In this document: positions 1-64,000 of the stretch, piece after piece
How the letters are laid out: each line of letters starts with the position of its first letter
Position numbering within the stretch: position 1 is the stretch's first letter
IMG/VR virus record: IMGVR_UViG_3300020577_007233
Location: 125,593-189,592 of that record
DNA length: 64,000 bases
Source of the DNA: a virus
Lineage: Duplodnaviria > Heunggongvirae > Uroviricota > Caudoviricetes
Reading direction: 5' to 3' (one strand)
The notes under the pieces: model-generated
Database searches by the model: none
The model's input: the letters and a program-made list of their open reading frames with translations, nothing else
Told to the model about the DNA's origin: nothing
Position numbers and translations under genes: made by a program

Positions 1-832
1 CTGCTTTCTTATCATCAAGATAGCTCGACATGAAGACGCTGTATAACTGTTGCCTATCCGCATCTGACAACGTACTCTTAACGAGTCTTGTTTCAAGCTC
101 AGGGCGGAGTCTTTGGAAAGATGCATAGTTATTGTCGTTCTGCGTAATTTCTGGCAACCTCTCCATAAGAGCAATAGCCGCTTTTGCAGAACCCTTGGTC
201 TTTCTGTTTGCGTCAAACAGCGCAAGTATCTTGTTGTCACTCAAATCAGGATAATTGATGCCCGTTTTTGGGGCATTTGCTGGATCAACATCTCTTGTGT
301 CGTTTATGCCGCCTTCTTCGTATGTTTCATAGATTTCGTTGAACTTGTCCTGCATCTTTCTAAGAGCTTCAAGCTTCTTTTCTTTATCAGGATCGTGAAC
401 AACAAGTTCTCCGAGTTCATTGCCAAGGAAGTCAATAAATTCATCCTTAACTACTTCCTTTGTTATTGGATTTCCGCTTGATACTTCAGAAAGAGTGGTG
501 TTGAACTTGTTAATGTAGATAGCCAAATAGTGAACAACTGTTTCTGGCTTTCTCTTCTGAGTGTTTGGGCTGAACGCAGGCGCAGCAGGAGCAACTGGCC
601 CTTGCAAAGGAGCTTTTGCTGGAGCGTTAAGGTTTCCGCCAGCGTTAGGAACAGGCGCAGCAGGAGCTTCTGCTGGCGCAGTCTTTTCGCCTCCGCCCAT
701 AAATGGAGGAACGTTTTGAGACAAAGGCCTTGCCCAGTCTTTTTCGTTAAATGGAGGTTGCCTATATGGTCTTAGGGATTCTTCCTTCAAAAGACCAACT
801 TTCAGTCTGTTTATGATTGTTGAAACGTGCAT
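1..832 (-). CDS. Hypothetical protein (>277 aa, runs off left edge), Pro/Ala-rich segment; not in the supplied ORF track
   Basis: Manual translation: ATG at 832 with AAGGAG 9 nt upstream. Frame is open to position 2 (MHVSTIINRLKVGLL...GEKTAPAEAPAAPVP...SYLDDKKA). Confidence 0.7.
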   Translation of the reverse strand, partial: MHVSTIINRLKVGLLKEESLRPYRQPPFNEKDWARPLSQNVPPFMGGGEKTAPAEAPAAPVPNAGGNLNAPAKAPLQGPVAPAAPAFSPNTQKRKPETVVHYLAIYINKFNTTLSEVSSGNPITKEVVKDEFIDFLGNELGELVVHDPDKEKKLEALRKMQDKFNEIYETYEEGGINDTRDVDPANAPKTGINYPDLSDNKILALFDANRKTKGSAKAAIALMERLPEITQNDNNYASFQRLRPELETRLVKSTLSDADRQQLYSVFMSSYLDDKKA

Positions 833-983
833 TGATACTAGCTCCTTGTCCTCATCAATAATTCAAGCAGAATGGCCGTTGTCCTTCAAGATTTGACTAA
901 ATCAATAGCATAAGCTGCCATAAGTTCTATAGCAGCCATATGCCCAAAAACCTTCTTTCAGTAAGACCACGAACCAATTATCG

Positions 984-1796
984 TCAGTCGTACTTTTCGC
1001 TTTCAATTGAGTGCGTGCCATTTTGAGCAGAACCGCCTGCCGCCCCATTCTTCGCAGCAGCTATGCTTTCTCTCACTTTAATCAAATTTGCAGCATTGAA
1101 ATCTTTGTATCTTTGATCGATATCAGAAACGATTTTCTCTCTAACACAAGATTCGTACCCAAGCTCAACAAACTCAAGGTTTGCAATACCTTGCAATCTG
1201 GTTATAGCATCAGCCAATCCGTTGAGCTTAGCTCCAAGGTCGGACTGCTCAACGTCTCCCGTGCAAACAATCTTTGAACCCTCTCCGATTCTTGTAAGCA
1301 TCATTCTCATTTGTTGAACTGTTGAGTTTTGAACCTCATCGGCAACAACAAATGATCTCTTGAATGTAATACCTCTCATGTAGGCAAGGGGATAAATGAC
1401 AATCTTCTTCTCTTCTATCAATGTCTTTAGATCTTCTTGACCCAAGTAGTCTGAAACAACTTCGTAAAGAGGCATAACGAAGGGAGCAAACTTATGATCA
1501 GATCCTCCCGGCAAAAATCCTAGCTTCTCGCCAGCCTCAACATATGGTCTTGTGAAGACAAGTCTTTCGTAGTTGCCCTTTAGCAACTCTTGAACTCCCC
1601 AACCAACGGCGCAGTGTGTTTTTCCGCTACCGGGCGCTCCATAAAGAAAAGTAACTTGATTTTCGGATATTGCCTTGAGCGATTTCTTCTGACCAGGATT
1701 TTTGGCGGTGACGGCAATCAGAAGCTTAGAAGTTTTTGCTGTATCTGTGTAAACGAAATCCTTCCCGTCCTTCTTTCCCTTAGATCTCTTCGCCAT
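984..1796 (-). CDS. phoH: PhoH-family ATPase
   Basis: Walker A GAPGSGKT, RPYVEAGEKLGFLPG, PLAYMRGITF, ADEVQN and TRIGEGSKIVCTGDVEQSD are canonical PhoH motifs. AGGAG RBS present. Confidence 0.95.
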   Translation of the reverse strand: MAKRSKGKKDGKDFVYTDTAKTSKLLIAVTAKNPGQKKSLKAISENQVTFLYGAPGSGKTHCAVGWGVQELLKGNYERLVFTRPYVEAGEKLGFLPGGSDHKFAPFVMPLYEVVSDYLGQEDLKTLIEEKKIVIYPLAYMRGITFKRSFVVADEVQNSTVQQMRMMLTRIGEGSKIVCTGDVEQSDLGAKLNGLADAITRLQGIANLEFVELGYESCVREKIVSDIDQRYKDFNAANLIKVRESIAAAKNGAAGGSAQNGTHSIESEKYD

Positions 1797-1831
1797 TAGA
1801 AAACTCCTATAAGTGGAAGCTTAAAATACAA

Positions 1832-1893
1832 AACCTTCCCCGCCCTCTTGAAGAGGGTGCAAGTCTCTACTTTGACTCGCAGCAAGGAAGGTT
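1832..1893 (-). promoter_or_regulatory. Three-way-junction RNA structure in the phoH leader, followed by a U-rich tract
   Basis: AACCUUCCUUGC/GCGGGGAAGGUU (12 bp, 2 GU) encloses UGCGAGUC/GACUUGCA and CCUC/GAGG stems, then UUGUAUUUU. Confidence 0.45.
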
Positions 1894-1980
1894 AACACCA
1901 ATTCAGTCTCGATAAAAGTATCCTCAAAATACATTACTGTAATACGTTTAGGACAACAAAAGTCCTTTGAAAACAAGCTT

Positions 1981-2328
1981 TTATTTTGGCATATTCTTTG
2001 CCCTGTTAAGAGCCTTAATCATAAGCTCATTTTCGTTACGAACTCTTATTTCACCAAGATCGAAAATGTAAGAGTTTCTTTTGTCAAGAGTTCCCTCAAT
2101 ATACTTGAGGACCATTGGAAAATACAACGCAATACCTTTGTCTTGAGGTAGTTCAAGAAATATCTTTCTAGTCAATGGAGGAAGTTGATCTATGATAGGA
2201 TCGCCACCGTTGACGATTCTGTTCTTTAGTTCAGCAGAGGGAACAAAGTAAAACTCGATTTCATCAGCTATTCCTAGCCTCTTGAGTTTCTCAAGCATTT
2301 CTTTTGACGTTGGTTTGTTGTTTTCCAT
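1981..2328 (-). CDS. Hypothetical protein (~115 aa)
   Basis: ORF in the operon strand. Start moved to MENNKP (AGGT RBS). Confidence 0.6.
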   Translation of the reverse strand: MENNKPTSKEMLEKLKRLGIADEIEFYFVPSAELKNRIVNGGDPIIDQLPPLTRKIFLELPQDKGIALYFPMVLKYIEGTLDKRNSYIFDLGEIRVRNENELMIKALNRAKNMPK

Positions 2329-2347
2329 AATACCTATTTCGGCAGAT

Positions 2348-2590
2348 TTACCTGAGAACAACTAAGTCAGTCACCAAATAGTAGTCTTTACCGGCTCCTG
2401 ATATCTGAGCTAACTCCCCAAATCTAGACGGAACAACCCTCAAAACAGTACCGCTTACGCTATGCGACGGAGCATTGCCGGATGCTCCCGTCTCGCCTCG
2501 CTTTTTGACTCTAACATTTTTGCCGCACATTTGATGATTATACTGTTCTGGGAAAGCCTCTCTGTGCGAATTTGATTGAATGAATTTCAT
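2348..2590 (-). CDS. Hypothetical protein (~80 aa)
   Basis: ORF tightly coupled to its neighbours. Start moved to MKFIQS (GGAGG upstream). Confidence 0.5.
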   Translation of the reverse strand: MKFIQSNSHREAFPEQYNHQMCGKNVRVKKRGETGASGNAPSHSVSGTVLRVVPSRFGELAQISGAGKDYYLVTDLVVLR

Positions 2591-2592
2591 AA

Positions 2593-3885
2593 TTAACTTC
2601 CGCCTCCAAACATATATCTGAACCAACGAGAGCGACCACCAGGCAAGGTAAATTCTGGCGTTACTATTGCTCTTGTTCTTGGGTATCTTCCGTACTTCTT
2701 CTGTTCTAGCAATCTTGTAAACTCTTCTTCGTAGTTTTTCTTCAACGTTTCCATATTGCTAAACGCCTTTTGCGCAGCTTCTTGACCGCCAAAAACCTGC
2801 TGAGGCTGTTGAAAGTTGAGACACATCAAAAGTTCTCGCAAAGCATCCTTTGCTGCCCCATAAAGAACCAAAGGAATGTAGATATCAGGAACTGTTGTAA
2901 TGTCATAAGAACTCTGCGGAGGATAGAAATTTGCTATTGACAGAGCATTAGACAAGAATCTATCAAGCTGCTCATCTTCAAACCATCTGAAATTGTAATC
3001 AGCATGAACCATGTCAAAATCAGAGAGCGGATTGTCAAACAAAATAGTTCCCTTGAAGTAGTTTATCTCATATGAGCCTTCAACAAGCTTGTTGTTTCGG
3101 TAGATTTTCGTGCCAAAGGCTTGATTCCATCGAGGAAAAGTAAGCTTGAACTTTTGGTTGCTAACATCTGGAATAGCTTGTTCGTGATAAACGGGAATCT
3201 TCTGAGCGCAGCAAATCATTTCGCTAAGAGCAACCCTAAGATCGCTTAGCCTTGAGCCATAGAACTGAACCAGCGAATTTTCTGTATCACCGCTAGAAGA
3301 AACAACAACTTCTTGCAACTCGACTCCAGAAAAATCATCAACAGTATATGACCATGTTACTAGATACTTTCCGAGTTCAAGATCTGAGTCTAGACCCCAA
3401 TCAAAAGTATAGAATCCAGGTCTAACGAAATCTGGATTGGCGTCTTCAATAACGCTAGTACCATCCTTAGAGATAGTTAGAGTAATCTCTTCTGCTGTTA
3501 TAGGATTACCATGAACATCAGTAAGACTTAAGAACAAAGTGCCTGTAGTTCCTTGAGCAAAAGTTCCTCGTATATCAGGAACAGACTTAACCGAAGTTGT
3601 GGTTGCTGCATAGAAGGGACCAACTGTTTGAGTTGCATACACTGGATCATCGCCGTTTTCTGGAACGATCTTCCAAGAAGCGACATAAACAACTCCGTAT
3701 GTAACATCAAGATCATACTCGTACACACCTGTTGAGGAATTCGTTACAGAAGTACCGCTATCAACAACGGAGGTTCCGCTCAGCGTCTTTACGCCATAGG
3801 TTCCGTCGCTAGAGGCTAGAGTTACAGAGTAAGCGTTTGTCAAAACGCCGCCGCTTCTGTATTCGATGTATATGCGTTCACTCAT
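2593..3885 (-). CDS. Virion structural protein, putative neck/head-tail adaptor with N-terminal Ig-like beta domains
   Basis: Two beta-sandwich-like segments (GVYEYDLDV..YVASWKI; GFYTFDW..YLVTWSY), then a helical C-terminus (FEDEQLDRFL..LVLYGAAKDALR) resembling adaptor proteins. Lies downstream of head and fibre genes. Confidence 0.5.
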   Translation of the reverse strand: MSERIYIEYRSGGVLTNAYSVTLASSDGTYGVKTLSGTSVVDSGTSVTNSSTGVYEYDLDVTYGVVYVASWKIVPENGDDPVYATQTVGPFYAATTTSVKSVPDIRGTFAQGTTGTLFLSLTDVHGNPITAEEITLTISKDGTSVIEDANPDFVRPGFYTFDWGLDSDLELGKYLVTWSYTVDDFSGVELQEVVVSSSGDTENSLVQFYGSRLSDLRVALSEMICCAQKIPVYHEQAIPDVSNQKFKLTFPRWNQAFGTKIYRNNKLVEGSYEINYFKGTILFDNPLSDFDMVHADYNFRWFEDEQLDRFLSNALSIANFYPPQSSYDITTVPDIYIPLVLYGAAKDALRELLMCLNFQQPQQVFGGQEAAQKAFSNMETLKKNYEEEFTRLLEQKKYGRYPRTRAIVTPEFTLPGGRSRWFRYMFGGGS

Positions 3886-4313
3886 TATCTTACACCTGTC
3901 TTGATTTCTATTTCGTTACTTGAACCGCTTGTTCCTGTAGCAAGATCTATAGTTGTTCCATGCGTAGCAATATGAGGAACCTCTATCGTTATCTCTTTCG
4001 GAGTTGCGCTCATGTTATCATTTATGTTGTTGACAATTTCTGTCAGTTCAGCAATCTGTTGTATTTCTTCCGGATTTATGGCAAAGATAGTTAGAAGGTT
4101 CGATTCGTCTCCTTCGTTGAAAATCTTGACGCCTCCCCTGAAGTCGTCTTCAAAAGAGTAGGTCCACAAATAACAGCCAACACCAAGTTCAACAAAGCCA
4201 GACGAAATAACATCGCCATAATTAGCACCGGCTGTAGTAACAAGCCTAGCGTTTAGGGTTTTACCAACCTGACTAGCTCCAAGAACAATTGATGTTGTAG
4301 CTGTATACGCCAT
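3885..4313 (-). CDS. Small putative virion protein
   Basis: Start MAYT with GGGAG RBS. FVELGVGCYLWT beta motif resembles the neighbouring structural protein. Confidence 0.5.
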   Translation of the reverse strand: MAYTATTSIVLGASQVGKTLNARLVTTAGANYGDVISSGFVELGVGCYLWTYSFEDDFRGGVKIFNEGDESNLLTIFAINPEEIQQIAELTEIVNNINDNMSATPKEITIEVPHIATHGTTIDLATGTSGSSNEIEIKTGVR

Positions 4314-4315
4314 AA

Positions 4316-5794
4316 TTACTCCCAATAACCATCTATACCAACAAGGCCTCTAAAAATCCTTGAAGCAGTATTTACTCCAATAGGCATTTTACATATGATA
4401 TGAACATACTGTCCTGGAGGAACTACAATAGGAGACTTACAAACAAACACGATTGGATCTGCGTTAACTCCTATGGCAGCGGATGGATTGAAAGTCTGGT
4501 TTCCAATAGGTATTCGAACAGGCGCTCTAGTTCCCGCTCCATCAGAAGTTGCTAAGCTTACAGCGGTAGATCCATAACCTAAACTCCAACTCATAAATGT
4601 TGGAGTTGTTGCATCTCCTGCCGCTCCTAATCCAAGAGTAAAGATCCTCAATCCTGTAATGACTAAGTTTCTACCCCAGGTTGTTGCAGAAGCCGCCGGA
4701 ACCTGATAAACGAAAATGATATTATCAACATCCGAACCAGTAATTGCAGCAAACTGAAATTCGCCACCCAAAGTTGTGCCCGTATAGCCACCTGAAGGCG
4801 CTGCCGTATTACTTAGTGTAGCACTTGTTAGAGCAAGAGAGTTTGACATATTACTCTGTGTACCAAGAGTAGAAAAACCTGTTCCTCCATTATTACAATT
4901 GAATCCAGATGACGCTCTTTCGTGAGAATAATCTCTTCTAAAATCGCCTCCGCTTGTAAAAACTTGAACTTCTGCTATAGAAATGCTCGAAGCATATGGA
5001 GGAGCAAAACCAATGTTATAAGCTCTTGCGAAAAGGTTTCCGGCACCGGCCCTAAACATAGCGTTCAAACCAAGCGGTCTTTCAACAATGGCAACAATCT
5101 TTTTGTTGATCATAAACTCAACAGAAGATTGACTAAAGTTGATTCTAAACTGATAAACGCCATCATCAACAAACGGGTAATCAATCTCTTCTGTTCTTAT
5201 TTCGTTTGCGTTATTATTAACAACCCCTCTAAAAGAACCATCATCTGCCCATCTAAAGAAAACTCCATCCGACATAAGACCTGTCAAGCTTGGCACTATA
5301 CCTATGCCCAATTCAACTACTTTGTATGGGTATTTTATTCCAGTCATCTTAGCTCTAAAAACAACTGATGTTGTCGTTGAGCCGAACATTGGAAAATATT
5401 TGTAAGACTGCAAATTGGCTGCGCTAGAAGCGCCAGCAGTAGAAGCCTGAACGATAGCATATCCACCAGAAACAGTAACAGTAGCAGACGACTGCGTAGC
5501 GTTTGACCAAAGATTTGTATTCAAAGCAGAACCAACAAAACACTCCTGGAACAAACAACCATCAACAGCAAGTCTCGTCGCATAATCATCCGTAGCGTCA
5601 AGTTCAATAACTTGATTTTCTCCCGTATATGCGTTTCCAGACCTACCAGTTACTGATGTTATATCTCCGTTTCGCCCTGCTACCGAGATAACACCAGCAT
5701 TGGTTCTGGTTGTTGTTGGTTTAACTAGCAATTCTTTGTTACTGTTTACAGTTGCTAGATCGGCAGAATTTCCGCTTTTTATTGCTACGTTCAT
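4316..5794 (-). CDS. Tandem paralog 3 of a ~490-aa beta-rich virion protein (ConA/lectin-like central domain)
   Basis: Ser/Thr/Gly/Ala-rich. Colinear homology to 5798-7255 and 7258-8700 (e.g. TLGGEFQFAA, SLGYGST, GIDGYWE). Confidence 0.65.
   Translation of the reverse strand: MNVAIKSGNSADLATVNSNKELLVKPTTTRTNAGVISVAGRNGDITSVTGRSGNAYTGENQVIELDATDDYATRLAVDGCLFQECFVGSALNTNLWSNATQSSATVTVSGGYAIVQASTAGASSAANLQSYKYFPMFGSTTTSVVFRAKMTGIKYPYKVVELGIGIVPSLTGLMSDGVFFRWADDGSFRGVVNNNANEIRTEEIDYPFVDDGVYQFRINFSQSSVEFMINKKIVAIVERPLGLNAMFRAGAGNLFARAYNIGFAPPYASSISIAEVQVFTSGGDFRRDYSHERASSGFNCNNGGTGFSTLGTQSNMSNSLALTSATLSNTAAPSGGYTGTTLGGEFQFAAITGSDVDNIIFVYQVPAASATTWGRNLVITGLRIFTLGLGAAGDATTPTFMSWSLGYGSTAVSLATSDGAGTRAPVRIPIGNQTFNPSAAIGVNADPIVFVCKSPIVVPPGQYVHIICKMPIGVNTASRIFRGLVGIDGYWE
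4824..4882. repeat. 59-bp perfect direct repeat, copy 1 (copy 2 at 7763-7821)
   Basis: cttgttagagcaagagagtttgacatattactctgtgtaccaagagtagaaaaacctgt is identical at both positions. Confidence 0.9.
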
Positions 5795-5797
5795 TAC

Positions 5798-7255
5798 TTA
5801 AAACTCCCAAAAACCGTTAAGACCAACCATACCTCTTATAACTTGCGATGCTGTGGCAGTAGAAACCGGCATCTTTGCAACTACATGCAAAACTTGTCCT
5901 GTATAAACAACAATAGGTGTTGTAAACTGAATTCTAATTGTATCCCTAACTTTTCCTATAGCATCTCCAACCAAAAAACTCTGTATACCAATGGGAACTC
6001 TTCTTGGCGCTTTAGTTGCCGCTCCGTCAGAAGTTGCTAAGCTTATTGACGTAGATCCATATCCCAAACTCCAAACAATAACAGTTGGAGTTGTTGCAAC
6101 AGCAGCACCAGTATTAACTGTTGTTATCCACAAATCAGTAATAACCAAAGTTCTTGGCTGCGAAGCAACAGCAGCAGCAGGAACAGTGTAACCAAAAATA
6201 ATAAAGTCTGTATTTGCAGAACCTAAAGCAGCAAACTGAAATTCACCACCAAGAGAAGTTCCGGTGTAACCGGCTGAAGGCGCTGCCGTGTTACTTAGCG
6301 TAGCGCTTGTAGGAGCAAATGAATTCGACATATTCGAAAGAGTGCCGAGCGTACCAAATCCAGTGCAACCATTGTTGCAATTTTGTCCCATAAGGGACAT
6401 TTGTTCGCCAAAGGTTCTTGCAAAGTTGTTTCCAGAAGACCAAACTTGTACTTGAAATATATCTACTCTGGGCGGCAAGTCGATTGTTGCAGTTCCGCCT
6501 ATAACGTTAACTCTTGCAGATACTGGCAAAGATCCAGCCTGGGTGGGAGAATCTAATAGGTTGGTATTTTCTAATCTTCCAACATACACTCCATCAATGA
6601 AAAAGTCAACTCCATCCATTGAAATAGCAATAACGTATTGATGAACTTCGCCATCTAAGATTGGATAGTTAATGGGATCTGTTGGAAACTCTACACCGTT
6701 GTGAATCCTAATGCCCCTTAAATCTCCATGAGAACCAAATCGAAACATGATTCCGTCAGAAACTATGGATGTAGCATTGCTTACAAGAGCCAAACCAAAC
6801 TCAATCACCTTTAGACCCTGAGTAACACCTGTAGCTCTTAATTGAAACTGAACATAAAGCGTTGTTGATCCATACAACGGCATATACTTATAGGAAGATA
6901 TCAAAGCTCCAACGTTAGCAGCGTTACTTGCAGCGCTGTTTAGAGTACAATAACCGTTACCTTGCGTTATAGTGTAAGTGCTCGTAGCCTGTCTCCAAGT
7001 TCCAGTATTTATTGCTGTACTAACAAAATTGTCGTAAAACAAAAGCTGATCGATTGAAGATCTTAGAGCATAATCATCTGTGATATCAAACTCTCTGCAT
7101 ATCTGCTCGTCTACCGCTTGGGTGTCGCCAACTTTAGCAGCCAAAGCAATAAGACCAGCTTTCGTTTTGTTTTGATTAAACGCAATCTTAACTTCAGAGT
7201 TAGAATTTACGCTCAATACGTTTGAGTCTAAACCGCTTACTATTGTAGCTGGCAT
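5798..7255 (-). CDS. Tandem paralog 2 of the ~490-aa beta-rich virion protein
   Basis: Start MPATIVSG with GGGAG RBS. Homologous along its full length to both flanking genes. Confidence 0.65.
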   Translation of the reverse strand: MPATIVSGLDSNVLSVNSNSEVKIAFNQNKTKAGLIALAAKVGDTQAVDEQICREFDITDDYALRSSIDQLLFYDNFVSTAINTGTWRQATSTYTITQGNGYCTLNSAASNAANVGALISSYKYMPLYGSTTLYVQFQLRATGVTQGLKVIEFGLALVSNATSIVSDGIMFRFGSHGDLRGIRIHNGVEFPTDPINYPILDGEVHQYVIAISMDGVDFFIDGVYVGRLENTNLLDSPTQAGSLPVSARVNVIGGTATIDLPPRVDIFQVQVWSSGNNFARTFGEQMSLMGQNCNNGCTGFGTLGTLSNMSNSFAPTSATLSNTAAPSAGYTGTSLGGEFQFAALGSANTDFIIFGYTVPAAAVASQPRTLVITDLWITTVNTGAAVATTPTVIVWSLGYGSTSISLATSDGAATKAPRRVPIGIQSFLVGDAIGKVRDTIRIQFTTPIVVYTGQVLHVVAKMPVSTATASQVIRGMVGLNGFWEF

Positions 7256-7257
7256 AA

Positions 7258-8700
7258 TTACTCCCAATATCCATCAATTCCAACCATACCTCTGAAAACT
7301 TCAGAACCTGTTGCTGTTCCCAAAAACACCTTTGCGACTACATGCAAAAACTGTCCTGGATAGACAACAATAGGAGTTTGAAACTGTACGCTAATCGGAT
7401 CTCTTTGCTGACCTATTGCGTCACCAACCAAGAAACCTTGTATACCAAGAGGAACTCTTCTTGGCGCTTTAGCTCCTGCTGCTTCTGCTGTTGCCAAGCT
7501 TATGTTTGTAGATCCAAAACCCAAACTCCAAGCAATTATAGTTGCTGTAGTAGCAACAGCAGCACCCGTGTTGACTGTATTAATCCTTATTCCTGTAACA
7601 ACAAGATTTCTTGCTTGAGTTGTTGCAGAAGCTGCTGGAACTTGATAACCAAAGATAATTAAGTCTGTGTTTGCAGAAGCTAAAGCAGCAAACTGAAACT
7701 CACCGCCCAAAGTTGTACCCGTATAACCGGCTGAAGGGGCCGCTGTGTTGGTAAGAGTTCCGCTTGTTAGAGCAAGAGAGTTTGACATATTACTCTGTGT
7801 ACCAAGAGTAGAAAAACCTGTCGCTCCGTTGTTGGCGTTGTTTCCGCACAAAGACATTTGTTCGCCAAAGGTTCTTTTGAAGTCAGCGCCTGAACTAAAT
7901 ACTTGTATTTCTGATATACCAAGATAAGGAGCAGTCGCAGGTATGGTTCCTGCGTTATAGCATCTTGCAAAAAGAGGCAAAGCTCCGGCCCTAGTTGGTG
8001 AGTCTAAAGTTGCAGGACAATCTATAGATCCTAACAATACATTGTTTTTCCAGAACTCAACTCTTTGTTGAGATATGCTAATAATAAAACTAGCAACATC
8101 ATCGTCTGCATAAGATCCACCAAGCGTTGTTGGAGTTTCAGCGCCGTTATTATTGATGATACCTTTCCATGCACCAGTAGAATCCCATCTAATAAAAACA
8201 CCGTCCGTTGGAGTAGCGTTTGTTGCAACAAAACCCAATCCAAATTCTATTGTCTTATTTGTGGAAGCCGTACCTTCAGCTTTTAGTCTAAACTGTATAT
8301 AGGTTGTATTTGATCCATAAAGAGGAATAGTTCTGTATGTGTTTACAATCGCATATGTATTTATATTTGTACTGACTGAGCTATTAAGAGCCAAAAAACC
8401 GCCTGTAACACCAATAGCCATAGTGGAGCTAGACTGATTCCATGTTCCAGTGTTTATGGCAGTTCCTGTAAAATTCTCTATGAAAAGCAAGTTTTCAATG
8501 GCTATTCTTGCGGCATAGTCATCGTTCATATCAAGTTCTCGAACAAGCTGAGAACCCGTAACTGTTCCATCATCAGGTCTTGCCGCAATAGCAACAAGGC
8601 CAACCTTGGTTATATCTTGATTTGGGGCTATCAACAGCTCTCCGTCAGAATTAACTACTGCCGTATTAGTGCTATCCCCGCTTTTGATGATTACTGACAT
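7258..8700 (-). CDS. Tandem paralog 1 of the ~490-aa beta-rich virion protein
   Basis: Start MSVIIKSG with GGAG RBS. Homologous to the two downstream genes. Confidence 0.65.
   Translation of the reverse strand: MSVIIKSGDSTNTAVVNSDGELLIAPNQDITKVGLVAIAARPDDGTVTGSQLVRELDMNDDYAARIAIENLLFIENFTGTAINTGTWNQSSSTMAIGVTGGFLALNSSVSTNINTYAIVNTYRTIPLYGSNTTYIQFRLKAEGTASTNKTIEFGLGFVATNATPTDGVFIRWDSTGAWKGIINNNGAETPTTLGGSYADDDVASFIISISQQRVEFWKNNVLLGSIDCPATLDSPTRAGALPLFARCYNAGTIPATAPYLGISEIQVFSSGADFKRTFGEQMSLCGNNANNGATGFSTLGTQSNMSNSLALTSGTLTNTAAPSAGYTGTTLGGEFQFAALASANTDLIIFGYQVPAASATTQARNLVVTGIRINTVNTGAAVATTATIIAWSLGFGSTNISLATAEAAGAKAPRRVPLGIQGFLVGDAIGQQRDPISVQFQTPIVVYPGQFLHVVAKVFLGTATGSEVFRGMVGIDGYWE
7763..7821. 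repeat. 59-bp perfect direct repeat, copy 2
   Basis: Identical to 4824-4882. Confidence 0.9.
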
Positions 8701-8702
8701 TC

Positions 8703-11700
8703 TTATACTCCAATACAATGAATTACATATCGTCCAAACGTTCCATTTGGAGCTACTGCTACTACATCAAAACCCGTTCCATTAACAATATTTGTTGCAT
8801 AGACTTGAATCTGCTCTAACATATAATCGTCTATATCATGTTCTGCTGTTGCCTCAGCAAACAAAGAGCAAACTATCTTACTAGAAGCCGTTACCCACGA
8901 TTGCCCGGTTACTGTAACGCTGGCGGAATACGCCTCACCAGAAGAGGCAGAACCAAAATCAACAGTTGCGGCTACAACATTTGAAGTTGCCGCCCATGAT
9001 GTATTAGTTCCATTTGTAGTTAAAACCTTTCCAGAGTTACCCGTCTGAGAAGGAGCAAGAGCGTTGAAGGCGTCGTTTGGTGAGGTTTGTCCAGTACCTC
9101 CCTTGTTGATAGCAATTGTTGAGCCGCTCCACGTTCCTGTTGCAATGGTTCCCAAAGTTGTTATGTTTGTTGAACCAGTCCAAGTAGAAAGTGCTGTGTT
9201 TTCAACGTTATTCAACGAAAGCAACGTCTTTGTAGTAGCAGCAGAAAGCTCTTCAACGTTGCCGGTTCCGCCAGTATTTCTACCAAGAATAGAAGCTGTT
9301 GATATTTGTTGAAACTTTGCAAATGTAACAGCGTTGGCAGCAATCGTTGCCGCATAGCTACCGCTAGTCATTGCGGATGTTGTTACGTCTCCGCCAGTAA
9401 GAGTAATAGTTTGATCGCCGGTGTTTGTTCCAGAAACATCAGCATTACCAGAAACGGTAAGCGTTCTAGAAGCTGTTCCGCCTGCAATAGTAAAGCCAAC
9501 CGCTTGCGAAGCAAGAGTCAAAGCGTTTACAGTTGATGGAGTTATAGCGCCCAGAGTCAATGTTATAGCAGGAGTTGTTGTGCTTGTTGCAACGCTACCA
9601 GAAATTCCGTTTGCTGTCACAACGGAAACATCTGTTACAGTTCCAGAGCCGGCCACAGCCACCCAAGATGTATTAGAACCATCACTTTGAAGAAATTTAC
9701 CATTATGCCCTGTTTGTGATGGAAGTAGGGCGTTCAATCCAGCATTAGCCGAGGTTTGTCCTGTACCTCCATATGATACACCAACAGCCGAACCTGTCCA
9801 TGTTCCTGTTGTAATGGTTCCAACAGTTACAATACTTGTAGATCCCGCAACAGGCGAGAACGAAGAAGCTTCCGCTCCGTCGAGCAAATCTGCATTCAAG
9901 TTGGTAACTTTAGTTGTTGAAGCAACGATGAAAGGAGCGGTTCCGGTTGATATAAGAGATTCAAGAACACCAGTAGAAAGAACTTGAAGAACTGTTGATG
10001 AGTTTGTTTTCCAGAACTGAAGCTTACCTGTATGAGAAGCTGAACCTTGGACAGTTAAAACATCAGCAGTTGTTGCTACTCCCTTAACCAATAATGCGCC
10101 GTTGTTGAAATCCCATGTAAAATTTGAATCTCCACCAAAACTTGTTTCAGTATTGTACTGAACGCTGTAGTCTGTTCCACCAGGGCTAGTAACAGAAATT
10201 GGAGGAGAAGCCCAATTGCCATCTGCTCTCAAGAAAGTATATGTTCCTCCGCCTGACGCAGGAGCAAGACCTTTCAAAGAAGAAGTAAAAACATCAAGCA
10301 ATGTTGTTGTTTGAGTTCCAGTCATTGCTTCAACGTTGCCTGAGCCACCAGTAACTCTTCCAAGAATTCTAGCTGTTGAAACAGTAGCCATCTTCGCAAG
10401 AGTAACGGCATTGTTAGCGATAGTCAAAGCTCCGCCGCTGGCAATGGTTGCATCGCCACTCATTGTTGCAAAAGCTACACCACCAGCAGTGCTTGTAGCC
10501 ATACAAATCTGAGTATTAGTCGTTGAAGTAGAGGCAGCAACGATAACCGTTCCTGTTAGGTTGGGAAGAGTCTGCGTTTTACCGTTTGAAGAAGTTGTTC
10601 CTTGAAGGGTTATTCTATTGGCTGAAGTTCCAAACTGAATGGAACCATTGCCAGTTGTATCTATAGAACCGCCACCGTTAGACGTTGTTATAGAACCACC
10701 AGCAGCCGAAGCTCCGCCAGAAGTGTTAATAGAACCACCAGCGAAACCGGCAGTAACACCAGAACCTGAAGTTCCGCTTGTATTTATTGTTCCGCCAGCA
10801 CCACCAACGCCTGAAGAGCCGCCAGAACCTCCTGACGTATTAATCGTGCCTCCTGCTGCTCCGTTTCCGCTAGTTGAACCGGCGGCTCCTCCAAAAAGAG
10901 ACAAAGAGCCAGCAGCGCCAGCCGTTGCTGTTCCTCCGCCGTTGCCAGCGCCACCGTACATGCTTATTGTACCACCAGCACCTCCTGAAGAGCCGCCAAT
11001 GGTATCTCCGCCGTATGTATAGACATGACCAGCAGCCCCTCCAGGACCGGATGCGGAAGCGCCTGCATAAGTGTATATGTTACCGCCAGAAATCGTACCA
11101 TAAGCATCGGTTCTAATAGAGCCAGCAGCAGCGGCAGGAGATCCAATAGAAGAAGCAGAACCAATCATACTGATAGAACCACCCGCTCCGCCAGCATGGG
11201 TAGAAGAGGCGGCTCCTCCGCTTGTGTTTATTGCTCCACCAGCGCCACCAACACCGCCCGATGATCCATCGCCTCCGTAGGTGTAAACATTGCCACCAAC
11301 GCCTCCGACATTTGTGCTTGTTGCACCAGCATAAGAAAGATGAGAACCACCAGCAACGGTTCCGGCTCCTGAAGTGTTTATAGAACCACCAGAGCCAGTT
11401 GATCCTGCTGACGTTGTAAGACTACCGGCACTTCCTGTTGAAGAGCCTCCAACCATTGCTATAGAGCCGCCATTTGCGGTAGAAGAAGCCGAGAGGTTAA
11501 CGCTTCCGCTTGTTCTGCCAGAGAAACTGTTAGAGGTTATGACTGTTCTTGTTCCGCCAGAACCTGAGTTAGAATTGATTGTAATAGTACCGTTTACAAC
11601 CAAAGCACCTGTTGATGCCGCTCCAATTGTTGTTATGTTAGAAGTTCCAGCCCAAGTTGAAAGAGCAGTATTTTCAACGTTGTTCAAAGAGAGCAATGTC

Positions 11701-13454
11701 TTTGTAGTAGCAGCGCTTAAAACCTCAACGTTACCAGTGCCACCAGTATTCCTACCAAGAATAGAAGCCGTCGCAATCTGTGCCATCATTGCAAGAGTGA
11801 CAACGTTAGTACCGATTGCGGTAGTGATTGCCGTTGTTCCAGAGCCAGAAACATCACCAGATAGTGTTATTGTTTGGTTGCCAGTAAGATAAGTAGAAGT
11901 ATCAACAGAAAGAGTTCCATCGCCTGCTGATGTCTTGACAAAACCATTTGAGGTCAAGTTAGAAAGCTTTGCTATGTTCTGAGTAGTATTGACAGTTATT
12001 GTGTTGGTGCTTCTTGTAAGTCCTGTTGAGAACGTCAAAGGAACTTCATAAGCAGAAGAAGCTGTGAAGGCAGCGCTACCTAACGCACCTCCCGATCCAA
12101 TATTCAATGTAGAAGAATCAGTTCCAGCAAGAGTTAGAGTGTTAGAAACCGTGAGCGTCTTGGAAGTCGTTCCACCTGCAACGGTAAAGCCAACAGCTTG
12201 CGAAGCAAAAGTCAAACCGTTTACTGTCGAGGGTGTTATTGCTCCCAAAGTCAACGTTATAGCAGGAGTTGTTGTGCTTGTTGCAACGCTACCAGAGACA
12301 CCGTTAGCTGTTACAACAGAAACGTCAGTTACTGTTCCTGAAGTTACAGCAACCCAAGAAGTATTAGAACCGTCAGTTTGAAGGAACTTACCGTTATGAG
12401 TACCTTGAGAGGGCAGCAAGGCATTCAGGGCGGCATTGGCAGAGGTTTGCCCTGTACCTCCGTAAAGTACACCAATTGTTGAACCACTCCATGTACCCGT
12501 TGCAATGGTTCCCAAAGTTGTTATGTTTGTTGAACCAGCCCAGGTAGAAAGTGCAGTATTTTCAACGTTATTCAAAGAAAGCAACGTCTTTGTGGTGGCT
12601 GCTGAAAGTTCTTCAACGTTACCAGTGCCGCCGGTATTTCTGCCAAGAATAGAAGCTGTTGATATCTGTTGGAATTTTGCAAAGGTAACAGCGTTGGTTC
12701 CTATTGTTGCTGTTATTGCTGTTGCACCAGATCCAGAAACATCACCAGACAACGTTATTGTCTGGTTACCAGTAAGATAAGTGTTTGTGTCAACAGAGAG
12801 AGTTCCATCGCCTGCTGATGTCTTGACAAAACCATTTGAGGTCAAGTTAGAAAGCTTTGCTATGTTCTGAGTAGTATTGACAGTTATTGTGTTTGTAGAA
12901 CGAGTAAGCCCTGTAGAAAAGGTCAAAGGAACTTCATAAGCAGAAGAAGCAGTGAAAGCGGCAGAACCAAGAGTTCCACCACTTCCAATATTCAATGTAG
13001 AAGAATCAGTTCCAGCAAGAGTTAGAGTGTTAGAAACTGTTAGTGTCTTAGAAGTAGTTCCACCTGCAACGGTAAAACCAGTAGCGGCAGAGGTTAGGAT
13101 AAGACCATTAACTGTCGAGGGTGTTATTGCTCCCAAAGTCAACGTTATAGCAGGAGTTGTTGTACTTGTTGCAACGCTACCAGAGACACCGTTAGCTGTT
13201 ACAACAGAAACGTCAGTTACTGTTCCAACGCTAGATACGGTTGTCCAAGACACGTTGGAACCATCAGTTGTCAAAAACTTGCCAGAGTTACCAGTTTGGG
13301 TTGGCAAAAGAATTGTTAGATAGCTTGTGGGTGTTTTGTTTTCCCACTTTAAGGTTGAGCTATTGTAGACCAATACATCGTTATTCGCCAAAGAAGTTAG
13401 CGTAACGTCTGATTGTTGACTTATTTGATCTACAACTCTAATAGCAATAGGCAT
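8703..13454 (-). CDS. Long fibre protein (1583 aa) with internal repeats and a Gly-rich GG-x-I-x-T-x-GG region
   Basis: Repeated GGTGQTS..ALNALLPSQ..GKFL.TDGSN.SW, GTVTDVSVVTANG and ASILGRNTGGTGNVEEL modules typical of phage fibres. Extreme S/T/G/A content. Confidence 0.8.
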   Translation of the reverse strand: MPIAIRVVDQISQQSDVTLTSLANNDVLVYNSSTLKWENKTPTSYLTILLPTQTGNSGKFLTTDGSNVSWTTVSSVGTVTDVSVVTANGVSGSVATSTTTPAITLTLGAITPSTVNGLILTSAATGFTVAGGTTSKTLTVSNTLTLAGTDSSTLNIGSGGTLGSAAFTASSAYEVPLTFSTGLTRSTNTITVNTTQNIAKLSNLTSNGFVKTSAGDGTLSVDTNTYLTGNQTITLSGDVSGSGATAITATIGTNAVTFAKFQQISTASILGRNTGGTGNVEELSAATTKTLLSLNNVENTALSTWAGSTNITTLGTIATGTWSGSTIGVLYGGTGQTSANAALNALLPSQGTHNGKFLQTDGSNTSWVAVTSGTVTDVSVVTANGVSGSVATSTTTPAITLTLGAITPSTVNGLTFASQAVGFTVAGGTTSKTLTVSNTLTLAGTDSSTLNIGSGGALGSAAFTASSAYEVPLTFSTGLTRSTNTITVNTTQNIAKLSNLTSNGFVKTSAGDGTLSVDTSTYLTGNQTITLSGDVSGSGTTAITTAIGTNVVTLAMMAQIATASILGRNTGGTGNVEVLSAATTKTLLSLNNVENTALSTWAGTSNITTIGAASTGALVVNGTITINSNSGSGGTRTVITSNSFSGRTSGSVNLSASSTANGGSIAMVGGSSTGSAGSLTTSAGSTGSGGSINTSGAGTVAGGSHLSYAGATSTNVGGVGGNVYTYGGDGSSGGVGGAGGAINTSGGAASSTHAGGAGGSISMIGSASSIGSPAAAAGSIRTDAYGTISGGNIYTYAGASASGPGGAAGHVYTYGGDTIGGSSGGAGGTISMYGGAGNGGGTATAGAAGSLSLFGGAAGSTSGNGAAGGTINTSGGSGGSSGVGGAGGTINTSGTSGSGVTAGFAGGSINTSGGASAAGGSITTSNGGGSIDTTGNGSIQFGTSANRITLQGTTSSNGKTQTLPNLTGTVIVAASTSTTNTQICMATSTAGGVAFATMSGDATIASGGALTIANNAVTLAKMATVSTARILGRVTGGSGNVEAMTGTQTTTLLDVFTSSLKGLAPASGGGTYTFLRADGNWASPPISVTSPGGTDYSVQYNTETSFGGDSNFTWDFNNGALLVKGVATTADVLTVQGSASHTGKLQFWKTNSSTVLQVLSTGVLESLISTGTAPFIVASTTKVTNLNADLLDGAEASSFSPVAGSTSIVTVGTITTGTWTGSAVGVSYGGTGQTSANAGLNALLPSQTGHNGKFLQSDGSNTSWVAVAGSGTVTDVSVVTANGISGSVATSTTTPAITLTLGAITPSTVNALTLASQAVGFTIAGGTASRTLTVSGNADVSGTNTGDQTITLTGGDVTTSAMTSGSYAATIAANAVTFAKFQQISTASILGRNTGGTGNVEELSAATTKTLLSLNNVENTALSTWTGSTNITTLGTIATGTWSGSTIAINKGGTGQTSPNDAFNALAPSQTGNSGKVLTTNGTNTSWAATSNVVAATVDFGSASSGEAYSASVTVTGQSWVTASSKIVCSLFAEATAEHDIDDYMLEQIQVYATNIVNGTGFDVVAVAPNGTFGRYVIHCIGV
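11630..13290. repeat. ~888-bp (296-codon) tandem duplication inside the long fibre gene
   Basis: ccagtaagataagt...agagttccatcgcctgctgatgtcttgacaaaaccatttgaggtcaagttagaaagc occurs at 11881 and 12769 (offset 888). Boundaries approximate. Confidence 0.85.
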
Positions 13455-13469
13455 TAGCGTAAAACTCCA

Positions 13470-14207
13470 TTATCCACTAAATCGCATATCAGATCCTGGA
13501 CCCCTAGAACCTTTCGGACCTATCTTGGGGCTTTGGATCGTTGGCGACCCTTTTGGCTTAGAAGAACAACACTCTTCAAGAAGCGTAAATGTCTTCTCTA
13601 TACTACTACCAAGTTCGCTATTAACCTTGGAAAGTTCTTCGAGAGTTTTGCCTGTTGAAAGCGTAATAGCCGCCAATATATGCCTTTCAAGCTCAGTAAA
13701 ATCGCATTCTGTTGTACCGCTGGCCGTAAGGGTTCTTGTGGTATACTCCCAAATCTGTTGAGGAGTAACTCCTGAAAAGTTTGTAAGTTCCCTTGTCCCA
13801 TATTCCCAAACGGCTTTTGCTGTTTCAAGCCAATCGTTCCTACCCCAACAAACCTTAACATTTCCTGTATTGAGGTCCGCTATTCTACTTGGGGTTGAGC
13901 CTTTTTTCTGCCAAACTTCAAGAAAGTAGTATTGACCCTCAGAAACGGAGGGTATGTTTGTGACATCCGAAATCTCATATGAGTACCAACCAAGCCGTTC
14001 TGAATTTTCAGTTAGCGTCATTGCAAAAGAGCTATGGGAAGCAAGGGTATACGTTTGGAAACTTGACTCAGAAGGATTCCACGCCTTAGTTGGGTCTTGT
14101 GCTGAAAAAAGGATTGCATAAAAGCTAAGACTCTTTTGATCGCTATAGGTAATCAAAAAAGTCGAGCCTGTTTCAGAGATGCAATCATTACAAAATTGAT
14201 TAGCCAT
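13470..14207 (-). CDS. Putative virion structural protein
   Basis: Tandem VWEYGTRELT / IWEYTTRTLT motif seen in phage structural proteins. Lies between fibre genes. Confidence 0.55.
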   Translation of the reverse strand: MANQFCNDCISETGSTFLITYSDQKSLSFYAILFSAQDPTKAWNPSESSFQTYTLASHSSFAMTLTENSERLGWYSYEISDVTNIPSVSEGQYYFLEVWQKKGSTPSRIADLNTGNVKVCWGRNDWLETAKAVWEYGTRELTNFSGVTPQQIWEYTTRTLTASGTTECDFTELERHILAAITLSTGKTLEELSKVNSELGSSIEKTFTLLEECCSSKPKGSPTIQSPKIGPKGSRGPGSDMRFSG

Positions 14208-14218
14208 GCATTACCACC

Positions 14219-16975
14219 TTAGACAGTATATACTTTCCAGTTGTTTTCCGTTGAATCATAAACGCATATAGCCATACCGCCAAAGGTGACCGTCAAATCC
14301 ACACCACCGACACAATCAAAACGATTAGCTGCGGAAGAACTTGCGTGCTGATGAGATATTGTCAACTTCTGTCCACAAGACAAAAGGCATACAATATACA
14401 CAACTCTACCTCCGTACTGTGTTCCAGCAATACCTGTAAACAAACTTGAACCATCTGAGTCAACAGCAAGATAGCTTGTTGCATCATCAATGGCATAGTT
14501 ATTCACATCCGCTGCCATCGTTATGTTTTCTTGCGAAGAAGTTTGCAAGACACCTCTTTTTGCGTTAGGGGTAAAGTAGAGTATTTTGTTTGTTCTTTCA
14601 ATAGCACCAGACTCTGGAGAACTCATGAGCGAACCGTTTTCAATCTTAAGCGGAGCAGTGGAGGCCGCTGTCGTGCCTCCTTTGATATTAAGATATGCCG
14701 AAGGCGAAATAACTCCGATTCCTACGGTTTCTTCAAAATAAGCAGTATAGTTAGCTGTTGCACCTGAAGGTTTTGCAACATACAAGCTGTATGCGTTTGT
14801 CGCTGTCGATACGCCCCCAGCTTCAATCCTCAAAGCAGAGGTGTTTGTAAGTGTAGTATTTGTGCCTTTGACAGGAGCGCCAGTTATAGAAACCGTTGAA
14901 GCATGAGAAAGCGTTGAAGCTCCAACAAAACCGTATGTAGGAGCTTGGATTCTCATTGCCCTCTGTGTAGTAAGAGCGCCAGTTGCAAACTGAACTGTTC
15001 TAGCAAGGTTGAAGTTGATATCTGTTGCTTCAGTTGATGCCGTAAGTGTTGTGTGAGCAGGGCCGGTTACTACTACAAGATTAGGAGAACCAGTTGTCCT
15101 AACAATAGGAGCTATAGTTGTATCTCCGTTTGCGCTTACAGAGAAAACAGTTGTCGGAGTAACAGTTTGAAGCTGAAGTAAGTCTGCCGATTGAGAAGTT
15201 GTTCCTCTTATGATTGTTGCGACTCTGCTTGCAGAACCATTGAAAACATTGAACTGACCCGTTCCTTTGGTTGTTGAGTTAATAGCTACCGTCGTGTCAG
15301 CAGAGAGCAAAAGCTGAATGGTTGCATCAGCAAACGGATCTGTCGAGTTATAGCCCGGAGAAACTCCAAAGAACATTTCGGAAGGAACGCTATTAGAAGC
15401 GATTGTTCCATTGGCTCTGACGCCAAACGTTCCAACCTGCCTTAGTGTATTAACAGCGTCTGCTGCTCTAAACAAAAAGACTCCGAGATAGTCAAGTGTA
15501 TTAACAGATGTGGTAGAAGATTTTGAACCTCTTGATTTAGCATAAGATATAGCTGCGGGAGTATTGTTTGCTGCATGATTTTCAACAAGAAACTGAGCAT
15601 TAGAACTATTACTAGAAGACACAACATCAAGAGTGCCTGTTGGATCAACAGTTCCTACTCCAACAAAACCACCAGTAAAGCCTGCTGCATAATTGTTGGT
15701 TGCTCCTGTTTGCGCATTAACGTATATACCATAGGAATTTGTTGCCGTAGAAACAGCCCCTGCTTCAACCAAGAAAGCTGAAGTATTGGTGATTGCAACG
15801 TTTGTACTTTTTACAGGAGCACCCGAGACAACCAAGGTTGCGGCGCTTGTTATTGTTTGAGTCGCAGCCGATGCGGTAAAAGTAGCGCCCTTAATGTAAA
15901 AAGATCTGATGTTTGAAATGGTTGCGCCGGTTGTAAACTGAACGCTTCTGTTTAACTCAAACAGTACATCATTAACATCACCGACCTGAAGCCCGGTGTG
16001 ATTTGCCAAAACTCCATAAAAGTGTAAGAGCTTAGGATTGAGAACGCCATTTTGAGTTGGACAATTCGTAACAATCTTAAGGGGAATTTCTATGTATTGT
16101 TGAGTTCCTGCAATCAATATTGCGGAATCCGAACCAAAGTTACCTCTTCCATACCTAATCTGCATATCAAGACCAGATAGATCTACACCGTTATTGTAAG
16201 GACCAAAATAGAATGTATCATCAAAGTAAAGGGTAAAAATCTCAATAGGAGCGCTGGATGTGTTTCTCGAATAAAGAATCGATCCATTGTTTAGCATAAG
16301 GCCTGAATGAACAGTTACTATTTCTAACAGAGAAGGATCTTGCCCAATAGAGAAAATCAAGTTAGAGCTACCATCATAGGAGGCTAAGAAGGTTTGAACA
16401 AAATTGGAATTGAAAAACGAAAAAGTTGTTGTGGCATTATCATAAGCAAAGAAGTCATTGGTCACATAAACTTGACCTGTTGATGATAAACAGAGAAAAG
16501 AGTTGTTAACAAGAGAATTTTGAGGTGGTAAGGTTATTGTATAACTTGCAGAAACAGATGAAGGAGCCTTGATAGAAATAGTATCAGTTCCATTTGAGTT
16601 TAGTTCTTCAAGTGAAATTTGACCTGCATTCTTGAAAAGAATCGAACCCGCCGTTCCAGAAGAACCAATAGACAATGCGTTTGTTGTCTTGTTCCATGTA
16701 AACTGAGCATCGCCACCAAGAACGCCAGCGTCATTGAACTGAACGTAAGTATCACTGCCGCCAGGTATAGCTACTGCCGCTAACTGGGACCATCCTGTGT
16801 TTCCAACGCCTGAACCCTTAACCCAAAGAACAGAGCTAGATCCTGAAGCCGAACCATCCAAATACATACTACCAACTGGTGCTGTTTCTACAGACTCTGG
16901 GCTGCCGCTACCGTATGTTATCAACTGAGCGTTAGTGCCTAAAGAAATCGAAGTTAGGAAATTCGCATTAGCCAT
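14219..16975 (-). CDS. Fibre/spike-like protein (918 aa) with an internal ~105-aa duplicated domain
   Basis: N-terminal GSPESVETAPVGSMYL..LWVK.SG.GNTGW tailspike-type motif. PGGSDTYVQFND module is shared with the long fibre. Two copies of NxxRxVQFxTGA...GAPVKxTN..TNTSA..EAG.VSTATN.Y. Confidence 0.7.
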   Translation of the reverse strand: MANANFLTSISLGTNAQLITYGSGSPESVETAPVGSMYLDGSASGSSSVLWVKGSGVGNTGWSQLAAVAIPGGSDTYVQFNDAGVLGGDAQFTWNKTTNALSIGSSGTAGSILFKNAGQISLEELNSNGTDTISIKAPSSVSASYTITLPPQNSLVNNSFLCLSSTGQVYVTNDFFAYDNATTTFSFFNSNFVQTFLASYDGSSNLIFSIGQDPSLLEIVTVHSGLMLNNGSILYSRNTSSAPIEIFTLYFDDTFYFGPYNNGVDLSGLDMQIRYGRGNFGSDSAILIAGTQQYIEIPLKIVTNCPTQNGVLNPKLLHFYGVLANHTGLQVGDVNDVLFELNRSVQFTTGATISNIRSFYIKGATFTASAATQTITSAATLVVSGAPVKSTNVAITNTSAFLVEAGAVSTATNSYGIYVNAQTGATNNYAAGFTGGFVGVGTVDPTGTLDVVSSSNSSNAQFLVENHAANNTPAAISYAKSRGSKSSTTSVNTLDYLGVFLFRAADAVNTLRQVGTFGVRANGTIASNSVPSEMFFGVSPGYNSTDPFADATIQLLLSADTTVAINSTTKGTGQFNVFNGSASRVATIIRGTTSQSADLLQLQTVTPTTVFSVSANGDTTIAPIVRTTGSPNLVVVTGPAHTTLTASTEATDINFNLARTVQFATGALTTQRAMRIQAPTYGFVGASTLSHASTVSITGAPVKGTNTTLTNTSALRIEAGGVSTATNAYSLYVAKPSGATANYTAYFEETVGIGVISPSAYLNIKGGTTAASTAPLKIENGSLMSSPESGAIERTNKILYFTPNAKRGVLQTSSQENITMAADVNNYAIDDATSYLAVDSDGSSLFTGIAGTQYGGRVVYIVCLLSCGQKLTISHQHASSSAANRFDCVGGVDLTVTFGGMAICVYDSTENNWKVYTV

Positions 16976-16980
16976 TTACT

Positions 16981-19335
16981 TTATCCCATTATGACAACTC
17001 TATATGTGACACCATTTCCCGGAGCCACCTTGAATGTTATTGCAACATAGTTACTGTTGCTGGTATCGACACCTGTTGTCGCTAACAGATTTGCAGAATC
17101 ATAAACTTGAACTATAACATTCTTGGTACTCATATTATGAGAAATGTTGAATGAAGTTGAAGACCCGTTACCAGTAATGGTTCCTGTTGCTTTTCTTCCT
17201 ACTATCCATTCATAAGTTCCATTATCTAAGTACCATTGCTGGTCAACAGATTCCTTGAACCTCAAAAAGGCGTTATCTCCGGTTCCTGCTGAGTTTCGTT
17301 CAATTTCAATACCAGAATCAATAGCATAAGCTACGCTATTTAGTGTAATGAAATTGTCTTCTATCAAGACGTTCTGAGTATTAATTGTTGTTGTAACGCC
17401 CATAACCGTCAGATTTCCGGCAAGCCAAAGGTCTCCGCCTGAGCTAACTGTCATCAAATAACCACCGCTATTTGTAACCACTTGAAATAAATCAAACGAC
17501 TGAGAAGAATGTCCCTTAACAACAAGAGGTATGTAATTGTCTGATGGCTGTATGACATTTCTTGAGGAAGATGTTGGGTTTATTACAACGGCGTCTGAGG
17601 TAATAAGAGCCGTTGTAAGATCGGAAGCTATGATGTTTCTGAAAACTACATCGCCAAGAGTTGTTGAATTTGCAACAGCAAAATTGTCTGCAACTTGAGA
17701 ACCGCTGGCAACGACAACGTTATACGAAGCACTGCCTGGCTGAGGAATGGTAAGCGTTAGATCAGTTGCTGCTCCGCTTGTTTTTCTAAGAGTAACTCGT
17801 CCTTGCGATGATCTGCCAAGCTGTATATACGAAGTATTTGCGTTTGTTACTATAGAGCCGCCACCATCGGAAATGTTGATAGATCCGCCCGTACCGTTAG
17901 TTCCTGCATTCGACAGTATATTGCCGCCTGAGTAGCTTTGATAAGCATAAGTGTATATATTGCCTCCGCTACCTCCCGCAGTAAAGGCTGAAGGACCAGC
18001 CGCACCGTGTGTATCTATGGTTCCTCCGGCTCCTCCAGGAGATGTTGAGTCAGATGCATTACCCATACCTCCATACAGAGAAAGACTACCACCCGCACCT
18101 CCGTAAGAGTCGTCAGCACCGCCGCCAGCGCCTCCGTAAATAAGTATCGAGCCTCCGTCTCCACCTGTAACTCCAACGCCACTAACACCCCCATCGCCAC
18201 CCTGTGTTTGAATGGTTCCGCCAGCGCCGCCGATATCAGCATCGTCGCCTCCGCTAAAGGTATAAATGGTTCCGCCAGCTTGAGAACCATATGCTGAAAT
18301 GTTCAAAGAACCAGAATTAGCGCTAGCAACTCCTGAGCCTATAGCAGAAATATCTCCGCCAAGTCCGACGTTAGCCCTTAAGTCCAAAGAGCCACCACGA
18401 GCACCCGACACAGAACCTCCAATAGTTATTAGATTTCCGCCCCAGGCATTTGCGGAGGTTCCTGCATAAGTATAAATGTTACCGCCTCGACAATTAGTAT
18501 TGCCATAACCATGAGTATCAATATTTCCGCCACCAGCAGAACCAAACGAAGAGCCAACCGTATTTATGTATCCTCCATCAGAATTGGTTCCAGCAGAAGT
18601 GTTGATATATCCGGTAACCCTGCCAGAATAAGCGTCCATCTTGATATATCCAAGAGTTCCAGCAGAGGCGGCGTTAGTGTTGAGTATGAACGAAAAAGTA
18701 GAAGAGGCGCTTCTATAAAGAGACATTAAGCCAGTTGAGCCTGACGTTTGTACAGAAAAGACATTATGAGCAGAGCTAAATGAACCGCTTGATGCTTTCA
18801 CCGTCAAGCTTGTTACGTCAGCAACAGTTGGAGCAATAGTGTTTCTTGAGGATGTTGCGGGGGTCTCAAATATGTACTGCGAATGATCGTCATCAGAAAG
18901 ACCTGTTAGAAGGCCGTGATCTGTTGTTCCGCCAGTGCCTGACATCGAAACCCATGTTGACCCATTATAGAAGTAAGTCAAGTTTGTAGAACTGTTGTAG
19001 TAAAATTGTCCTATAGCGGGATTGGAAGGCGGAGAGTCATGAATATCAAAAATGTAGTAGAGTATAGGATTGGCTTCAATGTCGCAAAGGCGCAAAGCCA
19101 CTTGATCTAAAGCATCTCCAACGCTTGCTGGTTCTGAACTTCCAATCCAACAAGAAAGCGATTCATCAGATGGAGTGTATTCTATCGAGAAGGCGTTATA
19201 TGACCTTCCAGCTAACTCGTCCAAAGCCATTTGAACGGTTGATGGACTACTTTCCCAGTCTACTGAAATGGACGGAATAAAGCTAACTTGAGTAGCATCA
19301 ATAGAAGACAGGCTATTGCGAGGGACAAAAGGCAT
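16981..19335 (-). CDS. Fibre-like protein (784 aa) with Gly-rich repeat region
   Basis: Two P.sV..ALD.lA.R N-terminal motifs, then GGNIYTYAG-type repeats and a C-terminal HNMSTKNVIVQVYD domain. Confidence 0.7.
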   Translation of the reverse strand: MPFVPRNSLSSIDATQVSFIPSISVDWESSPSTVQMALDELAGRSYNAFSIEYTPSDESLSCWIGSSEPASVGDALDQVALRLCDIEANPILYYIFDIHDSPPSNPAIGQFYYNSSTNLTYFYNGSTWVSMSGTGGTTDHGLLTGLSDDDHSQYIFETPATSSRNTIAPTVADVTSLTVKASSGSFSSAHNVFSVQTSGSTGLMSLYRSASSTFSFILNTNAASAGTLGYIKMDAYSGRVTGYINTSAGTNSDGGYINTVGSSFGSAGGGNIDTHGYGNTNCRGGNIYTYAGTSANAWGGNLITIGGSVSGARGGSLDLRANVGLGGDISAIGSGVASANSGSLNISAYGSQAGGTIYTFSGGDDADIGGAGGTIQTQGGDGGVSGVGVTGGDGGSILIYGGAGGGADDSYGGAGGSLSLYGGMGNASDSTSPGGAGGTIDTHGAAGPSAFTAGGSGGNIYTYAYQSYSGGNILSNAGTNGTGGSINISDGGGSIVTNANTSYIQLGRSSQGRVTLRKTSGAATDLTLTIPQPGSASYNVVVASGSQVADNFAVANSTTLGDVVFRNIIASDLTTALITSDAVVINPTSSSRNVIQPSDNYIPLVVKGHSSQSFDLFQVVTNSGGYLMTVSSGGDLWLAGNLTVMGVTTTINTQNVLIEDNFITLNSVAYAIDSGIEIERNSAGTGDNAFLRFKESVDQQWYLDNGTYEWIVGRKATGTITGNGSSTSFNISHNMSTKNVIVQVYDSANLLATTGVDTSNSNYVAITFKVAPGNGVTYRVVIMG

Positions 19336-19355
19336 TTAGTTCATAATCTCCCTAG

Positions 19356-20186
19356 TTATTCTTTGACACCAAGCCTACCGATTTCATCATATAGAATTTG
19401 AGGGTTTTTTACGTCTAATCCTTTACGCCTCATGTCCTGATATGCAAGAACCGCAACCCCTACAACTGCTGCGGTTAACAAGCTGCTGCCATTCATTGTG
19501 GCAAATCTTGATCCGGAATAGGTGGTTTCAAAGTCCTGGGAAGGCAGTATGATGCCTTTTGTCTTACCGCCTACTTTGATAAACTCGTTTGAACTTATAC
19601 TATTCGAGTAACCAACCGAAAAAACCTCGTCATACCTTGCTGGAAAATCAACATCTTTCGTTCTAGATGTACAGTTACCGCCAGCGGCAAACATGGCTAT
19701 TCCCTTTTTGTGAACCTTTTTGATGGCATCATGAAGACCTTCATGCTCATTAGGAGATCCAAAAGACATCAGTACAATATCAACATCTCTAACAATAGAC
19801 CACAAAAGAGCGTCTATAACTGAGTCAAAATCGCCTTCTCCATCCCCATCCAAAAGAGCTTTAGCAAAAAACAGATCTGTCTCGGTAGCCATGCCTTTTA
19901 TGCCATCCTTACCGTTTGCTGCAATAATGCCAGCAAGAGCGGTTGAATGACCGTAAACATCTCTTACGCTTCCGCTAGTTGTAAAGTTTTTGGACTTGAA
20001 CTCATCGACTAGGATATTCTTGTGAAAAGGTAATCCGCTATCAATAACTGAAACTCTCACAAACTTACCACTGCCTGGTATATCTCTAAAACCAAACAGC
20101 GAAGGCTGGTAATTAACACGCCGCTTGGGGCGACCGTGTATGTTCTTGAGTTCCGTCTTTTTGCAATTGACTCTGCCAGTCTCCAT
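19356..20186 (-). CDS. Subtilisin-like serine protease (peptidase S8)
   Basis: Triad-like motifs VSVIDSG (Asp), GHSTALAGII (His), NGSS (Ser), plus oxyanion AAGGN. Confidence 0.85.
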   Translation of the reverse strand: METGRVNCKKTELKNIHGRPKRRVNYQPSLFGFRDIPGSGKFVRVSVIDSGLPFHKNILVDEFKSKNFTTSGSVRDVYGHSTALAGIIAANGKDGIKGMATETDLFFAKALLDGDGEGDFDSVIDALLWSIVRDVDIVLMSFGSPNEHEGLHDAIKKVHKKGIAMFAAGGNCTSRTKDVDFPARYDEVFSVGYSNSISSNEFIKVGGKTKGIILPSQDFETTYSGSRFATMNGSSLLTAAVVGVAVLAYQDMRRKGLDVKNPQILYDEIGRLGVKE

Positions 20187-20916
20187 CTGATATCCTATAG
20201 TAGTTTCCTCTACCGAAAAACTCTATTCGAGTAGTCAGCCCGCTTGTATCAAGAAATTCTACATTCTTCCTAAGAGCTATAGATGCATGAAGAATAAACA
20301 GATCGTCTGTTATGATATTCATACATCTATTGATTTCGTCCATTTTCTTAAGAAGATTCTTCCTGATTGGTACGCTATAGATCTCTGACATTTCAAGCTT
20401 CAGATTGTTTTTTACAAACTGTCTGAGAGCATCGTGAGAAATAGCAATACCTGTGCGGTGTTTATTTGTTTTGTTCTTAGGATAGTACGCCAAGTCATAT
20501 CCCTCACCTCTCCATGTCAACCCAACAAGCTTGTACAAAACTTGTAGTAAATGCCTGTCGGACGATTGCCCTTCGTGCATAATAGAGAAATACTCTTCAG
20601 CGTCCTTGTTTATTGGTAAGATATCTCCGTTTCTCTCAAGAAAACCTGTTTGGGTTTTTGCGTCAATTTCAGCCATAAAATCAGAAGCTTCTACGGTTGG
20701 GGTCATATTGACTGCAAGATCAAAAACAACGTCCTTATTATGCGTATAACCGCTTATTGGGACTACTTTGCGGTTGAACTGAATAACTGGAAGGCTTTCT
20801 TGAGCAACAAAGAATGAAATATTGGCTTCTGGAAACTTCTTCATCAGCCCTCGAATAAGGCTAGTTGAAGCCAGAACCAACCAGGGTTCACCAAAGTTCA
20901 GAACAGCTATCTTCAT
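20113..20916 (-). CDS. GT9 (heptosyltransferase)-like glycosyltransferase, divergent
   Basis: N-terminus MKIAVLNFG..VLASTSLIRGLMKKFPEANISFFV, FDLAVN, and C-terminal IITDDLFILHASIAL resemble GT9 GT-B motifs. Confidence 0.55.
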   Translation of the reverse strand: MKIAVLNFGEPWLVLASTSLIRGLMKKFPEANISFFVAQESLPVIQFNRKVVPISGYTHNKDVVFDLAVNMTPTVEASDFMAEIDAKTQTGFLERNGDILPINKDAEEYFSIMHEGQSSDRHLLQVLYKLVGLTWRGEGYDLAYYPKNKTNKHRTGIAISHDALRQFVKNNLKLEMSEIYSVPIRKNLLKKMDEINRCMNIITDDLFILHASIALRKNVEFLDTSGLTTRIEFFGRGNYYRISDGDWQSQLQKDGTQEHTRSPQAAC

Positions 20917-21459
20917 TTAGTCACCTTTTCTGAAATTACCAGTCGAAGAGATTTCAATAGGAATTGGGTTATCAACAGACCCAAGCTCCTCTTCTCTTCT
21001 GCCTCTATTTTTTGCTGCGGCAGTTTTCTCTTGTTTTTCCTGTATCAAGTAATCTCTTTCTGATTCTCCAACAATCACCAATAGGCCGCTTTTCAACGCA
21101 TCAGCAACCGTCTTACACTTATCGAGTATTCCTTCGGGCAAAGACCAAACAGGCAAAAAGTCTCTCGAATTGAAGGTGTACTCTTTTCCGTTATACGCTG
21201 TTATCAAAATGCCTTTTGTGCAGTAAATATAGAACTCCGTGTCAGGGTGGGTTTGATCTCCAATATCTTCATCACTGTAGCTGCTACTGATAACATCAAG
21301 AACGTCCTCTCCTGTTGTCTCAACGGCTGACGTAACATACAAAACATCTTGCCCGGAAAGAATATCTCTAAGCTCTTGAATCTTATGCCAAGGATAAACC
21401 TTAACTGTTTTATCGCAAATCGTAACTGTTTTATTTGATGGATTGACAAGCACTATCAT
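20917..21459 (-). CDS. Hypothetical protein
   Basis: 180-aa ORF with AGGAG RBS, coupled to its neighbours. Confidence 0.6.
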   Translation of the reverse strand: MIVLVNPSNKTVTICDKTVKVYPWHKIQELRDILSGQDVLYVTSAVETTGEDVLDVISSSYSDEDIGDQTHPDTEFYIYCTKGILITAYNGKEYTFNSRDFLPVWSLPEGILDKCKTVADALKSGLLVIVGESERDYLIQEKQEKTAAAKNRGRREEELGSVDNPIPIEISSTGNFRKGD

Positions 21460-22840
21460 TTGGCATCTCCTTACCTAAAGCCCAAGCAGCTTCTAGAATT
21501 GTTTTCGTCTTACATCCGACTACTTCCCCGCTAAACGATTGAAGAATCTTCTGTTGGAGTAACTTGTTTTTTACAACTTGAGACTCATAGTTGTTTACCA
21601 TGTTCCTCATAGACTGTCCCAGTCTGTCAATGAAATCATCAGAAGAAAGGCTCGGGAAATAGAGGCCATCCCAATAATGAACTCCCGTTGCCCCGCTCTT
21701 TGCTCTTTCTAAGCGATCAATTGGGACAAGTGTTGAGTTTTCGTGATTCAAGAAGTCAAGCTGACCTCCATGCTCTGTTGATATAACAGGCAAACCACAT
21801 AAAGAGGCCTCGCAAAACGGCAACCCAAACCCCTCACCCCTTGAGGGAAGCACGAAAGCGTTACACGCCTTATAGAAAGACGGAAGTTGATACTCTGGAA
21901 CAGTCTTAGTACAAAGGCAAACGTGCGGAGAAAAGCTACTGCCAAGTTCTTTTCTGATTTCAGTCTTGATCTGTTCTTGAGCATCCTTAGACTTTTCGGC
22001 AACCAAAAGCAAAAGGGAAACATCATCACTATCGGAGAAAGAACGAGCAAACGCTTTTATCAGTGCATCGCTTCCTTTTCTATAACCCCATGTCAAAACG
22101 CTCAAAAACACGAATGATTTCAGCTTCGGTCTAAATGAATATGGCAGTACATTCTCTTTGTACATATTGCCATTCAGTATAGGAGGAACAACTGTTATTT
22201 TACGGACACATCCGCTGTCTTCAAAAGCTCTCTTACTGAATGAACTTGTAACCCATATTTCATCATAGCCGTTGGAAACGTCTATGAACTGCTCTGGGAC
22301 AGACAAAGATTCGGACGTTGTGTATAGAATGTTGTAGTGATTCTTTAGCGGCTTACCTTGCGTTGGAATAACGCTATCTATCTGTATGGCGCTATTGCCA
22401 ACTGGTCTTCTGAACATAGAAAAGACCTTAGCTTCCATTTCGTTCATATCATTGTTCTTGAACGAAATTGGATCGATTTCAACTAGACATCCCTTTCGAT
22501 ACAAATTAAGGGCAAGGCTTCTGTTGACCTTTGAATACCCAGTTGTTTCGTAAAAGTGACCTCTAAGTATGACTTCTATCTTTGAGCCGCTAGGCTTTCT
22601 GTCAACTAATTGTTCTTCGTTAGGCTTGAAAGAAGAGCTTATTCTAAGAAGGTTTTGCTCTATTCTTTCGCCTGAAGCCTCGATAACCCTAAACCCTCCC
22701 ATAGCCACCATTTGTTGAAAAGCATAGCTCTTTTTGACGGATTGAGAGTCAATCAACTGAGGTTGCTCATTGCTATATGGTACTGATGTTTTTATGTCAT
22801 CAAGGTAAACCGAGTTCTTCGTTAGGTTTATGAACTTCAT
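21431..22840 (-). CDS. GT4-family glycosyltransferase with N-terminal extension
   Basis: DEIWVTSSF, RKGSDALIKAF, FYKACNAFVLPSRGEGFGLPFCEASLCGLPVIST (E-x7-E GT4 motif). Confidence 0.9.
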   Translation of the reverse strand: MKFINLTKNSVYLDDIKTSVPYSNEQPQLIDSQSVKKSYAFQQMVAMGGFRVIEASGERIEQNLLRISSSFKPNEEQLVDRKPSGSKIEVILRGHFYETTGYSKVNRSLALNLYRKGCLVEIDPISFKNNDMNEMEAKVFSMFRRPVGNSAIQIDSVIPTQGKPLKNHYNILYTTSESLSVPEQFIDVSNGYDEIWVTSSFSKRAFEDSGCVRKITVVPPILNGNMYKENVLPYSFRPKLKSFVFLSVLTWGYRKGSDALIKAFARSFSDSDDVSLLLLVAEKSKDAQEQIKTEIRKELGSSFSPHVCLCTKTVPEYQLPSFYKACNAFVLPSRGEGFGLPFCEASLCGLPVISTEHGGQLDFLNHENSTLVPIDRLERAKSGATGVHYWDGLYFPSLSSDDFIDRLGQSMRNMVNNYESQVVKNKLLQQKILQSFSGEVVGCKTKTILEAAWALGKEMPNDSACQSIK

Positions 22841-22855
22841 ACTTGATTATCGGCG

Positions 22856-22890
22856 CGAAATAAAACCCGCCGTAAAGCGGGTTCTATTTC
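22856..22890 (-). terminator. Rho-independent terminator-like hairpin (possibly bidirectional)
   Basis: AAUAGAACCCGC-UUUACG-GCGGGUUUUAUU followed by UC. Lies ~20 nt upstream of the GT4 start. Confidence 0.6.
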
Positions 22891-22990
22891 TCGGTCTCGC
22901 CTTCTCTGTCCACTCTGTGAAAGACTCGTCCATGATTGGCGTTGCCGAAGCTAGAGGCCTTAACGAGTATGTTGCTTATCTATTCGACAA

Positions 22991-23374
22991 TTACTTGTCT
23001 TTGGATTCACAAAAGAATGGAGCAAGATTGAGTAGATCAATTGCGTTCAGCTTACTATCTGCGACTGTATCAATAGGAATTGGTTCCATATTGACTTCAA
23101 GTGTTTCTTCAAGAAGCGGCTCAAGCTCTTTAGTAAAAGCATCAATGTGTTCAGCTTTTACTCTCATTACTGTTTCTTTCTGAGGCGTTTCAATCGTTTC
23201 TCCATACTTCTTGATAAGATTTTGGCGAGTCTGTTCATATACTACGACTCTTTCTTGAATCTGCTTTGCAGCAATACCAAGACGGTATGCATCTCTTGCT
23301 GGAAGTGGCAAATTCAGAATAACATTGAAACTATTAACCATCGGGGCCATGTCTCTTAGCGTTAGCTTGATCAT
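22991..23374 (-). CDS. Small helical phage protein (DUF1617-like)
   Basis: MIKLTLRD...LNLPLPARDAYRL...TRQNLIKKYGE pattern. AAGGAG RBS. Confidence 0.5.
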   Translation of the reverse strand: MIKLTLRDMAPMVNSFNVILNLPLPARDAYRLGIAAKQIQERVVVYEQTRQNLIKKYGETIETPQKETVMRVKAEHIDAFTKELEPLLEETLEVNMEPIPIDTVADSKLNAIDLLNLAPFFCESKDK

Positions 23375-23421
23375 TTATTTCTCCTTGATAGCGTCATCCT
23401 GTATATCGGCAAAATCCATTC

Positions 23422-23453
23422 AAAAGAAAAGGGCAGCCCTTTCGGACTGCCCT
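23422..23453 (-). terminator. Rho-independent terminator after the major capsid gene
   Basis: AGGGCAGUCC-GAAA-GGGCUGCCCU followed by UUUCUUUU. Confidence 0.9.
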
Positions 23454-23499
23454 ATTAGGTCAATTTTGGCTGACCAAGACCATGATTATGAACCTACTA

Positions 23500-24399
23500 T
23501 TAGGTTGTAGCGCCAGTGAGGGAGATGAGGGCGATAGAGTAATCGTTGATGATTGCTACGCCGACTTCCTCATAGATGACCCATCCAAGGCGGAGCTTCT
23601 TAGGATCATCTGCTGGGAGAACCGTAATATCCTGACGGATAGGGAAGGCTCCAACAGTGTCAGGGGAAGCTACGCAGAGAACGTACCTTACGTCCATACG
23701 AGATGAAACGTGAAGGTCTGCGGTCCACAAGTGGCCGTAAAGACCAGTTGTGAGGATTTCACGAACAGTTGCCTGGTCGTAGAATGGATTGGTAGAGTTA
23801 GCTGTACCAACTGCACCGCCGTTGTTGAACTGACGAACTTCAGCGTAACGGTTTGCGTGCATTACGATCTTGGTGCAAACAAGGTCGTGCTGCTCGATTT
23901 CACGGAAAGCCGTGTTCAAGTAGCTTGGGAGAAGGGGAGCAGCGCCAACGACGGTCTGCTCAGAACGAGCAGCGTTGATGCATGCGTTGAAGATTTGCTC
24001 ATCTTCTTCCTTCTGAATGGCTTCCTTAGCCTTGATCTGTGCGCGGTCTACGATGTAGAAGCGACGAGCCTTGATTTCGCTGAGACGAATCGTTGGATTC
24101 GCTGCGATTTCCCAGGTTGGGACAAGGATTTCTTCGCCTTCCTGAATCTGGTCAGGTACGGCACCTCTGCGGGAAACGACGAATGCGATTGCGGCAACGT
24201 CTCTCTCATAGCGAGCAAGAGCGCCCTGTGGCAACTCGTCAACCATGAGAAGCTTACGGCCTACCGCCTGATATTCGAGAGAACGGCGAATTGGCTCAAC
24301 CATTGCCTGAGCAAGTGCTGTACGGCCTTCATCTGTCTCAAGGGCCTGAGCAATAACCATTTCGTTTTGCTCGTTGTTATAGTTCTTTACAAGACTCAT
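23500..24399 (-). CDS. Major capsid protein, HK97 fold (299 aa, no delta domain)
   Basis: ALAQAMVEPIRRSLEYQAVGRKLLMVDELPQGALARYERD...IVDRAQ.KA...IQ..ED pattern. Canonical position after protease and cement genes. Strong RBS and downstream terminator. Confidence 0.85.
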   Translation of the reverse strand: MSLVKNYNNEQNEMVIAQALETDEGRTALAQAMVEPIRRSLEYQAVGRKLLMVDELPQGALARYERDVAAIAFVVSRRGAVPDQIQEGEEILVPTWEIAANPTIRLSEIKARRFYIVDRAQIKAKEAIQKEEDEQIFNACINAARSEQTVVGAAPLLPSYLNTAFREIEQHDLVCTKIVMHANRYAEVRQFNNGGAVGTANSTNPFYDQATVREILTTGLYGHLWTADLHVSSRMDVRYVLCVASPDTVGAFPIRQDITVLPADDPKKLRLGWVIYEEVGVAIINDYSIALISLTGATT

Positions 24400-24421
24400 T
24401 TGAAATACTCCTTATTGTTCC

Positions 24422-24556
24422 CTGAGTGTCTTTTTGGATATAGACCTCAGAATCACAAAACCCTTTTCTTAGTAGAAAACAATCTTCTAAGACAATACAG
24501 TACAAAGACTGTACAAACTTTGATTCAAACCAGGAGCGTCCCGTTAAGGACGCCCC
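24422..24556 (-). promoter_or_regulatory. Array of four hairpins in the cement-MCP intergenic leader
   Basis: Inverted repeats at 24422-24450, 24467-24492, 24496-24513 and 24533-24556. Confidence 0.5.
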
Positions 24557-24574
24557 TATTAGTTAGTCAGTTCA

Positions 24575-25162
24575 TTAGAACTGGATGCTCATGATGAAGC
24601 TCATGAAACCGCCGTTGGTGTTGTAGGTTCTGAGAGGCATGCTGTAATCAGCAGCGTTGATAGCGCCTGGGACACCTGTTGGATATCCAGCGATACCAGA
24701 AGTACAAATACCAATCTTGTAGGTTCCTGAAACGTCAACGAATCCAGCGGTGTTGCTTGCGTTTACGTTGCTACCAACAGTGAAGGAAGTTCCCGATACA
24801 TACATATCGGTGTAGAACTCACCACCAGTGATGTAGACAGACATAAGGCCAGAGCCGAGGGTTTCGTTGAAGTAGTCAGAAACGCGGTTCTGAGTACCCT
24901 TACGAGAACCACCTGGATTGATTACCAAGCTGTCTTGGTAAGCTGTGTGGCCAGCAGCAACTGCGAGAGAGTCGCCAGCAAGACCAACAGGGACAACCGA
25001 GTTGGATGCCTTCTTGACATAACCGCTTGAGTTGATACCAACAACCATGCCCTGATAGATGGCGTAGGTTGATTCAGCGCCACCAGCGTTTAGCTGGGTA
25101 ACGTCTGCTGGGTCAACTGGGAACATTGCAACTGCTGTGTGATACTTTGGAATAAGAGCCAT
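24575..25162 (-). CDS. Putative capsid cement/decoration protein
   Basis: Immediately upstream of MCP. IYQGMVVGINSSGYVKKA..VPVGLAGD and VYITGGEFYTDMY resemble beta-tulip cement proteins. Confidence 0.65.
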   Translation of the reverse strand: MALIPKYHTAVAMFPVDPADVTQLNAGGAESTYAIYQGMVVGINSSGYVKKASNSVVPVGLAGDSLAVAAGHTAYQDSLVINPGGSRKGTQNRVSDYFNETLGSGLMSVYITGGEFYTDMYVSGTSFTVGSNVNASNTAGFVDVSGTYKIGICTSGIAGYPTGVPGAINAADYSMPLRTYNTNGGFMSFIMSIQF

Positions 25163-25193
25163 TTGAAATTCTCCTTGAAAATCGTTTCTAAAC

Positions 25194-28100
25194 TTAAGAC
25201 CTATAGTTCATTTTTCTAACTTCGGTAGTTGGATCTTCCGAAGCAAGAATGTTCTTCTTGTTTAGAGTAAACAAACTCTGCAAAGAATCCTTCAATTCAC
25301 TTGCAATTTTTCTCTGATTACTCTTTTCGGATATGATCAAAGGCTTTTCCGAACCTTTCGCAACAGTGTCGAGTCCTTTCTTGGAGGCTCCAAAGAGGGC
25401 ATTTTCAAGATCTCTTAGGTCGGAAGACTCGTATCGAGAAAGCTTCTCGATTTCAGAAGCAAGCTTATCAATTGTGATCATGCCTGCCTTGAGCTTACGT
25501 CCCGCAACTCTTGTTGCAGCCTCTTTCTTAGCCGCCGAGGACTCTGTATCGCCACCAGCGATTACTGTTCCCTTATGCGCAGTTTGCTTTTCTGGCGCAT
25601 TCTTTTCGTTGTTGTCGTACTTGGCGTTGGTTCCGCCGCCAGCAGGAATGCTTGGGGCAGAGTTCTCTTCCTTCGGTACGTCAGACAAAGTTTCTTTTTC
25701 ATGACCCATGAAGCTAGAGCTTCCGGCTTCGATCTTGCCGATATCCGCAGACTCTTGGGGAGTAATAGGATTGCCGCTCTTTGGGTTGTCCTTGTTAGCT
25801 GCGTATGGCTTTGTGTCGCCATCTTCAGAAACAGGAGCAGCCTTATCAAGCTTCTTGTCGTTTGCTGTCTTTAGAGTTGCATTAACAATGCGTTCTGCGA
25901 GGGATGCGGTCCTTGTCTTGCTTGATGCAGAGACATTTCCTTGCCCCTTCTCGCCGCCTGTTGCAACGTTTTGCTTTTCTGCTGTATAACCTTGAGCCTT
26001 TTCTTCGCCCATTTCAGCGCCGCCAGAATCGAAAGATGCCTTTGGCTTGCTGTTATCATAACCAGCATCCTTCTCGCCACCCATATTTGCGTCTCCGCTA
26101 AATACTTCTGGCTTCTTGGCGTCGAACTTTTCTTCGTTACCCATTGTAGAGCCGTCAGAAACGGTTCCAATGTCCTTGTCGTCCTGAGCGTTCTGAAGAC
26201 TTACTTCCTTGGCAACCTTTACAGACTTGCCTTGCTGTTTTGCAAGGACAGCCATGACGCCGCTGAGATCAAGATTGATCTCTCCGGTTCCGCCAATCTT
26301 GCCCTTCTTAAAGGCTCTTGTTGCCTGCTCGGCTTGTGCCATGTGAGTTTCCTCCGAAGATTCGCTTTCATCGCTATTTCCAAAGTCTGGGGAAGAATCC
26401 TCTTTTTCTTCGCTGTTTTCTTCGCTTTCACCGAATTCTCCGCCCTCAGAAGAAGGCTCTTCAGTTGAAGCGTCACCTTCAGGAGCTTCGCCATCTGCTG
26501 ATGGGATTTCGGTTTCTGAAGGAACGTCACCCTCGCCTGGCTCGCCGCCAAGAGGAGCATCAGCATGCTCTACAGGGTTTGCGTCTACAGGACCGCTTGG
26601 GGATTCACCCATAGCGCCGTCTACCGCATTAAGAGTGTCGTTTACAATACCACCGAGACCCTTAGTTGCATCTACAGCAGTATCTAGAACCTTATCAGCA
26701 GCCTGATCAAGACCTTCAACAGCCGCACCAGGCATTTCGATTACAGCCTCGCCGGAAAGAGGTGTCTGATGGTGAGGTTCAGCCGCAGGATTTTCTCCCT
26801 TAGCTATATCAATCGCCTTATCCAAGTTCTCGATTATATCGAGAGGAAGTTCGATTGTTACCGTACCACCAAGTCCTCCGCCAGGTCCGCCACCAAGTCC
26901 TCCGCCAATATCACCACCGAGGCCTGATTCTTGTCCTTCGCCAGGAAGGGCAGGTGCCCCACCTTCAGGACCGCCGATATCGCCTTCGTCATTTGCGAAA
27001 GGATCAACGTCATCACCGAATTCGCTACCCTCTCCATGAGGAGCAGGAGGAGCTTCAGAGCTTTCGCTGCTGTCGCCAAGTCCCATTCCGCCCATGCCGC
27101 CAGAGTCGCCGCTAAGTTCGTCAGCCAAGCTGTCATCGAACTGTGCGTACTTGGTCTTGAGTTGGTCGCAAATGAAGCATGCTTGCTTCATGTTAAACTT
27201 CTTGCTTCTAACAAAATCTTCTACGCAGCTAACCATTCCGTCTTCTTCAGCCCAAACAGATGCAACCTTGATTGCAACATCATTGCTGTATACGCCGGCG
27301 GTTGAAAGTCTCTTACATACGCAGTCAGCAAGATTGTTGCCTTCGCATGGACCGCTCAAAGCAAGGGCGTTTTCGCCAAACTTACGAGCAATCTTCTCTC
27401 TGCATGTTTCGATTGGGAACTTACTTCCGAACGCAGCAGTCTTCTTGAGACGCTGAAGAACAGAAGAACCTTTAGATGCGGTCTTGGTTGTGTTCAACAG
27501 TCCCTTTGCCTTCATAGCAAGGATCGTGTTACCCTTATCCAAGAGAAGCATGGAATCGAAAACTTCTTCTTCTACACCGTGAATCTTAAGGGCTGACGCA
27601 ATAGCGCTCTTCTTACGACGGCAACTTTCGCAGTTGCTTGTAGCAGGGAGAGCCTCAAAGCGCCATTCCGCAAAGATAGCCTTCTTGTTCTTGTTCTGAA
27701 CGCCAGCAACATGAACTTCATATGTAGCGCCAGTATCAAGGCAGAGGAACTTGTTATCAGAGAGCTTCATTACGCTGGTGGAACCAGTGTAAGGAGAAAT
27801 GCTACCAAGCGACCACTTAGATCCGTTGGCCTTAGCATCGTCTGTTGCCTTTCTGATCATTTCTGGACGAAGTTGAGTCATAGCTGCAACAGGAATGCTT
27901 GCTGGGTCAGTTGCGGTATCGCCGCCTTCTGGTAGAGCAAAGCCTCCGCCGCTTTCATCGCCAAGTGCATCTTCTTCGCCCTCGCCACCTTCTTCTCCGC
28001 CTGCATCAAGCAAGCCAGGATACTTGGTAATTTCGAGGTCAACCTTATATGCGAACTCAGCAGAGCAGTTTCCGCACTTACCCTTACCATCAAGAACGTC

Positions 28101-31100
28101 AACGTCGCTAGAACCACAAACTGGGCAAATAGTGCCTGGTGGCTTAGGCTGCATATCAGTATCTTCGCCACCCATCATGTCTTCGCCTTCGCCGCCAAGC
28201 TCGCCTGGCTGACCGCTAAGGTTTTCGGCTGGTGGAGCGCCAGTTGCGCCCATATCAGCGCCTGGCATGGTTGCTCCCATACCACCCGCTGCTCCGCCAC
28301 CACCCATGCCGCCACCCATTTGACCACCCATCATCTGAGCTTCTTTAACAAGCTCGTTTCTCTGAGCAGAACGATTTGCGGTCTTCCTTGGCTGAGGCTT
28401 TTCAGTTGCTGTCTTAACCTGAGTCAATACAGAAGCAAAAGCGGTTTTCTCTTCAGCAGAGCAAAGTCTTTCTTCCTTGCATTCTGCTTCGAATACGCCT
28501 GCTTCCTTATCCAAGTCAACCTTGGCAATAACAAAAGGAACATCAATATGATTCTTTGCGAAAGAGTGAAGAGCCTTCATAAAGGAGGCCTTATCACTAG
28601 GATCAACAGTTACGTCCTCGGACAATGTTCCGCAGACCTTGTAAAGACCGTCTTCTGGACGATCAAGTTCAGCAAAAGCTTGACGGAACATGCTGTTCTT
28701 GTCAACAACTTCAACCGTATCTGTCGTTCTAGAAGCAATCTTGACTTGTGCTGCGCTTTCCGCAGAAGCAAAAGCCTTCTTGTCGCTTACAACGAACTTG
28801 ATAGCATCAATGAAATCCTCAGACTTGTGATTTCCGATGTTATCGCCCATTGCGGCAAGAAGGCCGTTTACTGGATCAATTTTGTTTGCTGTGTTTGCGA
28901 ACTTGGCAAAGTAGCTAGAACGATTACGCTCTGCAACTCTTGCTGCAACCTTGTTTGGAGAACCATTGACAAGAGCCAAATATCCTGCCTTGATAGCTGC
29001 ATAAGGAGAGTCAGTCATTTGACCGAGAGCCTTAGAAACATCAGTTGGAGTAAGACCATATCCGGCAATAGCGTCTGCTACGGTTGCTGATGCAGCCTTA
29101 ACGAGAGCCTTTGCAGAAGATGCCCAACGCTCAGAATCAGACTTACCTTCTGGGGAAACCTTCTTCTGGCTATTGAGTTGGTCTTGAGTAATCGTCTCAG
29201 GCATTGTCCACTTGTGGGACTTCTGCAAGCTCTGCAATTGAGCCTGGGTAATTTGTTCTGTATAGTCACTTCCCAAAGAAGACGAGACTCTGCGACTCAT
29301 CTCAGTCCACTGACCTTGGGTAATAACTTCAGGGAAGTCACCCCAACGAGCAAGAGGGCCATCGAGAGCTTCAAGCTGAGCCTGAGTCACAACTTCTGGT
29401 GGAGAGTTCTTGCGAAGCTGTCCACTGTCAGAAGTTGTGTCTTTAACTGGAGGAAGACCGCCATCGCCATCAAGCTGTGCTTGAGTGACTACTTCTGGGG
29501 CCTTGTTTTCTCTAGGATGAAGAGGTCCAGCATCTTCGAGTTGCTTTTGTGTTGTAACTTCCTGTTGTGAGGTATCGCCAGACGCTACTTTGTTCGTTTT
29601 TGCAGACATATTAACTCCTAGTTCTTTTTGATATTGACTAAATATAACCTTAGCCGCTTCCTGTGGATTTGAAGCAACAAGACCCTTGATCTCATCGCCA
29701 AATTCCTCTGCCGAGGCCCAGCTTACCAACTTATCATTATTCCACTTACCAACAACCAATCCATCGCCTTCGATATTGGCAACGGTTATCTTTAGATTCC
29801 CATTAGAAAATTCAGCAATGTGTTCAGAATCAGCCACTTCTGTTCTCCTTTGAGCAAGCAGAACTAGAGATCCACGTAGGGCAGAGCTTACGAGACCTAG
29901 TTTACTGCTAATATTCTCAGCTTGTTTAGAAAAATCCTTCTTTAATTCTTGAGACGCCCCTGTAAAGGTAGGTCGAGTTACGCTTCCTATTTCGCCCAAA
30001 CTTGCAGAACTTGGGGAAGAGTTCTGTGTTAAGCTTTGAGCAGGAGGTGGTTGTTGTTGTCCAACTTGTGCTGGATTTGAGACCTGCTGAGATTGTCCAG
30101 AAACAGGCGCTTGCATCATGTTTCCAAGAGCAATTTGCTGATCTGAAGGGGAAGGCAACTGTGCATATCCCATTTCAACAAGCTCGTCGGTTAGAGACTG
30201 AACCTTAGCAAGCTGTTCAATCAAATCGCTTACATAATCCATTTGGATTTGTTGCTTTTGAGCCATCATCGAACGAGCAACATGCTCCATAAGATTCATA
30301 GCCTGAGTAAGAGCTTCAACCTCAGTTTTGCCTGCGGTTTTCTCCATTGAGCCTTCTGGCATCTTATCAACAGCGCTCTTAAGGGCAAAGGCAACCTTCT
30401 TCAACTCCTGAATCTTTGAGGAAGAAGTTGCTTCTTTTACCATATCAAGATTAAGGATGTCACAAACGAGACAGTCGTGACATGCCGGATTTACAACAAA
30501 GCTATCTTCTATGAATTTGATGTCATAGTTCCATTCATAAACCTTTGCTTCTTTGTGCATAAGTTCATGAGACTCTGACTTCTTCTTGCCGTCTAAGGGA
30601 CAGTCATCTTCTGGTTTGCAAGAGCTTTCGTGATACTTGCAATCATACTTTCCGCTTACTTTTCTGTTCTTACCATTCTTGATGTGGGTGCAAAATTCGT
30701 CAGCAGTATGAGCCTTATTATGACATATAGAGCAAAGAGAAAAACCAACCTGGGCACCCATTGAAGTTCCAGTTATGTAGCCCTCTTCAATACCCCTAGC
30801 AAGACGAGGATAGGCGTTTCTGTCAACCATGTTGATGCAGTAAATACCCTTTAGATCATCATCATACCAAGAGTGAACAACCTTGCCTCTTGCGTTTTCT
30901 ACATTGTCATTTTGGTGGTTAACGAAAACAGGAACTCCAACAAAAGTATGAGCAGCTTTCTTTAGCTCATCCTCGTTGAAGCAGTCACCGTTGTCATTAA
31001 CTTCATTTGCTTTGATCGCAAAAACCTTGACAAACAAGTTGTCTGGGTTCTTTTCAATAGCCGCCTTGAGATCAAAGCCGCCAAGGTCTGCGGCCTTGGT

Positions 31101-31220
31101 TTTATCAATCGAAGCAACCTTGATTCGAGACGTATTGTAAAACTTCCATGCCCCCTGATTGGGAACATGGAGAGCCTCGATAGTCATTTTTGTATCAGTT
31201 TTGGCTCGTTTTTCAAACAT
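25194..31220 (-). CDS. Prohead maturation protease fused to a very large scaffold/core polyprotein (2008 aa)
   Basis: N-terminal HK97/assemblin-type protease (NGDCF..DEL, VFVNHQN His, GTSMG Ser, CSICH Zn motif). Then acidic low-complexity regions and several Cys clusters. Lies between portal and MCP. Confidence 0.8.
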   Translation of the reverse strand: MFEKRAKTDTKMTIEALHVPNQGAWKFYNTSRIKVASIDKTKAADLGGFDLKAAIEKNPDNLFVKVFAIKANEVNDNGDCFNEDELKKAAHTFVGVPVFVNHQNDNVENARGKVVHSWYDDDLKGIYCINMVDRNAYPRLARGIEEGYITGTSMGAQVGFSLCSICHNKAHTADEFCTHIKNGKNRKVSGKYDCKYHESSCKPEDDCPLDGKKKSESHELMHKEAKVYEWNYDIKFIEDSFVVNPACHDCLVCDILNLDMVKEATSSSKIQELKKVAFALKSAVDKMPEGSMEKTAGKTEVEALTQAMNLMEHVARSMMAQKQQIQMDYVSDLIEQLAKVQSLTDELVEMGYAQLPSPSDQQIALGNMMQAPVSGQSQQVSNPAQVGQQQPPPAQSLTQNSSPSSASLGEIGSVTRPTFTGASQELKKDFSKQAENISSKLGLVSSALRGSLVLLAQRRTEVADSEHIAEFSNGNLKITVANIEGDGLVVGKWNNDKLVSWASAEEFGDEIKGLVASNPQEAAKVIFSQYQKELGVNMSAKTNKVASGDTSQQEVTTQKQLEDAGPLHPRENKAPEVVTQAQLDGDGGLPPVKDTTSDSGQLRKNSPPEVVTQAQLEALDGPLARWGDFPEVITQGQWTEMSRRVSSSLGSDYTEQITQAQLQSLQKSHKWTMPETITQDQLNSQKKVSPEGKSDSERWASSAKALVKAASATVADAIAGYGLTPTDVSKALGQMTDSPYAAIKAGYLALVNGSPNKVAARVAERNRSSYFAKFANTANKIDPVNGLLAAMGDNIGNHKSEDFIDAIKFVVSDKKAFASAESAAQVKIASRTTDTVEVVDKNSMFRQAFAELDRPEDGLYKVCGTLSEDVTVDPSDKASFMKALHSFAKNHIDVPFVIAKVDLDKEAGVFEAECKEERLCSAEEKTAFASVLTQVKTATEKPQPRKTANRSAQRNELVKEAQMMGGQMGGGMGGGGAAGGMGATMPGADMGATGAPPAENLSGQPGELGGEGEDMMGGEDTDMQPKPPGTICPVCGSSDVDVLDGKGKCGNCSAEFAYKVDLEITKYPGLLDAGGEEGGEGEEDALGDESGGGFALPEGGDTATDPASIPVAAMTQLRPEMIRKATDDAKANGSKWSLGSISPYTGSTSVMKLSDNKFLCLDTGATYEVHVAGVQNKNKKAIFAEWRFEALPATSNCESCRRKKSAIASALKIHGVEEEVFDSMLLLDKGNTILAMKAKGLLNTTKTASKGSSVLQRLKKTAAFGSKFPIETCREKIARKFGENALALSGPCEGNNLADCVCKRLSTAGVYSNDVAIKVASVWAEEDGMVSCVEDFVRSKKFNMKQACFICDQLKTKYAQFDDSLADELSGDSGGMGGMGLGDSSESSEAPPAPHGEGSEFGDDVDPFANDEGDIGGPEGGAPALPGEGQESGLGGDIGGGLGGGPGGGLGGTVTIELPLDIIENLDKAIDIAKGENPAAEPHHQTPLSGEAVIEMPGAAVEGLDQAADKVLDTAVDATKGLGGIVNDTLNAVDGAMGESPSGPVDANPVEHADAPLGGEPGEGDVPSETEIPSADGEAPEGDASTEEPSSEGGEFGESEENSEEKEDSSPDFGNSDESESSEETHMAQAEQATRAFKKGKIGGTGEINLDLSGVMAVLAKQQGKSVKVAKEVSLQNAQDDKDIGTVSDGSTMGNEEKFDAKKPEVFSGDANMGGEKDAGYDNSKPKASFDSGGAEMGEEKAQGYTAEKQNVATGGEKGQGNVSASSKTRTASLAERIVNATLKTANDKKLDKAAPVSEDGDTKPYAANKDNPKSGNPITPQESADIGKIEAGSSSFMGHEKETLSDVPKEENSAPSIPAGGGTNAKYDNNEKNAPEKQTAHKGTVIAGGDTESSAAKKEAATRVAGRKLKAGMITIDKLASEIEKLSRYESSDLRDLENALFGASKKGLDTVAKGSEKPLIISEKSNQRKIASELKDSLQSLFTLNKKNILASEDPTTEVRKMNYRS

Positions 31221-33069
31221 TTGAGTTCAATCTCCTAATCAAGTCTCTTGCAATAGAAGCCATTCTTATATCTGGATTGTCCTGTCCTTCAGGTAACTGC
31301 GGAGCTTGCTGAGGGGGCTGCTGTTGAGGAGCTTCCCTGTTTCCAACAAACTGCTTAAAAGCTTGAGCTGCCTTTTGAACACTTCTAGCATCAGGCTGTA
31401 ATCTTGCAAGAGGATCTACAGCCACAGCTTTACCTTCCTCATCTTCTACTATTTTTCCTCCATTGCCGACTATAATTCTTTTCATTTCTGATATAGCATC
31501 GGCTAATGTCGCAAGACCACTTCTAACTTCTCTCCAAGGAGACATGACAATTTTCTTTTCAGCAAACTTGTTTTCGTAGTATCTTTCGCTTGCCATCATT
31601 CTTGGTATGGATATTTGCTTAGCTACAACAACAAAAGTTTGTCTGTTTGTAATAACCGAGTTGCCTTCTTGTTCGAGATTGCCTTCTGGAAGATCCTTAT
31701 ACTGAGTCATGTTAGGATTACCAAGAGTCTTACCTTGTCCGGCGTTTCTTCCTGTTGTAAAATCAGGTCCGGCCATGTAAACGATGAAACCTTCGAGAGA
31801 AGTGTGAAGCTCTTCGTCTGAAGGGACTATGCGACCTCTTTCATCAAATTCTGTAGTGCTGTTCTTCATTTGCAGCCACTTTCTAAGCTGCTTAAGCGCA
31901 CTTATGGAATAAGGAAACTCATCTTTAGTTTGAGGATTATGTATCTTGTTTAGAGTGTTTTCGTCATCAATCAAGTAAACATACTTATATCCGCTAGCAA
32001 CCTCTTGTGCGTCAACTTCGCCATCGCCTTGATTACCAACGCCGTCTTGATCAATTTGAGCGGTAACTCTATAAGTCTTACCAAGAGTGTTTCTGTTTGC
32101 TAATGATGTTACTTGTTCAAAGGACAAATATTGCTTATCGCCTTTTGTCCTTTGAACTTTTTCGCCAGTTTCTGGATCAATAGAAGGCCTTCCTCCTGCT
32201 CCGTATCTTGATTTTTTCTGTAGATAGAAGGCTCCATTATCAGGATCGGCAAAGATTCCCCATATACGAGCTTCTTGAGTTGGATCTGCCTGAATCGTTG
32301 CGTCAGCGTTGCCAATGTAGTTTATACTGTCTGGAGTGACATAAACAGCGCTACGATCCATAATGATTGGTTCATTAAAGAATTTCTTCATTATAGTGCT
32401 GTTCGAAGTAACTGTTTTGTCAAAAATATAAGTGATTCCACCGTCGCTTACAATGGCAAAGGTAAAACCCTCTCCCGCAGGAACAACTTGAAACGTTCCG
32501 TTTACTGAACGAGGATATTGCTTGCCGCTAACGTTTTCATGTATCTGTCTTGGAATCTTGTTCCTCTTCTGAGCAACATGATAATCAAGCCCTCTGTTAC
32601 CCAACGCTTGATATGCATAACCAAAGATAGACAACCAGTGATGGGAGCCAATTCCCTTTTCAACGGCTTTGCCATTTACGGTTCCGCCCATATCAGGAGG
32701 AAGTTGAATACCAAACTCTCTAACAAACTTTGCTGTTTCAACAAGAGTTGGAGCCTCTCTAGATAACTCATTTAGCCTTTCTTCTGAAACAAGCCTATCT
32801 TCAGCATACGCAATCCTAAGCATACCCGCATAGTCTCTGCTTTGAGCGGCGGGAAACTGAGCAAACGCTCTATCAAATTCAGCCATTTGCCTTTCTATGC
32901 TATCCTTAACAACTTCAGGAAGCTTAGACAATCGCTGTCTAAACTTATTTCTGTCAAACACATGAAAATCAAGACCTCTGTTCTTGACATTAACAGTGCC
33001 TGGCTGAGAAGCCATGTCAGACTGCTTGAGCAATCCTTGTATCAGTGATTGAGGAGTACGCTTATTCAT
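31213..33069 (-). CDS. Hypothetical protein (618 aa), possible internal head protein
   Basis: Long ORF between portal and protease, with ATGA-coupled start. Confidence 0.65.
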   Translation of the reverse strand: MNKRTPQSLIQGLLKQSDMASQPGTVNVKNRGLDFHVFDRNKFRQRLSKLPEVVKDSIERQMAEFDRAFAQFPAAQSRDYAGMLRIAYAEDRLVSEERLNELSREAPTLVETAKFVREFGIQLPPDMGGTVNGKAVEKGIGSHHWLSIFGYAYQALGNRGLDYHVAQKRNKIPRQIHENVSGKQYPRSVNGTFQVVPAGEGFTFAIVSDGGITYIFDKTVTSNSTIMKKFFNEPIIMDRSAVYVTPDSINYIGNADATIQADPTQEARIWGIFADPDNGAFYLQKKSRYGAGGRPSIDPETGEKVQRTKGDKQYLSFEQVTSLANRNTLGKTYRVTAQIDQDGVGNQGDGEVDAQEVASGYKYVYLIDDENTLNKIHNPQTKDEFPYSISALKQLRKWLQMKNSTTEFDERGRIVPSDEELHTSLEGFIVYMAGPDFTTGRNAGQGKTLGNPNMTQYKDLPEGNLEQEGNSVITNRQTFVVVAKQISIPRMMASERYYENKFAEKKIVMSPWREVRSGLATLADAISEMKRIIVGNGGKIVEDEEGKAVAVDPLARLQPDARSVQKAAQAFKQFVGNREAPQQQPPQQAPQLPEGQDNPDIRMASIARDLIRRLNSNV

Positions 33070-33509
33070 GCTCTAACATGCTCCGGTATATCAGCATTTA
33101 GAAGAGATTCTTTAGTGTAAGGAATCTGTTGCTTTGGAATCTTTGTCCCCCATCTCTGACTAGCATAGATTAGGGCTGCTTTGATTGTTGGAAAATACTC
33201 ACCGTAAGGCGAATACGTTTTGGTATCTGGATCTTTTGTAAACTCTTCAATAGGAATCTTCTTAATGCCTGCAAAGAACATCTTTCCTACGCTATGCTGA
33301 ACAGATGGTCCAACAACAACATAGTACATGGAGTTGGTGGTGTAATCATGACCTTCCCAGCGATAATAAGAACCGTATCCGATCTCTTTCTCGAACTTTT
33401 CTTTCAGCGAAGCTGAACGTTCTCGATAGATCTCTTCCCACTTTATGCCTCGGTCTTTGATTCTTTTACGACCGGCTTGTTTGTTTAGATTGAAGATTAG
33501 ATCGCTCAT
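33066..33509 (-). CDS. Hypothetical protein with N-terminal FNLNKQAG motif
   Basis: ORF coupled directly downstream of portal. Confidence 0.7.
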   Translation of the reverse strand: MSDLIFNLNKQAGRKRIKDRGIKWEEIYRERSASLKEKFEKEIGYGSYYRWEGHDYTTNSMYYVVVGPSVQHSVGKMFFAGIKKIPIEEFTKDPDTKTYSPYGEYFPTIKAALIYASQRWGTKIPKQQIPYTKESLLNADIPEHVRA

Positions 33510-35824
33510 CCTTCTTTGACCTCGCTATTATCAACGGGAGAACACTTTGAAACAGTACAACCCTCAAAAGGACTAAACTGCCCTGTAATGTATTTCGCTT
33601 GATCCCAGGCTTGTGCCTTCTTTGAAAGAGCTTTCTTTTCTTTTGCGGCTTCTGAGACTTCTTTTTCTATTACTTGTTGAACTTTTTGTAGTTGCTCACC
33701 AATAGCCTGCTCAGTAAACCTAATAACTCTCCATCCCATAGAAGCAAGGTTAACATCTCTTTCCTTGTCGCTTTGCTTGTCTTCGTAAGTTGAGTGCCAC
33801 TTTTCGCCATCAACCTCAATGTCAACACCTATTTCTGGAATAGCAAAATCCATTAGATAGAAGTTTGAATCATTAGGTACTGGCTGCTTGTATTGAGCAA
33901 ACAGTCTAAATGGCAAATTCATAGCCATCAATGTTCTATACATCTTTGATTCTGGCTTTGTTAGCTGAATTGTAGTTGGCTGAATCGGTTGAGGATTTTC
34001 GTCTTCTTTTGGCCCCTTTCCTCGGCGATATATCTTTTGCTGAGAACCACCGGCAGTCGCCCCCATGCCTCCGCCGCCACCGGCTCCACCCATACCGCCG
34101 CCAGGCGCTCCACCCATACCGCCGCCAGGCGCTCCACCCATACCGCCACCCATGCCTCCGCCCATATCCATACCACCAGGCGCTCCGCCGGGTCCGCCCA
34201 TGCCGCCCGCTCCGCCCATATCCATACCGCCAGGCATACCGCCAGCGCCGCCGCCAGCACCGCCCATACCACCGCCCATTGCTCCTGCCATCTGACCGCC
34301 GCCACCGGCGAGCATTCCGTTCTGCATAGCACTAACTTGTTCTTCTCTTATGCGTTCAACTTCTCTGTCATAGTCAAGATCGAATTGTTCAAGAAGAGTT
34401 TGAGTTGATATAAGGCCGCTCTGCTGCATCTGCAAAAACATTTGCAACTGATTAGAGTTATCCCTAAGCTTTAGGTCATTCCATTTTACCTTTGGGTATA
34501 GATATACCGTCTCGCCAAACTCTTCAGTTTCTTCCTCGTCAATGAAGCCTTGCATCTTCGCTACAGGCAAGAAAACATGCTTTTCAATCCATTGGGCAAG
34601 TTCGTTTCGCCAAGACTCTAGACGACGAATCATAACTTCAACACCAACCTGAGCGGAGTTGTAGCCAGCCATTTCTCCGTTAAGGAGTGTTTGGTTAAGC
34701 ATAAGACCGTCTAGAATTTCTTTGCCAACATATTCAAGTTCTTGATTGATGTTATGAATTTTACCACTAGCACCATACCATTCATACTCAAAATTGTTGT
34801 GAGTAACAATGGTAAGGTTTGGATCGTTAGCAACAGCAGAAAGCTGAGACGATACATCTGCCAAATCTTCTTCAGTCGCAGGACGTTCATCTGAGCCGAG
34901 TTGAACAACTCTTACTGGAAGAATGAGCCTTTCAGCAACAATCCAGTTAGCGGTCATGAGTTTCGTTTTGTAAGCCAAGCTTGTAAACAAACGACGGAGC
35001 AGAGATTCTCCGTAAGTTCCGTATGGAACTCCTCCGTGTTTTATGTGACTTGTAACTGTGTTAGAAAGCAAAATCGGCTTCTTAGCCAAAATCTGCATCT
35101 TAATGTTGTCTGGAATCTGATCGTACAAAAACTTGGGCTGTTTGGTTTGAACAATCTTTTGAATCTCTTCGTCTGGAAGCAAAACAATTTGAGGCTCATT
35201 AGAAATAGGAGTCTTCATGACTTCAATCCAGTCAGGATTAAGAACAGTCATGCGAGCAATGCTACCATCAGGGTGGTTACATCTTTCATTCGTTTCTTTG
35301 TCTATACCAGAACCCTTGCAATGAGGGCATTCGATTTCGGTCATGATATAAACGTCACCGAGCAAGAACCTTTGATGGCTTATCATTCTAAGCCAATACA
35401 TCAAATCAATCTTATCTATGAGCCTTTCAAAGTAGCGAAGCACGCTCTTCTTCTTGCATTCAAGCTTGAGTCCGTTTATTGGAAACTGAGAATAGAAGTC
35501 AATGCCTGCGGCAACTTTGGGTTCGTTTTCGTAATAATGCCTTGCCCATTGGTAGATTTCTTTTCGCTTACTTGCTATCTGCCAGTTTTGCGGAGTATGA
35601 AGAGGAGAAAAGAACATTGGCTGAGTCATAGTGACGTTTGCGCCACTGCCAGCAAATTGAGAGTTCTTCGTTATTGGGAAATTAATAACAGTAGAGCCTG
35701 TATAGGTCGAAGACTTAGTAACGCTGCTTTCTTTCACAACTGCTCCTTTTAGAGCAGATATTTTGGCAGCAGCCTTCTTATCAGGCAATTGCATCTTGAT
35801 TGGTTTCTGTTCATTTTCAGCCAT
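33506..35824 (-). CDS. Portal protein with C-terminal DUF559/Vsr-like endonuclease domain
   Basis: Portal-type core (IYQWARHYYENEPKVAAGIDFYSQFP, LLRRLF..L.YK, IRRLESWRNELAQWIEKHVFLPVA, P.VKWNDL.L). Gly/Met linker, then DFAIPEIGVDIEVDGEKWH...RD..L...GWRVIRF. Confidence 0.8.
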   Translation of the reverse strand: MAENEQKPIKMQLPDKKAAAKISALKGAVVKESSVTKSSTYTGSTVINFPITKNSQFAGSGANVTMTQPMFFSPLHTPQNWQIASKRKEIYQWARHYYENEPKVAAGIDFYSQFPINGLKLECKKKSVLRYFERLIDKIDLMYWLRMISHQRFLLGDVYIMTEIECPHCKGSGIDKETNERCNHPDGSIARMTVLNPDWIEVMKTPISNEPQIVLLPDEEIQKIVQTKQPKFLYDQIPDNIKMQILAKKPILLSNTVTSHIKHGGVPYGTYGESLLRRLFTSLAYKTKLMTANWIVAERLILPVRVVQLGSDERPATEEDLADVSSQLSAVANDPNLTIVTHNNFEYEWYGASGKIHNINQELEYVGKEILDGLMLNQTLLNGEMAGYNSAQVGVEVMIRRLESWRNELAQWIEKHVFLPVAKMQGFIDEEETEEFGETVYLYPKVKWNDLKLRDNSNQLQMFLQMQQSGLISTQTLLEQFDLDYDREVERIREEQVSAMQNGMLAGGGGQMAGAMGGGMGGAGGGAGGMPGGMDMGGAGGMGGPGGAPGGMDMGGGMGGGMGGAPGGGMGGAPGGGMGGAGGGGGMGATAGGSQQKIYRRGKGPKEDENPQPIQPTTIQLTKPESKMYRTLMAMNLPFRLFAQYKQPVPNDSNFYLMDFAIPEIGVDIEVDGEKWHSTYEDKQSDKERDVNLASMGWRVIRFTEQAIGEQLQKVQQVIEKEVSEAAKEKKALSKKAQAWDQAKYITGQFSPFEGCTVSKCSPVDNSEVKEG
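34086..34147. repeat. 24-bp coding tandem repeat (2.5 copies; GGMGGAPG)
   Basis: ccacccataccgccgccaggcgct x2 plus a partial copy. Confidence 0.85.
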
Positions 35825-35837
35825 GCTGTTTTCCTAC

Positions 35838-36188
35838 TTATAGACCAAGATGGTTTGCTGAGTGTTCAACGTTGCTCATATGAGACTCGTCAACAACGTC
35901 AACATCGTCATCAGAAATCATCCTCTTAGGTTTTATCGGTTTATTGGGCAGAGAAACCGTTTTAGGAGGCAACATTGTCTGAGCAGCCCTTGGCATTCCA
36001 GGAACATGCATTCTAACAGTTTCATGCTCATTCTGTCCCTTTTGCTCGCCAGGTTCACTGGGTTTTGGTGGAACCAATTGAGAACGAACTCCGGCGAGAG
36101 ACCCACCGCAGTTCGTGCATTTTGTATCGCTTGATTTATTGTCAGACTGGCAGATTGGGCAAACTTTCTTGTTACCAATCGGCTTCAC
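35838..36188 (-). CDS. Zinc-ribbon protein; probably the frameshifted C-terminal extension of 36233-37453
   Basis: CPIC-x9-CTNC. GTG start has no RBS. Frame stays open upstream to the A9 run at 36237-36245. Confidence 0.6.
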   Translation of the reverse strand: MKPIGNKKVCPICQSDNKSSDTKCTNCGGSLAGVRSQLVPPKPSEPGEQKGQNEHETVRMHVPGMPRAAQTMLPPKTVSLPNKPIKPKRMISDDDVDVVDESHMSNVEHSANHLGL

Positions 36189-36232
36189 TGTATTAATGGA
36201 AGGAATCGGAGGAATGCCGTAGCTTTCAGCCG

Positions 36233-37453
36233 TTACTTTTTTTTTACACTGCTAGCTTCTTTCCAGTTGTAAGCCTTCGCATCAGAGTCTGTAGGATCGT
36301 AACCCCTTTCCCTTGCGAACTTACCTCTAGAATCTTCAAGCCTTGCTTCCATAGTAGCAAATTCTGGCATATATGGACGACGGCGTTGACCAGGCAACAA
36401 CTGATGGTTATTACCTTCTGGAACGTTGCGATCAGTCTCAAATCTCTTGTTCAAATAACCGCCAACCCACTCGCCCTTATCATTGCGATATGGTTGACTA
36501 TACTTGTCCATAATGTTGCCGCGCCAAAATGTTTCAAAATCAACGGCATGATCATCCATTATGAAACCGTGATCTTTAGCTCTAATCCAAACATGCCAGT
36601 CGCTTCCAATAACACCTGTATTGCTGTGAGGAAGCATTCTAATTGAATTTGGTCCAAAGTTCAAAAACTCAGAATGCAAAGAGCCTGCATACGCTTGAGC
36701 CTGCTTCTTGAGATTGAACGAAGACGCCTCTTTCTTGATAACCTTGCAAGAAGCCGCCTTCTTAGCAAATTGCTCAATCAACTTGTTTGCTTCGGAAATT
36801 GATTTCTCAACAGAAGCCTGAATGTATTCTGCGCTCACTTGATCCTCTCCTTGGCCTCTGCCATGTATAGCCTTAAAAATCTCTGCCGAAAGGATTGTCT
36901 TGTCAGCTTCGTCTTTACCAGGTTCGTAATATCGCTGGATTGAATCTCTTACCATAGGCTGAGATTCCGCTGGTGTCATTTCTAGAAGTTGATTAACAAA
37001 ATCTGGATTCTGAGCGTTGCTATCTAGAATCTGCTGAAGTTCTTGAGGAGTATTGAACGACAATCCTGTTTCTTCATCAGAGACTTCTGCTCCCATAGAG
37101 TCGTCAGCCATTGGTTGTTCAGCAGGCATCCCCATGTCTGTAGGCATAGCAGTCATTTGCTGAGAAATCTTTGTTAGATCAAAATACGATGATGCCATCG
37201 CAAGTTCTGGTTCTTGGCTAACGTCATTTTTCATTTCGGTTATTTCGCCTTGATTGTCTCTTGATATGTTCACTGTATCCTGAAATGCTGTTTGAAGAGC
37301 GTTTAGAAACGTTTTCTTCTCAGCAGAAGGAACCCCTTGAGGAATAATAGGCCTAACTGCCGCAAGCTCGCGATTGGCGTCTTCAACCTGTTCTATAGGC
37401 ATTTTGGCAACAGCCATTTGGTTAGCAGCAGATGGTCCTATCGTTCCTTCCAT
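36233..37453 (-). CDS. Hypothetical head-region protein (406 aa)
   Basis: TAATG-coupled start. Contains FNLKKQAQ and a FETFWRGNIMDKY segment. Ends in A_AAA_AAG_TAA. Confidence 0.7.
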   Translation of the reverse strand: MEGTIGPSAANQMAVAKMPIEQVEDANRELAAVRPIIPQGVPSAEKKTFLNALQTAFQDTVNISRDNQGEITEMKNDVSQEPELAMASSYFDLTKISQQMTAMPTDMGMPAEQPMADDSMGAEVSDEETGLSFNTPQELQQILDSNAQNPDFVNQLLEMTPAESQPMVRDSIQRYYEPGKDEADKTILSAEIFKAIHGRGQGEDQVSAEYIQASVEKSISEANKLIEQFAKKAASCKVIKKEASSFNLKKQAQAYAGSLHSEFLNFGPNSIRMLPHSNTGVIGSDWHVWIRAKDHGFIMDDHAVDFETFWRGNIMDKYSQPYRNDKGEWVGGYLNKRFETDRNVPEGNNHQLLPGQRRRPYMPEFATMEARLEDSRGKFARERGYDPTDSDAKAYNWKEASSVKKK

Positions 37454-38235
37454 TACTTGTTTTCCTTGTTTCTTTCAGCAAGAACCTTATAGAGCCTATC
37501 AACGCTGTCGTTGTGCATGCTTCTGTAGGAAGACTCTTTGCTTTGATCAACAATACCATCGACAAAACGAGCCGTAACATCCTTGGAAGAAAGAGCCTTA
37601 GAGGCCTGCTTTACTTGAGCTTGCTTCTCTTCTTTCTTAACGGTTGGGTTGACTCTTTCAGTAAGAGCGGTTAATCTATCAAAGTTGGTGTTTTCGTCAA
37701 ACATGCTAAGCTTGTTTGCAGGAACCCAACCCTTGCCGCTAGATGTTGCAGACGCAGGAGATACAGAAGAAGCCTTCTTTGAAAGCTCCAAAGCATCATC
37801 ACCAAGCTTCGGACTCATGCTTTGCTTATACTCTGCCTGCTTCTTCTGTCGAATAGATTCAACTGATTCTTTCTCAAGCTGAGTCGCTTCCTTTGAAGAA
37901 ATAACATTCGCTGCTCTAGAAAGAACTTCAGAATCCCAAATGGAATTCTTGCCTGTTACATTGACATGCTTTGTTGGACCACCAATATCGGTAATGCCAC
38001 CGTCAGCAGCGCAGCGAGCAGGACGAACGCTAGAGCTTCTGCGAGCAACAGGGTTGTTGTACTCAGTACGATCATAGCCCTTCTCTTCTGCCCACGAACG
38101 ATCTCTTGGTTCCGCCTTCTTCGCGGACTTCATTTCAGGCTTACGATTTGCAAGCTCTTTACGGTAATCAATCTTGCCGTTTTGGTTCAATAGACCATCG
38201 ACAAAGCTAGAATTTTCTGTTTGCTTACGAAGCAT
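37453..38235 (-). CDS. Hypothetical head-region protein
   Basis: Start moved to MLRKQ (GGAGG 5 nt upstream). Confidence 0.7.
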   Translation of the reverse strand: MLRKQTENSSFVDGLLNQNGKIDYRKELANRKPEMKSAKKAEPRDRSWAEEKGYDRTEYNNPVARRSSSVRPARCAADGGITDIGGPTKHVNVTGKNSIWDSEVLSRAANVISSKEATQLEKESVESIRQKKQAEYKQSMSPKLGDDALELSKKASSVSPASATSSGKGWVPANKLSMFDENTNFDRLTALTERVNPTVKKEEKQAQVKQASKALSSKDVTARFVDGIVDQSKESSYRSMHNDSVDRLYKVLAERNKENK

Positions 38236-38998
38236 TTGTACCTCCAAACCCTTGTTTCATAAGAGAGTTAACTATACTTGAACGGCTCTCTTTGATGAGG
38301 GCGTTCCTTGAGGATGCGGCTCTTGCCATTTGCTGCTTACCACCACTGATAAGAGCATCCAACGAACTGTTTGTCATATCACTGTTGTCTTGGACCAAAA
38401 CCTGGAAGTTGAACTTATAGTTATTGCCTGGGGCATAAGTAAAGTTCATCTTTGTAACACCAAACTTTGAACCAAGTTGCTTAGCAACATTCCAAGCTTC
38501 TTCTTTGGATATGGCTTTTGATTGAGTTTTGCTTGGAAGAATAAAGAAACCCTTGGCCTCTCCGTTTCCAATAACTTCTTCGTCAATATGAAAGAACTTT
38601 TCAGCGTGCTGTGGGTGATTGAACATTCTTGGTTCAATACCCAAGCCTTCCATAATTTTGAAATACGCATCTCTGAAATCATCTCCAACTTGAGTAGAGT
38701 CGGATTCTGAACCTTGGCTGCCAGAGTTCGGGCTAATTTTCCCAGCAATATCTGGACCACCACCAACTGCGTCATCTAGTTCTTGTTGACTTGGAACATT
38801 AGGCTTTACTGCTGGCTGTTGCTTTTGTTGTTGGAGTGTATTACCAAGTTGTCCAATTGGATTAAATCCAGCATCTCCCCCTTGCTTGCCACCAATATCC
38901 TCTTGCTCAACTCCTGAGCGAGGGGCAGGTGTGCCAGCATTCGGGGTGGATTGCTGGAACTTCATCAATCGACGATTGCCGCTTGGAACAATAGCCAT
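38225..38998 (-). CDS. Hypothetical head-region protein
   Basis: Start moved to MAIVP (AGGAG 7 nt upstream). Confidence 0.7.
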   Translation of the reverse strand: MAIVPSGNRRLMKFQQSTPNAGTPAPRSGVEQEDIGGKQGGDAGFNPIGQLGNTLQQQKQQPAVKPNVPSQQELDDAVGGGPDIAGKISPNSGSQGSESDSTQVGDDFRDAYFKIMEGLGIEPRMFNHPQHAEKFFHIDEEVIGNGEAKGFFILPSKTQSKAISKEEAWNVAKQLGSKFGVTKMNFTYAPGNNYKFNFQVLVQDNSDMTNSSLDALISGGKQQMARAASSRNALIKESRSSIVNSLMKQGFGGTNAS

Positions 38999-39034
38999 TA
39001 CAGAACTCCTAAATAGAAATATCAACAAGCCAAA

Positions 39035-39724
39035 TTACTTGTCGGCGAACATTGCATCAACATACTCTTTAGGGAAAAGATTTCCCCAATACTTCTTCCA
39101 TTCAGCCTTGGTCTTGGAGTCGAGATTGGCGATTCTTGTCATTCTGCGAGAATGAGCTTCCTTCTTCTCTTCGGACTTAGCTTCGGACTTAGCCTCAGAC
39201 TTGCCGCTCTTTTCGCCTTCGCTTCCGTCATCACCCTTAGAGGTTGGAGCGCCACAGCACTTGTCTGGGGTATGAGTTACGCCCTTGTTTGCTGGGTCAA
39301 CATCAGAGTTGGCAGCAACCTTAGAAGCCTTAGACTTAGCTTCCTTTTTCTTTTCACCTTCGGTCTTGCCAGTGTTTGTGCCGCCAACAGGATCCATTTC
39401 CTGCATTTCAACGACGACTTCGCCATCTTTATTTGGCTTCCTGTCTTCCTTGGCTACCTTGACTTCCTTCTCGGTAGTAGCGCAGCATTCTTCTTTCTTG
39501 GCTTCCTTCTCAGGAGCCTTCTTGCCTTCCTTTTCGCCCTCTTCTTTTTCCTTTCCGAAAGGAGGAGCTTTCTTGTCTCCGAGATTGCTAATGTTGGCTT
39601 TCTTTACAGGAGTCTCTGCTGCTGCTGTCTTGGCAAGGCTAGCGTTGCTTTCTGCAAGCTTCTTGACAAAATCAGAGAACTGACCTGCCTTACTGGTTGA
39701 AATTCTGTTTGTGATAAACTTCAT
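39035..39724 (-). CDS. Lys/Glu-rich low-complexity protein with C-terminal YWGNLFPKEYVDAM motif
   Basis: Start MKFITN with AGGAG RBS. Confidence 0.7.
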   Translation of the reverse strand: MKFITNRISTSKAGQFSDFVKKLAESNASLAKTAAAETPVKKANISNLGDKKAPPFGKEKEEGEKEGKKAPEKEAKKEECCATTEKEVKVAKEDRKPNKDGEVVVEMQEMDPVGGTNTGKTEGEKKKEAKSKASKVAANSDVDPANKGVTHTPDKCCGAPTSKGDDGSEGEKSGKSEAKSEAKSEEKKEAHSRRMTRIANLDSKTKAEWKKYWGNLFPKEYVDAMFADK

Positions 39725-39803
39725 ACAATACACTCCTTTTTGAATCTGATAGGCTTTGCCTTAAGATTGATTTCTTTGCTATCTTGCAAAATTCCTTCTT
39801 AGA

Positions 39804-41390
39804 TTATGGTTTTTGGGTCGGAACGCTCGACTGAGAACCTTGTAATCTTTTCTTCCAATCCAAAATCTGCTGAACACCAGTCGCATCTAGGCTTTGTAGA
39901 TACTTGATAGTCTCAGGATCAAGGCTCTTGATAATGTCTTTTGCCTTCTGCTTTGTGGTTTTTGTTGCCAAAGGATTGCTTGACGGCGCTGGATTCAAGT
40001 TAGCTAACTTGAAATAGGGTTCCGAAGAAGCTCCTTTTTGCTGAGACTGCAATAGCTTCCAAACCTCTTCAAAAAGATCAACTGGAATGCTTTGAACTTG
40101 GTTATTAGGCACACCTGTTGGCGGCAAGCTTGCATTCTTAGGCTTAGCTGCTGGCTTAACTCCAGGCAAGAATGGCTTCTTAGCCGCTGGTGCTGCCGCT
40201 GGATTTGCCGCTGGATTTGCCGCCGGTGCCGCGGGCTTATTAGCTGCGGGAGCGGCTGGGTTTGCTACTGGCGGAACCGCTGCTGGTGCCGCTGCTGCGG
40301 GAGCGGCTGGCGCTGCGGGAGCTACAGGATTAACTGCTGCTGGCGCTTGAGGCGCTGCTGGGCCTCCACCTACTGGCGCTTGAGGGCCGCCCGCTGGACC
40401 GCCACCTTGCTGAGGACCACCTTGCTGAGGACCACCTTGCTGAGGACCACCTTGTTGAGGACCAAAATTACCCTTCAAAACAGCATCAAGTGATTGCATA
40501 ACCTTTGGTAAGGCCTTTCCAAAATCTACATCAGTAGGAGCGTTGTTAGCAACGCTAATAGCCTGCAACGCAGATGTTGCATATTGTTTTTGCTGAGGAG
40601 TTGACGTTGGAGAATTCGCTACGTTGCTAAGTGTATTTTCTGTTTCTTTGAACAATTGCTTAGATGTTTGCCAAGCCGCCTGAGCTTTAGCAAAGCTATC
40701 TTGAAACTGTTTTCCGCTTTGAGAAAGTTGTTCTCTTATAGACTTGAGCTTGCCAATAAAGGCGGTGTTTCCTGCCCAATTACTAATGCCTTGTCCTACG
40801 CCACGAAAAAAATCCATTGGGCCTGCCTCCTTAAGCAGCCCTTGAGCGGCTTCGGAGAGCTTATTTGCAAGATGGGGCTTCGAGACAAGCTCAGAAGCAA
40901 TCTCTAAAAGCTCATTACTTGCAGCAATGGCCTGTTCTTGAGGAATATTAGCAACGTCTTCAACTGAAGCAAAAATAGCATTACCAAGGTCAAGGCCTGA
41001 AGCAAGCTTTTGATCAATGACTTCCGCTATTCTCTTGTCAATCTCGTTATACTTGTCAATTGCAGAAGCGGTCTTTACAAAAGGTTCGTTTCGGCTTGCG
41101 TACTTATCCCATTTGGAACCATCATTGTTGATAGACTCGACATACTCTGCATGGCATTCCGTCCAAACTTGTTGAGCAGCTTTTGTTGGGGTTTCTAGTC
41201 TCTTCTTGCGATAGCAATTGCCCCAGCATCTAGAATTTCGTATGGCATAGCCTTGCATGCCTACATACTGAGCAACCTTGATATTCAAAGCATTACTAGC
41301 AACAGCATCAACCCTTGACGCCAGAGCAGCCAGACCTTGTTCGTCAAGCTGGTTTGCAATAGATGCGAGTAGCTTTATTGTGTTTTCCAT
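39804..41390 (-). CDS. Hypothetical protein with N-terminal Cys motif (RCWGNC..ECH) and Pro/Ala/Gln-rich linker
   Basis: Start moved to MENTIK (AAGGAG 9 nt upstream). Confidence 0.7.
   Translation of the reverse strand: MENTIKLLASIANQLDEQGLAALASRVDAVASNALNIKVAQYVGMQGYAIRNSRCWGNCYRKKRLETPTKAAQQVWTECHAEYVESINNDGSKWDKYASRNEPFVKTASAIDKYNEIDKRIAEVIDQKLASGLDLGNAIFASVEDVANIPQEQAIAASNELLEIASELVSKPHLANKLSEAAQGLLKEAGPMDFFRGVGQGISNWAGNTAFIGKLKSIREQLSQSGKQFQDSFAKAQAAWQTSKQLFKETENTLSNVANSPTSTPQQKQYATSALQAISVANNAPTDVDFGKALPKVMQSLDAVLKGNFGPQQGGPQQGGPQQGGPQQGGGPAGGPQAPVGGGPAAPQAPAAVNPVAPAAPAAPAAAAPAAVPPVANPAAPAANKPAAPAANPAANPAAAPAAKKPFLPGVKPAAKPKNASLPPTGVPNNQVQSIPVDLFEEVWKLLQSQQKGASSEPYFKLANLNPAPSSNPLATKTTKQKAKDIIKSLDPETIKYLQSLDATGVQQILDWKKRLQGSQSSVPTQKP
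40402..40464. repeat. 15-bp coding tandem repeat x4 (PQQGG)
   Basis: ccaccttgctgagga x3 plus ccaccttgttgagga. Confidence 0.9.
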
Positions 41391-41403
41391 AAAATCTGGC
41401 TCC

Positions 41404-42375
41404 TTATCGTACCACGAACTTCGGCTTAAACGTTCTTCCAACAAACGAGAATGTCTTAATATTTTGCATGCGGAAGGCTCGAATTCCTCCTACAGTTTCA
41501 TCAAAAGTTACAAGAACCTCTCTTGAAGGTTCCGAATCGGGGTGAGATGTGAACCTACCATGAGGTTCTATGTATCTTGTTATCATATTGTTGCCAAACA
41601 TCCTTGTTCCCTTCCTTTTGGAAGTTGTTTGATAGGAGATTTTCATAACCTCCTTGTTCTCTTGGCCCCAGTTGAAAGCGTCCGAGATGTTTGAAAAGCG
41701 AGGAATCCTCTCTTCAAGATCTTCGACATTTTGTGGTTCTAACTCTTCAGGAAGCGGAGGTTCCTCTTGTGGAAGGCCTTCTTGTTCCTGCATGTCTTTC
41801 TGTTCTTCGATAGAATCTTCTAAGTATTGCCCAATCTCGTCAGGACTAAGAACAGGAAGATTTGGATCTTCTTGCTTCATAGGTTGTTGACTCTGTTGTG
41901 CATCATAATGATCAAAGTAATCAGACAGCGTTGGAAACTGATTGGCTATATCGTCTGGCAAGGATTGAGCAAGCCTAACGGATTTAGTTGACTCTTTCGA
42001 GTTGCGTTTTGCAAAAAGAATGAATGAGTCTTTCTTGTTAATGATTATTCTGTCACCAACTCTTATTCCGTTCGAATTAAAAAACCCAACGTTTGCCTCA
42101 ATTGCGTACTTACAAGGCAAGCCGCTACTAACTGCTCTTCTAGACAATGGATCAATACGATCAATTTTGACAATACTGTTTCTTTCGTCAACAAAAGCTA
42201 TGTCTAAAGGCAAATAGGTGTTCTCTCCCCAAAAAGACAATTTCTGTACCGAACCAAAGACAAATAGCATTCCCTCTTTTTGTCCAAGACTTTTAACGAA
42301 CATCAAACCCTTAGCTTGTTGCTCAGGAGTATCCGCAATCTTGACATTGAGTGTTGGGACTGTGTTAATTTCCAT
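41404..42375 (-). CDS. DUF192 domain - acidic linker - WYL-like domain fusion
   Basis: IADTPEQQAKGLMF...GMLFVF...FW..NT.LPLDIAFVD...YAIEAN.G (DUF192). C-terminal ISY...TRYIEP...VTFDETVGGIRAFRMQNI (WYL-like). Confidence 0.75.
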   Translation of the reverse strand: MEINTVPTLNVKIADTPEQQAKGLMFVKSLGQKEGMLFVFGSVQKLSFWGENTYLPLDIAFVDERNSIVKIDRIDPLSRRAVSSGLPCKYAIEANVGFFNSNGIRVGDRIIINKKDSFILFAKRNSKESTKSVRLAQSLPDDIANQFPTLSDYFDHYDAQQSQQPMKQEDPNLPVLSPDEIGQYLEDSIEEQKDMQEQEGLPQEEPPLPEELEPQNVEDLEERIPRFSNISDAFNWGQENKEVMKISYQTTSKRKGTRMFGNNMITRYIEPHGRFTSHPDSEPSREVLVTFDETVGGIRAFRMQNIKTFSFVGRTFKPKFVVR

Positions 42376-42485
42376 ACTGAATTGTTCCTTTTTTCAGACC
42401 GTTTCCCTTTATTTGTTTTAGTAGATAGGACTTTTTGAATGCGATTTGTAAATATAGCTGTCGATCAGAAATGGAGGTTAATACT

Positions 42486-42755
42486 ATGCTCAATCTAATC
42501 AAATTTGTCCTCAAAGTCCTGTTCGGAAATAGTGCCTCTGGTACTCTTATCGTATCTTCTTCGGTTCCTCAAGTCGATATCAAGACCGGATGGACACCAA
42601 AGCATGTTTTTATCAGCCTTGAAAACAATCATGGTACGCCGGTTTGCGGCGCTCACAATGATTGGTTTGACGTAAAGATCGTCCATCATGGGTTTATTAT
42701 TCAGTGTAACGTCAAGAGTAGTTTCAGAAAAATAACATGGATAGCAACAGAGTAA
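42486..42755 (+). CDS. Small beta-rich protein (possible H-type-lectin/gp53-like fold)
   Basis: GGAGG RBS 8 nt before ATG 42486. C-terminal GFIIQ..V...R.ITWIATE pattern. Confidence 0.55.
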   Translation: MLNLIKFVLKVLFGNSASGTLIVSSSVPQVDIKTGWTPKHVFISLENNHGTPVCGAHNDWFDVKIVHHGFIIQCNVKSSFRKITWIATE

Positions 42756-43726
42756 ATATCGTCGGTTGGTATAACAGGAAGAACTGCGGAGACGAAAGCT
42801 ACAAAGAAGCTTTCCCTAGACTCTTTCCGCAGTACGATTTTGTTTTCTCAGACTGCCCCGTAAAGGATGCGGACGCCTATATCATAGGCGGAGGAGATGT
42901 TCTTACCAAAAAACTACTCCAAACCTTCACTGCGATTGATAAGCCCAAGCACATTATGTCGGTAACTGTTTCTGAAGATTTCGATTCTCAACTTCTAAAA
43001 GGCTACAGAACAATTATCGTAAGAGACAAAAATTCCAGAGAAAGACTACTAAAAAGCGGTGTTGACTCTCTTTTGTATCCTGACTTTTCTTTCTGCCTTG
43101 ATTACAACAAAGAAAGAGGACACGCCCTTGTTCAAAAGCTCTTTGCAGCCAACAAGCACGAACTTTATCACAAGAAAATCGGAATCGTAATCAACGGACA
43201 CCTCTTACCTCCGCATGGGGCTTCTGCGTTTGAACAGTCAAGATTCGAACGATTTGCCTTTGATCTCTCTATAGCAATAGACCAAACTCCTGCAAGCTTT
43301 GTTTTCATTCCATTCAGCACTAAACAGCCCTGGGACGATAGAATCTCTAATGGCATAGTCGCTAGTAGATGTAAGTGGTGGAAGAAGAATGCAATTTTCT
43401 TTGATGATCTTAGCGTAACAGATACCCTTGACATAATCTCATCATGCGATAGCGTAATAAGCACTCGCCTTCATTCTTCCATCTTTTCAACCGCAACAGA
43501 AGTACCGTTTATTGATATTACACACAACCACAAGAACAGGTACTTCCTAGAAACGATAGGATATCAAAAGAACTCAATTGGTTTTGCCGACTTCAGTTCA
43601 ACAAAAATGGTTTCTCTGGCGAAAAACTTGCTTTCGGACACTAATAACAATGAAGAGATAGGCAGTATAGCGTCAATGAATAAGTTTTTGTTGAACGAGC
43701 TAAAGAAGAATATGCTACTAACATAA
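42737..43726 (+). CDS. Polysaccharide pyruvyl transferase family protein
   Basis: VGWYNRKNCGDE, IIGGGDVL, IIVRDKNS, YPDFSF and VISTRLHSSI motifs. Confidence 0.85.
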   Translation: MDSNRVNIVGWYNRKNCGDESYKEAFPRLFPQYDFVFSDCPVKDADAYIIGGGDVLTKKLLQTFTAIDKPKHIMSVTVSEDFDSQLLKGYRTIIVRDKNSRERLLKSGVDSLLYPDFSFCLDYNKERGHALVQKLFAANKHELYHKKIGIVINGHLLPPHGASAFEQSRFERFAFDLSIAIDQTPASFVFIPFSTKQPWDDRISNGIVASRCKWWKKNAIFFDDLSVTDTLDIISSCDSVISTRLHSSIFSTATEVPFIDITHNHKNRYFLETIGYQKNSIGFADFSSTKMVSLAKNLLSDTNNNEEIGSIASMNKFLLNELKKNMLLT

Positions 43727-43736
43727 GGAGTCGCAC

Positions 43737-45011
43737 ATGTTTATTCTCTATGACGAAAATAACATCATACGAGCGATCTCAACTACCAGAGCTAAGGGCG
43801 AAAACCTTACAACTCTAAAGGTAAAGAAAGATCGCAATTGGGAAAAACTCATCTACAAAAAACTTCCTGCCGACATTCTTCAAAGCATTGGGTGTAGCAA
43901 CAAAAAACTGAATAGCGAACTTAGAATCGCCATTGTCTGCAACTGGAAAGACAGGTGCGGCATATCAACCTATAGCCAGTTCGTTGTAGATGCGCTCAGA
44001 CCAAAGGTAAAAGAAATAGCCATCTTCTCTGAGCATGTCGAAGGCGATACCCAGGTCGAAGAAAAAGGAATGGTACGTTGCTGGAAGAGAGGAGAAGACC
44101 TAACAGACCTTATTCAGCGACTCAAAGCCTATAAAGCTGATTTTGTAATCATTCAGCATGAATACGGCATCTTCCCCAATGCATTCAAGTTTATGCAACT
44201 TATGCAGGCTTTGGAAAACACTCCATATGTAGTGGTAATGCACAGCGTCTATCGCCATCTTGACAAAGCTGTTTACAGCGAAAGTGCAAAGAATATCATA
44301 GTCCATTCCAATGAAGCCAAAAAGGTTCTCAAAGAAATGGGTAACACGAATAACATCTTTACAGTACCTCACGGCTGTATTCAGTCTGGCGACGTAAGCG
44401 AACTTTGGAACATTTGCATTAGCCCATACACTATAGTCCAGTTTGGATTTGGATTTTCTTACAAAGGAGTAGATAGAGCGCTAAGAAGCATCGCTCATCT
44501 AAAAGCCTCTGACAAAAAGTATGAAAAGATACAGTACATCTATCTGTGCAGCACAAACTCTCATAATAGCGCAGCAAATTCAGAGTATTGTAAACGACTC
44601 ATGACTATGGCGAGAGAACTCAACATAGAATCAAATATCGTTATCATACAGAAGTACCAGACAGAAAGTATGATCAACCTCTATCTAAGGTTGGCTAAAA
44701 TAGCAATCTTCCCTTACATCATTGATCCAAACAACGAAGTCTTTGGAGCAAGCGGTGCGATTCGTATTGCTCTTGCCAACAAAAGGCCTGTACTTGCAAG
44801 CGAAAGTCATTTATTTGACGATCTTCAAGGCGTTATTCCTAGACCAAAGAACCATATAGAACTTGCTCAAGAAATAGATAAGATCTTCAGTTCCGAGACG
44901 TATCGTAACGACTTGATCTCAAGTGGCTATTCGTTTGTTGAAAGAAACTCTTGGGATGCTACTGCCAATAAATACCTTGAGGTATATCAGTCAATAGCTT
45001 CTTATTCATAA
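43737..45011 (+). CDS. GT4-family glycosyltransferase
   Basis: CGISTYS, DFVIIQHEYGIF, IIVHS, FGFGFSYKGVD, GASGAIRIALANKRPVLAS and SWD..A..YL motifs. AAGGAG RBS. Confidence 0.85.
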   Translation: MFILYDENNIIRAISTTRAKGENLTTLKVKKDRNWEKLIYKKLPADILQSIGCSNKKLNSELRIAIVCNWKDRCGISTYSQFVVDALRPKVKEIAIFSEHVEGDTQVEEKGMVRCWKRGEDLTDLIQRLKAYKADFVIIQHEYGIFPNAFKFMQLMQALENTPYVVVMHSVYRHLDKAVYSESAKNIIVHSNEAKKVLKEMGNTNNIFTVPHGCIQSGDVSELWNICISPYTIVQFGFGFSYKGVDRALRSIAHLKASDKKYEKIQYIYLCSTNSHNSAANSEYCKRLMTMARELNIESNIVIIQKYQTESMINLYLRLAKIAIFPYIIDPNNEVFGASGAIRIALANKRPVLASESHLFDDLQGVIPRPKNHIELAQEIDKIFSSETYRNDLISSGYSFVERNSWDATANKYLEVYQSIASYS

Positions 45012-45364
45012 CGAAAACCACATCTATCAAGCATTGACGTAACATACTCTACATCAGAGTCGTTAACGTCTATTGCAATACTACTTGTTGTGGTTTCTGT
45101 CTCGTTGATTGCTACAAGCGGCTTATTTGCCCGAACCCAAGACATTATCCGATCTTTGTTGTCTACGTCCACTATCTTTGAGACAACTAAATCTTCAACG
45201 TATGGAATCATACGTTTTTGATCAAGATCGTATTTGAACTTTAAGACGCCTCCGCTAATAGCGTGCATCTTACCCTCAAGAACGTCATACCACAGGTGCT
45301 TGCTAACGACATTACGCTTTTGCTTTGTCTGACGCCGTTCTATTTCAAGATAGATAGTTTTCAT
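45002..45364 (-). CDS. Hypothetical protein
   Basis: 120-aa ORF whose stop overlaps the convergent GT4 stop. Confidence 0.55.
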   Translation of the reverse strand: MKTIYLEIERRQTKQKRNVVSKHLWYDVLEGKMHAISGGVLKFKYDLDQKRMIPYVEDLVVSKIVDVDNKDRIMSWVRANKPLVAINETETTTSSIAIDVNDSDVEYVTSMLDRCGFRYE

Positions 45365-45722
45365 TCTTCAGTCTTTTATACCAATTCATTCTCTTATCAT
45401 TGGAAGACTTTTTAGACAAAGCAAATGTATCGTCATTCAGTATCATAACCTTGATGGACTGTGCGCCTTTTTCGGTTATCTTGAGGTAATTTCCTTGATC
45501 TTCCACCAAACCAGCAGCTTCCATCTTTTTGATGTCGGAAGACTTTAGGTTTGACGGCTTAAGGAACTTGCGATTCGCTGTTTTACCGGAACCATCCCAT
45601 ATAGAATAAAGAGCTTCATTAGCGGGATCTTTCCTATTGATGATTCTTGACCTTACATCCTGTAGCGCAGGCATAATCTGAATCAAAATGTCAAGCAAAG
45701 ACTGTTGTGCTGTTTTTTCCAT
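45345..45722 (-). CDS. Small protein with possible winged-helix segment
   Basis: IKKMEAAGLVE...LKITEKG pattern. TAATG-coupled start (MEKTAQ). Confidence 0.55.
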   Translation of the reverse strand: MEKTAQQSLLDILIQIMPALQDVRSRIINRKDPANEALYSIWDGSGKTANRKFLKPSNLKSSDIKKMEAAGLVEDQGNYLKITEKGAQSIKVMILNDDTFALSKKSSNDKRMNWYKRLKNENYLS

Positions 45723-45976
45723 TAGAAGCTCACTTGTACGTCAAAAGAACGAAGCTTTTGTCTCAACTGCTGTTGAATAGTGTTTAGTATCATTGCATCG
45801 GACTGCGACAAACCAGTTATCGCTGAAACATTCAGTGTTGTAAACGCCTGCTGAAAAGTCTTAATCTTTGGGTCTGATTGCTGAGGCTGATTAGGAGATT
45901 TCAGTCTGTTTGGCGAAAACGTAACAGTCTGAGACTGTTGAGCTTCTACATAGGATTTTGTAGCAATCTTTTTCAT
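45722..45976 (-). CDS. Hypothetical protein (84 aa)
   Basis: Start moved to MKKIAT (ATGA overlap with the upstream stop). Confidence 0.5.
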   Translation of the reverse strand: MKKIATKSYVEAQQSQTVTFSPNRLKSPNQPQQSDPKIKTFQQAFTTLNVSAITGLSQSDAMILNTIQQQLRQKLRSFDVQVSF

Positions 45977-46716
45977 GACCAAAGAGTATTCCTGTGAGGA
46001 TATGGGTTTTCGCCTTCTTTGCCCCAAAGAAACGGCTCGTTCCTTAGCTCTCTCCAAACAAAACCTTCATTTACTCGGGGATCGTTATATCCCTCTAATC
46101 CCATCTTATACCTACGTTGTCCTTGCTTATCCTTCTCTCTACCAGCAACCTCGTCGCTAATTGAAGACCAATCAAAAACCCTCTCTTGCATAGGAAGGTC
46201 TAGGTTTGTAAACGGTCCATGCACACCCTTTGCTATTGTTACGTCTCTGTTGACAAGAGATTTTGCATATCTTGATATCAAAGACTTTATGTATAGATTC
46301 TTTGCAAGGACATGACTAACCCACTCAATCGCAAGCTTGTACTCAATTATCTTGGACATCGTTCTGTACGAGAACTCGTTAATATCCCTTGAAAGTGCCC
46401 AACAAAGAGAGTCCTCAATTTGAGCAAAGTTGGTTAGCCCTGGAAACAGATAAACCATTCGCTTTAGTCCTTGTAGCGAATGAATAAAGATATTGTCTAT
46501 TCCTTCTGCTGCCTTGCCATTTCTAGGAGAAGGCTCCTTGAGTATCTCGCACACTTCGTTCCAGAGCTTTTCGGTAATACCAAAAGCAGCCTTGGCCTTT
46601 GCTTTGTGAAGTGCAATAGCATGACTAATTGGAAAGACTCCATTGGTCGTTTTGACGTTATTCCCTTTCACGGTAATGCCGTGAATGGCTAGTTCTTTCT
46701 TAAGTAGATCAAGCAT
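45973..46716 (-). CDS. Hypothetical protein
   Basis: 247-aa ORF with GAGGA RBS. Confidence 0.65.
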   Translation of the reverse strand: MLDLLKKELAIHGITVKGNNVKTTNGVFPISHAIALHKAKAKAAFGITEKLWNEVCEILKEPSPRNGKAAEGIDNIFIHSLQGLKRMVYLFPGLTNFAQIEDSLCWALSRDINEFSYRTMSKIIEYKLAIEWVSHVLAKNLYIKSLISRYAKSLVNRDVTIAKGVHGPFTNLDLPMQERVFDWSSISDEVAGREKDKQGQRRYKMGLEGYNDPRVNEGFVWRELRNEPFLWGKEGENPYPHRNTLWS

Positions 46717-47329
46717 AGCTTACGTCCTCAACAGGCCTTCTCTTGATGCCTAGCGTAATATGGAAATCGTGATCCAGAATCTTCGGGGAAAGACCGTATG
46801 CTTTTCGTAGCTTCTCAAGCTCAGGCGCTTCAACAGGAATTAACCAAACAGCTTCCATTTCTTCCCAACCGTCTGGATTTTCAACCTTTTGCACGCCCTT
46901 CATTTTATAGCTGATTCTCTTGCCAACATCTGCAAAAGAGATGTTATTGTCAACTACCTCTCGTCGTTTAATAACCGTTATGTGAGCGCCGATATCGTCG
47001 TAGTGTCTTTCGTTTTTGGGTGGCTTTTCAACGTCGCTACCCAATAGAGGTAAGAACCCTCCAAAAATTGAGTTAGGAACATCGACAAAAACAAAGCCAT
47101 CTCTGGTCTGCCTAATTTCTCCCTGAAAAACAACATCTACAGCATCGCTTGCAAACTTTTTCAGAAATCCATCAGCTTTCAGTATGGCTTCTTTTTGATA
47201 GTCCCTAGTCATATCTTCAGCGTAATCAGGAGGATACAGATTGGACCAGTAAAGCGTAAGCTTTGCCTCGTCCTTCTTCCTCCTCTTAAGCCACTTAGGA
47301 GATACACTTTTAGAAACTATCTCTTTCAA
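46709..47329 (-). CDS. 2H phosphoesterase superfamily protein
   Basis: Two H-x-T-hydrophobic motifs (AHITV and FHITL) about 80 aa apart. TTG start. Confidence 0.75.
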   Translation of the reverse strand: MKEIVSKSVSPKWLKRRKKDEAKLTLYWSNLYPPDYAEDMTRDYQKEAILKADGFLKKFASDAVDVVFQGEIRQTRDGFVFVDVPNSIFGGFLPLLGSDVEKPPKNERHYDDIGAHITVIKRREVVDNNISFADVGKRISYKMKGVQKVENPDGWEEMEAVWLIPVEAPELEKLRKAYGLSPKILDHDFHITLGIKRRPVEDVSYA

Positions 47330-47332
47330 ACA

Positions 47333-48031
47333 TTAGACCCCTTTTCTGGACTCTATACTTTTCTGAGTTTGTATGAGTCTTTCCTTTGCTTGTTTTTGAT
47401 CTACAAACTCTATGCCACCGTCGTTTTCTCTATCAATTTCAGCTATTCGTTCCTCAATACTGCTTGGAGCTTTGCCTTTATTTGGATTATGAACGTAGGT
47501 GCCTTTGGGGTTAGCTTTGTTTACCAAGTCCTCTCCGTTGGGGTTGACTACATAAACGCCGTTCTTACTTTCTGAGTCTTCATCTCTACCAACCCTCTTG
47601 ATGGTTCTGGACTTCTTTTCAGTCTTCTCTTGCTTTTCAGATTTAGGGGTTTCTTGTTTCTGAACTTCACCATCAGCATTGACAGCCAAAACTTTGCCGC
47701 TTCTAATGTACTGAAGCAACTCTAGGCCTTCGGCGTGCTTTTTAGGAATAAAGAATCTCTGAGCAGGACGAACAGTTAGTCCCCAAGAAAACACAAGAAT
47801 GCCTTTTGATTCGTTTGAAAATTCAGACATACCCTCTACTGCCTTCTTCTTGCCTCCTTTGGGCAATTCACTCTTGTCAATCAGAAGAAGACCAGCATTG
47901 ATAAGCCCTTGGGTCTCGGCAAATTCAAGTTGCTCTGCTGTTACTTCAACAAGATCTCCAGCTTTGTAACTTCCTGGTAAGAACGAAATTGAGAGCTTAC
48001 CTTTAAGTGTTTCTACTACGTTCAACTTCAT
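47333..48031 (-). CDS. Hypothetical protein
   Basis: 232-aa ORF with AGGAG RBS. Confidence 0.65.
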   Translation of the reverse strand: MKLNVVETLKGKLSISFLPGSYKAGDLVEVTAEQLEFAETQGLINAGLLLIDKSELPKGGKKKAVEGMSEFSNESKGILVFSWGLTVRPAQRFFIPKKHAEGLELLQYIRSGKVLAVNADGEVQKQETPKSEKQEKTEKKSRTIKRVGRDEDSESKNGVYVVNPNGEDLVNKANPKGTYVHNPNKGKAPSSIEERIAEIDRENDGGIEFVDQKQAKERLIQTQKSIESRKGV

Positions 48032-48041
48032 GTTCTACTCC

Positions 48042-48506
48042 TTATAGATGTCTAAGCCTACTTCTAACCCCCTTCAAAACCCCTTGTGCTGAGTTTACAT
48101 TGAAGGGAGGCCTGTCTCTTCCATTATCGTCTAACTGTCGTTTTACTGTATCGTTTATGCCTAATGTGGCGTCTCCCGTTGAAGGCTCTTTATCGTCATG
48201 TAGCTCAAGTCCATGATCCGTTACAATGCCTGTTCCATTGTCGTGTTTTGGGCGTCCTTCTTCGTCCGTTATGAACGGTTTATCAGAAGGCCATTCTTTG
48301 TTCTCGGAAAAAGCCGCACCACCCGATGGAGTAGAATCAGAAAAACCATGATCGCCGGGTCTAATTAAATCATTACCAGCCCCGCTTCCTGGTTTGCCCT
48401 TTTTTCTTCTATAAGGGTCCGAAAGCAAAGGGCTAGTTAGATCAAAGACTTCTGGTGGGTCTTGTCTTGCGAGTTTCGAAAGATTAAAAGGGCGCTTCTG
48501 GTTCAT
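48042..48506 (-). CDS. Low-complexity protein with N-terminal FNLSKLAR motif
   Basis: Start moved to MNQKRP (GGGGA RBS). Confidence 0.6.
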   Translation of the reverse strand: MNQKRPFNLSKLARQDPPEVFDLTSPLLSDPYRRKKGKPGSGAGNDLIRPGDHGFSDSTPSGGAAFSENKEWPSDKPFITDEEGRPKHDNGTGIVTDHGLELHDDKEPSTGDATLGINDTVKRQLDDNGRDRPPFNVNSAQGVLKGVRSRLRHL

Positions 48507-49611
48507 TAGGTTCCCCCGTGTTTGATGCATCTTGAGGAATCACATCGACAGGGCTATTGTCAATTTGGACGGGACCATTACCGCCTATACCGCTTGTAGG
48601 AGGTGCAGAACCGTCAACCGCTGGCGCTCCAACCGAGCCAGTATCGCCAACTGGTGCGCCTGGAAGCTCTTCTGGCGGCATAGGAATATCACTCATGCTG
48701 AAACCATTAAAGGCCTCAGCTTCCTCTTCAGGACTAACATCCGCCCTTGAAGCATCCATACCGGACATTCTGGCGGACAAAAGGGGATCGTCTGTTACGT
48801 CTGGACTTCCATCCAAGAAATCTGCCTGATTAGCCGGGTCTCCGGGAGTTGGAACAATCTGAGCCATTACAAGAGCCTTATCTTTGTTAATTCCGTCTAC
48901 GAGTTCTCTTTCATCTCTTGTAAGATCTCTTTTTTCTTGAGCGGCCTTGAAATAGATACCAAACAGCAAACCATCAGCATCTTTGAGAGATGACATAGCC
49001 ATCTTTAGAGCCTTTTCGTTGCCCGCAAAACCATGCATAGGTTTGATGTCCAAGCCAGGAGAAAAATTCTTTCTATTGGTTTGAGCTTTAGGATCTAGCG
49101 GAAGGTTGTTCAGCTTTCCAAATCTTTCAGGGCTATTAGGCAGTTGACTTCCTTTTGATGGAACGTTAGCTGGAACCTTAGTAATAGGACCATCCAACTG
49201 AACTCCAATATACTTGTCCCAAAATTCCGTATCTGCTCCCTTGTTTGCCTTAGAGAATGCATCTCTAAACTTCCTGTCATTTGCATGAGCAAGGGCATCA
49301 ATAGGCGCAACTTGATAATTGTCTTCGCCGTCCTTGAACTGCCTGTGAGGAAACAAAGAAGAATCTGCGTCTTCAAGAGCGCCTTCAGTAACCTTCTCAG
49401 CAGCCTTGGCATTCTTTCTTGCCTCATCAAGCCTTGCTTCGTGGGTTACTTCCTTTGTTGTCCTACGGTCCTTCTCAAGCATAGCGTTATATGAAACAAC
49501 GCCAGTACCATGTAGGGATAGGTTATGCTTTTCTGTGTTTGCTGGCAATGCCGAAGACTGTGGCATTACGCTGTCGTTTACTTTTTGTGATTTCTTGAGA
49601 TTGAAAGCCAT
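48484..49611 (-). CDS. Hypothetical head-region protein with N-terminal FNLKKSQ motif
   Basis: 375-aa ORF with GAGGAG RBS, directly downstream of terminase. Confidence 0.7.
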   Translation of the reverse strand: MAFNLKKSQKVNDSVMPQSSALPANTEKHNLSLHGTGVVSYNAMLEKDRRTTKEVTHEARLDEARKNAKAAEKVTEGALEDADSSLFPHRQFKDGEDNYQVAPIDALAHANDRKFRDAFSKANKGADTEFWDKYIGVQLDGPITKVPANVPSKGSQLPNSPERFGKLNNLPLDPKAQTNRKNFSPGLDIKPMHGFAGNEKALKMAMSSLKDADGLLFGIYFKAAQEKRDLTRDERELVDGINKDKALVMAQIVPTPGDPANQADFLDGSPDVTDDPLLSARMSGMDASRADVSPEEEAEAFNGFSMSDIPMPPEELPGAPVGDTGSVGAPAVDGSAPPTSGIGGNGPVQIDNSPVDVIPQDASNTGEPNEPEAPF

Positions 49612-49621
49612 CTTAAACTCC

Positions 49622-52600
49622 TCAGCGAGGATACGATTGTGATCTTCGCTCTAAATTCTTTGCTACCTGACCGCCTGGGCCGACTCCGTATGGTTGACCT
49701 GACATAGATCTCCATACTATATCGTTCCCACCTCCAATTACGGGAACTGATACAAGTCTTCCTTGTGGAAGCCTGCTAAGTTCTTTCTCTATGCAATTAT
49801 AGCAAGCCCCTGCAAGAGCGTCACAAAGGTCATCCGTTGTAACGTCTCCGTCTTTTCTTGGGTATACCTTAAATCCGCTATCTAGCCACTTTCTTTGAAG
49901 ATTTAGCATCTCATTCTTCAGTAGGAGATGATTAGGAATAAGCAGTTTGTTTTTGATTGCGATCTGATAAAGGTTGTCGTAGATCAAGTTTTTGTATTGC
50001 TTGCTATAGGGAGTCATTTTTGTAGGAATTCCCTTTTTTCTAAGCTTTGCAATGCTTGTCTGGCTGTTGAAATGGTCATAAGTGACTAATCCAAAGCAGA
50101 ACTTAAAGTTGAGAGAAGCAACATACTCGTCAACCTCATCAACTACAATCGGCTTTCCAGGAGAAGGCGACCAATACTTAATGTGGTCTACGACTATCTT
50201 CCAGTCTTTCTTGTGCTGCTCAAAGTCAAAGAAAACCTCCTTGTGAGCTATAACAAGAGCGTAATTATGGCTTGATGTTGCAGGATCTAAGTGGGCAAAA
50301 TAGGTTATGCCATGAAGCCCAAAATCTCTAAACTTCAAAGACTTATCAGAAAAACAGCTTTCAACGTCTTCTTCCCTAAAGAAGTTCTCGCCAGCAGTTC
50401 CTGAAAACTCGGCAGCAAATTCCATCTGGAACTTTTCTTCGGGCATGTCCGGGAAGGCTGCCATAAGGCCTTCTTTGGTCTGCATAGGATTGACCTGCCA
50501 AGTAGCAGCCCTGCAAACAAGCCTATGAGAGACTTGCTCATGAGAACTGTAAAGGTTGTAGAAGATACCCTCTTTACCTCTTGGCGACGAAAGACAAATA
50601 ATCTTTCCATCATAAATGGTTTCTGTTAGAAGGACACCATTCTCGTCATACAAAAACTTACCGTGTTCATTGAGTCTTGGAACACTTCTAACATACGTTT
50701 TCGTTGCAGGGCCAAGAGAGTTGTAAATAGCATCACCAGAAGAAGAACCTCCGGTATTTTTGTACAAACCAATCTCGTCCAACAAGAGAACATAGCATGA
50801 GATACCTACCAAGCTGTCTGAGTTACTGTGACCTGATCGAACAACAACTGAACCCAAACTTGGGGCAAAGCCTTTAGACCTAAGCTCTTCGTTGTGAATC
50901 TTGTCAGCAGGAGTAAGGAAATGAATTGCATCAGAAGTAATGCCTTCTGGGACAACCTTATCCTTGAAGTAGTCGCTCTTAAGAACCTTGTCTTTGATTT
51001 CTTTGAACAGAATCTGAGCCTGAGCCGCTGCGTTTGCTATGGTTAGTATTGTAAATGGAGTTGCAGAGCCAAGGTTGTAGATCTTGTAAGGATTACCTCC
51101 GGGAACTTCAAGAAGTCTCATTGCTTCGTATAGCGCAATGATAGAAGTAAGGAAGTCTTTACCGCTGTTATGGCAAATCAAGCCATTCGAAACAAAGTTC
51201 TGTAAATGCTCTTTATCTGAAACTTGTATATCGTATGTTCTTTTGATGCCGTTTTTCTTGATCTGAGTGATTGGAGAGAATATGGGAGCATCAAAATCAA
51301 TAGCTATTTCAGAGCTTTCTTTTGCTGTTTTCTGAAACTGCTCATGACCAATAAGCCCAATTTCTTCAACAAAAAGCTTGACATATGAGTTTTTCGAAAT
51401 AGTAAGAACATGCTCTGGTTTTGCGTTTATGAGCTTTGATTGTAGTGTTGCAAAAATTCCAAACCTAGACAGTAGATGCTGAATCTGCCTTGTAAGCAAA
51501 AGACTACTAAATGCTGCTTCTATTTTACAAGTAGTTCTAGACGTTTTTGTGTGCGTTGGAACTCCGTCGCAGCTAAAAATAGCCCTAAGATAGGACGCAA
51601 CAATACTCTTGGGGGAAAGAAAGATTCTTGCAGGAACGAACTTTTGCAAACCACTCTTATTCTTCAGTCCGTTAGCGGTAATCAGAGTTATGATATTAGA
51701 TTCTGTTTCTTCTTTCTTGGATGCCTTTTGAGCAACAACAAAGCTGTACTTTCTTTCATCAAAAGACTTGATGTTGTAGTTCTCTGCGCTGTCAATTTTG
51801 AGATCGTCCGAAATAGCTCCGATTCTCTTTTTGAAATCCTCAAGAACGCTTCCTTCGGCAAGCGTCGTTGCAACGTAGCATCCTGTTGAATCGCACGCTG
51901 CGCTGCTCATATATCCGAGAAAAGCCGCTTCGTCTTCGCAGATTTCTGTTGATGACCCAAAGAACGGCTGAACAGCAGCTATCGCTATTTTGTCCTTTGG
52001 CTTCAAGTCTTTTACTTGCACCCATCCGTTATCAGTCAGCATCGGATGGTTGTCTGTCGCTTCTATTTCGTGCCCAGATGCGGTTTGAATCAAATAAACA
52101 GCCCTCTTGCCTTGGCTTATGAGGTTGCAGTCATTGATGAGATTCATGGTCTTTGTTTTTTCATCGAAAGTCCAAGAATCAAGCTTTAGTTTTCCGTAAT
52201 TCCAAAGTTCACCAAGAGTCCAAATCTTACCAGTTTGAGGATCGACCACTTCTGCGCTTTCAGAAAGACATCTTCTTCCCCAAACAAGAACAAGCTCTCT
52301 AAAGTGGTTTCCTGACTTCCATTTATCAAGCATCGAGCCGTTGTGCGGATCGTTAAGAGCGTATTTTTCCATAAGAGCAAGATCTTCAGGAGTTAGCTCA
52401 ACGTTTTCATTTCCATCGCTTCCTCGATAGAAACACTTCAGCACCAGTTTTTGCATGTCGTATAGATTTGCTGGTGGATTGTTGTGAGGAAGTCCAAGAT
52501 ATTCTGGGCTTTCGACAAACTCTAGAATACTCGGCATTTTACCTATTGCCACAGCATCTGCGTTCATTTTTGAACGTAGCTTATCAAATCCAGACACAAC

Positions 52601-52636
52601 ATTATCAGTGTTCTTTGTTTTCTTATCCTTAGCCAT
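49622..52636 (-). CDS. terL: Terminase large subunit (intein-containing)
   Basis: Walker A VWGRR^SGKD split by an intein. Walker B LLLDEIG, SSPRGKEG coupling motif, RNase H-like HLDPATS, YDHFNS and DDLCDA. Confidence 0.9.
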   Translation of the reverse strand: MAKDKKTKNTDNVVSGFDKLRSKMNADAVAIGKMPSILEFVESPEYLGLPHNNPPANLYDMQKLVLKCFYRGSDGNENVELTPEDLALMEKYALNDPHNGSMLDKWKSGNHFRELVLVWGRRCLSESAEVVDPQTGKIWTLGELWNYGKLKLDSWTFDEKTKTMNLINDCNLISQGKRAVYLIQTASGHEIEATDNHPMLTDNGWVQVKDLKPKDKIAIAAVQPFFGSSTEICEDEAAFLGYMSSAACDSTGCYVATTLAEGSVLEDFKKRIGAISDDLKIDSAENYNIKSFDERKYSFVVAQKASKKEETESNIITLITANGLKNKSGLQKFVPARIFLSPKSIVASYLRAIFSCDGVPTHTKTSRTTCKIEAAFSSLLLTRQIQHLLSRFGIFATLQSKLINAKPEHVLTISKNSYVKLFVEEIGLIGHEQFQKTAKESSEIAIDFDAPIFSPITQIKKNGIKRTYDIQVSDKEHLQNFVSNGLICHNSGKDFLTSIIALYEAMRLLEVPGGNPYKIYNLGSATPFTILTIANAAAQAQILFKEIKDKVLKSDYFKDKVVPEGITSDAIHFLTPADKIHNEELRSKGFAPSLGSVVVRSGHSNSDSLVGISCYVLLLDEIGLYKNTGGSSSGDAIYNSLGPATKTYVRSVPRLNEHGKFLYDENGVLLTETIYDGKIICLSSPRGKEGIFYNLYSSHEQVSHRLVCRAATWQVNPMQTKEGLMAAFPDMPEEKFQMEFAAEFSGTAGENFFREEDVESCFSDKSLKFRDFGLHGITYFAHLDPATSSHNYALVIAHKEVFFDFEQHKKDWKIVVDHIKYWSPSPGKPIVVDEVDEYVASLNFKFCFGLVTYDHFNSQTSIAKLRKKGIPTKMTPYSKQYKNLIYDNLYQIAIKNKLLIPNHLLLKNEMLNLQRKWLDSGFKVYPRKDGDVTTDDLCDALAGACYNCIEKELSRLPQGRLVSVPVIGGGNDIVWRSMSGQPYGVGPGGQVAKNLERRSQSYPR
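51167..52270 (-). mobile_element. Intein (368 aa) with LAGLIDADG-type homing endonuclease domain
   Basis: Starts with CLSESAEV, block B EIEATDNHPML, block E YLRAIFSCDG, ends TYDIQV..NFVSNGLICHN, followed by Ser (+1). Confidence 0.93.
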
Positions 52637-52638
52637 TA

Positions 52639-53169
52639 TTACCTCAAGTCTGAGGCTATCTTATAGACAATCCACGTGTCACCGCCATCATAAGTAAAAA
52701 ACTTCAATATGTCTATAGCGCCAGAGTTTGTTGAAAAGCTTATCGCAAGGTGCGAACTTGTTTTGAAAGTGCTTGGGAGCGTTATTGTATGACCGCCTGA
52801 AGACTGCTCAACAAGAAGAGTAATCTCAAAAGCATTAGTAACGCTAACGTTGCTCAGTATGGTCAAAGAGACATCACCTGTCAATGTCATCTTTTGAGTA
52901 TTTCCTCCGGTTGTACTAATCTGATAGTCACCAGAAACCTCTCCTATGTCATTAAAACTTAGATGACACTCGTTGAGTAACGGAGACTTTAGTTCTCCTT
53001 GGTGGAAATCTGCTTCGAGTTTTTCTACGCCAATCTTCAGTGGCGTTGCAACACCGTTGCCGCTATAGAGCGGCTTGGCTTCTTCTTCTATTCCAACGTT
53101 ACCGTTGTTCAAATAGAACAAATCGTTATGGATTTGGGCAGGAGTCTTATCTCCTATTTTAGCACTCAT
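52639..53169 (-). CDS. Small virion protein with fibre-type C-terminal beta domain
   Basis: TLTGDVSLT...ITLLVEQSSGGHTITLP...GAIDILKFFTYDGGDTW pattern. Confidence 0.6.
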   Translation of the reverse strand: MSAKIGDKTPAQIHNDLFYLNNGNVGIEEEAKPLYSGNGVATPLKIGVEKLEADFHQGELKSPLLNECHLSFNDIGEVSGDYQISTTGGNTQKMTLTGDVSLTILSNVSVTNAFEITLLVEQSSGGHTITLPSTFKTSSHLAISFSTNSGAIDILKFFTYDGGDTWIVYKIASDLR

Positions 53170-53182
53170 CTATACGTCCTCA

Positions 53183-53971
53183 TTACAGGTTCTCCCATCC
53201 TATTTTATCCCAAGGAAGCGTTATATCCTTCATTAATAGGCCTATGTCTATCAATCTAGCCCTTGAGTCGCCTATTACTGTTATCGTATATCCAATCTGT
53301 TCAGAAAGAATGGCATAGGTCAAAGGAACCTGCAAAAATTGATCTATAAGGAACTCGTCAAGGTTTTCGTAACCATACGCCTCGCCATATTCTCTAAGAA
53401 CGTGTTCGTTCAAAGCCCTGATAGCATTGTACATTGTCTGCTGGTTATCTAGGTGCTTGAAAATAATGTAAGCATACGTTCTTCTCAAGAAGCTTTCTAG
53501 CTCGGTCTTGTGTCTTTGCCTTGCATTAACATCAGTATTTCGCAGCGTGTTAAACATGCAAATCAAAGGTCCAAGTGATTGCTTTCCAAGATCATAAGCT
53601 TCAGAAATCCTCTCGGTTATTACCCTATAGTCATATGTTCCTATTCTGTGACCGTCATCAGGATTGGGGCCTCTTGTTGGCCTAAAAACAGGCGGAGCAG
53701 GCGGCGCTGGAGGAGTTATCGGAGGAGGAGAAGACGACAATGCATACGTTACCGTAAAGATATCGCTTGGACCCGACTCTTCAAAAGTCTCCAAATCATC
53801 AACAAGATAACGTGTAACTATAGAAACGAAATAGTAATATGTATTACCAAGAGTAACCGTCGTATCAACAAAGGTTGTTGTTGTGCTTGTTCCAACAAGA
53901 GCAAAACTACCAGGAAGCCCAGTAGTTGAGCGATAGATTTTGAATAGATAGAAGTCTCCCGGTGTTGACAT
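53183..53971 (-). CDS. Protein beginning with FN3 strands C-G, then a Pro linker and a helical domain
   Basis: MSTPGDFYLFKIYRS...FVDTTVTLGNTYYYFVSIV. GGAG RBS lies inside the upstream gene's final codons. Confidence 0.75.
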   Translation of the reverse strand: MSTPGDFYLFKIYRSTTGLPGSFALVGTSTTTTFVDTTVTLGNTYYYFVSIVTRYLVDDLETFEESGPSDIFTVTYALSSSPPPITPPAPPAPPVFRPTRGPNPDDGHRIGTYDYRVITERISEAYDLGKQSLGPLICMFNTLRNTDVNARQRHKTELESFLRRTYAYIIFKHLDNQQTMYNAIRALNEHVLREYGEAYGYENLDEFLIDQFLQVPLTYAILSEQIGYTITVIGDSRARLIDIGLLMKDITLPWDKIGWENL

Positions 53972-56900
53972 TTACGAACTCCAAGTTATGCTTATGTTTC
54001 TTTCGTTATAGTTTGCTGCTGCTGCTATGTTTGTTGGAGGATTCAGTGTTGGATCGTCGGCTACAAAGGTAACAGCAATAACACTTGACTTTGCAGATTC
54101 ATTACCAAATACATCAACCGCTGACACCTGGTAGTAGTAAGTCTTTCCAATCCTAACAGCAGTATCATAGAAGAATGCGTCCTTGGAGTATTTCTTCCTT
54201 TGGAAGTTTGCTGGATTTGGATCAACAACTTGGTTTGTTATCTTTGACTTGTAAACGATATAGTGACTAAAATCTGGCTCCTGGTTTGGACTCCACGTAA
54301 GCTTGATGTACATTCTTGTTGCAGTAGTATATGTTGTACTTCTAACGTTACTGTAAAATCCGTAGTTCAGATTGGTCGGTGTTGCGGGGGCCTCGGTTGG
54401 AGTATAATCATTTGGAACTTCAACGTAATCGAATCTCCTATCGACAGCTTCATAGTCACTAGAAGACGCATTAAGTCCCACATACTGCGATGGACTGTAA
54501 ACTCCCGAAACATAGCCATATTCAGCAAATAGCTTAAGTCGATACGCTTCTTCTTCGCTTGTTGGGTACTCGTCTGTTCTTGTTGGGCCATAGTCAACAA
54601 GCCAATGCTCGTTTCCAGGAACTAGGTAATTTGCAAGATCGTGCGGAGAATACGCTCCTTGATCGCTAAACAAGAAAGAAGCCATCCTTGATAAGAAAAT
54701 ATCGGGCCTTGCTTTTTCTCCCATAAGGTGAGCGTTGGGATATCTTTCCATGTAAACATCTAACAAATCAAGAGAGTTCTTAACTTGCATCTCGTTTGTT
54801 GATGCTCCAAAGAAATCAAGACCTACACCTCCGGCCCAGTAAACATCGAAAACAATATCCATTTCGTCGTAAAACTTCTGCATCAAGGCAGAGTCGGTAA
54901 AGTCTATAGTTCCATACGTTGACGTTGGACCATATGCAACAGAACTCGTAAGAGCCAAGTCTCCGTAACCTTGATAGAAAATGAACGTGGGGATTTCTTC
55001 TCCGAGTCTATTGAATTCGCTTATCGTGGCAAGCATGTTCGGATAACTTGTCCAAGGCGATTGGTTTCTATAGATAGGCGTAACTATTTGAGGGTAATAG
55101 TTCAGTCCGCCCGTATTCTGTCCAAGAGTGTCCCAAACCATGTACCTTTCATAGCCTTTGTTGAAAACATTGGTTATGACAGCGGCTCTGTATATCGCAT
55201 ATCCAGTGCTAGTTATTTGATAGGACGCATTCAACTGAAGAGGCGTTGATCCGTCAAAGTTTGAATTCAGATTTTCAAGGTAAACAGGTCTTGGGTCTTT
55301 AGAAAGCAATGTTGGGAAGTTGGCTTGTAGATAATCCCTGAGAGGCTTAGTTGTTAGAACCCACCTAGATGGATCTCTTGATATTCTAACGGAAACAGTA
55401 ACAGAAAATGACTCTCCTCTCTGTAAGCAGTGGTTGTTAAATGTATTGTTTATCCACTCAAGAGATGTCTTGCCTCTGCCAATTAGATACGAAGACGCAT
55501 CTGAACGCCCTGAAGTTTTCTCTTGAATGAATTTGTCGTTGTTAACAAAATCTGCGATGACGCACACTGTTATAGCGTGAGTATCGGTAAGGTATGTGGT
55601 AACGGGAGCAAATCTGTTAGTTGGATATGTTAGGGCGTTATTTGTTGTGGTATACGCCTTTGAGACATGCATCGCTGAACTGTCAATGAAAAAACTGTTC
55701 TGATTGTACATTAGGGAGTTATTTCTTCCCAAAAAGACATAATCAAGATCTATAGAGCCAAGCCTTTGAGCAGCAGATCCTACTGTTTGAGCTATTGGAC
55801 CATCGTTGGTGTAAACAATCGTAATATCAATACCATCAGTGGTATCAGCGGTTGTGATTGTTGTTTTTATGTAGTCACCAACATTGTTCAAAAGATTTAG
55901 ATAGCCAGAACCAACATCTATGGTTCTCGCTCCATAAGACTGTCCAATCAGCCTCTTGTTCGAAAAAAGATCCGAGTCGTCTTGATGCAGTATGTTTGGA
56001 TCATAAACTTCAAGATACAAATTGTGAGAATCATTCGGAGTTGCGTTTGCGTTTGTTGGTCTATTCCTGGCAATAGAAGTCGCAACAGCAATTACAGAGT
56101 CTTCGCTTGCTGAGTTTGGGAAAAGAGTCAAATGAGGAACGGCCCTAGTTGCGCCAACCGACCAGTCAGCAGAAGCTGTTCTTATTGCTTTGGCATAGTC
56201 TTGATTTACATAAGGAACGGTTGTCGCATATGCAATTAGGTTTGGGTACTTTTCCGAGTCATATGCAAACTTTCTTTCAACAAAAGTATCTCCGATTTCA
56301 ACATTGTAAAACTGATCATTAGCACCAACGGTCGTTAGTAACCAGCTCTCATTATCAATAGGCGACCCGTCAACGTGAGCAAAACGAACTCCAGAATCGA
56401 ATTCAGGAAACACGTTATTTGATGTGTTTGTAAAAATAAGCTCGTTGTCGTATTTGACAAACCTACACATTACACCTATTCTGTTTGAAACAAACAGATT
56501 GTTAACGAACTCGTAACCACTACAAGCAGAACCTTGCTCCGTAAAATCCCAAACTCCTATCAACGAAGAAACATTTGACCACAAAACCGTTGTATTGTTT
56601 GCCGCTTTTACGGCGTTTTTTACTCCAATCGTGGAGTTTGAGCAAAATACATTTCCCATCAAGTTGTTGTATCTAAGTTCTAATACGTTGTTAACTATTG
56701 TTAGTCCGTCAATGTCTCCGCTAAGAGTTATTATCCCATACTGAGAACTCATAACTGGTGAAGCCACAGAAACCTTCTGTCCTCCGCCCGCTCCTGTCAT
56801 GTAATTGCCATCAAGCCTAATGCTTGTTGATTTTTCAAAAATGTTGCATCCTTTGGAAAGAATACTTGAAATGACAAACACATTTGAGGATGCGTATGTT

Positions 56901-58267
56901 TTGATTGCTCCTCCATTATGAAGGGTTGATGTTGCGTAAAGAAATCCATAATTGCTTGAGTCGTTGTAGTTCGTAGAGCTACTAACTGCTGCGTCTAGGT
57001 AGCACCATTGTATAGTCGCCATATCAGCCCCATCAGACTCTCCTAGGTAAATCAAAGGAGAATTGGGATCGTATATTGTCGAAAGATCAAAGTTTCCAAT
57101 ATCAACGCCTGAAACAACAATGTTTGTTCCGCTAAGATTGAAAACCGAATATCTGCTAACGTAGCCAGTAGTTCCGCCTCCTCCGATAATCATTCTGTTT
57201 AGGTAGATACACTCAGATGCTAGAGAAATTGAGTAAATTCCATGATAACAACCTATGAAACCGCAATTGTGAAGAGCAATATTTGACGCATCTTCAATCT
57301 GTATTGCATAAACATTGCTTGAGGAGGTTGGAGTTGCAGAGCTTTCTGTTGTATTGTAATCTGTACGAACGCCTTGGAACGTTATGTGTTCAAAGTAAAT
57401 GTTCTTAGTACCTGAGTTTATGCTTATCATTGGGATAGGAGAGCCTGGGCTAGCAAGAGCGCCCGAAGTCGCCGGCATAATCTTGAAAACTCTTTGGTAG
57501 TTATTATCATTAACCGTAAAAACAAGATTGTTCACGGTAATGTTGAGCGTATTTGCTATCTTGGCTAGGTACTGTCCAGATGCGTTGTTCAAAACGATGC
57601 GAACTCTTCCGTTTACTCCTCCAAGAGAAGCCGTAGAACGGAAGTTGTTTACCCATGTCATTGCGTTCTCAAGAGAGCTAAAGTTCTTGGATGCACCTGT
57701 TGCTGGGTTGTCAGAAAAAGATGGGTTTACGCTAATAGTAACCCACGAATTGGCGCTGTTTACGGCGTGTCCAGAGTTATTGATTTCAGCCGTTGTCCAT
57801 GATGTATAAATCGTTGGCGCGGTTACTGCTATGGTCGTTGTCGTTGAAGAACTTTCAACGCCGTTATGTATAATCGTCAAAGTTATCGTAAATGGAGTTC
57901 CACCGTTATCGTGGTAGTAGGTATATGCAGCGTTCAGTCCTTGTTGTTCAGAATTTGAATCGCCGCTTCTGTGACAAAAGCCTGTGTTATCAACTCCGCA
58001 ATCAATAGTTGGTATAGGGAATCTCGTCTTGCTTTTGAAGTTGCCCTGAACAAGGGTTGTATTTGTTAGTGCTGTTCCTAGTGACTCGTACCTGTTGTTG
58101 TCTTGATTTCCGTTTACGCTTGGCGTTGGATCTCCAAAGTCCCAAACGAATACACAATCTTGACTAGATTCTCCGTCAAAGTTTGAAGCAGCAGCATTGA
58201 CATGAACCGTAAAAGGCGCAAATCCTGAGTTGTCCGAAGTGACTGTTATTACTGGTACGATTGCCAT
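53972..58267 (-). CDS. Large spike/depolymerase-like protein: PKD - right-handed beta-helix - beta-sandwich/GH-like module - FN3 - half FN3
   Basis: APFTVHV...FVWDFGD...YTY (PKD). IYFEHITFQG, NIALHNCGFIG (beta-helix). IKLTWSPNQEPDFSHYIVYKS...TYYYQVSAVDVFGNES (FN3). Start moved to ATG 58267. Confidence 0.7.
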   Translation of the reverse strand: MAIVPVITVTSDNSGFAPFTVHVNAAASNFDGESSQDCVFVWDFGDPTPSVNGNQDNNRYESLGTALTNTTLVQGNFKSKTRFPIPTIDCGVDNTGFCHRSGDSNSEQQGLNAAYTYYHDNGGTPFTITLTIIHNGVESSSTTTTIAVTAPTIYTSWTTAEINNSGHAVNSANSWVTISVNPSFSDNPATGASKNFSSLENAMTWVNNFRSTASLGGVNGRVRIVLNNASGQYLAKIANTLNITVNNLVFTVNDNNYQRVFKIMPATSGALASPGSPIPMISINSGTKNIYFEHITFQGVRTDYNTTESSATPTSSSNVYAIQIEDASNIALHNCGFIGCYHGIYSISLASECIYLNRMIIGGGGTTGYVSRYSVFNLSGTNIVVSGVDIGNFDLSTIYDPNSPLIYLGESDGADMATIQWCYLDAAVSSSTNYNDSSNYGFLYATSTLHNGGAIKTYASSNVFVISSILSKGCNIFEKSTSIRLDGNYMTGAGGGQKVSVASPVMSSQYGIITLSGDIDGLTIVNNVLELRYNNLMGNVFCSNSTIGVKNAVKAANNTTVLWSNVSSLIGVWDFTEQGSACSGYEFVNNLFVSNRIGVMCRFVKYDNELIFTNTSNNVFPEFDSGVRFAHVDGSPIDNESWLLTTVGANDQFYNVEIGDTFVERKFAYDSEKYPNLIAYATTVPYVNQDYAKAIRTASADWSVGATRAVPHLTLFPNSASEDSVIAVATSIARNRPTNANATPNDSHNLYLEVYDPNILHQDDSDLFSNKRLIGQSYGARTIDVGSGYLNLLNNVGDYIKTTITTADTTDGIDITIVYTNDGPIAQTVGSAAQRLGSIDLDYVFLGRNNSLMYNQNSFFIDSSAMHVSKAYTTTNNALTYPTNRFAPVTTYLTDTHAITVCVIADFVNNDKFIQEKTSGRSDASSYLIGRGKTSLEWINNTFNNHCLQRGESFSVTVSVRISRDPSRWVLTTKPLRDYLQANFPTLLSKDPRPVYLENLNSNFDGSTPLQLNASYQITSTGYAIYRAAVITNVFNKGYERYMVWDTLGQNTGGLNYYPQIVTPIYRNQSPWTSYPNMLATISEFNRLGEEIPTFIFYQGYGDLALTSSVAYGPTSTYGTIDFTDSALMQKFYDEMDIVFDVYWAGGVGLDFFGASTNEMQVKNSLDLLDVYMERYPNAHLMGEKARPDIFLSRMASFLFSDQGAYSPHDLANYLVPGNEHWLVDYGPTRTDEYPTSEEEAYRLKLFAEYGYVSGVYSPSQYVGLNASSSDYEAVDRRFDYVEVPNDYTPTEAPATPTNLNYGFYSNVRSTTYTTATRMYIKLTWSPNQEPDFSHYIVYKSKITNQVVDPNPANFQRKKYSKDAFFYDTAVRIGKTYYYQVSAVDVFGNESAKSSVIAVTFVADDPTLNPPTNIAAAANYNERNISITWSS

Positions 58268-58279
58268 AGGTTGTCTCAA

Positions 58280-60298
58280 TTAACGAAAAACGATTCTCCT
58301 AAAGTATCTCCAAGCAAATTCTTGAAGATCATCTTTTTGTCTTATCCTAAACCAATAGAACTCGCCTCTCTCAAGAAGTTCGGTGTTTAAGCTTGTGTAA
58401 CGAACCTTTCGTCCTTCATAGTTACTTGTTATACCATTTCCGTTGAAAGGCCTGAAATCCCCATTGTAATCCTCAAAGGACCAATTGGTGATATCACTAA
58501 ACGTATCCTTTGATAGTATCGGCCCTATCCCTTCAAAATCCTCATAGTTACGAGCAACTTGAAGTTCTATATGATAGAACCTAAAATCACCTGGGTTTTG
58601 CTCAAGGTAGTCCTCAAATATCCACGAACCCTCTGTTTCTATGTTTGAACTAACTATGGAAGAAACAAGAGTCTCATTCTGTAAAGTATCAAGAACGATA
58701 TCCGATACCTTTGTTGATGTTGCCGTTAGATACTGATTAAAGTTTGGGTATGCAAAGTCAAACCGAGTGGCATTTCTGTCAACAACAAAATCAATGAACT
58801 TTGTTGTCAAATTGACAAAATCATTCTTCCAGGATAGATCGTCAAACTCTGAGTACAACGCATCAAATGCGTAGTCAAGCTCTTCTTGAACAACTTCATC
58901 AGATCCGCTAACAATGGTATCTCTTAGATCTTTAATGATGTTTGACTTCCTAAATAGATAACAGACAGATTCGGCATAGCACGTTTCCATCATCTTCCAT
59001 GCTTTTACCGGATCTATCAACTGAGATTCTTCAAATGGAACAGGAAATGCAAAAACCGCAAGTAGGTCGCCAAAACAAGCCATACTCGAATTGAGTAAAG
59101 GTTGCGAGTACACAAAGGCCTCTCCGAGAGAGGCTCCTCTAAAAAGGGTATCCATAAAGGGAACAGGCCTTAGAAAAGAAGAAGTATCAACACCGGACAT
59201 GCTTCCGGCAGCAGCAACATACCCCTCCCTTATTGCCAAAATAGGCCATGAACGAGCGTCAAGGTCTCTTATTGTCAGTCCGCCATCAAAGTCTGCGTTA
59301 TAGAAGAAGGCTCTTGTATTTGCCGTTGTTCTGAAGTAGGAAAGAGAACCCCTATCGGCTCCCCAGCCCCAAAAGAACGAGTCGTCTTCTATCTGAGAGA
59401 AAAAAGCATCCCTTCCAGCCGGTGGACGAGAAGTGCCTTGAATAGTTAGCCCCAGTCTTGATGAGTAGTTATCTTTGAAGTCAATAAGCTCATCTGTGTA
59501 TTCTGAAGCTCCCGAATAGGTGTAGGAAGCGTATGGGTCAAAATAGAACTTACCCGTTGTCTCTAGTCTGCTTTTTGCGGCTTCAATATTGTCAAACCAG
59601 ACAGAAGTAACTATACTTGGACCATCAATCCTAGTACATATGAGAGACTGTATGGCGTCATAACCGTTGAACCTTTGAAAAACCTGTCTATTGTATATTG
59701 GGTTTTGAATGTTCTTCTCAAATGGATAGAAGATCCTAGCCAAACGAGAAGTTGTTGATATGACATCTGAACCGTCCCTAAAGCCGCCTGGAACGTAAGG
59801 CATAAGGACTATGCCATAAACGCTTCTGTTTCGAACAGGAGCGGATGTTATTTTTTGGCGCAGTGGATCTTCTACCTCTGCTTGAAAGGCTATGTAGTCG
59901 GTCAATACTTCAATGTTCGAACAAGGAATCGAAACTAATTGGTCATCATCAAGGTCATGCAGTTCTTGATACCGCAATGCGAGAGACAGGCTCTCGGAGT
60001 CGTCTTGACGGTAAACGCAGATAATGTTGTCCTTTGAAAGTATCGCTGTAGGATTTGCAATCGTCTGTTGATTGTCCCCCGTCGCTCCCTGGGTCGAAAA
60101 AAAAACACAGGTGTCTGAGCTTGGAGAAGACCTATTACCGAAAATGTCAACAGTTACTATTTGATAGCAATATGTGTGACCGATTTCGGCAGACGTATCG
60201 TTAAAATCATTTGTAGTAGAAGTACCAACCAGAACGAAAGCTTCGTTGTTGTCGCTTCTGTATATCTCGTAATATGCAAAATCTGAAGGCAAGGCCAT
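58280..60298 (-). CDS. TIGR03790-like protein with N-terminal FN3 strands C-G
   Basis: IICVY..DD.ES..LA..YQ, IVLM..VP, TRIDGP, FYFD, FWGWG, G..AAAG...V...FL.P..F...L..G.SLGEA......L.S.M..FGD. AGGAG RBS. Confidence 0.7.
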   Translation of the reverse strand: MALPSDFAYYEIYRSDNNEAFVLVGTSTTNDFNDTSAEIGHTYCYQIVTVDIFGNRSSPSSDTCVFFSTQGATGDNQQTIANPTAILSKDNIICVYRQDDSESLSLALRYQELHDLDDDQLVSIPCSNIEVLTDYIAFQAEVEDPLRQKITSAPVRNRSVYGIVLMPYVPGGFRDGSDVISTTSRLARIFYPFEKNIQNPIYNRQVFQRFNGYDAIQSLICTRIDGPSIVTSVWFDNIEAAKSRLETTGKFYFDPYASYTYSGASEYTDELIDFKDNYSSRLGLTIQGTSRPPAGRDAFFSQIEDDSFFWGWGADRGSLSYFRTTANTRAFFYNADFDGGLTIRDLDARSWPILAIREGYVAAAGSMSGVDTSSFLRPVPFMDTLFRGASLGEAFVYSQPLLNSSMACFGDLLAVFAFPVPFEESQLIDPVKAWKMMETCYAESVCYLFRKSNIIKDLRDTIVSGSDEVVQEELDYAFDALYSEFDDLSWKNDFVNLTTKFIDFVVDRNATRFDFAYPNFNQYLTATSTKVSDIVLDTLQNETLVSSIVSSNIETEGSWIFEDYLEQNPGDFRFYHIELQVARNYEDFEGIGPILSKDTFSDITNWSFEDYNGDFRPFNGNGITSNYEGRKVRYTSLNTELLERGEFYWFRIRQKDDLQEFAWRYFRRIVFR

Positions 60299-60311
60299 TA
60301 TATTCTCCTTG

Positions 60312-61121
60312 TTATACTACATAACCTGCTTCTTGCAAGTTTGAAAGGGCAATGTAAAGCTTATCGAAGAGTCTGTTTCTTTGCGTTCCTGACAATCCGG
60401 AAGTTTGACCCAAGAATACACCAACCTGCGGAACGTTGTACTTATTGTATACTCGGAACATATTCATGAAGTGTTCTTTGTCGTAAATAAGACTTGATCT
60501 AAATCCTGTTGGGAACTTAATGTTGTTTCTCTCAAAGATATTGTCATAGATTATAGGATAATCCAAGTAGGTCATCCAGAACGCTATTGGCTTATTCGGA
60601 TTTGCGGCTTGACATCCTTTGCAGAAATATTCCGTATTCGCAACATCTATGGCTCTAATAAGAGCATTTGGGTCTTTGATACTGTCTGCGCTTACTCCGT
60701 ATCTGTAAAGAGATTCTGCGTAGCTATTGTAGCCGTTTCCTACAGCAAATGAGTTGCCGTCAGTAGGATACCATCCATATTGAACCGGGATCTGAACATC
60801 AAGATGGAAGTTCGCATTCAAATCAACAGGCGATTCCTTGAAGCGATAGCCATGAACAAGATTCTGTCTGTTTGCGCAGAAAGTGTTATAGTTGCCAACA
60901 ACAACATTAGGCCAAACCGCTTTTGCGGGAATACCTACAGTGTCCCAAATTCCATAGTCAACAACCATAGAATTGATTGTTTGAGTCAAAAAGGCTCTCT
61001 TAACGCTTGTGCTATCGCTGCCGTAAATATGAGAATAAAGTTGGTTGGTAGGAATTGTAACCCCATCCAATGGTTGGCAGGAATTGCAACTCCATCCAGA
61101 TCGGTTAAGCCGGAGACCCAC
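60312..61121 (-). CDS. C-terminal continuation (+frameshift) of the 60986-64000 protein
   Basis: No RBS. Becomes protein-like exactly at the 29-nt duplication (PLDGVTIPTN). Confidence 0.65.
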   Translation of the reverse strand: MGLRLNRSGWSCNSCQPLDGVTIPTNQLYSHIYGSDSTSVKRAFLTQTINSMVVDYGIWDTVGIPAKAVWPNVVVGNYNTFCANRQNLVHGYRFKESPVDLNANFHLDVQIPVQYGWYPTDGNSFAVGNGYNSYAESLYRYGVSADSIKDPNALIRAIDVANTEYFCKGCQAANPNKPIAFWMTYLDYPIIYDNIFERNNIKFPTGFRSSLIYDKEHFMNMFRVYNKYNVPQVGVFLGQTSGLSGTQRNRLFDKLYIALSNLQEAGYVV

Positions 61122-64000
61122 TGAGCATATGTTTGAACTCCATCAAAAGTTGTTGTAGAGTATCTTGGATCGGCAGTGAGCCATCCATGCCACTGTAGCC
61201 TGTTATTGAAGTCTCCTCCCGCAAGCGTTGCTCCGCCTTCATAGTCTGGATCGACATATACAGGATCAGGGATGCCTCTAGCTCTAAGAAGAGAAGAAAG
61301 AGTTGCAAAGAACGTTTGCATTCTTGATTTCGCTTCCGCTCTTCCGTTTACCGTCCACAAGCAACTATTGCCATTGGAAAGCCTGTCGTTGATATGAGCA
61401 AAAGGACGAGTTGTTGAACTGCCCCAACCATAGGCTCCAAAGTTCTGAGGCCAAAAGGCATACCTAAATGGAGTGTTTGGTCTGTTCGTGACCCAGTAAT
61501 TCCTGTATGCTGTAATAGTGTCAGCAGCGGTTGTTGCTCTTTGTTCCATAGTCCTTGCGTCTGTATCTGAGAAGCAAATAACATCGTTGATCATTGGATA
61601 AACGTTTGCTAGGTCAAACACTGGATGAGCAAAGTCTGTGCTTGTCCAACCGCCGCCAGTCTGCAATATAACCTTTGGAGGACTCTTGAGCGAAGGAGAT
61701 GGAAGATAAGACGCAGAAGGTTCTCCCCAAGCCACAACAATTTTACCCTCGACAACAGAAGATGTTGCGGAAACATTTGTTGGGGGATTGAGAATAGGAT
61801 TGTCAGCTATGAACGTTACTTCATAGGGGGTTGGAGCAGAAGAATTGCCGTCAACGTCAACCGCTACAATCTTGTAGTAATACGTTTCTCCTGGGAAAAC
61901 CTGATTGTCATTAAAGAACGAAGTCTTGACATATGACTTGAGTTGATATGGTCTAGAAAGATCAACTTGACCGTTTACTATGGTTCCTTTGTATACAAGG
62001 TAGTGACTAAAATCTGATTCAGTATTACTATCCCAAGACAAAGCTATTGTCTGCTTTTTAAGGTCGGGATACTTGACGCTTACAGCCCTGTCTGTTATAG
62101 CGTGACGAATGTTGGTTGGAGAAGAAAGAGGACCGTATGAGGCGGGCTTTGTGTCATAAACAAATCTTCTGTCTGCGGCAAGATAAATTGAAGAAGTTAC
62201 TGGATAAACGTTGACGTTAGAGTTAATGTCTCCGTCAAGATCAACATGACCAACAACATAGCCCCACCTTGCGTGCGCTGCCATTCTATTCTTAACGTAC
62301 CAGTGAGTATAGGTTCCGTATGGGAACTGAGTCCTATATTCATTCATGTAAATGATTACGATATTTTCATTTCCTGGCAATATGTAGTCGGCGATATAGT
62401 GCGGACTTGTTGGATTTGTTGAAACGCCATTACCAGACATGATGTATCCGGCTGAATGAGTGCAAGCTATATCATCAGGCGAAACTTCTGTTATGATTCT
62501 GGTTCCTTGGAATTGAGTATCTATGAAAGTTAGGAACTTAGAAGTGTGGTTCTGAGAATCAAGGCCTGCTGAATATGCGTCAATTCCAAGAAGATTAGAC
62601 TTGGCATGATAGTTTATGAGATTCCACTCGTCAATAGCCATATCAAAAGCTATTGGGTCTCCTTGGTTCATGTATGTAGAGGCTTTTGAAATGTCCTTAT
62701 AGTCAGGATTCCATCTCTTGTGAACAATGCTACCGTATCCTTGGTAAAAGCCAAAGATAGGAACTTCTTGAATAATGTCTCTAATCATGTAGAACGTGCC
62801 CTGGAAAAGCTGAGGGTTGATTGTAAAGTTTCCAGGAATGCATGAGCTAACAAAGCTATAGCATGCATCATAATGCGGTCCCACAGAAGAATGAGGGAAT
62901 TCTCCATCACTGTCCACTAGCGGAGAAATCATAAAGAATGGGTAGTTATTGATGTTGTTGTTTGCGTACAAACCAGAGGTTGCCCAAATCAATTGCCTAT
63001 CATAACCAAGAGAATTATAGTTGTATCTTATCTTGTTTGCCCACCAAGCCCATCCATATAGGGCGGGATTTTGATTTGCCGTATCTTCGTAACCATGAAG
63101 ACCAAAAGGCTGTCCATTACTAAGGATTGCCGGAACCATTGGCTTAATTGGTCTTGGGTCTTTCATGAATTTGACAGAACCAAAGTTCTGAGCAAAGTAT
63201 GTCTTGTATGGTTCAAGAGTAAGAACCCACTTTCTTGGATCTCTTGTTATTCTAACACAGAACGTAGCTTGATATGTCTGACCGCTTGCTAAGCAATCTG
63301 CATTCGCCACTGAAATGTCGTCTGCCTGAACATCTGAACCCCATTTCCATCTATTGATGGCGCAGGTGTTCCAAGCGCCAGTAATTTCTGTTAGATGCTT
63401 ATGCGTAGCAATTTGATCGTACTTAACGGACACGCCCATACCATACGTTGATCCAACCAGATTAACTGTTGGGCTGAACTTGTCAAACGGATAATTAAAT
63501 CCCCCTCCAAAGAACAATGAGAAATATGTATCAATTTCTACTGATGAAGAGTCGTGCATGTTGTAGACATAGGCAAACTTAGGACCAATCAACAAGCCGT
63601 CTATATAAACGCTTCCGAGTCTCTGTCTTGGATCTCCGTCTACTTGTCCGCTTGGACCATCGTTGGTGTAGGTTACTGTTACATCATAACCGTCTGGTCT
63701 GTTTGTTACGGAATATGAGGAGTTGATATAGTTGCCATAGTTGACCGTAAGATCGTAATAACTAACTGCCCAACGATTGCTTCCTGAAGTAGTGCCGGTT
63801 GCATTGATATTCGATGTTGGTAGAGAACCGAAGCCCTGAACAACAAAGCCGGCTAGTCCCAAAGTGTTTCTACCATAACTCTGTATGGCGTTAGCAAGAT
63901 CGGAAACAGTAGAGTACGAGGAAAGAGGAATATCTATGAGAGTTTGAACGGTATCATTCTGTAAAGTAAAGACTCCTCTAAACTTCTTGTTTCCGCTATC
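60986..64000 (-). CDS. Spike-like protein, 5'-truncated by the window: beta-sandwich/GH-like module - FN3 - half FN3 - second GH-like domain
   Basis: Frame is open to position 64000 (DSGNKKFRGVFTLQ...). Colinear homology to the C-terminal half of 53972-58267. Confidence 0.7.
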   Translation of the reverse strand, partial: DSGNKKFRGVFTLQNDTVQTLIDIPLSSYSTVSDLANAIQSYGRNTLGLAGFVVQGFGSLPTSNINATGTTSGSNRWAVSYYDLTVNYGNYINSSYSVTNRPDGYDVTVTYTNDGPSGQVDGDPRQRLGSVYIDGLLIGPKFAYVYNMHDSSSVEIDTYFSLFFGGGFNYPFDKFSPTVNLVGSTYGMGVSVKYDQIATHKHLTEITGAWNTCAINRWKWGSDVQADDISVANADCLASGQTYQATFCVRITRDPRKWVLTLEPYKTYFAQNFGSVKFMKDPRPIKPMVPAILSNGQPFGLHGYEDTANQNPALYGWAWWANKIRYNYNSLGYDRQLIWATSGLYANNNINNYPFFMISPLVDSDGEFPHSSVGPHYDACYSFVSSCIPGNFTINPQLFQGTFYMIRDIIQEVPIFGFYQGYGSIVHKRWNPDYKDISKASTYMNQGDPIAFDMAIDEWNLINYHAKSNLLGIDAYSAGLDSQNHTSKFLTFIDTQFQGTRIITEVSPDDIACTHSAGYIMSGNGVSTNPTSPHYIADYILPGNENIVIIYMNEYRTQFPYGTYTHWYVKNRMAAHARWGYVVGHVDLDGDINSNVNVYPVTSSIYLAADRRFVYDTKPASYGPLSSPTNIRHAITDRAVSVKYPDLKKQTIALSWDSNTESDFSHYLVYKGTIVNGQVDLSRPYQLKSYVKTSFFNDNQVFPGETYYYKIVAVDVDGNSSAPTPYEVTFIADNPILNPPTNVSATSSVVEGKIVVAWGEPSASYLPSPSLKSPPKVILQTGGGWTSTDFAHPVFDLANVYPMINDVICFSDTDARTMEQRATTAADTITAYRNYWVTNRPNTPFRYAFWPQNFGAYGWGSSTTRPFAHINDRLSNGNSCLWTVNGRAEAKSRMQTFFATLSSLLRARGIPDPVYVDPDYEGGATLAGGDFNNRLQWHGWLTADPRYSTTTFDGVQTYAQWVSGLTDLDGVAIPANHWMGLQFLPTNFILIFTAAIAQALREPF
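61043..61100. repeat. Imperfect 29-nt tandem duplication causing a frameshift
   Basis: ggttggtaggaattgtaaccccatcca(at) versus ggttggcaggaattgcaactccatcca(ga): 3 mismatches in 27 nt. Confidence 0.85.

What the first reader, a model, noticed from the sequence alone, without database searches (positions are those of the whole stretch)
53750..54045. FN3 domain split across two separately translated genes (TAA-ATG junction): candidate inter-protein beta-strand clip
Seen: the 1431-aa spike ends with a complete FN3, then only strands A-B of a second FN3 (NPPTNIAAAANYNERNISITWSS*). The next codon, in frame, is the ATG of a gene that begins with strands C-G (MSTPGDFYLFKIYRS..FVDT..GNTYYYFVSIV). The join matches the intact FN3 just upstream (W-SPNQEP-DFSHYIVYKS). 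The Trp-Ser codons TGG AGT supply a GGAG RBS 7 nt before the ATG, so the second half has its own translation signal. The same split recurs at 60298/61716-61789. Established: FN3 has strands A,B,C,C',E,F,G with Trp in B, and engineered FN3 fragments can re-associate in vitro. Inference: the phage uses a natively split FN3 as a non-covalent connector that docks partner proteins onto spike proteins, analogous to donor-strand complementation. Alternatives are TAA readthrough or a recent nonsense mutation.
Basis: partly seen in the sequence, partly recalled or inferred. Interest (0 to 1): 0.82.

Follow-up and report, generated by a model that had tools for sequence, protein, structure and literature searches.

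The report
FN3 domain split between phage genes
In this very large uncultured phage and its relatives, one small fibronectin-type domain is encoded in two pieces on neighbouring genes, and the pieces most likely snap together to fasten sugar-cutting spike proteins onto conserved phage proteins, a joint seen so far in only one crystal structure.

Summary
The 1431/1435-aa spike-like protein ends two residues after the strand-B Trp of a second FN3 (…NISITWSS, TAA). The next codon is the ATG of a 262-aa protein that begins at strand C.

It is not an error, a recent nonsense mutation or a read-through site. The same cut in the B-C loop occurs in more than 12 related contigs from independent metagenomes. 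Stop codons (TAA, TGA), spacers (1-nt overlap to 16 nt) and frames all differ. Both halves are under purifying selection (dN/dS 0.17-0.29, synonymous sites near saturation).

Three unrelated donor types end in the hairpin: beta-helix spikes, a GH56-like enzyme and a 47-aa peptide. Three different acceptor cores start with the C-G half. Relatives without spikes lack the half-domain. One relative has the domain fused and intact.

The best reading is a plug-and-socket joint made by fold complementation. Binding was not shown: the co-fold gave only weak support. Some acceptors have no adjacent donor.

A verified precedent exists: the Tuc2009 BppU hairpin completes BppA domain 2 (PMC4742702). This scan has also noted the same B-C-loop split on other phage DNA. 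I therefore class it as a new variant of a known kind.

The parts
53972..58279 (-). Spike B (P0001). The ORF opens at TTG 58279; the likely start is ATG 58267 (1431 aa). It is a spike-like protein whose C-terminal ~670 aa are paralogous to spike A. It is the donor of the A-B hairpin.
   Evidence: tblastn of P0004 residues 144-810 hits 55885-53981 at 30% identity. A homologue in L063 has a weak Pfam Beta_helix hit.
54077..54385 (-). Complete FN3 number 1 of spike B.
   Evidence: HMM hit covering model positions 2-103; alignments.
53975..54046 (-). Strands A-B of FN3 number 2. This is the C-terminal beta-hairpin ending ...ISITW-SS, with the invariant Trp at 53981-53983.
   Evidence: Alignment A5 of 14 hairpins has P13 and W31 invariant.
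53972..53974 (-). TAA stop of spike B, directly followed by the ATG of P0002.
   Evidence: TAA ends 29 of 36 long ORFs, and zero-gap TAA-ATG also occurs at 20917.
53979..53982 (-). GGAG Shine-Dalgarno-like motif 7 nt upstream of the P0002 ATG.
   Evidence: GGAG occurs at a similar distance in L005, L020 and L063 but not in L022, L070 or L071.
53183..53971 (-). P0002 (262 aa). Acceptor protein made of an FN3 C-G half, a Pro-rich linker and a conserved helical core.
   Evidence: AF2 model m4761ceeb01e5. Homologues of the core are stand-alone proteins of about 150 aa.
53753..53968 (-). Strands C-G of FN3 number 2 (P0002 residues 2-73).
   Evidence: HMM positions 35-104. Residues 10-53 hit internal FN3 repeats of hundreds of proteins. 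dN/dS is 0.29 against L005.
53672..53740 (-). Pro-rich linker (P0002 residues about 78-100), predicted disordered.
   Evidence: pLDDT is below 50 for residues 80-85 and 93-101.
53186..53671 (-). Conserved helical-bundle core of P0002. It occurs without any FN3 half in relatives that lack spike B.
   Evidence: P0006 is 168 aa. L012, L018 and L019 carry 154-161-aa forms. Helices 112-225 have pLDDT about 90. There is no significant fold match.
58280..60298 (-). P0003 (672 aa). Second acceptor: an FN3 C-G half (60116-60289) followed by a TIGR03790-like core.
   Evidence: TIGR03790 E 4.2e-12, below the curated cut-off. 14 of 56 homologue clusters start with the half and about 40 lack it.
61727..61789 (-). 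A-B hairpin of spike A (…NPPTNVSATSSVVEGKIVVAW). It is internal and is followed by a C-terminal domain.
   Evidence: The hairpin profile hits it at E 4.8e-17.
60312..61726 (-). C-terminal domain of spike A, inserted between the two FN3 halves. In this window its frame is broken by a 29-nt tandem duplication at 61042-61098.
   Evidence: The domain is uninterrupted in L007, L015 and L073. The tblastn frame change lies at 61064-61070. TRF result.

Best explanation
This is a natively split FN3 domain used as a non-covalent plug-and-socket joint.

The donor protein is a large spike-like or glycosidase-like protein. It ends in a two-strand hairpin of about 21 residues (strands A-B, closing with the core Trp), or in spike A carries that hairpin internally. 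The acceptor protein begins 2-7 residues before strand C and carries the five remaining strands. Behind that half it has a linker and a conserved core: a TIGR03790-like core in P0003 and a helical bundle in P0002.

The two genes are translated separately, and the tight junctions probably couple their translation. After translation the hairpin pairs with strand E and covers the exposed core of the C-G half. This completes one FN3 and ties the spike to the conserved protein.

Shown: the split, its conservation, purifying selection on both halves, and the co-occurrence of donor and acceptor. Inferred: the physical complementation, that the core proteins are virion or appendage components, and that the purpose is to mount spikes.
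For: 1. FN3 identity runs across the break.

2. The cut lies in the same loop in many lineages, but the junctions differ:
- window: TAA then ATG, in frame
- L005, L006, L020: TAA, one nt, TTG
- L063: TGA, one nt, ATG
- L070: TAATG overlap
- L019: TAA, 16 nt, ATG
- L022: TAA, 7 nt, ATG
- L071: TAA AAA ATG
- spike A type: about 430 aa of extra domain, a stop, then 9-15 nt before the ATG
. No single recoding mechanism fits all of these.

3. Selection. dN/dS is 0.29 for the C-G half and 0.19 for the hairpin (window against L005), and 0.17 for the hairpin (L005 against L020). pS is 0.35-0.72. The Trp is invariant in 14 hairpins.

4. Donors without the extra domain stop 0-4 residues after that Trp.

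5. Co-occurrence for P0003-like proteins. In 11 distinct loci with the half, a donor lies immediately upstream. One such locus (L062) has no adjacent donor. Four loci without the half (L012, L018, L023, L072) have dUTPase upstream and no donor.

6. Portability. The donors are unrelated: a spike, a GH56-like protein of 503 aa (Pfam E 1.3e-5; no BLAST similarity to P0001) and a 47-aa peptide. The acceptor cores also differ.

7. Natural control. L069 encodes the same FN3 intact in one protein, while its sister contig L071 has it cut.

8. No long fused forms of the P0002 core appear among 1.84 billion representatives.

9. Co-fold: weak support. The score was 0.57 and the best of 3 controls 0.00. 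The mark was reached by 58 of 80 solved complexes and 2 of 110 mismatched pairs. At 0.60 or under it was reached by only 7 of those 80 solved complexes and by both mismatches that passed. The runs agree in at least 69% of contacts, and the partner's pLDDT is at least 73. Halves of a known fold may pass by likeness to solved FN3 structures.

10. Solved precedent in Tuc2009.
Against: No binding was measured. The co-fold pass is weak and may reflect the model's memory of intact FN3 domains.

Some acceptor halves have no adjacent donor: L062 (directly after dUTPase), the P0002-like protein of L011, P0028 in L023/24 and L041.

In the 333-kb relative G005 there are three acceptor halves, two of them in tandem in one protein, but only two hairpins were detected in a record that is 66% complete. 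In L064 a 92-aa ORF that is only a C-G half sits between donor and acceptor.

These cases fit a half-domain that can exist without a neighbouring hairpin. The function and location of both core proteins are unknown. No virion proteome is available and there is no cultured relative.
Confidence: 0.68

Rival explanations
1. Scar of a gene fission or cassette insertion, with no pairing. The C-G module folds or oligomerises on its own, for example by packing two exposed faces together. The A-B hairpin is a leftover tail or linker of the spike.
For: Some acceptors have no adjacent donor (L062, L011, L023/24, L041). There are tandem C-G halves with no A-B between them (L013 / P0161) and a stand-alone 92-aa half (L064). 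AF2 models the half alone at pLDDT about 85-90, although AF2 does this for fragments in general.
Against: The hairpin is kept under purifying selection with an invariant core Trp. It ends 0-4 residues after that Trp in unrelated donor proteins. Loss of A-B would leave strand E alone on one sheet and the core open (established FN3 topology). Phage genomes delete useless sequence quickly. Donor and acceptor co-occur.
Confidence: 0.17
2. Recoding: stop-codon read-through in the window, or frameshifting in relatives, joins the two ORFs into one long protein with an ordinary FN3.
For: In the window and in L071 the two ORFs are in frame across a single TAA.
Against: Relatives need +1 (L005, L020, L063), an overlap (L070), or 7- and 16-nt spacers with further stops (L022, L019). 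Spike A types have a 430-aa domain and a stop in between. TAA is the genome's normal stop, ending 29 of 36 long ORFs. Each acceptor has its own start codon, and several have GGAG or AGGAG upstream.
Confidence: 0.04
3. Recent nonsense mutation, pseudogene or assembly error specific to this contig.
For: The neighbouring spike A gene in this window does carry a frame-breaking 29-nt duplication, so the record is not free of lesions.
Against: The same cut is found in independent assemblies from many samples (IMG/VR, JGI, Logan, ENA) at 46-76% protein identity, with saturated synonymous sites.
Confidence: 0.02

Closest known systems
Lactococcus phage Tuc2009 baseplate tripod: BppU C-terminal hairpin with BppA domain 2 (PDB 5E7T; PMC4742702)
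   Same: A 25-residue C-terminal beta-hairpin of one phage tail protein completes a beta-sheet of an incomplete beta-sandwich in a second protein. The composite domain resembles a titin domain. The size of the plug (two strands) and the role (fastening an accessory carbohydrate-binding protein) match.
   Different: There is no detectable sequence relation. In Tuc2009 the socket is at the C-terminus of BppA rather than at the N-terminus directly across the gene junction. The host is Gram-positive and the phage a small siphophage. Here the phages are uncultured and 250-500 kb, the cargo is enzymatic spikes, and the cores are TIGR03790-like or helical. The authors did not describe it as a split FN3 or as a general module.
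Donor-strand complementation in chaperone-usher pili (Fim, Pap)
   Same: An incomplete Ig-like fold is completed by strands from another polypeptide, giving a very stable non-covalent link (established knowledge).
   Different: In pili one C-terminal G strand is missing and is donated by an N-terminal extension, with a periplasmic chaperone and an usher. Here two N-terminal strands (A-B) are missing and are donated by a C-terminal or internal hairpin. No chaperone or usher genes are present.
Obscurin-like-1 : myomesin trans-complementation (PDB 5FM5; PMC5222588)
   Same: An incomplete Ig-like domain assimilates a segment of another protein, giving mechanical stability of about 135 pN. 5FM5 is among the fold matches of the joined model.
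   Different: It is a eukaryotic sarcomere complex in which a single interdomain strand is assimilated, and it is not a gene-junction split.
Engineered FN3 fragment complementation (Dutta, Batori, Koide & Koide, Protein Sci 2005, as listed in the references of PMC11666773)
   Same: It shows that FN3 fragments can reassociate with high affinity. I saw the title only; the paper is not held.
   Different: It is artificial. I could not check where the cut was made.
Ig-like or FN3 domains added in cis by programmed frameshift or read-through (e.g. SPP1 gp17.1*; from my own knowledge and from earlier scan notes)
   Same: An FN3 or Ig-like module at a gene end in phage structural genes.
   Different: Those cases make one fused chain through a conserved slippery site. 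Here frames and spacers vary and no such site is conserved.

Membership tests
FN3 fold (fibronectin type III beta-sandwich) | A seven-strand sandwich (A-B-E / C-C'-F-G) with Trp in strand B and the Tyr-rich C and F strands, recognisable by sequence or structure comparison. | tested here: met
   phmmer to 3MPC across the break, E 0.0026. Acceptor profile to 3MPC residues 34-80, E 3e-6. AF2 pLDDT 90.3. Foldseek top hits are all FN3, TM up to 0.76.
Pfam fn3 (PF00041) and related Pfam FN3 models | A score above Pfam's gathering threshold. | tested here: not met
   No fn3 hit even at E up to 10 on the joined sequence or on either half. There is only a sub-threshold GH85_C hit on P0003 residues 6-60, matching profile positions 28-87 of 95.
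Tuc2009 BppU/BppA-type composite domain | The donor ends in a beta-hairpin of about 25 residues. | tested here: met
   The hairpin forms strands 12-19 and 24-30 in the model. Donors stop 0-4 residues after the Trp.
Tuc2009 BppU/BppA-type composite domain | The acceptor is a beta-sandwich that lacks exactly those two strands. | tested here: met
   Acceptors start 2-7 residues before strand C in 12 or more sequences. The profile aligns from residue 34 of 3MPC.
Tuc2009 BppU/BppA-type composite domain | The two chains are seen or measured to form one domain. | tested here: inconclusive
   Co-fold: weak support. Score 0.57, best of 3 controls 0.00. The mark was reached by 58 of 80 solved complexes and 2 of 110 mismatched pairs, but at 0.60 or under by only 7 of those 80 and by both mismatches that passed. 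No experiment is possible with these tools.
Tuc2009 BppU/BppA-type composite domain | Sequence homology to BppU or BppA. | tested here: not met
   No 5E7T chain appears among PDB sequence hits at E up to 10.
Chaperone-usher donor-strand complementation | A missing C-terminal G strand, an N-terminal donor extension, and chaperone and usher genes. | tested here: not met
   The missing strands are the N-terminal A-B pair. The neighbouring genes are spikes, a tail-fibre-like protein and terminase.
Programmed read-through or frameshift extension | A conserved frame relation or slippery site at the junction. | tested here: not met
   Junction frames are 0, +1 and -1, spacers run from a 1-nt overlap to 16 nt, and both TAA and TGA are used.
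TIGR03790 family (core of P0003) | A score above the NCBIfam cut-off of 67 bits. | tested here: not met
   46.2 bits, E 4.2e-12, residues 90-402 over model positions 1-314 of 316. It is related, but below the curated cut-off.

The most novel reading that the evidence does not exclude
The split FN3 is a portable tag-and-socket system of these huge phages. Any protein ending in the A-B hairpin can be mounted on any protein that starts with a C-G half, including partners encoded far away in the genome. Acceptors with no adjacent donor, tandem sockets and the free 92-aa half would then be parts of a combinatorial docking network. Such a network would let spikes be swapped, added or competed for without changing the conserved core proteins, and would be a natural counterpart of engineered tag/catcher pairs.
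Probability: 0.25. Interest if true: 0.8.

Novelty: new variant of a known kind. Interest (0 to 1): 0.62.

Why it matters
If the halves do pair, this would be a small, genetically portable protein-protein connector that evolution has reused on unrelated cargo proteins and anchors. It would explain how very large phages add or exchange host-recognition enzymes without fusing them to core proteins. It would give annotators a simple rule: an ORF ending just after the strand-B Trp, followed by an ORF starting at strand C, predicts a physical complex. It would also offer a natural two-piece FN3 scaffold for protein engineering. Earlier notes of this scan report the same cut in phages of Gram-positive bacteria and in a crAss-like phage, and the Tuc2009 structure shows one such joint. 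Together with the present case, this suggests a widespread but essentially undescribed assembly principle.

Tried and rejected
- GenBank phages: no DNA match, and no protein match for P0002 or P0003. There is no cultured relative and no annotation.
- Pfam, PHROGs and NCBIfam on P0001, P0002 and P0004 gave nothing.
- Fold searches of the P0002 model in BFVD and PDB matched only the FN3 half weakly and found nothing for the helical core. The Atlas feature search found nothing for the P0002 core and gave only leads (TIGR03790, a low share of Peptidase_C25) for the P0003 core.
I could therefore check neither raw-read support for the TAA nor expression.
- The 467-kb ENA scaffold behind L062 is not held, so I could not search it for a distant donor. 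The Dutta et al. 2005 paper is not held.
- A donor-first survey with the FN3 number 1 plus hairpin profile returned only loci already known. Donors were therefore mostly found through their acceptors, which is an ascertainment bias.
- I considered selection for AGY Ser codons to create GGAG and dropped the idea, because the intact FN3 number 1 also uses TGG AGT.
- Literature searches for a described natural split FN3 in phages found nothing beyond Tuc2009.
- I did not test cognate against swapped donor/acceptor pairs, because only one co-fold job was available.
Full report
**Setting**

The window is bases 125593-189592 of a 256.8-kb IMG/VR virus record that CheckV rates 51% complete. Related contigs reach 333-498 kb, so this is an uncultured group of very large phages. 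Nearly all genes lie on the minus strand and are tightly packed. TAA ends 29 of 36 long ORFs, TGA ends 7 and TAG none. Zero-gap TAA-ATG junctions also occur elsewhere in the window. GenBank phages hold nothing similar.

**Observation**

The minus strand reads ...TGG AGT TCG TAA ATG TCA.... P0001 (53972-58279) ends ...NPPTNIAAAANYNERNISITWSS. P0002 (53183-53971) begins MSTPGDFYLFKIYRS.

- Read through the stop, the sequence aligns across the break with the solved Fn3-like protein 3MPC (E 0.0026).
- It also aligns end to end with intact FN3 domains of unrelated proteins, with the break in the B-C loop.
- A profile of 12 acceptor N-termini matches 3MPC only from residue 34 onward (E 3e-6).
- P0002 residues 10-53 hit internal FN3 repeats of hundreds of large proteins.
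- AF2 folds the read-through segment at pLDDT 90.3 as a sandwich with two strands before the break and the rest after it. Foldseek returns only FN3 domains, with TM up to 0.76.

Pfam's own FN3 models do not score, so this is a divergent FN3.

The second case is real too. Spike A carries an A-B hairpin at 61727-61789 and then runs on into another domain. P0003 (58280-60298) starts MALPSDFAYYEIYRS.

**Relatives**

The cut is conserved but the junctions are not:

| Locus | Donor end | Junction | Acceptor start |
|---|---|---|---|
| L005 / L006 / L020 | ISWSP or ISWSS | TAA, one nt, TTG | LPGDFSHYNIYRS |
| L063 | beta-helix protein, ...SLTLTWS | TGA, one nt, ATG | MPNDIDYYKIYR |
| L070 | 667-aa protein, ...SLTWTN | TAATG overlap | MAQPPNFSHYVIYRS |
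| L019 | spike A, ...RIRIAWN | TAA, 16 nt, ATG | MPTPSDFAYYEIYRS |
| L022 | 503-aa GH56-like protein, ...VRINW | TAA, 7 nt, ATG | MGVNYYEIWR |

- The L022 donor is GH56 hyaluronidase-like (Pfam E 1.3e-5) and has no BLAST similarity to P0001.
- In L007, L015, L011, L013, L020 and L073 the spike A hairpin is followed by an uninterrupted domain of about 430 aa, a stop and 9-15 nt before the acceptor's ATG.
- Donors without that domain stop 0-4 residues after the strand-B Trp. The Trp is invariant in 14 hairpins.
- L069 encodes the same FN3 intact in one 711-aa protein (...ILITWSAISNIDHYDIYRA...). Its sister contig L071 has the first 47 aa as a separate ORF ending ...VVITWS, then TAA AAA ATG and MAISYYEIWR. 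This is a natural fused/split pair.

**Selection and age**

Between the window and L005, dN/dS is 0.29 for the C-G half and 0.19 for the hairpin, with pS of 0.60-0.72. Between L005 and L020 the hairpin gives 0.17. Both halves are therefore translated and constrained, and the split predates synonymous saturation. This rules out a recent nonsense mutation or an assembly error. The varied frames, spacers and stop codons rule out a common read-through or frameshift mechanism.

**Co-occurrence**

Among 56 clusters of P0003 homologues:
- 14 start 2-7 residues before strand C;
- about 40 have no FN3 at all (585-600 aa);
- one has two tandem C-G halves;
- one has a complete FN3.

Where DNA context was available, 11 distinct loci with the half have a hairpin donor immediately upstream, and one (L062) does not. 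Four loci without the half (L012, L018, L023, L072) have dUTPase upstream and no donor. A naive Fisher test gives about 0.003, but the loci are related to each other, so I use this only as a rough guide.

The core of P0002 is a stand-alone protein of about 150 aa in most relatives. No long fused form appears among 1.84 billion representatives. In the 98%-complete 494-kb relative there is one donor and one acceptor, and in this genome two of each.

**How it arose (inference)**

Spike B is a paralogue of the C-terminal half of spike A (30% identity). Relatives of the L007 type lack spike B, and their P0002 homologue has no FN3 half. The simplest history is that a block was duplicated and fused in frame, through a Pro-rich linker, to the front of the P0002 core gene. 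That block would run from the spike and its hairpin across the junction to the C-G half. The tag and its socket would thus have moved together.

In spike A types, a P-S-[D/E]-F motif of the B-C loop appears both after the Trp and at the acceptor start. This suggests that the extra domain, together with its stop and the next start, was inserted into a once-continuous loop.

**Mechanism**

FN3 topology puts A, B and E on one sheet. A C-G fragment therefore has an open core, which a two-strand hairpin bearing the core Trp can close.

The co-fold of P0001 residues 1300-1435 with P0002 residues 1-95 gave weak support:
- The score was 0.57 and the best of 3 controls 0.00.
- The mark was reached by 58 of 80 solved complexes and 2 of 110 mismatched pairs. 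At 0.60 or under it was reached by only 7 of those 80 and by both mismatches that passed.
- The runs agree in at least 69% of contacts, and the partner's pLDDT is at least 73.

Halves of a known fold can pass from memory, so I count this only lightly.

The P0002 model shows the half-domain, a disordered linker (residues 80-101) and a helical bundle. The helical core has no fold match. The P0003 core is TIGR03790-like but scores below the curated cut-off. The next gene resembles tail-fibre proteins (PHROG E 7e-10), and the one after it is the large terminase with an intein. That the cores are appendage or virion parts is an inference.

**What does not fit neatly**

- Four acceptors have no adjacent donor: L062, the P0002-like protein of L011, L023/24 and L041. 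In L041 the half sits on a different 288-aa core, after a fibre-like protein.
- The 333-kb relative has three acceptor halves but only two detected hairpins, in a record that is 66% complete.
- L064 has a free 92-aa half between donor and acceptor.

Either donors are encoded elsewhere, or the half can exist unpaired.

**Comparison with what is known**

BppU residues 296-321 form a hairpin that completes a beta-sheet of BppA domain 2, and the composite resembles a titin domain (PMC4742702). That is the same physical principle, solved once. It shows no sequence relation to the proteins here and has a different layout.

[quoted passage not shown] My literature searches found no description of a natural split FN3 as a phage connector.

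This scan has noted the same B-C-loop split on other DNA: Lactobacillaceae prophages, Staphylococcus phages, a Streptomyces phage and a crAss-like phage. I did not test those notes.

**Verdict**

I class the finding as a new variant of a known kind. The new points are:
- the host group (huge uncultured phages);
- the range of junction forms, including an internal hairpin followed by an inserted domain;
- the natural fused/split pair;
- unrelated cargo proteins and anchors;
- tandem sockets and acceptors with no adjacent donor.

Binding still has to be shown.

Noticed in passing
window 61042-61098: A 29-nt imperfect tandem duplication (2 copies, 89% match) breaks the frame of spike A inside its C-terminal domain. 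The domain is uninterrupted in L007, L015 and L073. It could be a real lesion, a phase switch or collapsed alleles.
   Followed up: partly
window 49622-52636 (-): The large terminase (PHROG hits) is interrupted by an intein with a LAGLIDADG endonuclease. Relatives carry one or two inteins in the same gene (L063, L070, L072).
   Followed up: partly
whole window: TAG ends none of the 36 ORFs of 150 aa or more (TAA 29, TGA 7). I did not test whether TAG is merely avoided or has another meaning.
   Followed up: no
L013 5001-7244 (P0161, 747 aa): The P0003 homologue carries two tandem C-G half-FN3 modules, each starting ...TDFAYYEI[FY]R, with no A-B strands between them. Only two hairpins were detected in that 333-kb record.
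   Followed up: partly
L064 3717-3995: A 92-aa ORF consists only of a C-G half plus a short basic tail. It overlaps the donor's stop (ATGA) and sits 5 nt before the normal acceptor. It may be a spare socket, a competitor or a decaying duplicate.
   Followed up: no
L069 518-2653 and L071 236-2362: Sister contigs from two runs of one study show the same FN3 intact in one protein (L069) and cut into a 47-aa ORF plus the acceptor (L071).
   Followed up: partly
L041 2501-3370: A C-G half heads a 288-aa protein with a core unrelated to P0002 or P0003. It lies just after a repeat-rich fibre-like protein that ends ...SWYILSKYIP and has no A-B hairpin.
   Followed up: no
window 61700-61730 and 60280-60298; L015 and L013 equivalents: In spike A types, the B-C loop motif P-S-[D/E]-F appears both right after the donor's Trp (W-E-P-P-S-S-E-F) and at the acceptor's start (M-A-I-P-S-D-F). 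This looks like a short duplication flanking the inserted C-terminal domain.
   Followed up: no
window 58280-60298 (-), residues 90-402: The P0003 core is TIGR03790-like (E 4e-12, below the cut-off). This family of unknown function is conserved just after dUTPase and before the terminase in this whole phage group.
   Followed up: partly

Follow-up and report, generated by a model that had tools for sequence, protein, structure and literature searches.

An FN3 domain divided between adjacent megaphage genes as a predicted clip between two proteins

Organization of the locus

The window, a stretch of 64,000 nucleotides analysed here, comes from the genome of a megaphage of roughly 500 kb, and all features described lie on its minus strand (Table 1). 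The open frame of gene A, which encodes a giant spike-like protein, spans 3,194 residues in the genome up to a frameshift stop, and its intact form in relatives has about 3,420–3,440 residues. Within it an intact fibronectin type III (FN3) domain is followed by an orphan hairpin corresponding to FN3 strands A and B (the AB half), and then by a domain of about 466 residues, predicted to be a glycosidase-like TIM barrel. Strands C–G (the CG half) open the downstream gene C, so that the FN3 domain is split at the B–C loop and its halves lie 1,417 nt apart. This confirms several elements of the first-pass annotation, namely the strong AGGAG ribosome-binding site of gene C and the spacing of about 1.4 kb; the hairpin it had placed at 61716–61789 is the right segment, with a coordinate one base off, and the inserted domain it had put at about 470 residues is close to that size but is not a single open reading frame in the window.

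Table 1. Features of the split FN3 loci in the window.
Feature	Position	Strand	Remarks
Gene A, 3' part, giant spike-like	60986..64000	-	5'-open in window
Intact FN3 of A	61799..62104	-	Corresponds to strands at residues 20–97 in the AF2 model of a relative
Inter-FN3 linker of A	61790-61810	-	IADNPIL, ahead of AB half
AB half of A (orphan FN3 strands A–B)	61715..61789	-	NPPTNVSATSSVVEGKIVVAWGEPS
Barrel domain, first part	61073..61714	-	Frame of A
29-nt imperfect tandem duplication	61041..61098	-	Copies 61070-61098 / 61041-61069, 4 differences
Barrel domain, second part	60312..61043	-	Frame of ORF 60312-61121; ends ...LQEAGYVV, stop 60312-60314
Ribosome-binding site of C	60305..60309	-	AGGAG, six bases before ATG
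Gene C	58280-60298	-	Starts MALPSDFAYYEIYRS
CG half of C (FN3 strands C–G)	60083..60298	-	N-terminus of C
Body of C	58280..60082	-	TIGR03790-like; predicted gingipain/caspase fold
Spike gene D	53972..58279	-	Ends with intact FN3 and AB half
AB half of D	53975-54049	-	...NISITWSS
Gene E	53183..53971	-	ATG directly after TAA of D
CG half of E	53741-53971	-	N-terminal

In the body of C, a predicted gingipain/caspase-fold domain (residues 86–420) is followed by a helical region and then by a beta domain at the C-terminus. The TIGR03790 profile matches C over positions 1–314 of 316 with an E-value of 4.2e-12 and 46.2 bits (curated cut-off 67), which on sequence grounds makes the body of C a distant TIGR03790 relative and not a member by NCBI's rule. 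Its modelled fold matches gingipains (4ief_D, Z 21.9; Kgp, Z 21.1; RgpB and Kgp at Z 21–22 over about 290 residues). It resembles the fold of clan CD (gingipain, separase, CHAT), but a His/Cys dyad is not evident in C, because a fully or almost fully invariant His is missing from the 41 homologues compared and their sole invariant Cys is C126. Distant relatives carry other covalent N-terminal modules on the C body in the position of the CG half, among them a beta-helix and a metallophosphatase. C is a putative virion-anchored partner, and A a putative accessory spike with depolymerase-type modules directed at host glycans.

A second pair of genes in the window, D and E, repeats this arrangement. 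Residues 81–758 of A and 793–1433 of D are 29% identical, and judged by sequence D and the last ~1,400 residues of A are paralogous, the FN3 domain and the AB half included. The CG halves of C and E are likewise paralogues, and the motifs that had been listed as common to both are indeed present. Since both members of the two pairs are related in this way, a single ancient split that was subsequently duplicated is indicated, and the earlier argument from two independent splits has to be given up.

Identity and predicted fold of the split domain

A profile built from 12 CG halves matched the Fn3-like solved protein 3mpc_A (E 4e-7), and this match is restricted to chain residues 34–82 of 103, the portion after strands A–B; 5z06_A and 5g56_A, also Fn3-like solved structures, were matched as well. 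A family member (P0014) carries the same FN3 domain intact, in one gene and ahead of the C body. Together with the restricted match to 3mpc_A, this establishes that the split reported in the first-pass annotation, with strands A–B in the spike and C–G at the start of the next gene, is real. Standard family resources were less informative: at E ≤ 0.1, Pfam detected fn3 in none of A, B, C and D and gave a weak GH85_C match on C residues 6–59, while searches of Pfam, PHROGs and NCBIfam with A, the barrel, D and E were uninformative, and no match was found in a phage GenBank collection at either the DNA or the protein level.

In the AlphaFold2 (AF2) model of C alone, the CG half is a four-stranded sheet (C, C', F, G) with strand E unformed and a pLDDT of about 80, which is no measure of the stability of that half, and it is tethered to the body by a floppy linker (residues 69–75, pLDDT < 50). 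For the composite domain we modelled the FN3, AB half, barrel and CG half of a relative (L005) as one artificial chain in which the TAA is read through. The resulting model has an overall pLDDT of 84 (AB strands about 80, CG about 90), figures to be read in the knowledge that AF2 tends to complete familiar folds, and in it the AB and CG halves assemble into one FN3 domain; structure prediction had been suggested as a check in the first-pass annotation. On this read-through single chain the two halves are thus predicted to give a seven-stranded FN3 sandwich. Over model residues 103–675, 95–99 residues align to single FN3 domains at 2.3–3.5 Å rmsd, the matches including 3mpc_A (Z 13.1, 95 of 96 residues) and 2nzi_A (Z 12.9, rmsd 2.3 Å, chain residues 194–290), of which C alone covers just 68 residues (chain 220–290, Z 8.1). 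The AB half packs with CG, and between it and the barrel lies a linker with pLDDT < 50; the hairpin is thus not integrated into the neighbouring domain in the model, which favours the first-pass reading, since an integral hairpin had been named there as refuting it.

Conservation of the split in relatives

Relatives with C bodies 46–75% identical to that of the window retain the split, with differing stop codons, frames, spacers and start codons. At the A/C junction of the window, the AB half is followed by the barrel, a stop, AGGAG and ATG; in L009 the sequence runs ...IRIAWN, TAA, 20 nt containing AGGAGAA and an ATG in another frame, with no barrel; and in L023, the 46% case, it runs ...LTLTWS, TGA, T, ATG. 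The D/E junction is TAA-ATG in frame in the window, but L003 and L010 have TAA-T-TTG there, in the +1 frame. A single in-frame TAA is all that parts the frames at D/E in the window and at A/C in L005. Across the split junctions the stops are TAA, TGA or TGA-TAA, and each downstream gene has its own Shine–Dalgarno sequence and start codon. In D, in A of L009 and in the L023 protein, the AB half forms the C-terminal end and no barrel is present. This variation, together with the barrel-free junction of L009, rules out readthrough as the way in which the halves are rejoined, in agreement with what had been argued from their distance.

The codons for the Trp-Ser of strand B, TGG-AG(T/C), contain GGAG. 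Fission there would be easy for this reason, a GGAG being available ready-made ahead of a start codon.

Identities in relatives range from 57 to 74% for AB halves and from 63 to 77% for CG halves, both on par with the intact FN3, compared with 39–59% for the barrel. Comparison of L003 with L010 gave dN/dS values of 0.17 for AB, 0.07 for CG, 0.08 for the intact FN3 and 0.06 for the C body, so that both halves are, as far as substitution patterns show, under purifying selection.

Among 96 distinct C homologues, nine have a CG half with an adjacent AB half, four a CG half only and 83 neither; an AB half only was never observed. The closest relative of the window (L002/L025, C body about 81–82% identical) has the order RNR, dUTPase, C and lacks both A and CG, as does L008. 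A 98%-complete relative of 494 kb contains a single orphan AB half and a single orphan CG half. The four homologues with CG and no AB nearby belong to two lineages (L040/L022 and L041/L084), one of which shows no AB half in its 169-kb fragment (25% complete). Numbers are unequal in L001 (one AB against two CG in a 55.9-kb fragment, ~11% complete) and in L003 (two AB against three CG, its C bearing two CG halves in tandem). A phylogenetic sign test of whether A and CG are gained and lost together was not significant (p 0.125) and is confounded by gene adjacency; physical adjacency alone could explain such coupling. A search for longer proteins fusing an A-like protein to a C body gave generic FN3 matches only, which is weak evidence of absence.

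The TIM-barrel domain between the halves

In the window the barrel is split over ORFs 60986-64000 and 60312-61121 because its frame is shifted by the 29-nt duplication, and A may for this reason be defective here. The duplication is absent from seven relatives (L001, L003–L006, L010 and L011), in which the barrel is one frame, and both pieces from the window align seamlessly to these relatives. By predicted fold the domain is a glycosidase-like TIM barrel: residues 139–598 of the L005 AF2 model match beta-amylase (1ven), GH164 (6t75), GH53 (1ur0), GH35 and GH56 (1fcu) structures (VIA Z 14–15, 265–319 residues aligned), with no match in Pfam.

The same family also occurs as stand-alone proteins of 430–520 residues, two of which (P0064 and P0071) begin with an AB half of their own, while most have none. 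No CG gene adjoins the stand-alone AB-barrel proteins of the P0064 kind: the two contigs have no orphan CG half, and the sole match to the CG profile on them is an intact FN3-like domain. Given these stand-alone proteins and the absence of the barrel from L009, the barrel is more aptly seen as a separate gene or domain that was fused on after the hairpin, where a gene boundary was already present, than as a tolerated insertion, which removes tolerance of a large insertion as an argument for function.

Comparison with known systems

The closest precedent is the adhesion device of phage Tuc2009, in whose crystal structure (PDB: 5E7T) a 25-residue C-terminal hairpin of BppU completes one beta-sheet of domain 2 of BppA, the composite resembling a titin FN3/Ig domain, 2NZI (PMC4742702). 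There, as predicted here, a hairpin of ~25 residues from one adhesion-device protein completes an incomplete sandwich of ~57 residues on an accessory carbohydrate-directed protein, and 2NZI is matched by the L005 composite as well. Residues 9–70 of C superpose on BppA domain 2 (5e7t_B 230–285) with Z 8.1 and 1.3 Å rmsd over 56 aligned residues at 20% identity. The 5E7T chains were not among the PDB matches of the CG profile at E ≤ 1, and the resemblance, as modelled, is structural only. The predicted donor hairpin is terminal in D, in A of L009 and in the L023 protein, as in BppU, whereas in A of the window it is internal with the 466-residue barrel behind it; the half-sandwich is N-terminal here and C-terminal in BppA. 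The two systems further differ in that the genes here are adjacent and the split is visibly the fission of one recognisable FN3 domain, in that the phage is a ~500-kb megaphage and not a siphophage, and in that the Tuc2009 pair is known from a crystal and the present pair from genes and predicted models.

In chaperone-usher pili, an incomplete Ig-like subunit is completed by one or more strands from another chain, which gives very stable non-covalent joints. The subunit there lacks its C-terminal G strand and receives it from an N-terminal extension, whereas at this locus the N-terminal strands A–B are missing and no chaperone or usher context is present. Dutta, Batori, Koide and Koide reportedly described, to judge from the title of their 2005 Protein Science article (14:2838), high-affinity fragment complementation of an FN3 domain; unlike the halves described here, those fragments are an artificial construct. 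Full-text literature searches on natural split FN3 domains and on strand complementation among the receptor-binding proteins of phages gave nothing relevant, and as far as the literature we found extends, a joint of this kind is known experimentally from one phage crystal structure only.

Proposed assembly and alternative explanations

We propose that the split FN3 domain is probably a non-covalent clip that joins two separately translated, virion-associated proteins. A, ending in its TIM-barrel domain, would present the two-stranded hairpin, and C would present the five remaining strands on a flexible N-terminal tether ahead of its conserved gingipain-fold core. Strand B would pair with strand E and its Trp would fill the core, so that a complete FN3 sandwich would form across the two chains and fasten A to C; the barrel would sit at what would be the B–C loop, having been appended after the hairpin where two genes already met. 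D and E would form the same joint. Binding between chains A and C is what we infer from this arrangement, and trans-complementation is the best-supported reading on account of the conservation of the split with varying junctions, the purifying selection on both halves, the AF2 composite and the Tuc2009 precedent. The first-pass annotation had likewise favoured a functional split over decay, and its reading remains the best supported even though two of its arguments fail.

The AB hairpin could instead function within the chain that carries it, as an appendage at the N-terminal end of the barrel or an extension of the preceding FN3 domain, with CG completed by another protein or by strand-swapped self-association. 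We consider this unlikely: the hairpin and the barrel do travel together, as in P0064 and P0071, and no CG gene lies near proteins of the P0064 kind, but D, A of L009 and the L023 protein end in AB without any barrel, most stand-alone barrel homologues lack AB, and AF2 places AB with CG and off the barrel. The C genes that bear CG without AB nearby, the tandem CG halves of L003 and the ability of FN3 scaffolds to swap N-terminal strands (4m6a is among the structural matches) would all suit this reading, against which the C-family loci never show AB without CG immediately downstream. A shade less likely again is that the halves are relics of a fusion ancestor that broke in the B–C loop, persisting through linkage and weak constraint and acting as linkers without assembling. 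An intact form exists in P0014, the GGAG within the strand B codons makes fission easy, and CG-only lineages are known; however, the split persists across lineages with C bodies 46% identical and between paralogues 29% identical, the FN3 hallmark residues are all kept in both halves at dN/dS of 0.07–0.17, and a five-stranded half-sandwich that served no purpose and left its core exposed ought to decay or be lost, as in L002 and L008.

Joining of the halves by recoding or splicing is highly improbable. The lone in-frame TAA at D/E of the window and at A/C of L005 would invite readthrough, but most genes in the window have TAA as their regular stop, for which reason stop-codon reassignment was rejected too, and readthrough, frameshifting and ribosomal bypass were discarded as the junctions differ between relatives in frame, stop and spacer and each downstream gene has its own Shine–Dalgarno sequence and start. 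An intron or intein was dismissed because positions 53000–64000 gave no match to an intron or other RNA family in Rfam (E ≤ 0.1) and the barrel ends in a stop followed by a ribosome-binding site, without intein junction residues and with stand-alone homologues.

More tentatively, and with doubt prevailing, the AB/CG pair could be a portable plug-and-socket code across a group of megaphages. The plug would lie at the C-terminus, internally, or at the N-terminus of AB-tagged stand-alone TIM-barrel proteins; interchangeable enzymes and spikes would carry it, and the sockets, single or several per protein, would be found on conserved virion proteins. With such a code, recombination could exchange accessory modules without any redesign of the virion. 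The pairs A–C and D–E may be mutually orthogonal.

Implications

Little is known about how very large phages attach their diverse host-recognition enzymes to a conserved particle. If the clip is real, a domain encoded in parts by two neighbouring genes and restored when their chains meet would be a simple attachment rule readable from sequence alone, by which spike-to-anchor pairings could be predicted in uncultured phages. It would extend a principle that has hitherto rested on the crystal structure of a single lactococcal phage, and would give a clear example from nature of a gene broken within a small domain and retained in that state because its parts come together again. The pieces, of about 25 and about 70 residues, might also serve as small protein tags if they bind tightly.

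An FN3 domain divided between adjacent genes

In the giant spike-like gene A the linker IADNPIL connects an intact FN3 to an orphan AB half (strands A-B), downstream of which A runs on into unrelated sequence. The remainder of an FN3, the CG half (strands C-G), opens the next gene, C, at 60298, with the motifs DF..YY.IYRS and LVGTS, the tyrosine corner Y.Y.IVTVD and strand G, and the ATG is preceded by AGGAG six bases 5' of it. A 12-sequence profile of CG halves matches solved bacterial Fn3-like domains, best 3mpc_A (E 4e-7), where it covers chain residues 34-82 of 103; because only this portion after strands A-B is matched, the split noted in the first-pass annotation is real. One member of the C family (P0014) holds the FN3 unbroken in a single gene ahead of the C body, so the two pieces are halves of one ancestral domain.

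The virus record covers 256.8 kb (estimated ~51% complete), and since relatives reach 494 kb the virus is a megaphage. All genes discussed here lie on the minus strand in the order A, frame-shifted continuation of A, C, D, E, F, TerL; a tail-fibre-like gene and the large terminase gene follow A to E downstream.

Features of the split-FN3 region in window positions
Feature	Position	Strand	Remark
A	60986 to beyond 64000	minus	giant spike-like gene
Intact FN3 in A	61799-62104	minus	
AB half of A	61715-61789	minus	typical FN3 A-B segment that ends in the strand-B tryptophan
29-nt tandem duplication	61041-61098		copies 61070-61098 and 61041-61069
Frame-shifted continuation of A	60312-61121	minus	
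C	58280-60298	minus	TIGR03790-like body
Clan CD-fold (gingipain/separase/CHAT) domain of C	59039-60043	minus	C residues 86-420
D	53972-58279	minus	paralogous spike gene
E	53183-53971	minus	gene downstream of D
TerL-like gene	49622-52636	minus	1,004 aa

Distribution of the halves and their junctions

Homologues of C were gathered from viral and metagenome contigs (140 loci, 96 distinct C bodies). The usual arrangement is dUTPase, C and E without an FN3 piece, F and TerL. A CG half is present in 13 of the 96 distinct C bodies, nine of them with an AB half just upstream, and 83 have neither; no AB half lacking a CG half was found among the 96. Two tandem CG halves, not separated by A-B strands, occur in C of L003 (10001-10462), L004 and L083, a lineage in which the sockets of the locus number three (two in C, one in E) against two hairpins (A, D).

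The junction differs every time among the AB/CG loci compared. In L009 the A homologue, without the barrel described below, ends in ...IRIAWN and TAA, followed by 20 nt including AGGAGAA and an ATG in another frame, and in L023, whose C body is 46% identical, the end of a beta-helix protein of 1,350 aa reads ...LTLTWS, TGA, T, ATG. The barrel gene ends at TGA-TAA in L003 and L010 and at one in-frame TAA in L005; D and E meet at an in-frame TAA-ATG in the window and at a +1-frame TAA-T-TTG in L003 and L010. Because the junctions vary and each downstream gene is equipped with a Shine-Dalgarno sequence and a start codon of its own, readthrough or frameshifting that would join the halves is excluded, as the first-pass annotation had held for readthrough. 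An Rfam search of window positions 53000-64000 found no intron-like RNA family. At several junctions the strand-B Trp-Ser codons, TGG-AG(T/C), provide GGAG before the downstream start, and fission in exactly the B-C loop is therefore easy.

Predicted structure of the composite domain

The FN3-AB-insert-CG stretch of L005, read through its single TAA, was modelled in AlphaFold2 (26-row alignment; mean pLDDT 84). The model builds one FN3 from AB and CG, and the barrel protrudes from its B-C loop; this is a prediction on halves artificially joined in one chain, and AlphaFold2 is prone to completing known folds. Single FN3 domains align to 95-99 residues over the range 103-675 (3mpc_A, Z 13.1, 95/96 residues; 2nzi_A, chain 194-290, Z 12.9, rmsd 2.3 Å; 7zxk_B, Z 13.1), and because only AB (~27 residues) and CG (~68 residues) can supply these, the modelled FN3 is a composite. 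The pLDDT is about 80 in the two strands of AB (109-116 and 121-127) and about 90 in the CG half, and linkers with pLDDT <50 set AB apart from the FN3 before it and the barrel after it; with the two pieces in one chain, the AB half is thus predicted not to be integral to its neighbouring domains. In the control, C modelled alone, titin chain 2nzi_A aligns over 68 residues only (chain 220-290, Z 8.1), strand E, the partner of strand B, is unformed, and the half-domain sits on a floppy linker.

In the baseplate tripod of phage Tuc2009, BppU contributes a C-terminal hairpin of 25 residues that completes one beta-sheet of BppA domain 2 (residues 230-286), a composite domain likened to titin 2NZI (PMC4742702). 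The fold search with C alone independently returned this BppA region (5e7t_B 230-285, Z 8.1, rmsd 1.3 Å). A sequence relationship was undetectable by CG profile search.

The barrel between the halves

A domain does lie between the halves, where a ~470-aa insertion had been described, but it is a glycosidase-like barrel, autonomous as a domain, and its frame is broken in the window. In the L005 model (residues 139-598) fold search identifies a (beta/alpha)8 barrel nearest to glycoside hydrolases (beta-amylase, GH164, GH53, GH35, GH56) and the PgaB C-terminal domain (Z 14-15, 265-319 residues aligned). The ~466 aa are interrupted in the window by the imperfect 29-nt duplication, whose copies have four differences and each encode LDGV(A/T)IP(A/T)N in their own frame, with one synonymous and two Ala/Thr changes, as expected of two alleles. 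Seven relatives have the barrel in a single frame, to which both window pieces align gap-free; the duplication is either a true lesion that truncates the protein or the product of two alleles collapsed in assembly.

The family is also found as stand-alone proteins of 430-520 aa, and P0064 and P0071 start with their own linker and AB half. Such genes (P0064-like at L076:7998-9578 and L075:7998-9578, and P0071), with inter-FN3 linker, AB half and TIM barrel, lie amid unrelated genes, and no neighbouring CG gene was found when looked for. The barrel most likely joined behind the hairpin at a pre-existing gene boundary, or came as an AB-barrel unit.

The paralogous pair and the body of C

D is a paralogue of the final ~1,400 aa of A, FN3 and AB half included, and the independent origin earlier proposed for the two splits is wrong. 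Right-handed beta-helix-like segments are seen in the AB-bearing proteins of D and L023:3947-7999 (weak Pfam Beta_helix match in L023), and they fit polysaccharide depolymerase spikes. After C, in the same gene order, the terminase-region gene encodes 1,021 aa with Pfam matches to intein and LAGLIDADG entries in L023 (11026-14091) and 631 aa without them in L022 (11035-12930); an intein is present in the L023 ribonucleotide reductase too, and the TerL-like gene of the window may contain one.

The C body spans the whole TIGR03790 profile with a score under the curated cut-off, and its model (41 homologues aligned, pLDDT 88) adopts a fold of the gingipain/caspase type, with Z 21.9 to RgpB, 21.1 to Kgp and about 13 to separase. 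Protease activity is doubtful because no His is invariant or nearly invariant among the 41 homologues, in which C126 is the only invariant Cys; the body may be a caspase-fold protein with a structural, non-catalytic role, conserved beside the terminase in this megaphage group. In distant relatives (L047:4234-7971, L053:2-3244, L062:1263-4535) it is N-terminally fused to other modules (beta-helix; metallophosphatase with a long Ser-rich linker; repeat protein), which occupy the same position as the window's CG half.

Selection, coupling and proposed assembly

Identity to the window is 57-74% for AB halves and 63-77% for CG halves, which is as high as for the intact FN3 (52-65%) and above the barrel (39-59%). 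In L003/L010, the sole pair without synonymous saturation in any segment, dN/dS is 0.17 for AB, 0.07 for CG, 0.08 for intact FN3, 0.15 for the barrel and 0.06 for the C body. On the C-body tree neither A nor a CG half is found in L002/L025, the sister of the window (about 81-82% identical), or in L008/L030, also a close relative; the CG state requires at least six changes, and changes in AB adjacency always track it (p 0.125, from too few independent events). Block replacement could also generate this coupling, A and C being adjacent genes. The sole near-complete genome (494 kb, 98% complete) has a single orphan AB and a single orphan CG.

Against a pairing of the halves stand four CG-bearing C homologues without AB nearby, unequal AB/CG counts in L001 (a fragment ~11% complete) and in L003, with its tandem CG halves, and the stand-alone AB-barrel genes without a CG neighbour; oligomeric spikes or distant partners are our conjecture for these misfits. 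Trans-complementation, as first proposed from the sequence, is the best-supported reading and more likely than not, and the split FN3 is a variant, new to the literature, of a principle known from a single crystal structure. C and E, conserved proteins of this phage group, would act as socket carriers in the window's lineage: where the C body of other lineages has variable modules covalently fused at its N-terminus, A and D, as accessory giant spikes, would bear the AB hairpin instead, and assembly would restore the FN3 across separate chains.
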